Shown in pieces: positions 1 to 27,391 of a stretch of DNA of 27,391 nucleotides (position 1 is the stretch's first letter; every line of letters starts with the position of its first letter). The translations under genes were made by a program, and so were the position numbers. This stretch comes from Eubacteriales bacterium (lineage in GTDB: Bacteria > Bacillota > Clostridia > Oscillospirales > CAG-272), in assembly GCA_045627165.1 (NCBI GenBank), contig JAZQNC010000172.1:1-27391 (forward strand), written 5' to 3'. The notes beneath the pieces are model-generated. The model had not been told where the DNA came from, ran no database searches, and saw only the letters and a list, made by a program, of their open reading frames with translations.

Positions 1-480
<480 letters not shown>

Positions 481-541
481 TTTCCCGACAGAGAATACAG
501 CTTCATCGAAGAACATATCGTAACCGGATATATCCCATCAT

Positions 542-576
542 GGGGGCGCGCATTAAATTGTGCGTCCCCTTTTTCT
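542..576 (+). terminator. Intrinsic terminator of rpoC
   Basis: Stem GGGGGCGCGCA (542-552) pairs with TGTGCGTCCCC (559-569), 11 bp including 2 G-U pairs. Loop is TTAAAT, followed by TTTTTCT. Confidence 0.88.
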
Positions 577-594
577 ATTAGTGCGCCGAAAGCA

Positions 595-623
595 TTGCAA
601 AAAGCCGTGGGGTGTGCTATAAT
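595..623 (+). promoter_or_regulatory. sigma70/sigmaA promoter of the ABC transporter operon
   Basis: TTGCAA (595-600), a 17-bp spacer, and an extended -10 TG-C-TATAAT (hexamer 618-623), about 50 bp upstream of the ATG at 672. Confidence 0.8.
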
Positions 624-671
624 TATGGCAGAAAAGCAATAAATATAAAATAAAAAAGGTAAGAGCCGGCT

Positions 672-1766
672 ATGAAAGTTGTATTGGATAAGCTCACAAA
701 AAGGTACCCTAACCTTAACAAAAAAATCGGCGGAGAGGTCGTGGTTGTTGGCGAGTTTTTGCTTGAAATACCCGACGGAAAGCTGATCGCCCTGCTCCGA
801 CCCTCAGGCTGCGGAAAGAGCACAACGCTGAATATGATTTCCGGACTTGAAAAGCCCACCTCGGGAAAAATCTTTTTCGGAGACGACGACGTTACGTCGA
901 TACCCGCGGAACGCCGCGGAGTGGGACTGGTGTTCCAGAATTACGCCCTTTACCCTCATCTCACCGTAAAGCAGAATATCATGTTCCCTCTCGAAAATCT
1001 CAGAGGAGATAAAAAGCTGACAAAGGAGCAGATGGAGAAAAAGGCTCTCGAGGCGGCGAAGCTTGTGCAGATAGATCAGCTCATGGAGCGCAAGCCCTCG
1101 GAAATGTCGGGAGGTCAGCAGCAGCGCGTGGCCATAGCCCGCGCCCTGGTAAAGATGCCTAAAATACTCCTGCTCGACGAACCGCTTTCAAACCTTGACG
1201 CGCGTCTCCGTCTTCAGACAAGAGAGGAAATACGCCGCATTCAGCGCGAAACCGGTATAACCACCATATTCGTCACCCACGACCAGGAAGAGGCCATGAG
1301 CATATCGGATATGATCGTGGTAATGCAGAGCGGATACCTGCAGCAGACGGGAAAGCCGCAGGAGGTTTATGACGATCCCCGAAATCTGTTCGTGGCAAAA
1401 TTCCTCGGCACTCCCCAGATCAACGTATTCCGCGCCGAAATAAAGGGCGGAAAGCTCTTTATCGGAGAGGAAGCGGTGCTTGACACTCCTTCTCTTTCCG
1501 ACAGAAAGGTTTACGCCGCGATACGTCCCGAAGGCTTTATCCCCGATGACAGGGGAGTATTGACCTGTTCGCTCACCTCCGTTGAGGTAATGGGACGCGA
1601 CACCAGCGTGGTCTGCGCTCATCCCGCCATGGAAGGCTCATCTGTCCGCGCCATCATACGCTCCGACGACGCGGTGAACGAAAACAGCGACACCGTTAAA
1701 TTCTCCCTTAAATCCAACAAGGTATATATCTTTGACGGCGAAACAGAGGAACGCATAAGATTATGA
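672..1766 (+). CDS. ABC transporter ATP-binding subunit, CUT1 (MalK/UgpC-like)
   Basis: Q-loop VFQNYALYPH, signature MSGGQQQRVAIARAL, Walker B ILLLDEP, H-loop VTHDQEEA and a C-terminal TOBE-like regulatory region. Walker A reads RPSGCGKS, with the first Gly replaced by Arg. Confidence 0.95.
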   Translation: MKVVLDKLTKRYPNLNKKIGGEVVVVGEFLLEIPDGKLIALLRPSGCGKSTTLNMISGLEKPTSGKIFFGDDDVTSIPAERRGVGLVFQNYALYPHLTVKQNIMFPLENLRGDKKLTKEQMEKKALEAAKLVQIDQLMERKPSEMSGGQQQRVAIARALVKMPKILLLDEPLSNLDARLRLQTREEIRRIQRETGITTIFVTHDQEEAMSISDMIVVMQSGYLQQTGKPQEVYDDPRNLFVAKFLGTPQINVFRAEIKGGKLFIGEEAVLDTPSLSDRKVYAAIRPEGFIPDDRGVLTCSLTSVEVMGRDTSVVCAHPAMEGSSVRAIIRSDDAVNENSDTVKFSLKSNKVYIFDGETEERIRL

Positions 1767-2653
1767 TCAACAACAATAAAAAAGGCTGGCTCTATCTGCT
1801 GCCCGCCATACTGTTTCTGGGAGTATTCATGGTATATCCGCTGGTGGACGTACTGGTTTACTCCATGGAAGAGGGTTATAATTCAGCGTCGCAGACCTTT
1901 TTCGGTACGGGATTATATAATTTCTCCTATGTGCTTCACGACCCGTATTTTCTGTCCGCGGTCAAGAATACCTTTATTCTCGTAATTATAACCGTTCCGC
2001 TTTCCACAGGTCTCGGACTGCTTATCTCTCTCGGACTCAATTCCATAAAGAAGCTCAGAGAGCTGTACCAGACCGTATTCTTTCTTCCCTACGTCACAAA
2101 TACTCTGGCTGTCGGTCTGGTATTCATGATCCTGTTCAAGAAAACCGCATACTCCGACGGACTCATGAACCTTCTGCTCAGTCTGTTCGGCATATCTCCG
2201 GTGGATTTTATCGACGGTCCGTACTGGGCAAAAATGCTTGTGCTCTGCATATACACGATATGGATAGTTCTGCCATTTAAGATACTCATCCTCACCAGCG
2301 CGCTTGCCTCCGTCCGTCAGGACTATTACAACGCCGCGAAGATCGACGGTACTCCCGCGTGGAGAGTATTCACCCGCATAACACTGCCCATGATCTCGCC
2401 CATGATATTCTATCTGATCATTACCGGCTTTATCGGAGCCTTCAAGGCATACAGCGACGCGGTTGCGCTTTTCGGAGTCAACCTAAATGCCGCCGGAATG
2501 AACACCATAGTCGGCTATGTTTACGATATGCTTTACGGCAGCAGCGGCGGATATCCTTCCTACGCTTCCGCGGCGGCATTGATACTCTTTGCGATAGTTA
2601 TGACCATAACGGTTATCAATCTTATGATAAGCAACAAAAATGTGCATTATTGA
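1763..2653 (+). CDS. ABC transporter permease (MalF/UgpA-like)
   Basis: Several hydrophobic helices and the EAA loop YYNAAKIDG. ATGA overlap with the ATPase stop. Confidence 0.93.
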   Translation: MINNNKKGWLYLLPAILFLGVFMVYPLVDVLVYSMEEGYNSASQTFFGTGLYNFSYVLHDPYFLSAVKNTFILVIITVPLSTGLGLLISLGLNSIKKLRELYQTVFFLPYVTNTLAVGLVFMILFKKTAYSDGLMNLLLSLFGISPVDFIDGPYWAKMLVLCIYTIWIVLPFKILILTSALASVRQDYYNAAKIDGTPAWRVFTRITLPMISPMIFYLIITGFIGAFKAYSDAVALFGVNLNAAGMNTIVGYVYDMLYGSSGGYPSYASAAALILFAIVMTITVINLMISNKNVHY

Positions 2654-2666
2654 TAAGAGGTAAGAG

Positions 2667-3542
2667 ATGACGGATTCATTTGATTACGAAAAGAGCGAGG
2701 CGTCCGCTCTCAGACGTAAAAGGATAGGCAAAATAATAATATACGCGCTGCTCACACTGTGGGCGGTGATCGTGCTTTTCCCCTTTTACTGGATGCTGCT
2801 CACTTCGATAAAGAGCTACAGCTCATATAACGCGGAATATATTCCGAAATTCTACGCCGCGCAGCCCACACTCTCCAATTATCTCTCGGCGTTTACCGAG
2901 GTGGATCTTGCGGATTATTTTCTGAACACCATAATCTTTACGCTCATCACCACAGCCGCCATGCTGGTGGTTACGGTGCTTTCCGCATTCGCTTTCTCAA
3001 GGCTGGAATTCAGAGGCAAAAATCTCGCCTTTACTCTCTTTCTCTCGCTGATGATGATACCCAACGAGCTTGTGGTAATCACAAACTACGCCACCATAAC
3101 GAATCTTGACCTGCGCAACACCTTTACCGGTCTTATACTTCCCTCGGTCACTTCGGTATTCTACATTTATCTGCTTAAAGAAAATTTCGAGGGCATACCG
3201 GACGAGCTGTATAAGGCGGCGAAAATAGACGGCACCTCCGACATGAAATATCTTCTCAAAGTAATGATACCCATAAGCCGTCCCACAATAGTCACGATCA
3301 CCATTCTCAAGATCATTGAGTGCTGGAATTCCTATGTCTGGCCCCGTCTTGTAACAGACGAGTCGGCGTATTTTCTCGTTTCCAACGGTATTCAGGAAAT
3401 ACGCGAAAACGGCTTCGGACGCGACAACATTCCAGCGATGATGGCGGCTGTCGTGGTGATCTCCCTGCCTCTCATTGTTCTTTTCCTCATATTCCGCAAA
3501 AAGATAATGGAAGGTGTTTCGAGAGGAGGCACAAAGGGATGA
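2667..3542 (+). CDS. ABC transporter permease (MalG/UgpE-like)
   Basis: Hydrophobic helices, EAA loop IPDELYKAAKIDG and WNSY.WP motif. Confidence 0.93.
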   Translation: MTDSFDYEKSEASALRRKRIGKIIIYALLTLWAVIVLFPFYWMLLTSIKSYSSYNAEYIPKFYAAQPTLSNYLSAFTEVDLADYFLNTIIFTLITTAAMLVVTVLSAFAFSRLEFRGKNLAFTLFLSLMMIPNELVVITNYATITNLDLRNTFTGLILPSVTSVFYIYLLKENFEGIPDELYKAAKIDGTSDMKYLLKVMIPISRPTIVTITILKIIECWNSYVWPRLVTDESAYFLVSNGIQEIRENGFGRDNIPAMMAAVVVISLPLIVLFLIFRKKIMEGVSRGGTKG

Positions 3543-5149
3543 AAAGAATATTATCGGTAATCATTCTCATCTGCACGGTTTTGTCTCTCACGGCTCTCTC
3601 CTCCTGCCACGGCTCAAAGACGCTGAACGAATTCGTCATCCCCGATGAATTCGACAGCTCGAAAAATTATGAAATAGTCTTCTGGGCGAAAAATGATACC
3701 AACAAGGCGCAGACGAATGTCTATCAGAAAGCGATAGAGGACTTTCAGAAGCTTTATCCCAACGTCACCGTCAAGCTTCGCCTCTATACCGACTATACAA
3801 AGATATACAATGACGTCATCACCAATATCGCCACCGGAACCACGCCCGACGTCTGCATAACCTACCCCGACCATATCGCCACATACCTTACCGGAACAAA
3901 CGTAGTCGTGCCTCTTGAGGGACTGTTCGACAACGAAAAGTACGGCTTCGCGGGCAGCGAGCTGAAATTCGACTCACCCGCAAGGAACGAGGTCATAGGC
4001 AAATATCTCGATGAATGTGCCTTCGGCGAGCATTATTACGCCATTCCCTTCATGCGCTCCACCGAGGCCTGCTATATCAATAAAACCTTTGTCGAAAAGC
4101 TGGGCTTTACCCTTCCCGATGTGCTGACATGGGATTTCGTGTGGGAGGTATCCGAGGCGGCGACAAAAAAGAACGCCGACGGCATATATGAAGTAAACGG
4201 TCAGAGCACCATGATCCCCTTCATATACAAATCCACCGACAATATGCTTATCTCACAGCTGAAGCAGAAGGAAAAGCAGACCGGAGAAAACAATTATTCG
4301 GACAGCGAAGGCAATATGCTGATATTCAATGATACCACAAAGTCTCTGCTGCTGGAAACCGCGTCCCACGTCCCCTCCGGCGCATTCTCGACCTTCAAGA
4401 TATCAAGCTACCCCGCCAACTTTCTCAACGCGGGTCAGTGTATCTTCGCCATAGACTCCACCGCGGGCGCGACCTGGATGGGACCTCACGCGCCTCTGCT
4501 CGACATAAGCGAGGATCAGCTTGTGGATTTCGAGATCGCTGTGCGCGCCATTCCCCAGTTTGACGAAAACAGCCTTACCATGATCTCCCAGGGTCCTTCG
4601 ATCTGCGTATTCAACAAGCGGGATAACGGTCAGGTGCTGGCTTCCTGGCTCTTTGCCCAGTATCTTCTCACAAACGATATCCAGATCGGCTACGCCCAGA
4701 CCGAAGGCTACGTTCCCGTAACCGAAAAGGCGAGAAACGCGGAGGAATACAGTGAATATCTTTCTCTCTCCGACGAGTTCGATTCAAAGCACTATTCGGT
4801 AAAGATTCAGGCGACGGCTCTGCTGCTTGAAAATACCGAAAACACCTTTACCACGCCTGTATTCAACGGCTCCGCGTCTCTGCGCGGCGCGGCAGAGCAT
4901 CTTGTGGAGAGTACCGTCAAGACCGTCCGCCGCGGCGAGATCGCAGACAGCGGTTATATAGACGGACTGTATTCCGACACCGTGTCGCTCTACCACCTTG
5001 ACAGCATAAGCTCATCCTCTGCAGAAAAGGCGGAGCTTGGACCGCTTCCCGCGACCGCCGTGGTATTGCTTGTGTCGATTGTTCTTGCGTGGGCAGTCAT
5101 AGGCGTGTGTTATTTTATCAGACTGAAAAAGTCAAAAAAAGAGGATTGA
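3539..5149 (+). CDS. Extracellular solute-binding lipoprotein (family 1-like) with an extra C-terminal transmembrane helix
   Basis: True start is likely ATG 3539 (ATGA overlap with the permease stop, GGAGG upstream), giving 536 aa. Signal peptide MKRILSVIILICTVLSLTALSS-C with lipobox at Cys23. SBP-type motifs PDVCITYPDH and YYAIPF. C-terminal hydrophobic stretch AVVLLVSIVLAWAVIGVCYFI followed by RLKKSKKED. Confidence 0.88.
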   Translation: MKRILSVIILICTVLSLTALSSCHGSKTLNEFVIPDEFDSSKNYEIVFWAKNDTNKAQTNVYQKAIEDFQKLYPNVTVKLRLYTDYTKIYNDVITNIATGTTPDVCITYPDHIATYLTGTNVVVPLEGLFDNEKYGFAGSELKFDSPARNEVIGKYLDECAFGEHYYAIPFMRSTEACYINKTFVEKLGFTLPDVLTWDFVWEVSEAATKKNADGIYEVNGQSTMIPFIYKSTDNMLISQLKQKEKQTGENNYSDSEGNMLIFNDTTKSLLLETASHVPSGAFSTFKISSYPANFLNAGQCIFAIDSTAGATWMGPHAPLLDISEDQLVDFEIAVRAIPQFDENSLTMISQGPSICVFNKRDNGQVLASWLFAQYLLTNDIQIGYAQTEGYVPVTEKARNAEEYSEYLSLSDEFDSKHYSVKIQATALLLENTENTFTTPVFNGSASLRGAAEHLVESTVKTVRRGEIADSGYIDGLYSDTVSLYHLDSISSSSAEKAELGPLPATAVVLLVSIVLAWAVIGVCYFIRLKKSKKED

Positions 5150-5191
5150 TCTAACTTATAACGGCATTGTCCGTACAGAAAGGCAGTAGAA

Positions 5192-5815
5192 ATGCGTATT
5201 TTGTTTCAGGGTGACTCCATAACCGACGGAAACCGCTACAAAACCGAGGAACAGCGCTGGGACCTCAATCATCAGATAGGACACGGCTGGCAGTTTGTGG
5301 TTGCCTCAGAGCTTGGGTATAAATATCCGGGAAAATTTGAATTTTTCAACCGCGCCGTCTCCGGAGAGACCTGCGTTGAGCTTAACATACGCTGGGAAAA
5401 TGATGCGCTTATGCTGAAGCCCGATATCATGCTTCTGCTTATCGGGGTGAACGACGCGAACCGCAATTCCTACGGTCAGTGTGATCTCACCGCCGCCGAT
5501 TACCGTCAGGGGCTGACACAGCTCATAGAGCGCACGCAATCGGCTCTGCCCGGCGTGAAGATAATCCTGCTTGAACCCTTCTGCTATCAGACCGAGAGAA
5601 AACTGCCCGAAATCATCGCCGCTGAGCAGGCTCTGATCGCCGAGATCGCGGCAAAATACGGCTGCGGACTGGTAAAGCTGCAGAAGAAATTCGACGAAGC
5701 TTCAAAGGAAACCGGCACGAAATACTGGATATGGGACGACGTTCATCCCACCGAGGCGGGACACGGACTTATCGCCCGCGAGGTGCTGGATTACCTTTAC
5801 GAAAATATCCTGTAA
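5192..5815 (+). CDS. SGNH/GDSL-family esterase or lipase
   Basis: Block I GDSIT, block II NRAVSG, block III GVND, block V DDVHPTEAGH (DxxH). Confidence 0.93.
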   Translation: MRILFQGDSITDGNRYKTEEQRWDLNHQIGHGWQFVVASELGYKYPGKFEFFNRAVSGETCVELNIRWENDALMLKPDIMLLLIGVNDANRNSYGQCDLTAADYRQGLTQLIERTQSALPGVKIILLEPFCYQTERKLPEIIAAEQALIAEIAAKYGCGLVKLQKKFDEASKETGTKYWIWDDVHPTEAGHGLIAREVLDYLYENIL

Positions 5816-5861
5816 TATCTGTAATATACGATAGCTTTACGCACTGAGGAGGTACGTTATC

Positions 5862-6650
5862 ATGAGATATATATTCGACCATGACCTTCATCTTCATTCA
5901 GGTCTTTCTCTCTGCTCCGGAGACGCGGAACAGACTCCGCAAAGAATGCTTCAGTACGCGGAAGCCGAAGGTCTGAAGACTCTCTGCCTTACCGACCATT
6001 TCTGGGACGAGAACGTACCGAGGATCATTCCCTTCGGATTTTACGACGTTCAGAATTACGACTATATCTCGAAAGCCCTTCCGCTTCCCGAAAAGGAGGG
6101 CATACGCTTTCTGTTCGGCGCGGAAACCGACCTTGATATGAACTGCACTCTGGGTCTGAGCCGTGAATGCTTTGACCGCTTCGATTTTGTGATAATCCCG
6201 ACGACTCACCTGCACATGGACGGCTTCACCTGCCGCGGAAACGAAAGCACGGAGGAAAGGGCAAAGCTGTGGGTGAGCAGACTTGACGCAGTTCTCGACA
6301 TGGACATTCCCTTCCGCAAGGTGGGAATCGCCCATCTCACCTGCGAGCTTATGAACCGCGGTCACGCCGCCGAAACCCTCGATCTTATACCCGACAGCGA
6401 ATTTCACAGAGTATTCGCCCGCTGCGCCGATAAGGGCTGCGGAATCGAGCTGAACTTCAACTCTCTGAAACTGCCGGAAGAAAAAAAGCACTCCATTCTG
6501 CGCTGTTACAGAATCGCAAAGGAAGAAGGCTGCAAATTCTATTTCGGTTCGGACGCGCATCATCCGGGCGGACTTAACGTCGAAAAGGCAAACGCCGAAA
6601 ATATAATCGATCTGCTCGATCTTGAGGAGAGCGACAAGTTTATCATATGA
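5862..6650 (+). CDS. PHP-domain metallohydrolase (HisJ/YcdX-like)
   Basis: HDLHLHS, LTDHF, AETD and GSDAHH metal-binding motifs. GAGGAGG RBS upstream. Confidence 0.88.
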
Positions 6651-6690
6651 TCCCGAGAAAAAGAGAAAGAAGTCAGAGAGAAAAGAAGCA

Positions 6691-9537
6691 ATGAGCACAA
6701 ACAACGTAATATCCCTCCGCGGCGTGCGGGTACACAATCTCAAAAACATTGACCTTACGATCCCCCGCGACAAGCTGATCGTATTCACCGGTCTTTCGGG
6801 CTCGGGAAAATCCTCGCTGGCTTTTGACACCATATACGCCGAGGGACACCGACGTTTCGTGGAGTCGCTGTCCTCCTACGCGAGGATGTTCCTCGGTCAG
6901 CTGGATAAACCGGACGTTGACTTCATCGAGGGACTTTCACCGGCGATTTCCATCGACCAGAAAACCACCTCCCGCAATCCCCGTTCCACCGTGGGTACCG
7001 TTACCGAGATATACGATTATCTCCGTCTGCTATACGCAAGGATAGGCATTCCCCATTGTCCCGTCTGCGGAAAGGAGATCCGCTGTATGCCTACCGACAG
7101 GATAATCGACCGCATAATGGAGCTGCCCGAAAGGACAAGGTTTCTGGTAACGGCTCCCGTGGTCCGTTCAAAGAAAGGTATGCACGAAAAGGTTTTCGGA
7201 GACGCGGTAAAAAACGGTTACACCCGTGTGAGAGTAGACGGCTACGATTACGTGCTTCCCGACAAGCCTGAGCTTGACAAGAATATCAAGCACGACATTC
7301 AGATAGTAATAGACCGTCTTGTAATGAAGGCGGACCTCCGCACACGTCTCAGCGATTCGGTCGAAACCGCGTTGAAGGCCGCCGACGGCAACGTGAAAAT
7401 ATTCGTTCTCGACGCAGAGGGAAATACCTCGGAAGTGCTTGATTTTTCGCAGAATTACGCCTGCGAGGAGCACGGCGTCACCTTCGGCGAGCTTTCGCCG
7501 AGAATGTTCTCTTTCAATAATCCCATGGGAGCGTGTCCCGAATGTTCGGGGCTGGGCGAAAAGAACGTGATATGCTTTGAAAAGATCTGCGACACCTCTC
7601 TCTCTCTGCGTCAGGGCGCGATACTTGTAAACGGCTTCAAGACCCTTGACGAAAACTCCTGGTACGGCGCGATCATATATCAGGCGGGAAAGAAGCACGG
7701 CTTCGACCTTGACACTCCCATAGAAAAGTTTTCAAAGAAGGCTCTCGAAATACTCAAATACGGTACGGGCAGCGAGAGATACACTGTTTCAAGGGAAGTA
7801 TCATTCTTTGACAACGGCTCGAAAAATACGAGAGAGGTCACATTTGACGGCATAATAAACATCATTCAGACACGCTACAATCAGACCAACGACGAATACT
7901 ACGAGGAATTCATAGAGCCACAGATATGCCCCGTGTGTCAGGGAACGAGATTGAAGCCCGAGGTGCTCGCGGTCACCGTCGGCGGGCTGAATATTCATCA
8001 GTACTGCGCCATGCAGGTAACGCAGGCTCTCGATTTCACCAACAGTCTTGAGCTTACCGAAACCGAACAGATAATCGCAAAGGAAATACTGAAAGAAATC
8101 CGCGCGCGTCTGGGATTTCTGCGCAGCGTGGGACTTGACTATCTCACCCTTTCGCGCCGCGCGGGTACGTTGTCCGGCGGCGAAGCTCAGCGGATCAGGC
8201 TTGCGACACAGATAGGCTCCTCGCTTATGGGCGTGCTTTATATCCTTGACGAACCTTCTATAGGTCTGCATCAGCGCGACAACCACAAGCTCATAGAAAC
8301 GCTTAAAAACCTTCGGGATGTGGGCAACACGGTCATCGTTGTCGAACACGACGAGGAGACCATGCTCGCTTCGGATTATATAGTGGATATCGGTCCCGGC
8401 GCCGGAGTGAACGGCGGAAGAATAGTCGCACAGGGTACGCCCGAAGAGATATGCGCAAACACCGACTCGGTCACCGGAAATTATCTGTCGGGAAGGCTGA
8501 AAATTGCGGTACCCGAAACAAGAAGGCCGGGCAACGGACATTTTCTCTCGATTTACGGAGCCGCTCAGCACAATCTGAAAAACATCGACGTGAAAATTCC
8601 TCTCGGCTGCTTTGTCTGCGTTACCGGAGTATCCGGCTCGGGAAAATCCTCGCTTATAAATTCCATAGTATACAACAGCCTTGCCCGTGAGCTTAACCGC
8701 GCCTACACATTCCCGGGAAAACACGACAGAATAGAGGGAATGGAATTTCTGGACAAGGTAATTGCCATTGACCAGAGTCCCATAGGGCGCACTCCGCGCT
8801 CCAATCCCGCTACCTATACCGGACTGTTCACAGATATCCGCGAGCTTTTCGCGCAGACTCCCGAAGCGAAAATGCGCGGTTACGGTCCCGGACGCTTCTC
8901 TTTCAACATAAAGAGCGGACGCTGCGAGGCCTGTGACGGCGACGGCGTAAGAAAAATCGAGATGCATTTTCTTCCCGACGTATACGTTACCTGCGAGGTA
9001 TGTCACGGAAAGCGTTATAACCGCGACACCCTCGAATGCAGATACAAGGGTAAAAACATATACGACGTTCTTGAAATGACGGTAGACGAGGGAGTTGAGT
9101 TTTTCTCCGCTTTTCCGTCCCTTAAACGCAAGCTTCAGACCATGGTTGACGTGGGACTCGGATATATCCGCATAGGGCAGTCTTCTGTAACGCTGTCAGG
9201 CGGCGAGGCTCAGCGCGTCAAGCTGGCTACCGAGCTTTCCAAGCGCAACACCGGAAAGACCTTCTACATCCTCGACGAACCCACCACCGGTCTGCACACC
9301 GCTGACGTGGCGAAGCTCATCGAAGTTCTCATGCGTCTTGTGGAGCTGGGCAACACCGTATGCGTTATCGAACACAACCTTGACATGATAAAGATCGCCG
9401 ACTACATCATCGACCTCGGTCCGGAGGGAGGAGACGGCGGCGGTACGATCGTCGCCTGCGGTACACCCGAAGAGGTCGCTCTCTGTGAACGCTCCTATAC
9501 GGGACAGTATCTGAAAAAGCTGATTACAGGAGTATGA
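6691..9537 (+). CDS. uvrA: Excinuclease ABC subunit A
   Basis: Two ABC ATPase domains (GLSGSGKSS and [14 protein letters not shown]; GVSGSGKSS and [14 protein letters not shown]). Zinc-binding pairs CPVC/CEEH, CPEC/CPVC, CEAC/CEVC. Start placed at ATG 6691 ([20 protein letters not shown]), 948 aa. Confidence 0.97.
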
Positions 9538-9541
9538 CGCA

Positions 9542-11314
9542 ATGAAAAACACAAACGCCATCCATTCATTCGGAAACGGAAGCTTTCTCATATACGGACA
9601 GGGTCCGAACATCATTTCAATGTTCGCCGGCGACTATTCTTCACCTTCCATAGCTTCCCTTGAGCTTGAAAACTGCATAGGATATGATATTCCGGCACGG
9701 AGTCTGGGAAACTGGACCTGCCGCGCGGAAACCGGCAGCGGCAGTGTTACGTTTGATGATGTGCTTGATCCGCACTCGAATATATTCGTGCGCAGGGTGA
9801 GCGCCGAATGCGGCGCGGTCATTTCGGTAAAGACACATCCGAACTGCAGAACGTACAGCGAAAACGGCGGTACTGTCGCTGTCCTTCCCAAAGGCACCAT
9901 GTATTTCACGAGCGTAGTCTGCACCGGAGAATACCGTCTTTACATCAGCTGCGGCGGATGCGCATCTTTCGACGGCGGCAGTATCATGATTTCACAGGGC
10001 GAGGGCTGCATAATCGTCCGTGCGCTTCGTCTCGATACCGACAACGCCCGCTCTCCCGTTCTGCCTTCATATACCGACACGGAGGCTGTACAGCGCAGCT
10101 CGGATGAATACTGGAAGGCTTATTTTGCCGGAATAACGAAGTATCCCGGCATTGAGGATATTGAAGAAAGCGTTGCCTACACCATAAAAACTCAGCAGTC
10201 CCGCGACGGAGGGATCGCCGCAGGTCATTATTACCCGATGGCTTATGTCCGCGATCAGGCGGGTACCGCGAGGGGGCTTATCAGTCTCGGACTTGTTGAC
10301 GACGCGAAGAAGATCGTTGAATTCTGGAACGAAAAATTCACAAGATACGGCAATATCCACAACGCCGAGACTATGGGAAATTTCGACGGCCGTCTCGTTT
10401 TTTCAAACGATGAGGTGGAGGTTCCCGCATATGTGATGCTGACCGCGTTTTTCTGCGCGGAAGCACAGTCGGATTTCGGATGGCTTGAAAAACTCCGTCC
10501 GATGCTTTCCTACGCCGCGTCGGTACAGTGCGGCCACGTCGTCAGAGGCATGACCGGATTTTCCGGAGACGAGACCTATATTGCCGGCGGAATGTTCCCG
10601 AGATGCTTTCTCTATCACGGCTCCGCAGAATCCACCATGCTCTTTATTCAGAGCGTCGAAAAATACATCGGATATTTCGGCGATGACGGAAAGCTCGGCA
10701 CGGCGCTGAACGAAGCAAAGAACAGCTTCCGTGAAAATTTCATAATCGATGGCAGACTGTACGCAAATCAGCCTCTTCGTGAAAAATACGCGGTGCTTCC
10801 GCGCTTCCATTTCGGCTACTGCGATTACTGCGAGCTTGCTCATAAGCCCGCGCCGCTGACATGGCTTGAACGCAGGGAAGACGGTCTGTATGCCTGTCCG
10901 GACTGCTTCACGTCTCCCGGAATCCCGATACCGGAGAAGAATCCCCGTATGCTCGGCTCTGTCTCCCTTTCGGTGTTCTGGCACGGCTTTGACATACTGA
11001 CCGACGAAGAAAAATCCCAAACGGTGAAGCCCTTCCTCGATGCGCTCGAAAAGCGCGGAAACGTGTACTCCTCTGCCGACGGAGAAACCGCGACCGGCTA
11101 CGACTACGCCTATCTGCTCGAAGCCCTTGTCAAAACAGATTCGCCCTGCTGCTCCGAAATGCTGGATAAAACGCTCGAAGCCCTTGACGAATCGGGAAGC
11201 TGGTCGGAATATTACCGTGAGGGCATTCCGTACAACTGCCGCAACCGCCCGTGGGAAAGCGGTATCAATATCTCCGCAGTGATCGACGCGGTAAAGCACA
11301 TACGCGGAATATAG
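9542..11314 (+). CDS. Putative (alpha/alpha)6 six-hairpin glycosidase-like protein (GH15/amylo-glucosidase-like) with an inserted Cys4 motif
   Basis: YPMAYVRD resembles the GH15-type WxRD motif. A beta-rich N-terminal region precedes a helical region, with acidic candidates (DEVE, GDETY, PWES). Exact family cannot be fixed without an HMM search. No signal peptide seen. Confidence 0.6.
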   Translation: MKNTNAIHSFGNGSFLIYGQGPNIISMFAGDYSSPSIASLELENCIGYDIPARSLGNWTCRAETGSGSVTFDDVLDPHSNIFVRRVSAECGAVISVKTHPNCRTYSENGGTVAVLPKGTMYFTSVVCTGEYRLYISCGGCASFDGGSIMISQGEGCIIVRALRLDTDNARSPVLPSYTDTEAVQRSSDEYWKAYFAGITKYPGIEDIEESVAYTIKTQQSRDGGIAAGHYYPMAYVRDQAGTARGLISLGLVDDAKKIVEFWNEKFTRYGNIHNAETMGNFDGRLVFSNDEVEVPAYVMLTAFFCAEAQSDFGWLEKLRPMLSYAASVQCGHVVRGMTGFSGDETYIAGGMFPRCFLYHGSAESTMLFIQSVEKYIGYFGDDGKLGTALNEAKNSFRENFIIDGRLYANQPLREKYAVLPRFHFGYCDYCELAHKPAPLTWLERREDGLYACPDCFTSPGIPIPEKNPRMLGSVSLSVFWHGFDILTDEEKSQTVKPFLDALEKRGNVYSSADGETATGYDYAYLLEALVKTDSPCCSEMLDKTLEALDESGSWSEYYREGIPYNCRNRPWESGINISAVIDAVKHIRGI

Positions 11315-11346
11315 GTAAATAAACTATTATCAAACACAGCAAACAC

Positions 11347-11410
11347 AAAAAGGCTTCCCGATCTGACCGCTCGTTATGAGCGCATATCAGCACCGGGAAG
11401 CCTGATGTTT
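11347..11410. terminator. Bidirectional terminator / long nested hairpin between convergent genes
   Basis: Perfect 10-bp outer stem AGGCTTCCCG (11351-11360) / CGGGAAGCCT (11394-11403), inner CGCTC/GAGCG stem, an A-run on the left and TGTTTT on the right. Confidence 0.75.
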
Positions 11411-11470
11411 TACTTAGGGAATATCGCAGTCCTAAAAACGGGACTGACCTTTTCTATCGTCCGAACCCTG

Positions 11471-12673
11471 TCAGCCGAGGAAAGGAACGGAGCAAAGAAT
11501 AGTATTGGGCTCGCCGTTCTTGCCGGGGAAGGGAGTGAGGTCGTCATCACGCACCTCGTTGCGTTCCTTGAGGCTGCGGAAATCGGGAACCTTGTAATTC
11601 TCACCGTGGTTGAGACAGCTCTTCCAGCCGAGAATTGCGGTCGCGGACATAGCCGCGCCCTTGTATACGTCGAAGAACGGGACTTCATCGTTGATGAAGT
11701 AGTCGATCATGTTCTGCACGATCCAGAAGTCTCCGCCGCCGTGACCTGCCGCCTTCGCCTTTTCGCCCTTTTCGCCGAGGTCGGGCATTTCAACGGGCAG
11801 ATACTTGACGGTTTCTTCCTGTCCTTCGGGACGGGTGTAATCGTGCCAGTATAATCTGACCTGCTGACCGGGGGTATATCCTCCCCATTCCGCGCTTGCC
11901 GTATCGCCGATAAGACGGTAACGGCTGTAATCGGAGGGTACTGCGGTGCAGCCTGTGAAGCGGGCGATCATGCCGTTGTCCATCTCGCAGAACATATAAG
12001 CGGTGCCGTCATAGTTGTGGCGGTACTTCTTGTAGCTGTACAGATAATCGGAATGAGCCGCTCTCGCGGATACGTACTTGGGCATGGAATTGGTCATATA
12101 CATAAGGGGACCCATTGCGTGAGTATTGTAATAGGTTCTCGCAAGCCATGCTCTCCAGTGCCACTCGTCCTGACCGTCGCAGAATACGCTGTCGCCGGGA
12201 CCTCCGTGGTTGTATTCGCCCTCAGCATACATTGCTCTGCCCAGAACGCCGTCCCTGTAGAGCTTTGCGATCTGCTGATTTTCCACCATGAAGGGATAGT
12301 TCTCGGCGATCATATACTTTCTGCCGGTGCGCTCGACACATTCAACCAGCTCAACGCACTCCTTGAGCGTACCGCCGGAGGTACATTCGCTTACAACGTC
12401 CATGCCGGCTTCCATTGCCTTGATAGCGAAAGGAGCGTGCTGATGGAAGTAGTTTGCCAGGAACATGGCGTTCATGCCGTTTTCCTTGCCCCACGCGAGA
12501 AATTCGTCAAATTCCTTGAAGAGCTTCGCGCCGGGAACCGAATTTCTGCAGTTCAGACGGTCGATATCCCAGTCGCAGATGGCGATGATTTCGATCTCCT
12601 TGAAGGTCTTCATCAGGTCGATGTAATTGCTGCCGCGTCTTCCTCCGAAGACGCCGATTCTGATTTTGTCCAT
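11471..12673 (-). CDS. Gfo/Idh/MocA-family NAD-binding protein, GH109-like
   Basis: Start is likely ATG 12673 (MDKIRIGVFGGRRG, Rossmann beta1), 400 aa. Motifs HQHAPFAIKAMEAG, ENYPF, EGEYNH, YNTHAMGP and AGHGGGD. Confidence 0.88.
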   Translation of the reverse strand: MDKIRIGVFGGRRGSNYIDLMKTFKEIEIIAICDWDIDRLNCRNSVPGAKLFKEFDEFLAWGKENGMNAMFLANYFHQHAPFAIKAMEAGMDVVSECTSGGTLKECVELVECVERTGRKYMIAENYPFMVENQQIAKLYRDGVLGRAMYAEGEYNHGGPGDSVFCDGQDEWHWRAWLARTYYNTHAMGPLMYMTNSMPKYVSARAAHSDYLYSYKKYRHNYDGTAYMFCEMDNGMIARFTGCTAVPSDYSRYRLIGDTASAEWGGYTPGQQVRLYWHDYTRPEGQEETVKYLPVEMPDLGEKGEKAKAAGHGGGDFWIVQNMIDYFINDEVPFFDVYKGAAMSATAILGWKSCLNHGENYKVPDFRSLKERNEVRDDDLTPFPGKNGEPNTILCSVPFLG

Positions 12674-12740
12674 ATTTTTATCCTTTCGAGATTTTTTCGG
12701 TATATTCCGCTGTACTGTCACATACATTTTCTTCGCTGTA

Positions 12741-12769
12741 ATTATACCAAAAACGCCGCGCTTTGTCAA
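12741..12769 (-). promoter_or_regulatory. Consensus sigma70/sigmaA promoter of the oxidoreductase-like gene
   Basis: On the minus strand: TTGACA (12769-12764), a 17-bp spacer, and TG-G-TATAAT (hexamer 12746-12741). Confidence 0.88.
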
Positions 12770-12793
12770 TAGTCATTCCGCACAGCTTTTGTA

Positions 12794-12822
12794 TTGACTT
12801 TCGCTCTTTTCCGTGGTATAAT
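12794..12822 (+). promoter_or_regulatory. sigma70/sigmaA promoter of the URO-D-family gene
   Basis: TTGACT (12794-12799), a 17-bp spacer, and TG-G-TATAAT (hexamer 12817-12822). Confidence 0.87.
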
Positions 12823-12860
12823 CTCACCTGTAATAAATATGTGCAGAGGATTATGCCAAA

Positions 12861-13925
12861 ATGACAGACAGAGAAAATTTTATATCCATCGCAAAGCGCA
12901 GAGGATATGATTTTATACCGGTAAACTTTAATATGTGTCCCTCTCTTGCGGAAAAATACAACGAATATACAAAGGAACACCCTATAGCTTTCAGAGGCGA
13001 GAGCTTTAATCTTTACGGAATGTCAGCAAAATACGCCTCACCCGACGAATTTCTGAAAAAATACTATTCCGATAAGAATTTCAAGCCCGGTACGACAATA
13101 GACGGCTGGGGAGTAGCCCACGAGCCGGGCTCCGCCGCCGCGTTTCACATGACCTATATGCACCATCCCATGGAGAATTTCGATTCGGTTGAGCAGATCG
13201 AAGAGTATCCCTTCCCCGAATTCAACCATGATAATTTTGAGGACATGAAAGCTCAGGCGGAACGTGCGCACAGCGAAGGCAAGGCTGTACAGGGCTATAT
13301 GCAGTGTACCGTCTGGGAAACTGCATGGTATATGCGGGGTATGGAAAACCTGTTCTGCGACATGATGAGCGACGACGACATGGCCACGGTGCTTCTGGAT
13401 AAGGTAACGGAGCTGGCCGTACTGCGTGCCAAAACCTTTGCCGAGGCCGGAGCGGACGCCATATTCCTGGGCGACGATATAGGAATGCAGCATTCCATCA
13501 TGATGAGCGAAAGTCTCTACGGCGACTGGCTCAAACCCCGTCTGAAAAGGGTTATCGATGCGGCGCATGAGATAAATCCGGATATCGTGATATTCTATCA
13601 TTCATGCGGACATGTGACAGAGCTCATACCCCAGCTCATCGAAGCGGGAGTTGACGTGCTCGACCCGGTTCAGCCCGAATGTATGGACTTCGCCGAAATC
13701 CACGAAAAATTCGGCGACAGACTTTCATTCCACGGAACGATAGGTACTCAGAGCGTCATGCCCTTCGGCACTCCCGACGAAGTGCGCCGCAAGGTGTTTG
13801 AAAACCTCGATATCGCGGGAGAGCACGGCGGACTGCTGGTCTGTCCCACTCATCTGCTTGAACCCGAGGTCGCGCTGGAAAATCTCCTTGCCTACATCAG
13901 GGCCTGCGAGGACTACACAAAATAA
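12861..13925 (+). CDS. Uroporphyrinogen decarboxylase / MtaA-CmuA-family protein
   Basis: Family motifs RGMENLF.DM, GADAIFLGDD.G.Q, FYHSCG, LDPVQPECMD, SFHGTIGTQ..MPFGTPDEV and PTH.LEPEV. Probably not a true HemE. Confidence 0.85.
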   Translation: MTDRENFISIAKRRGYDFIPVNFNMCPSLAEKYNEYTKEHPIAFRGESFNLYGMSAKYASPDEFLKKYYSDKNFKPGTTIDGWGVAHEPGSAAAFHMTYMHHPMENFDSVEQIEEYPFPEFNHDNFEDMKAQAERAHSEGKAVQGYMQCTVWETAWYMRGMENLFCDMMSDDDMATVLLDKVTELAVLRAKTFAEAGADAIFLGDDIGMQHSIMMSESLYGDWLKPRLKRVIDAAHEINPDIVIFYHSCGHVTELIPQLIEAGVDVLDPVQPECMDFAEIHEKFGDRLSFHGTIGTQSVMPFGTPDEVRRKVFENLDIAGEHGGLLVCPTHLLEPEVALENLLAYIRACEDYTK

Positions 13926-13932
13926 ACGTCAG

Positions 13933-13980
13933 ATAAAATACTGCTCTGCGTCGAATTAACGGCACAGAGCAGATTTTTAT
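13933..13980. terminator. Bidirectional terminator between convergent genes
   Basis: CTGCTCTG (13941-13948) / CAGAGCAG (13965-13972) with an inner CGT/ACG stem, flanked by ATAAAAT and ATTTTTAT. Confidence 0.75.
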
Positions 13981-14696
13981 TCATTTTCACTTTTTTCGTC
14001 GCGGACAAATTTAACCGTCAGAAGCATCAGATAATAACCAAGCACGTTTTTCGCCGCCGCGATAACATAACCGAGGACGACCGAAACTACCTCCGGGACG
14101 GTAGCGGCTCTGAAATACTCTGTGGTAAGCTCGATCACGAAATTCACCGTTAGATATATCTCATATCCCAGATCTGCCGCCGCGAAGAATATCACCGCCC
14201 ATCGTATACTGCGCATCAGCGTCCTGTCATAAGCACCTTCGTCATGGATAATGCACAGTCCCGCGGCTGTCAGCGACACAAACAGCGGGAGCAGTCTGAA
14301 AAGCAGGCAGTTCACTCCGAAGAGCAGCGAATAGTATACCAGATTCGTGCGCAGCTCAGAGATGAATATCGCGCCCGAAATAACCGAAGCGGCATAGGGC
14401 AGAATCAGGGAAACCGCGCAGAGAGCGACCCCTCCGGCGCGCTTTATGCCCGTGAAATACATCATAAAGCACATACACAGCGCAACGGCGAAATAGGGCA
14501 GAATATATGTCAGCGCGGTATTCACAACGTCAAGAACATTGTACAGCCCTTCCATCATTATGTCACCGCTGATATATTCAAGCAGGCAGCCGAGTCCGAA
14601 GGAAACTGCCGCCGGAAGCGCAAACATCAGAACGATAACGGACAGTATGAATTTTTTTCTGTCGAGGGGAGCAAGAACGCCTTTTACTTTTTCCAT
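13977..14696 (-). CDS. Hypothetical polytopic membrane protein (about 6 TM helices)
   Basis: 239-aa ORF with about six hydrophobic segments, starting 1 bp after the MFS stop. No family motif recognised. Confidence 0.72.
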   Translation of the reverse strand: MEKVKGVLAPLDRKKFILSVIVLMFALPAAVSFGLGCLLEYISGDIMMEGLYNVLDVVNTALTYILPYFAVALCMCFMMYFTGIKRAGGVALCAVSLILPYAASVISGAIFISELRTNLVYYSLLFGVNCLLFRLLPLFVSLTAAGLCIIHDEGAYDRTLMRSIRWAVIFFAAADLGYEIYLTVNFVIELTTEYFRAATVPEVVSVVLGYVIAAAKNVLGYYLMLLTVKFVRDEKSENE

Positions 14697-14697
14697 T

Positions 14698-15942
14698 TCA
14701 CGAACCTTTTTTCGACGGTTTATTTTTGTTACCCGCGAATATCACCGGCATTATCAGCACCATGATTACAGGGAAAATCGCAGCGGCTCCGAGTCCGTAA
14801 TGCAGACCCGCGCTTTCACCCAGCGTGCTGTATTTTATTACCGAATCGGAAACCATGCCTGTAAGCCACGGGCCGAAGGAGCATCCTATATCTCCGCCCA
14901 TGGCGAGCACGGAGAACATCGGAGTTCCGCCTCCGGGGTAGGCCGCCGAAGCCACCGACAGCATTCCCGGCCACATAAGCGATACCATAAAGCCGCAGAG
15001 CGCGCAGGCGGCAAGTCCCAGCACCGCGTTCGACGAGAATACCGTCATAGCATAGCAGGCAACACAGCCGAAGGAAAGCAGCCATATTGCTTTCGCCGGA
15101 TTGATCTTCTGACCGAACAGACCGTAGGCGGTTCTTCCCACACCCATAAATACCGCAAAGAGGCAGGGTCCGAGAAGGTCTCCCACAGTCTTGGTAACTC
15201 CCAGACCGCGCTCCGCAAAGAGCGAAGCCCACTGGGACATGGACTGTTCGGACGCACCTGAGCATATCATCATCAGAACTATGCAGATAAACACCTTTTT
15301 GCGGAAAAGCTCACGCAGCGGAACGCTTTTCTCATCGCCGTCCTCAAGCTCGTTTATCGGAACTACCGAAAAACGGTAAATATTGAAAGCCGGTATCACC
15401 GCCCAGACTATCGGAAGCACATACCACAGGTCGTGTCCTATCAACGCGAGAATGATAGTGGTCAGCATCACCACAATGACCTGTCCCCAGCTGTAAAAGC
15501 CGTGGAGCAGCGACATTGTCGAAGCCTTGGCGTCTCCGGGTACAGCCTCGACGATAGGGCTGACGAGTACCTCGATTATTCCGCTTCCCGCCGAAAACAG
15601 CACCGTGCAGAGAAGCAGCGCGGCATAGGCTGGCGTTCCGCTTCCGGCCATTTCGGGAAATATTCCCATCATCACCAGTCCGATAGATGCAAGAATATGG
15701 GCAATAACCACATATCTGCGATACCCCAGCAGCTTCGTAATCTTTATCGACAGCAAATCCACTCCTATCTGCGTGAAGAAATTCAGCAGAACGAGAAAGC
15801 TCAGCTGCGCGTATGACAGTCCGAAGCGTTCACGGAAGACTATGAACAGCGTGGGCGGCAGATTTACTATGATCGCCTGTGTTATGTAGGCGAAATAGCA
15901 GGTATACAGAGTATCCTGGTAGGTGTATTCTCTTTTCTTCAT
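14698..15942 (-). CDS. MFS transporter (FucP/glucose-galactose permease-like)
   Basis: 414 aa with about 12 hydrophobic helices. Motifs GSGIIEVLVSPIVEA, SLLHGFYSWG, CSGASEQSMSQWAS and GLHYG. Confidence 0.88.
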   Translation of the reverse strand: MKKREYTYQDTLYTCYFAYITQAIIVNLPPTLFIVFRERFGLSYAQLSFLVLLNFFTQIGVDLLSIKITKLLGYRRYVVIAHILASIGLVMMGIFPEMAGSGTPAYAALLLCTVLFSAGSGIIEVLVSPIVEAVPGDAKASTMSLLHGFYSWGQVIVVMLTTIILALIGHDLWYVLPIVWAVIPAFNIYRFSVVPINELEDGDEKSVPLRELFRKKVFICIVLMMICSGASEQSMSQWASLFAERGLGVTKTVGDLLGPCLFAVFMGVGRTAYGLFGQKINPAKAIWLLSFGCVACYAMTVFSSNAVLGLAACALCGFMVSLMWPGMLSVASAAYPGGGTPMFSVLAMGGDIGCSFGPWLTGMVSDSVIKYSTLGESAGLHYGLGAAAIFPVIMVLIMPVIFAGNKNKPSKKGS

Positions 15943-15951
15943 AACCGTTTA

Positions 15952-16230
15952 TTACTTTATCGTGACTTTTATCGAGGTATCCTCGAGCATACCGCACAGC
16001 GCATCGATATACACGCCCACGTTTTCACGGGCAGACTCGGGACAGATCAGGGTAAACTCCGGCTTCTCCTTCATTGAGGTAAGCACGTCGTGAAGCGCGT
16101 CGAGGTTGTTTCCGATATATTCTATTCCGTTCCTGTCCAGTTCGGGGGCAAGCTGACCTCTTATCATATCATGAAGGGCGGAACGGTTTTCTATGCCGCG
16201 GCAGTCAACCGTAACATTTATGCAGGCCAT
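15952..16230 (-). CDS. Barstar-family ribonuclease inhibitor
   Basis: YIGNNLDALHDVLT aligns by eye with barstar YYGENLDALWDCLT. It lies 6 bp downstream of a barnase-like gene and has a GGAGAGG RBS. Confidence 0.92.
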   Translation of the reverse strand: MACINVTVDCRGIENRSALHDMIRGQLAPELDRNGIEYIGNNLDALHDVLTSMKEKPEFTLICPESARENVGVYIDALCGMLEDTSIKVTIK

Positions 16231-16236
16231 TTTTTA

Positions 16237-16998
16237 TCATTCCTCTCCGTAGAGCAGAGTAAAGCTCTCGTAATGATCGTCGGTATAGTATATAAGTCCG
16301 TCATTTGAGAAAATAATGCGCTTTGCGCCTCTTGAGGACTTCTTATAGGTATCAATATCGCACTCGGTGTATTGTCTGCCCTTCTTTTTGGGCAGCAGTC
16401 CCTCGTAGTTTCCGAAATAGTCGCCGCCGATGCATTTGCCCGGCGCGTATTTTTCGAGACCTCCTCCGGGCCATCCCAGATCCTGAGCCTCGCTTTTGGT
16501 TATGTAATTTTTCGGAAGACGGCCGTAGGTGTGGATGTAGAGCGCGACGTCATCCTTTTTGTAATATACTCCGTCCTCGTCTATCGCGGGTTTGGTTTCA
16601 GGCGCTTCGGTGACGGGAGGCTCTGTTTCGGGAGCCTTCGTTTCGGGAGTTTCGGTGACGGGAGGCTCTGTCTCGGGAGCCTTTGTTTCGGGAGCTTCGG
16701 TGACGGGAGGCTCGGTCTCGACGGGTTCCGGTTCGGTATCTTCCGCTATTGTTTCGGACGCTTCGGATTGCGGAGGCTCGGTATCGATAACGGTAATATC
16801 CTGCGGATCGTCGTCCTCTTCAAAATCATCGGCAAGGCCGCTTATAAGCGATTCAAGCTCATCGGCAATATACTGCGCGTCCTCCTCGTCGAGCAGATCC
16901 GACATTCCGCATCCCGCGAGGGCGGAAATACCCAGAACGGCACAGAGCAGAAGCGAAAGCAGACGAAGCGTGAGCTTCCGCTGAGATATTTTATTCAT
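16237..16998 (-). CDS. Barnase-like (microbial guanyl-preferring) ribonuclease lipoprotein with an acidic Pro/Glu/Thr stalk
   Basis: Start is likely ATG 16998 (GAGGA RBS), 253 aa, with lipobox LAG-C at Cys30. The C-terminal domain LPKNYITKSEAQDLGW...IGGDYF...TECD...SRGAKRII...YYTDDHYESF matches barnase, with equivalents of Lys27, Glu73, Arg83, Arg87 and His102. Confidence 0.92.
   Translation of the reverse strand: MNKISQRKLTLRLLSLLLCAVLGISALAGCGMSDLLDEEDAQYIADELESLISGLADDFEEDDDPQDITVIDTEPPQSEASETIAEDTEPEPVETEPPVTEAPETKAPETEPPVTETPETKAPETEPPVTEAPETKPAIDEDGVYYKKDDVALYIHTYGRLPKNYITKSEAQDLGWPGGGLEKYAPGKCIGGDYFGNYEGLLPKKKGRQYTECDIDTYKKSSRGAKRIIFSNDGLIYYTDDHYESFTLLYGEE
16592..16720 (-). repeat. 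45-bp coding tandem repeat (15-aa unit TEPPVTEAPETKAPE), about 3 copies
   Basis: TTCGGTGACGGGAGGCTC recurs at 16606, 16651 and 16696 on the + strand, an exact 45-nt period. Confidence 0.93.
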
Positions 16999-17035
16999 AA
17001 TGTTTATCCTCGGGAGCATATCAGACACTTATTCA

Positions 17036-17068
17036 TTACAAAACATGGGGACGCAGAGCGCATCCCCG
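17036..17068 (-). terminator. Probable intrinsic terminator after cysD
   Basis: Minus strand reads GGGGATGC-GCTCT-GCGTCCCC (17067-17047, one G-U pair), followed by ATGTTTTGT. Confidence 0.68.
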
Positions 17069-17092
17069 TTGATAAAATCGGCTGACCGTAGA

Positions 17093-17974
17093 TCACATAT
17101 AACCGTTCTTGCGGAGCTCTTCGAGTCCTCCACCGTCCTCTTTGTCCTGTTCACGGCCTGAACGCTCGGCAATATTGGCAAACTTACCGGTCTTCAGCTC
17201 CTCGATGACTTCGTCGAGGTTCTTCGCTGTGGATTCAACCGGCTTCGTGCAGGGCCAGCATCCCAGAGAACGGTAACGCTTACCCTCGCCCTGGTCGAAA
17301 TAGAGGGACACTACGGGCACGTTTTCACGTCTGATGTATTCCCATACGTCAAGCTCGGTCCAGTCAAGCAGAGGATGAATGCGGACATGAGTGCCGGGAG
17401 CGAAGTCGGTCTTGTACTGTCCCCAGAATTCGGGGGGCTGATCTCCGATATCCCAGTCGTTGTTCTTGTCACGGGGCGAGAAATACCTTTCCTTGGAACG
17501 GCTTCCCTCTTCATCGGCGCGCACGCCGACGATAACGCCGGTGTAGGGCTCGGTATTTGTATCGCGCTCATACATTCCGGTATCGTGGTTCATGCGGTAA
17601 CGGGGCCAGTCGCCGGCGAGAGTATGGGCGAGCGCCTCGGTCTTGAGGTTTTTGCAGCATTCGAGACGGGTGCAGTTGCCGTCGGGGAAAGTGCGCTTGG
17701 CGTCAAGAGCTTCCCTGTTCTCGCCGTATATCATATCGAGATGCCATTCTCTTGCGAGACGGTCGCGGTACTCTATCATTTCGGGGATCTTGTAGTGGGT
17801 ATCAACGTGTACAAGCGGAAAAGGAACCTGACCGAAAAATGCGCGGCGGGCAAGACAGAGCAGAACAGTGCTGTCCTTGCCTATCGACCACAGCATACAC
17901 AGGCTCTTGAACTGGCTGTAGGCTTCACGAAGAATATGTATACTTTTGTTTTCCAATTCGTCAAGATGATCCAT
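17093..17974 (-). CDS. cysD: Sulfate adenylyltransferase subunit 2
   Basis: [16 protein letters not shown]-motif [59 protein letters not shown] and C-terminal ER.GR.QD...GYM. GAGGTG RBS. Confidence 0.93.
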
Positions 17975-18002
17975 TATCTTTCACCTCATTATCAAATACG
18001 GA

Positions 18003-19376
18003 TTACTGTATGTTTTCTTTTCGGTTTACAATATAGAATCCCATGTCGTTGCGGGTATGGGTGCGGTTATAATACATCGGACTGTCGTAGCCGTCGAGCT
18101 GGCGGAATATCGCTCCTGCTTCCTCGCAGATTATCTGCATCGCGGCGGTGTCCCACTCCATCGTGGGGCCGTGACGGTAATATACGTCCGCCATTCCCTC
18201 AGCAATGCGGCATCCCTTGAGAGAGCTTCCGGCGGAGATCACCTCGGCTACCTTCGCACGGTACTCGTCGGTAAGCATATTGTCCTTGCCGCCCGAATGA
18301 GAACGGCTCTCCATCATGATTATCCCGTCAGTTCTGTCGGACACGCGGAGCTTGTCGGTACTGCCGTTTACGGTTCTGTACGCTCCGAAGCCCTCACGCG
18401 CGTAATACAGCTCTCCCGTCACGGGCACATAAATAACGCCCATTACGCTGCGATGTTCCTCGACCAGCGCGATATTCACGGTAAATTCGCCGTTGCGCTT
18501 TATGAATTCCTTCGTGCCGTCAAGAGGATCGACCACGAAGCAGAAGCGGCTGCGCATACGGGACAGGCTGTCCTCGTTTTCCTCGGTCAGCAGGGCGATG
18601 CAGGGAAAATCCTTCGTCAGTATCTCGGTGATTATACCGTTTGCCGCAAGATCGGCTTCGGTAAGGGGAGACCTGTCGTCCTTTATCTGCACCGAGAAAT
18701 CCCGGCTGTATATCTCCAGTATCTTCTCTCCAGCCTTTACGGCAGCGTCCTTCATCACTTCAAGTATATGCTCGCGGTCGGGCTGCATACCTACGATAAA
18801 GTCGTAGAGTCTCCCGGCTTCATCCTCCGCGCTGCGGGTCTCGTCCCATTTTATAAGAAGGTCGGGGGATTCGGGAGCCTCGTAGGGCGAGGAAACGCCG
18901 GTGAAATTCTTTATCTCTCCGGCGAAAGCCTTCGCGTAAAGTCCCTTGACGTCACGTCTCGCGCACTCCTCAACAGGAGTATCGACATATACCTCGGTAA
19001 AGGCTACGCCTGCCTTTTCCGCGATACTCCGCGCATTGTCCCTCATTGCCTTCATGGGAGATATGGCGGAAACAATGGCGATGCATCCGCTGTCGGCGAT
19101 AAGCCTTGCGGCTTCGGCAATACGTCGGATATTCTCCGTTCTGTCTTCTTCGGAAAATCCCAGTCCGGCATTAAGTCCGAAACGGAGATTGTCTCCGTCA
19201 AGCAGATAGGCTCGCAGTCCGTTTTCCGTAAGAAGCTGCTCCGTCAGCACCGCTATCGTGGATTTGCCCGAACCGGAAAGTCCGGTCAGCCATATTATCC
19301 TCGGAAATGTCCCGCCCGTTCTTATGCGGTCCGCGCGGGTGATTCTTCCATTGTGATATGTAATGTTCTCTGTCAT
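18003..19376 (-). CDS. cysC: Fusion of adenylyl-sulfate kinase (CysC, N-terminal) and 3'(2'),5'-bisphosphate nucleotidase (CysQ, C-terminal)
   Basis: Start is likely ATG 19376, 457 aa. CysC motifs: [51 protein letters not shown]. CysQ motifs: KDDRSPLTEAD, VDPLDGTKEF, SRSH, GSSLK, EWDTAA. One continuous frame. Confidence 0.93.
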   Translation of the reverse strand: MTENITYHNGRITRADRIRTGGTFPRIIWLTGLSGSGKSTIAVLTEQLLTENGLRAYLLDGDNLRFGLNAGLGFSEEDRTENIRRIAEAARLIADSGCIAIVSAISPMKAMRDNARSIAEKAGVAFTEVYVDTPVEECARRDVKGLYAKAFAGEIKNFTGVSSPYEAPESPDLLIKWDETRSAEDEAGRLYDFIVGMQPDREHILEVMKDAAVKAGEKILEIYSRDFSVQIKDDRSPLTEADLAANGIITEILTKDFPCIALLTEENEDSLSRMRSRFCFVVDPLDGTKEFIKRNGEFTVNIALVEEHRSVMGVIYVPVTGELYYAREGFGAYRTVNGSTDKLRVSDRTDGIIMMESRSHSGGKDNMLTDEYRAKVAEVISAGSSLKGCRIAEGMADVYYRHGPTMEWDTAAMQIICEEAGAIFRQLDGYDSPMYYNRTHTRNDMGFYIVNRKENIQ

Positions 19377-19378
19377 GT

Positions 19379-20245
19379 TCACTGCACTCCGTAATATCCG
19401 CTCCATGCCTTATTGCCCGCGCTGTCGGTGATCTCAAATCTCGCCCAGATGTCACGCTCGGTAACGGTATATTCTCTCTCTGTCAGATCCTCGCCGCAGA
19501 TACATCTTCCGCTTATCCAGACGGCTCCGGTCTGCGCCGTTATGGTGTTTACCGGCGTACATTCAAGGTGAAGCTTATTGCCATCCCTTGTGACCTCCAG
19601 CCGCGGTCCGCGTGAGGCGTAGAGATCGCCGTTTTTTATCGCGGAAAAATAATCGCTGTCCGAAGTATACACGAAGGAGCTTCGCGCCTCGCCCTTCCAG
19701 AAATGGGTGTCATCCGCCGCGTGAAGCGCAAAACGGCATCCGGCTGAGGCAAGAATATCAAGAATCGAAGCGGAGTCCGCGCGGCTGCTGTTGTACGGCA
19801 CTATGTCGGACACCGCATTGTATATCTCCGCGCCGGCAAGACCGTGAAGCTTGATTATATCCTCCGGACGGTTCAGCGACCAGGCAGGATGAGCCAGTAT
19901 CGCCGCGCCTCCCGCCGCGTTTATCGCGTCGATGCAGAGCTGTGTCCTTTTCACCGAGCCTTCGAGACGGTAAGCGTCGTTTTTGGTTATCCCGATGGGA
20001 CATTTAAGCCCCACGCCTATGATGTGATATACTCCGTCCGCCGTGTTGTCGCCGACGTCACATTCGATGCCCGAAAACACCTTCATTCCCTCATATTCGC
20101 TTTCAGCGTTCTGTTTCCAGTGATCGGTCAGCGCGACGAAATCATATCCGGCGGCTCTGTATTCTTTCAGTGTTTCCTCGGGAGTTTTCGCCCCGTCGCT
20201 CACCTTCGTATGTATGTGAAGTCCGCCTTTATACTGCTTTTTCAT
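19379..20245 (-). CDS. PHP-domain metallohydrolase (CehA/McbA-like type)
   Basis: Start is likely ATG 20245 (GAGGA RBS), 288 aa. Motifs LHIHTKVSDG, LTDHW, YHI, AHPAWS, EIYN and ADDTH, plus a short beta-rich C-terminal domain. Confidence 0.85.
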   Translation of the reverse strand: MKKQYKGGLHIHTKVSDGAKTPEETLKEYRAAGYDFVALTDHWKQNAESEYEGMKVFSGIECDVGDNTADGVYHIIGVGLKCPIGITKNDAYRLEGSVKRTQLCIDAINAAGGAAILAHPAWSLNRPEDIIKLHGLAGAEIYNAVSDIVPYNSSRADSASILDILASAGCRFALHAADDTHFWKGEARSSFVYTSDSDYFSAIKNGDLYASRGPRLEVTRDGNKLHLECTPVNTITAQTGAVWISGRCICGEDLTEREYTVTERDIWARFEITDSAGNKAWSGYYGVQ

Positions 20246-20274
20246 AATTCCTCTTCTGAACATCATCATGCATA

Positions 20275-20304
20275 TCAGATAACAGACGACCATCTGTTAT
20301 CTGA
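20275..20304. repeat. Perfect 12-bp inverted repeat in the leader of the PHP-cysCQ-cysD operon
   Basis: TCAGATAACAGA (20275-20286), loop CGACCA, TCTGTTATCTGA (20293-20304). Confidence 0.9.
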
Positions 20305-20327
20305 CAATCGCATAAATATACATTGTA

Positions 20328-20356
20328 ATTATATCACACAATTATAAATAATTCAA
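20328..20356 (-). promoter_or_regulatory. sigma70/sigmaA promoter of the PHP-cysCQ-cysD operon
   Basis: On the minus strand: TTGAAT (20356-20351), a 17-bp spacer, and TG-A-TATAAT (hexamer 20333-20328). Confidence 0.75.
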
Positions 20357-20417
20357 CAACAACGGCACAATTCGGACGGTATTCGTCATATCATGCATAT
20401 ATGCGACAAAAACGCGG

Positions 20418-20473
20418 TTTTCAGAAACATTTTCATTTATAATCATATTACCGTCACATAGCCGCATTATAAT
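20418..20473 (+). promoter_or_regulatory. Putative activator-dependent htrA promoter
   Basis: TATAAT at 20468-20473 with no consensus -35. It is preceded by TCA trinucleotides at 20421, 20433, 20443 and 20454 (10-12 bp spacing). Confidence 0.42.
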
Positions 20474-20595
20474 ATGATCACACAGGATGAAAGTGCCTGT
20501 AATGTGTATATAAGCGGAACAAAAAGACAGGTATCGGAGTCTTATATACGGTCAGCCCGAAGCAATCAACACTTTAAGCAGGAGGAAGATAGATT

Positions 20596-22431
20596 ATGTA
20601 CAGCGAAGATAACATGAACGTAAATGAAAATGAAAACGAAAACGCAGCCGTGAACTCAGGCGAAAGCACTGCTCCGTCCGCGGCGGCAGAAGCAAAACAG
20701 GATACAGCCGAAAACACCGCCGCACAGCAGACTCTGTTCGAGAGAGCGGAAGCCGCAGACCCGGACACATCCGCCAAGACAGACAATGTTCAGCCTCAGC
20801 AGCAGGCACAGCCCCGGTATCAGCAGCCTCAGCAGACACAGCAGCAGCCTCAGAACGCGCCCTACAGTCAGGTACCGTCTCAGAACAGCGGAGAGTACAG
20901 TTACGTATATTCGGCAAACAATCCCAATGTCCGTCCGCAGAATGCGGCGCAAAATGCGGCGCAGAATCCAAATACCGCCTATACCGCAAACGCATACCGT
21001 CCCAACGGCGGTTATACCCCCGGCAATACCTACGGAGCGAACGGTTACGGTTCCAATGCCTATTCCGCAAACAATGCCTATACAGCCAATACCGCATATA
21101 ACGCGGGCGGCGCATACAACAACGGAAACATGTACTCATCCGTCCCTTCTCCCGCAGATAACGGCTCAAAGAGAAAAGCCAAGAAAGCCAAAAGACAGGG
21201 CGGCATGTCCGCCGGAGCAGTCGCCGTTCTGCTGGTGGTCTGCATTCTTCTTTCGGGCGCCGCTGGCTTCGGAGGCGCGATACTTGCCTCGAAGCTGACG
21301 GGAAACAGCGACGACGGACAGTCCAAGCTCATACTTGACGTGGGCGGTAAAGACAACTCCAATTCCGGAGGAGACAGCAGCGTTATCTACAAGTCTGTCA
21401 CACCCGAAGAAAACAAGGGTACTTCCAGCGACAGCACAGCCATCGCCAACGTAGCGGCTAAAGCCTCAGACTGTGTGGTTGAGATCGTGACCGAGGCCGT
21501 AGAGACCTCCTCCTTCTTCGGCAACTACATAACCAGCGGAGCCGGAAGCGGCGTTATTATCTCCGAAGACGGTTACATCATCACCTGCGCGCACGTTATC
21601 GAGAACGCGACCGCAATCACAGTCAAGATGACCGACGGTATGTCCTACGACGCTGCTCTGATCGGTTCGGACAGCGTTACCGATATCGGCGTTATCAAGA
21701 TAAACGTGACCGGACTTCCCCACGCGATTATCGGCGACTCTGACAGACTGGTGGTGGGCGAGGACGCGATCGCCATCGGCAATCCTCTCGGCGAGCTCGG
21801 CGGCACTGTCACAAACGGCATTATCTCCGCTCTTGACCGCGAGGTCGAAATAGATTCTCAGAAGTACAACGTTCTCCAGACGAACGCCGCCATCAATCCC
21901 GGCAACTCCGGAGGCGGTCTGTTCAATATCAATGCCGAGCTTATCGGTATCGTAAACGCAAAATCCTCGGGCAGCGGCATTGAAGGCCTCGGCTTCGCCA
22001 TCCCGATCAACGACGCCGTCTATGTTGCCGAACAGCTCATCAGCTACGGCTATATCAAGGGCAGACCCGCGCTTGGCGTTTATGTCTGCGAGATTCTTGA
22101 CTCCCAGGATTACTGGTCGCTCCGTTCCTCCGAAAACGCCGCCATCCTCAATTATGTTACCGAATACGGCGTATACTTCACCGAATACAATACCGAGCTC
22201 CAGCAGGAGGGCGGTCTCGAATTCGGAGACAGGATCATCGCCATCGACGGTATTTCCGTAAGTACTCTCGGCGACGTGAAAGCTCTGCTCAATTCCGAGT
22301 ATCATGTAGGTGATAAGGTGAAGATCACGGTGGCGCGCGTTACCGATTTCAAGCGCGGACGCACCGAGATGACAGACGTGGAGCTTACTCTCGTAGAGAA
22401 TACCCCCAGCACCCCGGAAACCGAGAACTGA
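20596..22431 (+). CDS. htrA: HtrA/DegP-family membrane-anchored serine protease
   Basis: About 200-aa low-complexity N-terminus, a TM helix from about residue 204, a trypsin domain (ITCAH333V, TDIGVIK, NPGNS438GG) and a single PDZ domain (FGDRIIAIDG). AGGAGG RBS. Confidence 0.94.
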   Translation: MYSEDNMNVNENENENAAVNSGESTAPSAAAEAKQDTAENTAAQQTLFERAEAADPDTSAKTDNVQPQQQAQPRYQQPQQTQQQPQNAPYSQVPSQNSGEYSYVYSANNPNVRPQNAAQNAAQNPNTAYTANAYRPNGGYTPGNTYGANGYGSNAYSANNAYTANTAYNAGGAYNNGNMYSSVPSPADNGSKRKAKKAKRQGGMSAGAVAVLLVVCILLSGAAGFGGAILASKLTGNSDDGQSKLILDVGGKDNSNSGGDSSVIYKSVTPEENKGTSSDSTAIANVAAKASDCVVEIVTEAVETSSFFGNYITSGAGSGVIISEDGYIITCAHVIENATAITVKMTDGMSYDAALIGSDSVTDIGVIKINVTGLPHAIIGDSDRLVVGEDAIAIGNPLGELGGTVTNGIISALDREVEIDSQKYNVLQTNAAINPGNSGGGLFNINAELIGIVNAKSSGSGIEGLGFAIPINDAVYVAEQLISYGYIKGRPALGVYVCEILDSQDYWSLRSSENAAILNYVTEYGVYFTEYNTELQQEGGLEFGDRIIAIDGISVSTLGDVKALLNSEYHVGDKVKITVARVTDFKRGRTEMTDVELTLVENTPSTPETEN

Positions 22432-22464
22432 TTTATCCGCATCAAATACCTCACAGATCTCACA

Positions 22465-22519
22465 ATAAAGCATGTCAGGGAACGGATTTTAGCACGATCC
22501 GCTCCCGATATGCTTTTAT
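22465..22519 (+). terminator. Long imperfect hairpin between htrA and the response regulator (terminator or attenuator)
   Basis: ATAAAGCAT (22465-22473) / ATGCTTTTAT (22510-22519) outer stem and GGGAACGGAT / ATCCGCTCCC inner stem. U-tail is weak. Confidence 0.55.
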
Positions 22520-22526
22520 CGGACCC

Positions 22527-22558
22527 GCACGGACATTTATGCACGGACATTTATGTCC
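22527..22558. repeat. 14-bp tandem duplication ending in a palindrome
   Basis: GCACGGACATTTAT occurs twice (22527-22540 and 22541-22554). GGACAT-TT-ATGTCC at 22545-22558. Confidence 0.88.
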
Positions 22559-22583
22559 AGTATCTCTGAAAGGACGGAAATAT

Positions 22584-23261
22584 ATGCCTGATATTCTTGT
22601 TGTTGACGATGAAGAGATGATACGCAGGCTTATCCGTAAATACGCGGAATTCGAGGGCTATGACGTCACCGAAGCCGCAAACGGAATGGAAGCCGTGCTT
22701 ACCTGCCGCCGCAGAAATTTCGATATTATAATCATGGACATAATGATGCCTGAGCTTGACGGCTTCTCCGCCTGCCGCGAGATAAAGAAAAGCTGCGACA
22801 CTCCCATAATCATGCTTTCGGCAAGAGGCGAGGAATACGACAAGGTCAACGGCTTCGAGCTTGGCATAGACGATTATGTGGTCAAGCCCTTTTCTCCTAA
22901 GGAGCTTATGCTCCGCATAGGAGCGGTACTCAAAAGAGTAAACAAGGCTCCCAAATCGGAAAACGAGATAATAAAAATCGAGGGACTTACCGCCGATTTC
23001 ACCGCAAGGCTTGTTTATATCGACGGAGAAAGAGTCGATATGTCGCCAAAGGAATACGACCTGTTTTTCTATATGCTGCGCAACAGGAATATCGCGCTGT
23101 CCCGCGAGAAGCTTATCACCGAGGTCTGGGGCTATGATTTCTACGGCGATGACCGCACTCTTGACACGCATATAAAGCTGCTGCGCAAATCTCTCGGCAG
23201 ATACGCGAAATTTATCGTCACCCTGCGCTCCGTCGGGTACCGCTTCGAGACAGACCGATAA
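22584..23261 (+). CDS. OmpR/PhoB-family response regulator
   Basis: ILVVDDE, MDIMMP phospho-acceptor Asp, LSA, DDYVVKPFS, and winged-helix LSPKEYDL / RTLDTHIKLLR / RSVGYRF. Start is likely ATG 22584 (AAGGA RBS), 225 aa. Confidence 0.95.
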   Translation: MPDILVVDDEEMIRRLIRKYAEFEGYDVTEAANGMEAVLTCRRRNFDIIIMDIMMPELDGFSACREIKKSCDTPIIMLSARGEEYDKVNGFELGIDDYVVKPFSPKELMLRIGAVLKRVNKAPKSENEIIKIEGLTADFTARLVYIDGERVDMSPKEYDLFFYMLRNRNIALSREKLITEVWGYDFYGDDRTLDTHIKLLRKSLGRYAKFIVTLRSVGYRFETDR

Positions 23262-23267
23262 TCAGCC

Positions 23268-24815
23268 ATGAACATCAACACCGATTCTTATAACCCTGCT
23301 CCTGCTGCAGGCGAAAAAAGTCGAAAGCATATCGGCGGCGCACCGATACGGGTGAGGATATTCCTCACTCTCGCGCTGTTCAGCGCGATCATAATCGTGA
23401 TATTGTGGCTTTGTCAGGTCGTGTTTCTCGATTCGATCTACAAATCCATAAAGACAGCGGAGATAACCTCCGCCGCCGAAAAGATAACCGAACATATTGA
23501 TTCATCCGATCTCAGCGAAACAGCGGAAAATATCGCTTACAGAACCGATCTCTGTGTGCTTATCATGCGCGTCAGCAACGATATCCCTGTCACCAAAACG
23601 GTAAACATCCACACACAGCAGAACTGCGCCATCCACAACGTTCAGAGCTATTCGCTCATTACGCTGTACAACAACGCGCTAAACAGCGAAAACGGCTGCG
23701 TCATGCAGCATTTCCGTTTTGATACAAAATCAAAAAGCTACCTGCTCATCGACGAGGATTTCAATCCCGACACCGATGAACCGGAAATCATGATATATTC
23801 CGCGGTAAAGGAGACCGCCTCCGGACGGAAGCTGTTCATTCTGCTCAATTCTGTTATATCTCCCGTGTCTTCCACCACGAGGACGCTTTTCTATCTGCTT
23901 ATACTGATTTCAGTTCTTCTTGCGGTGCTTTCGGTAGTGCTTGCTCTAATCTTTTCGCGCAGTATATCAAAGCCCATAGAGGAGCTTAACGTCTCGGCAA
24001 AACGTCTCGCAAAGCGCGATTACAGCGCGTCCTTCAGCGAAGAAGGCTTCCGTGAGGCCGCCGAGCTCGGAAGAACGCTGAATACCGCCGCCTCTGAGCT
24101 TTCAAAGGTGGACGATCTCTGCCGCGAGCTTATCGCAAATATCTCACACGACCTTCGTACTCCTCTGACCATGATAACCGGTTACGGCGAGGTGATCCGC
24201 GATCTTCCCGGTGAAAATACCCCGGAAAACATTCAGATAATCATAGATGAGGCAAACCGTCTCACCTCCCTGGTAAATGACGTGCTTGACATTTCCAGAT
24301 TCAGCTCCGGACAGCAGAAATTCGAATGCGGTTACTTCTGTATTACCGATTCGGTCAAAAATGCCGTCGCCAGATACGCCAAGCTCTGCGAAAGAGAAGG
24401 CTATAACATAACCTTTGAATATAATGAAGAGCTTTATGTTTACTCCGACGAGTCCCGCATCCTCCAGGTACTCTGCAATCTTATCAACAACGCCATAACC
24501 TACACGGGCGCCGACAAGCGCGTCGCTATCCGCCAGTCGCTGAACAACGGCAGGGTCAATATTTCCGTCACAGACACCGGCGATGGTATTCCGCAGGACA
24601 AGATCGAGCTCATCTGGGAACGCTACTACAAGGTGGACGCGGTACACAAGCGCGCCGCCGTGGGAACAGGACTCGGTCTTTCCATAGTCCGTCAGATAAT
24701 AGACATGGCTCACGGAAGCTGCGGCGTCAGTTCCCGCATGGGCGAGGGAAGCACCTTCTGGTTTGAGCTTGATACCGTAAACGGCTATTCGGAAATTCAA
24801 CCGTCCGACATATAA
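23268..24815 (+). CDS. Sensor histidine kinase (2 TM, HAMP, HisKA, HATPase)
   Basis: Two TM segments, HAMP SKPIEEL, H-box NISHDLRTPLT, N-box NLINNAITY, DTGDGIP and GTGLGLSI. Confidence 0.95.
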   Translation: MNINTDSYNPAPAAGEKSRKHIGGAPIRVRIFLTLALFSAIIIVILWLCQVVFLDSIYKSIKTAEITSAAEKITEHIDSSDLSETAENIAYRTDLCVLIMRVSNDIPVTKTVNIHTQQNCAIHNVQSYSLITLYNNALNSENGCVMQHFRFDTKSKSYLLIDEDFNPDTDEPEIMIYSAVKETASGRKLFILLNSVISPVSSTTRTLFYLLILISVLLAVLSVVLALIFSRSISKPIEELNVSAKRLAKRDYSASFSEEGFREAAELGRTLNTAASELSKVDDLCRELIANISHDLRTPLTMITGYGEVIRDLPGENTPENIQIIIDEANRLTSLVNDVLDISRFSSGQQKFECGYFCITDSVKNAVARYAKLCEREGYNITFEYNEELYVYSDESRILQVLCNLINNAITYTGADKRVAIRQSLNNGRVNISVTDTGDGIPQDKIELIWERYYKVDAVHKRAAVGTGLGLSIVRQIIDMAHGSCGVSSRMGEGSTFWFELDTVNGYSEIQPSDI

Positions 24816-24861
24816 ACGACAACGGCAATGCCGTTCCGCGCCGTAGTATTCTCCGTCTTTA

Positions 24862-24920
24862 CAAAATGAGCTGCCGCAGATTACGTTTTTCCGCGTAATT
24901 GCGACAGCTCTTTTCTGTTT
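24862..24920. terminator. Bidirectional terminator between the histidine kinase and ADH genes
   Basis: GAGCTG (24868-24873) / CAGCTC (24905-24910) outer stem and ATTACG/CGTAAT inner stem, with AAAA on the left and TTTTCTGTTTT on the right. Confidence 0.78.
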
Positions 24921-24934
24921 TGTTATGTTCCTTA

Positions 24935-26068
24935 TTATTCCGCAAAGAGCGAGGTATATATATCCTTCATCTCATCCTCGCTTATAACATAGGGATTGTT
25001 CTTATAATTGGAAGCACCGCCCGTAGTCTTTACATAAAGCTCTATCTCGTCTTCGGACAGGGTTATCTTATCCGTATACTTTCTCGCAAGAGTCTGTGTA
25101 AGCGCGGAAATCGCATCTGACGAATATCCTACCTGCTTTGCGAAGCTGTCGGTTCTCATCGCGCCCAAAGGAGACTTGCAGGTATATTCCATGTACTTTC
25201 CCGTGAAATATGCGCAGGCAATACCGTGAGGGACCCCTCGGAACATTGTGAGATTATATCCCAACGGATGAGGAAAGCCCGTTCCGGTAGTGTTTATCGC
25301 AATTCCTCCCGCGCAGGAGGCGTACATAAGCATTTCTCTGTCCTTTTCGTCGAAGAATCCGCTGACAGTAAAGCGGCTGAATACTTCAAGAATCGCCCTT
25401 GCGCCGCTGACTGCGTAATATTCACTGTGCAGGGTGGACTTCGGCGACATATAGGATTCTATGCAGTGCGCGAAAGCGTCGAGAGCCGTACTCACCGTAT
25501 ATCTCTCCGAAAGAGAATAGGTGTATTTGGGATCGACAAAAGCATACTTGGCATAGGATGAGCGGCTGTTGAAGGTCTTTTTCTTATTCTGACCGTCAAG
25601 GCTGAGCACGGCGTATGGGTTGACCTCGCTTCCCGTTCCGGCTGTCGTGGGGATAAGGATCATCGGCAGGGAAGGATTCAGACCGCCGTCAAATATCTTC
25701 ATCGGCTCGATATCGTTTGGGGCATAAGCGGCTATTGCCTTTGACGCATCAAGCGCCGAGCCGCCGCCGATACCGATAACAAAGTCCGCGCCGAATTCCC
25801 TCGCTGTTTTTCCGCCTTCGAAGCACACCGACATCAGAGGGTTTTCACCAATTTTGTCAAAGACGGTATATTCCACGCCGTTTGTGGTCAGAGCTCCCAC
25901 AACGTCGTCAAGCGCGCCGGATTTCACCGCCGAGCTTCTGCCTGTAACTATCATGCACTTTTTACCAAGCGCGAAAAGAGATGCATTTGCCGCGACACAG
26001 CCTTTGCCCGATTTTATCTCCACGGGCATGAACATATCATAGCTGCCGTTTACAAAAAAGGAAGCCAT
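24935..26068 (-). CDS. Iron-containing alcohol dehydrogenase family protein
   Basis: GIGGGSALDASK, PTTAGTGSE, and metal ligands in DAFAH, PHPLGY and PHG. GGAGG RBS. Confidence 0.93.
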   Translation of the reverse strand: MASFFVNGSYDMFMPVEIKSGKGCVAANASLFALGKKCMIVTGRSSAVKSGALDDVVGALTTNGVEYTVFDKIGENPLMSVCFEGGKTAREFGADFVIGIGGGSALDASKAIAAYAPNDIEPMKIFDGGLNPSLPMILIPTTAGTGSEVNPYAVLSLDGQNKKKTFNSRSSYAKYAFVDPKYTYSLSERYTVSTALDAFAHCIESYMSPKSTLHSEYYAVSGARAILEVFSRFTVSGFFDEKDREMLMYASCAGGIAINTTGTGFPHPLGYNLTMFRGVPHGIACAYFTGKYMEYTCKSPLGAMRTDSFAKQVGYSSDAISALTQTLARKYTDKITLSEDEIELYVKTTGGASNYKNNPYVISEDEMKDIYTSLFAE

Positions 26069-26092
26069 ATTCAGTATTCCTCCGAATCTGTA

Positions 26093-26127
26093 TAAAACAG
26101 GGGAGAGAACAACTCTCTCCCCTCTGT
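26093..26127 (-). terminator. Intrinsic terminator after the solute-binding protein gene
   Basis: Perfect 9-bp stem GGGGAGAGA (26100-26108) / TCTCTCCCC (26114-26122) with a 5-nt loop. On the minus strand it is followed by TGTTTTAT. Confidence 0.75.
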
Positions 26128-26165
26128 AATATTACGCTTTAACTGCCGACGGACGATCTTTCAGA

Positions 26166-27389
26166 TCATTCCTCGGAAGGATGAAGCTCGCTGTACCATG
26201 TTGTGAACTGTGTAGCGGGAGCAAGAGGATTGCCCTTGTATGTAGCCTGGATATATACAGGCTCTGCCGCGAGTTCTTCTGCGAGCATATCGATATACTC
26301 TTCGATAGATGTGATGGTATAAACCTTGTAAGGAGCACTCTCTTCATCCTCTGCGCCCGCGAGATCCTTAACGAGCGTGGATGTATATGTGCCGGGCTTG
26401 TAAGCCGCGAGCTTAGCGAAGTACTTCTCGTCAAGTTCCTTCAGACCCTTGAGGATCTCTTCGAGAGCGATAGTCTCGAGGGTTTCCTCGGTCTCTTCAT
26501 CTTCGCCTTCATCGGAGGAAGACGCAGCGGGCTTCTTTGTCTCTTCTTCTTCGTCAGGCTCGGGTGTAACTGTGGTCATAACGAAGCCGAGGTAAGGAGA
26601 AATGGACATTTCGGCGTTCTGAAGCTTTGCTGCCGCCCACTTGTTTGCGGAAAGCTCAAGCTCTTCCTCGCTCATATCGCCGTTCTGCCAGAGCTTGAAC
26701 TGGTTGCCGGTATAGAGAGGATTCATCTTGTAATCGCCGCTTATGGATCTGAGCTCGCCTGTGTACTCGTCGATCTCATAATGCTCGTTCTCAACACCAT
26801 ACTGGAAGATGTTGCGGAATTCTTCGTTGACTGTGAGAAGTGTGATAACTTCCATGCAGCGGGAAGTATTCTTTGTGTACGCGCCTACAGCATACATACC
26901 TGCGTATGCTTCGCTGTTTTCAAAGTTGGGGTACTTGTATGTAACTACATAGTAGTCCTCTTCGTACTTGTCGCGGAGAGCGTAATCGCCGGCAACAAAC
27001 GCAACGCCGAATTCCTTTCCTTCGATGGAATCAGCCTTTACATAATCGCCGTCCTTTTCCCATCCGAGCAGAGAAGACTCTGCAAGCTTGTACTGACGTA
27101 CTGCGAATACGTTCTTGGGTGTGGCGGACGCGCCCTCGCCGAGCTTACCTGCGGCATATCCGGCAAGAACAGAACGGCTGTTCATGGGATAGTAGAGGTA
27201 GGACTCAACGCCCACTGTATCTACAACGGGAGTAACCTTTTCCTTTGCGGCAACGGTAGCCTCTTAGTCGTTAAGGTCGTTGATAACGGTGATCTTGTCG
27301 ATATCGAAATAATACTTGTCGAACAGCTCGCGGTTGATGAGCATGTACTGGTACTCGCCTACCACGTGGTTGTTCGGGATAGCGTATGT
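26166..27389 (-). pseudogene. Extracellular solute-binding protein (DUF3502-type C-terminus), 5' end outside window, interrupted by an in-frame TAA (true pseudogene or sequence error)
   Basis: The frame of the 26166..27215 ORF continues upstream to the window edge (TYAIPNNHVVGEYQYMLINRELFDKY...), with a single TAA at 27266-27264. MEVITLLTVNEEFRNIFQYGVENEHY resembles clostridial sugar-SBP C-terminal regions. Confidence 0.7.
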
Positions 27390-27391
27390 GC

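Follow-up and report, generated by a model that had tools for sequence, protein, structure and literature searches.

In a gut-type Clostridia bacterium, a PAPS-producing enzyme and a PAP-clearing enzyme are joined in a single protein, encoded within the window that was analyzed (the whole stretch of DNA, of 27,391 nucleotides). The fusion of an APS kinase (CysC) domain to a CysQ-type domain is real, conserved, and recurrent, and is best regarded as a new domain architecture within a known area, PAPS metabolism. It probably serves as the bifunctional enzyme of a PAPS-dependent sulfation module, in which PAP is cleared after sulfate transfer. The advance concerns the architecture and its pathway context, since the enzymes themselves are well known and their chemistry is textbook rather than new. 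The sulfation of metabolites by gut bacteria through PAPS has only recently been tied to host-relevant compounds, such as the cholesterol sulfate of Bacteroides (PMC9417993), and the fusion points to a second, Clostridia-type sulfation module, comprising a supply and clearance enzyme, a CysN protein with a dead kinase, and a co-inherited, small orphan sulfotransferase.

Two complete domains in a single reading frame

The coordinates of the fusion and of the features that surround it are collected in Table 1. The ATG at 19376 is the likely start of the fusion ORF: the N-termini of homologues align at the same MxxNI..H motif, a GGAG sequence is located 10 nt upstream, and the stop codon of the preceding PHP gene lies 2 nt before the ATG. 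Both halves of the protein are recognized by family models. Pfam reports APS_kinase over residues 26-175 (1.7e-63; PF01583, 213.6 bits against a cut-off of 21.1) and Inositol_P over residues 200-433 (1.3e-48); among NCBIfam models, TIGR00455 (apsK) matches residues 8-193 with 218.7 bits (cut-off 138.7), and TIGR01331 (CysQ) matches residues 205-440 with 241.1 bits, a modest margin over its equivalog cut-off of 228.8. The E. coli-type CysQ model, NF008182, yields 182 bits versus 379.

Table 1. Position of the CysC-CysQ fusion, its domains, and adjacent features in the window
Feature	Position	Strand	Description and basis
Promoter-like site	20328..20356	(-)	TTGAAT-17-TATAAT with upstream TG; consensus match only, 10/12 positions
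PHP / CehA-McbA-type metallohydrolase	19379..20293	(-)	304 aa; first gene of the probable unit; PF02811; NF038032, 63 bits; weak NF041577
CysC-CysQ fusion	18003-19376	(-)	457 aa; stop-free frame from ATG 19376 (translation)
Longest ORF version of the fusion	18003-19406	(-)	467 aa from the farthest ATG
APS kinase (CysC) domain	18798..19376	(-)	aa 1-193; TIGR00455, motifs, fold
Junction	18765..18797	(-)	aa 194-204; ~10 residues, short and ordered (AlphaFold2)
CysQ-type 3'(2'),5'-bisphosphate nucleotidase domain and stop codon	18003..18764	(-)	aa 205-457; TIGR01331
CysD, ATP sulfurylase small subunit	17093..17974	(-)	28 nt 3' of the fusion; NF003587, 351.6 bits
Terminator-like hairpin after cysD	17047..17067	(-)	9 pairs (6 G-C), T-rich tail; consensus match only

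The catalytic motifs are intact in both domains. In APS kinases, these include a Walker A P-loop, an LDGDNxR motif with substrate-binding and catalytic functions, the serine of an ISP motif, and a lid formed by the KGLY and FTG motifs; the corresponding elements of the fusion, GLSGSGKS (residues 32-39), LDGDNLR (59-65), SAISP (103-107), KGLY (144-147) and FTG (158-160), are invariant or at least 90% conserved across 122 aligned fusion homologues, which share 35-84% identity with the 457-residue protein. In the CysQ domain, EE265-266, D283-P-L-D286-G-T288 and W408-D409 correspond to the metal-binding motifs of the IMPase superfamily (EE, DPxDGT and WD), and are invariant or nearly so in the same 122 sequences. 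The seven residues E265, E266, D283, D286, T288, W408 and D409 are kept in all 18 fused CysQ domains that were compared, and in 30-31 of 31 stand-alone CysQ proteins.

These data agree with the initial annotation, which had described one 457-residue frame with complete CysC and CysQ domains: the frame is free of stops, both domains exceed the curated cut-offs of their families, and the domain limits that had been proposed are right (the models place the kinase at approximately 19376-18798 and CysQ at approximately 18764-18006). The bifunctional CysC-CysQ polypeptide that it had predicted, with both active sites intact, is likewise upheld by the presence and conservation of the motifs in the 122 homologues. 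Two further features of the CysQ half were considered. Redox control through the invariant residues C279 and C389 was rejected, since both cysteines are equally conserved in stand-alone Clostridia CysQ proteins and are thus not a feature of the fusion. A separate CysQ protein could be produced by internal initiation near Met199 or Met209.

Structure prediction provides a consistent picture of how the two halves are held together. AlphaFold2, applied to the fusion alignment, generated a model with a mean pLDDT of 94.4 and a pTM of 0.85, in which the last helix of the kinase (residues 183-195) leads through a five-residue turn into the first helix of CysQ (201-223); pLDDT at the junction is approximately 90, the model contains no disordered linker, and the length of the junction is conserved across the alignment of fusion homologues. 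So high a pTM for a two-domain protein speaks for kinase and CysQ being held in a fixed orientation to each other, and the prediction, which had been proposed as a check of the domain interface, places the two domains in confident packing. The kinase model superposes onto 2ofw, 4fxp and 4bzp with TM-scores on the target of 0.90-0.94 and rmsd values of 1.2-1.8 Å, fold matches that cover APS kinases from human, a plant and M. tuberculosis; at the sequence level, the domain shares 48-55% identity with its counterparts in human PAPSS1, M. tuberculosis CysC and Penicillium. The closest solved structure to the CysQ domain is that of B. thetaiotaomicron CysQ (3b8b, 42% identity), while no PDB chain spanning both domains was recovered by either sequence or fold searches. 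Sequence matches of the fusion in the PDB also include 1i2d and 1m8p.

Distribution and origin of the fusion

A search of 5.8 billion clustered proteins (clusters at 90% identity) identified at least 120 clusters that contain the fusion, with lengths of 437-493 residues and identities of 49-84%; all of those listed carry both PF01583 and PF00459, coverage of the query is at least 93% in every case except one, and the sequences are drawn from NCBI, JGI, ENA and Logan assemblies. Of 401 genomes sampled evenly from the host's own family, 21, host included, have a full-length, stop-free fusion ORF (approximately 5%, in about 10 genera), and in one further genome the fusion is split over two contig ends, bringing the number of fusion-bearing genomes in the sample to 22. 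The fused form is the dominant one for CysQ in this family, albeit patchy, with 21 fused domains versus 4 stand-alone proteins. A different family of this order yielded one additional fusion (G029), and an even sample of the class as a whole (399 scored genomes) contained no fusion except the host's own, with only separate CysQ, CysC or CysNC proteins.

The breadth of this sampling bears on whether the fusion could be an artefact, produced when faulty sequencing or assembly merged two adjacent genes at the junction, or else a decaying pseudogene. The host bin is indeed fragmented (348 contigs, 66% complete), and elsewhere CysNC and CysQ are encoded side by side, sometimes one in-frame stop apart; however, 20 further family genomes, each assembled independently, contain a fusion with the same junction length, as do the 120 or more clusters, the catalytic residues are all conserved, and the two-domain model is confident. 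Since the fusion is conserved across independent assemblies, an artefactual origin is very unlikely, and it can be regarded as already refuted for the family.

Beyond these close relatives, representatives at 50% identity include several more CysC-CysQ clusters at 35-51% identity, as well as proteins in which the order of the domains is reversed (CysQ-CysC; P0112, P0123, P0127 and P0134, the last of which is labelled 'adenylyl-sulfate kinase' and stems from a Rickettsiales MAG) and a triple CysN-CysQ-CysC fusion of 893 residues (P0154). Another reverse-order fusion, L025, harbors a Clostridia-like CysQ domain on a contig binned as Promethearchaeota. The existence of both domain orders and of a triple fusion is an indication, at the level of domain architecture, that the kinase and CysQ activities have been joined on more than one occasion. 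As for the CysC-CysQ order itself, a single origin is compatible with a quick tree of CysQ domains, in which every Clostridia sequence falls into one well-supported clade, the stand-alone Clostridia CysQ proteins of other families form a supported subclade, and the CysC-CysQ fusions make up an unresolved basal grade.

An apparently wider taxonomic spread, suggested by contigs from one genome per species, was rejected, the majority of full-coverage matches consisting of CysNC followed by a separate cysQ gene; this arrangement, and not a fusion, is present in Faecalicatena, Alkalibacillus, Rhizobiales, Sphingomonas, Mycobacterium, Nocardia and others. In those lineages CysNC and CysQ are often parted by a single in-frame stop, the frequency of which is probably a selection effect, since tblastn can read through one stop.

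The initial annotation had called for a search of the architecture and its taxonomic range, and had reckoned with the fusion being both common and already characterized. The architecture is recurrent (at least 120 clusters, some 5% of family genomes) and exists in both domain orders, and is therefore not a one-off; no published description of a CysC-CysQ fusion, however, was found in a full-text literature search. In databases, the fusions are named 'CysQ', 'inositol monophosphatase', or 'adenylyl-sulfate kinase'/'APS kinase', and the architecture could serve as an easily searched marker of genomes that carry the module.

Gene neighbourhood and the kinase-like tail of CysN

The promoter-like site upstream of the PHP gene is the probable start of a three-gene unit, PHP-fusion-cysD, which the terminator-like hairpin would close. 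Farther downstream, and in another unit, the window encodes a barnase-like RNase, barstar, an MFS permease and a membrane protein. The gene for the partner of CysD is located outside the window, on contig G000:C287 of the same bin, which encodes a 593-residue CysN (358 bits versus a cut-off of 336), so that the host has both CysD and CysN of ATP sulfurylase. In relatives, CysN is adjacent to CysD, and the conserved order of the core is (PHP hydrolase)-CysC·CysQ-CysD-CysN: CysD adjoins the fusion in 18 of 20 loci, with identities of 76-90%, and CysN is found in the neighbourhood in 12 of the 20.

The PHP protein has a looser association with this core. In 7 of the 20 loci, the fusion is immediately preceded by one PHP homologue or sometimes two, and 16 of the 22 fusion genomes contain the family, an enrichment; its presence in 116 of the 401 family genomes nevertheless indicates that it is not specific to the module. 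Its sole PDB sequence match, with an E-value of 1e-4, is to the annotated amidohydrolase 2yb1 and covers the N-terminal metal site, and the NCBIfam model for PHP-type 3',5'-nucleoside bisphosphate phosphatases is matched weakly and partially, at 45 bits versus a cut-off of 400. The idea that it could act as a second, module-specific PAP phosphatase was thus rejected, in view of the one weak PDB match and of the widespread nature of the family. A linked sulfate transporter was also discarded as a candidate, the ABC system near several loci being PotD-like (spermidine/putrescine). A conserved neighbour of approximately 500 residues in relatives is a lipoprotein solute-binding protein without a family match, and other neighbours include carbohydrate enzymes; all of these were judged uninformative.

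In the host and in six other fusion-bearing genomes whose sequences were aligned, the C-terminus of CysN consists of an APS-kinase-like domain that lacks catalytic equipment. The P-loop, GLSGSGKS in the fusion, reads GGRESGKK, GYQYIGKK, GARATAKK and similar, the LDGDN motif is replaced by LGIGS or LGMGN, and the entire lid is absent, with further shortening of the tail in one genus. Judged by these motifs, the kinase-like tail of CysN is catalytically dead, and the live kinase would, in effect, have moved from CysN to CysQ.

This rearrangement sets the fusion apart from related architectures. The initial annotation had correctly named CysN and Sat as the usual fusion partners of CysC, and both are known, in the form of CysN-CysC (NodQ, and the sulfate-activating complex of M. 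tuberculosis) and of PAPS synthase. As in these proteins, an APS kinase is combined here with a second enzyme from the PAPS pathway; CysN-CysC and PAPS synthase, however, unite consecutive steps, in which APS is made and then phosphorylated, whereas here the kinase is attached to an enzyme that most likely acts after the sulfotransferase, and CysN keeps just its catalytically dead, kinase-like tail.

APS kinases are dimers, and the dead tail of CysN could therefore be where the live kinase domain of the fusion docks; alternatively, it could be an allosteric sensor of PAPS or APS, for which the kinase-like domain of fungal ATP sulfurylase (1i2d, 1m8p) provides a model. A bolder and rather doubtful extension of this idea is that CysD, CysN, the kinase and the PAP phosphatase form one particle through pairing between live kinase and dead tail, with the fusion as the mobile half of this complex of four activities, which would channel APS, recycle PAP, and feed a new family of small gut-Clostridia sulfotransferases whose acceptor may be derived from the host or its diet.

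A probable role in PAPS-dependent sulfation

The conserved core, the lack of CysH and the co-occurrence of a sulfotransferase make PAPS supply and PAP clearance for sulfation the likeliest role of the fusion. Of the 22 fusion-bearing family genomes, 20 encode a PF13469 sulfotransferase of approximately 245 residues (range ~240-270; for instance at G012:C124:2439-3188 and G607:C28:17049-17768), the two exceptions being incomplete bins, namely that of the host and G481 (73% complete). The same protein occurs in only one of 379 fusion-less family genomes (G463, 79% complete). The sulfotransferases from nine compared loci form one orthologous cluster, and the co-occurrence of sulfotransferase and fusion spans approximately nine genera, although no statistical weight is placed on these counts since the genomes are kin and not independent. 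In the host's own 66%-complete bin, searches with PF13469, PF00685 and the protein of the nearest relative returned no sulfotransferase. G001, a genome of the same genus (95% complete), encodes a stand-alone CysQ and is devoid of the kinase, CysD and the sulfotransferase; an ORF upstream of its CysQ gene was considered as a decayed kinase, and turned out to be an unrelated membrane protein.

The reductive branch that could otherwise consume PAPS is largely missing. CysH was not found in 20 of 21 fusion-bearing relatives, of which 14 are at least 90% complete, the only PF01507 match being the adjacent CysD; the exception, G548, displays extra weak PF01507 matches in ORFs of approximately 440 residues. 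The host bin contains neither a CysH, CysD being its only PF01507 match, nor a NIR_SIR sulfite reductase. These observations bear directly on the suggestion that the module performs assimilatory sulfate reduction, in which cysteine synthesis draws on sulfite formed from PAPS, with CysQ removing the PAP released by the reductase, as in E. coli. CysD, CysN, CysC and CysQ are indeed classical E. coli cys genes, and a NIR_SIR protein is encoded by 7 of 21 fusion-bearing relatives, but the other 14 lack it. With CysH not found and NIR_SIR restricted to 7 of the 21 relatives, reductive assimilation via PAPS is not supported; such a role is most improbable, and is already largely refuted.

In the proposed sulfation scheme, for which both catalytic activities, the choice of PAP rather than PAPS by the phosphatase, and the acceptor are inferred, CysD and CysN would generate APS from sulfate and ATP, and the N-terminal kinase domain would convert APS into PAPS. 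The separate, unlinked sulfotransferase would then transfer the sulfate group of PAPS to its acceptor with release of PAP, which the C-terminal CysQ domain would hydrolyze to AMP and phosphate, relieving product inhibition of the sulfotransferase. With the two domains fused, production of the donor and clearance of the by-product would be guaranteed in a 1:1 ratio each time the module is acquired or expressed. This scheme has support from M. tuberculosis, where PAP, the by-product of sulfotransferases, inhibits at least one sulfotransferase and is removed by CysQ (PMC3141025). The C-terminal domain of the fusion resembles such stand-alone enzymes (E. coli CysQ, M. tuberculosis Rv2131c; PMC3141025) in that it passes the CysQ equivalog threshold and possesses all metal-binding motifs; known CysQ proteins, however, are single-domain enzymes of approximately 250-290 residues, whereas in the host's family CysQ usually occurs fused.

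The initial annotation had pointed both to PAP detoxification and to the danger of a futile, ATP-burning cycle in need of control. The former is a plausible role, while the emphasis on futile cycling is less likely to be warranted in genomes in which CysH is missing and a sulfotransferase co-occurs. In a sulfation pathway, kinase and phosphatase would not be opposed, because they would act before and after the transfer step, respectively, and the substrate of the phosphatase is most likely PAP, which the kinase does not make. It is nonetheless possible that the fused CysQ domain also hydrolyzes PAPS, with some futile cycling or a regulatory role, by analogy with M. tuberculosis CysQ, which converts PAPS to APS in addition to PAP to AMP (PMC3141025).

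In the reading that the initial annotation had emphasized, the fusion would operate as a PAPS/APS homeostat, in which CysQ mainly undoes the 3'-phosphorylation performed by the kinase (PAPS to APS) and reciprocal control of the two activities saves ATP. The parallel is 6-phosphofructo-2-kinase/fructose-2,6-bisphosphatase (PFK-2/FBPase-2), whose kinase and phosphatase are reciprocally regulated and act on one signalling metabolite. As in that enzyme, a single polypeptide combines a kinase and a phosphatase able to address the same phosphate position, and in the AlphaFold2 model both active sites belong to one rigidly packed protein; the activity of M. tuberculosis CysQ on PAPS, whose build-up is thought to be toxic (PMC3141025), would also fit. 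The folds are unrelated to those of PFK-2/FBPase-2. Against a homeostat, the protein consists of kinase, CysQ and a junction of approximately ten residues only, with no regulatory domain, extra segment or other regulatory element visible. Moreover, the tightly co-occurring, PAPS-consuming sulfotransferase makes PAP an obvious substrate of the phosphatase, and many other bacteria have a stand-alone CysQ beside an active CysNC in the absence of such a switch. A homeostat is thus considered unlikely, and clearance of PAP after sulfation is the preferred role. The fusion offers a clean test case of how a kinase and a phosphatase of the same 3'-position can coexist without wasting ATP. It also constitutes a natural one-protein part for PAPS regeneration in biocatalysis, where inhibition by PAP is a known problem (PMC10638397, PMC13321160).

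Among the closest known systems is the BT_0411-BT_0416 locus of B. thetaiotaomicron, where genes for PAPS biosynthesis are located beside that of the cholesterol sulfotransferase BT_0416 (PMC9417993). Both systems appear to dedicate PAPS to a sulfotransferase of the PF13469/PF00685 type, and not to assimilation. The Bacteroides PAPS genes, however, have been described as separate and linked to the sulfotransferase, whereas in the Clostridia module kinase and phosphatase form one polypeptide and the sulfotransferase, which is much shorter than its Bacteroides counterpart, is never linked to the fusion. Its neighbours vary from genome to genome, and include GH38, GH43 and Gfo/Idh/MocA proteins, among others. 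Its best sequence matches in the PDB are tyrosylprotein sulfotransferases, at a weak E-value of 0.01, and six other genomes of the family encode a sulfotransferase of a different type, with a length of 350-370 residues.

The sulfotransferase and CysN of fusion-bearing genomes

Across the family of the window, the CysC-CysQ fusion and a small sulfotransferase of approximately 245 residues (PF13469) co-occur almost perfectly: the latter is encoded in 20 of the 22 genomes that carry the fusion, versus 1 of the 379 genomes of the family sample that lack it, and these sulfotransferases form a single orthologous cluster. Their genes are not linked to the module (the fusion, CysD and CysN), being surrounded by variable, carbohydrate-related genes.

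The CysN encoded in the same genome as the fusion carries a C-terminal APS-kinase-like domain that, judging from its sequence, is stripped of catalytic parts, with a degenerate P-loop, no LDGDN motif and a missing lid region. The tail is equally degenerate in six other fusion-bearing genomes, and in one genus the remnant is shorter still. This dead tail could serve as a docking site or allosteric domain for the CysC-CysQ protein.

Features associated with the fusion and its relatives (G, genome, G000 being that of the window; C, contig; L, extracted locus; P, database protein)
Feature	Location	Remarks
CysN, 593 aa	G000:C287:3293-5074 (= L003:232-2013)	same genome as fusion
PF13469 sulfotransferase, ~245 aa	G012:C124:2439-3188; G607:C28:17049-17768; G467:C4:244807-245553	also in 17 other genomes
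PHP/CehA-type metallohydrolase	window 19379-20293 (-)	stop 2 nt ahead of fusion ATG
Four-gene tight cluster	window 13977-17028 (-)	past putative cysD terminator
PL8 polysaccharide lyase (chondroitin/hyaluronan lyase family)	L110:13597-15456 (G467:C7)	2.3 kb from module
Stand-alone CysQ	G001:C103:9716-10555 (L119)	window's genus; genome 95% complete
Other domain orders	P0112, P0123, P0127, P0134, P0154; L025:1808-3223	
Single-stop cysNC/cysC-cysQ junctions	L015, L016, L017, L027, L028, L029 (~10570-10600); L018 (~3100)	

Neighboring genes

The PHP/CehA-type gene is predicted to be translationally coupled to the fusion, and homologs, duplicated at some loci, lie upstream of the fusion at 7 of 20 loci. 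A PDB sequence search with this protein matched only 2yb1 (E 1e-4). Its protein family is found in 116 of the 401 genomes sampled from the bacterial family of the window, and its connection to sulfation is therefore uncertain. In the four-gene cluster, the barnase-like RNase has a long N-terminal part rich in proline; the other three products are barstar, an MFS permease and a polytopic membrane protein. The corresponding position in relatives, or one close to it, is taken by cysN. In a single relative, the PL8 lyase close to the module could hint at the use of sulfated glycans.

Stand-alone, reversed and unfused forms

In G001, a genome from the window's genus, APS kinase, CysD and the sulfotransferase are all absent; its stand-alone CysQ, 55% identical to the CysQ domain of the fusion, may be a leftover of a lost module or may serve another source of PAP. 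Other domain orders include reverse-order CysQ-CysC fusions and a CysN-CysQ-CysC triple fusion (893 aa). One reverse-order fusion, on a contig binned as Promethearchaeota, is Clostridia-like in sequence and adjoins Clostridia-like CysN and CysD, which suggests mis-binning or gene transfer. Finally, loci from Faecalicatena, Alkalibacillus, Rhizobiales, Nitrospiraceae and sphingomonads have cysQ next to cysNC (or cysC) in one frame, interrupted by one stop codon. This pattern probably reflects a bias in how tblastn ranks matches, but such a pair also stands one mutation short of fusion.
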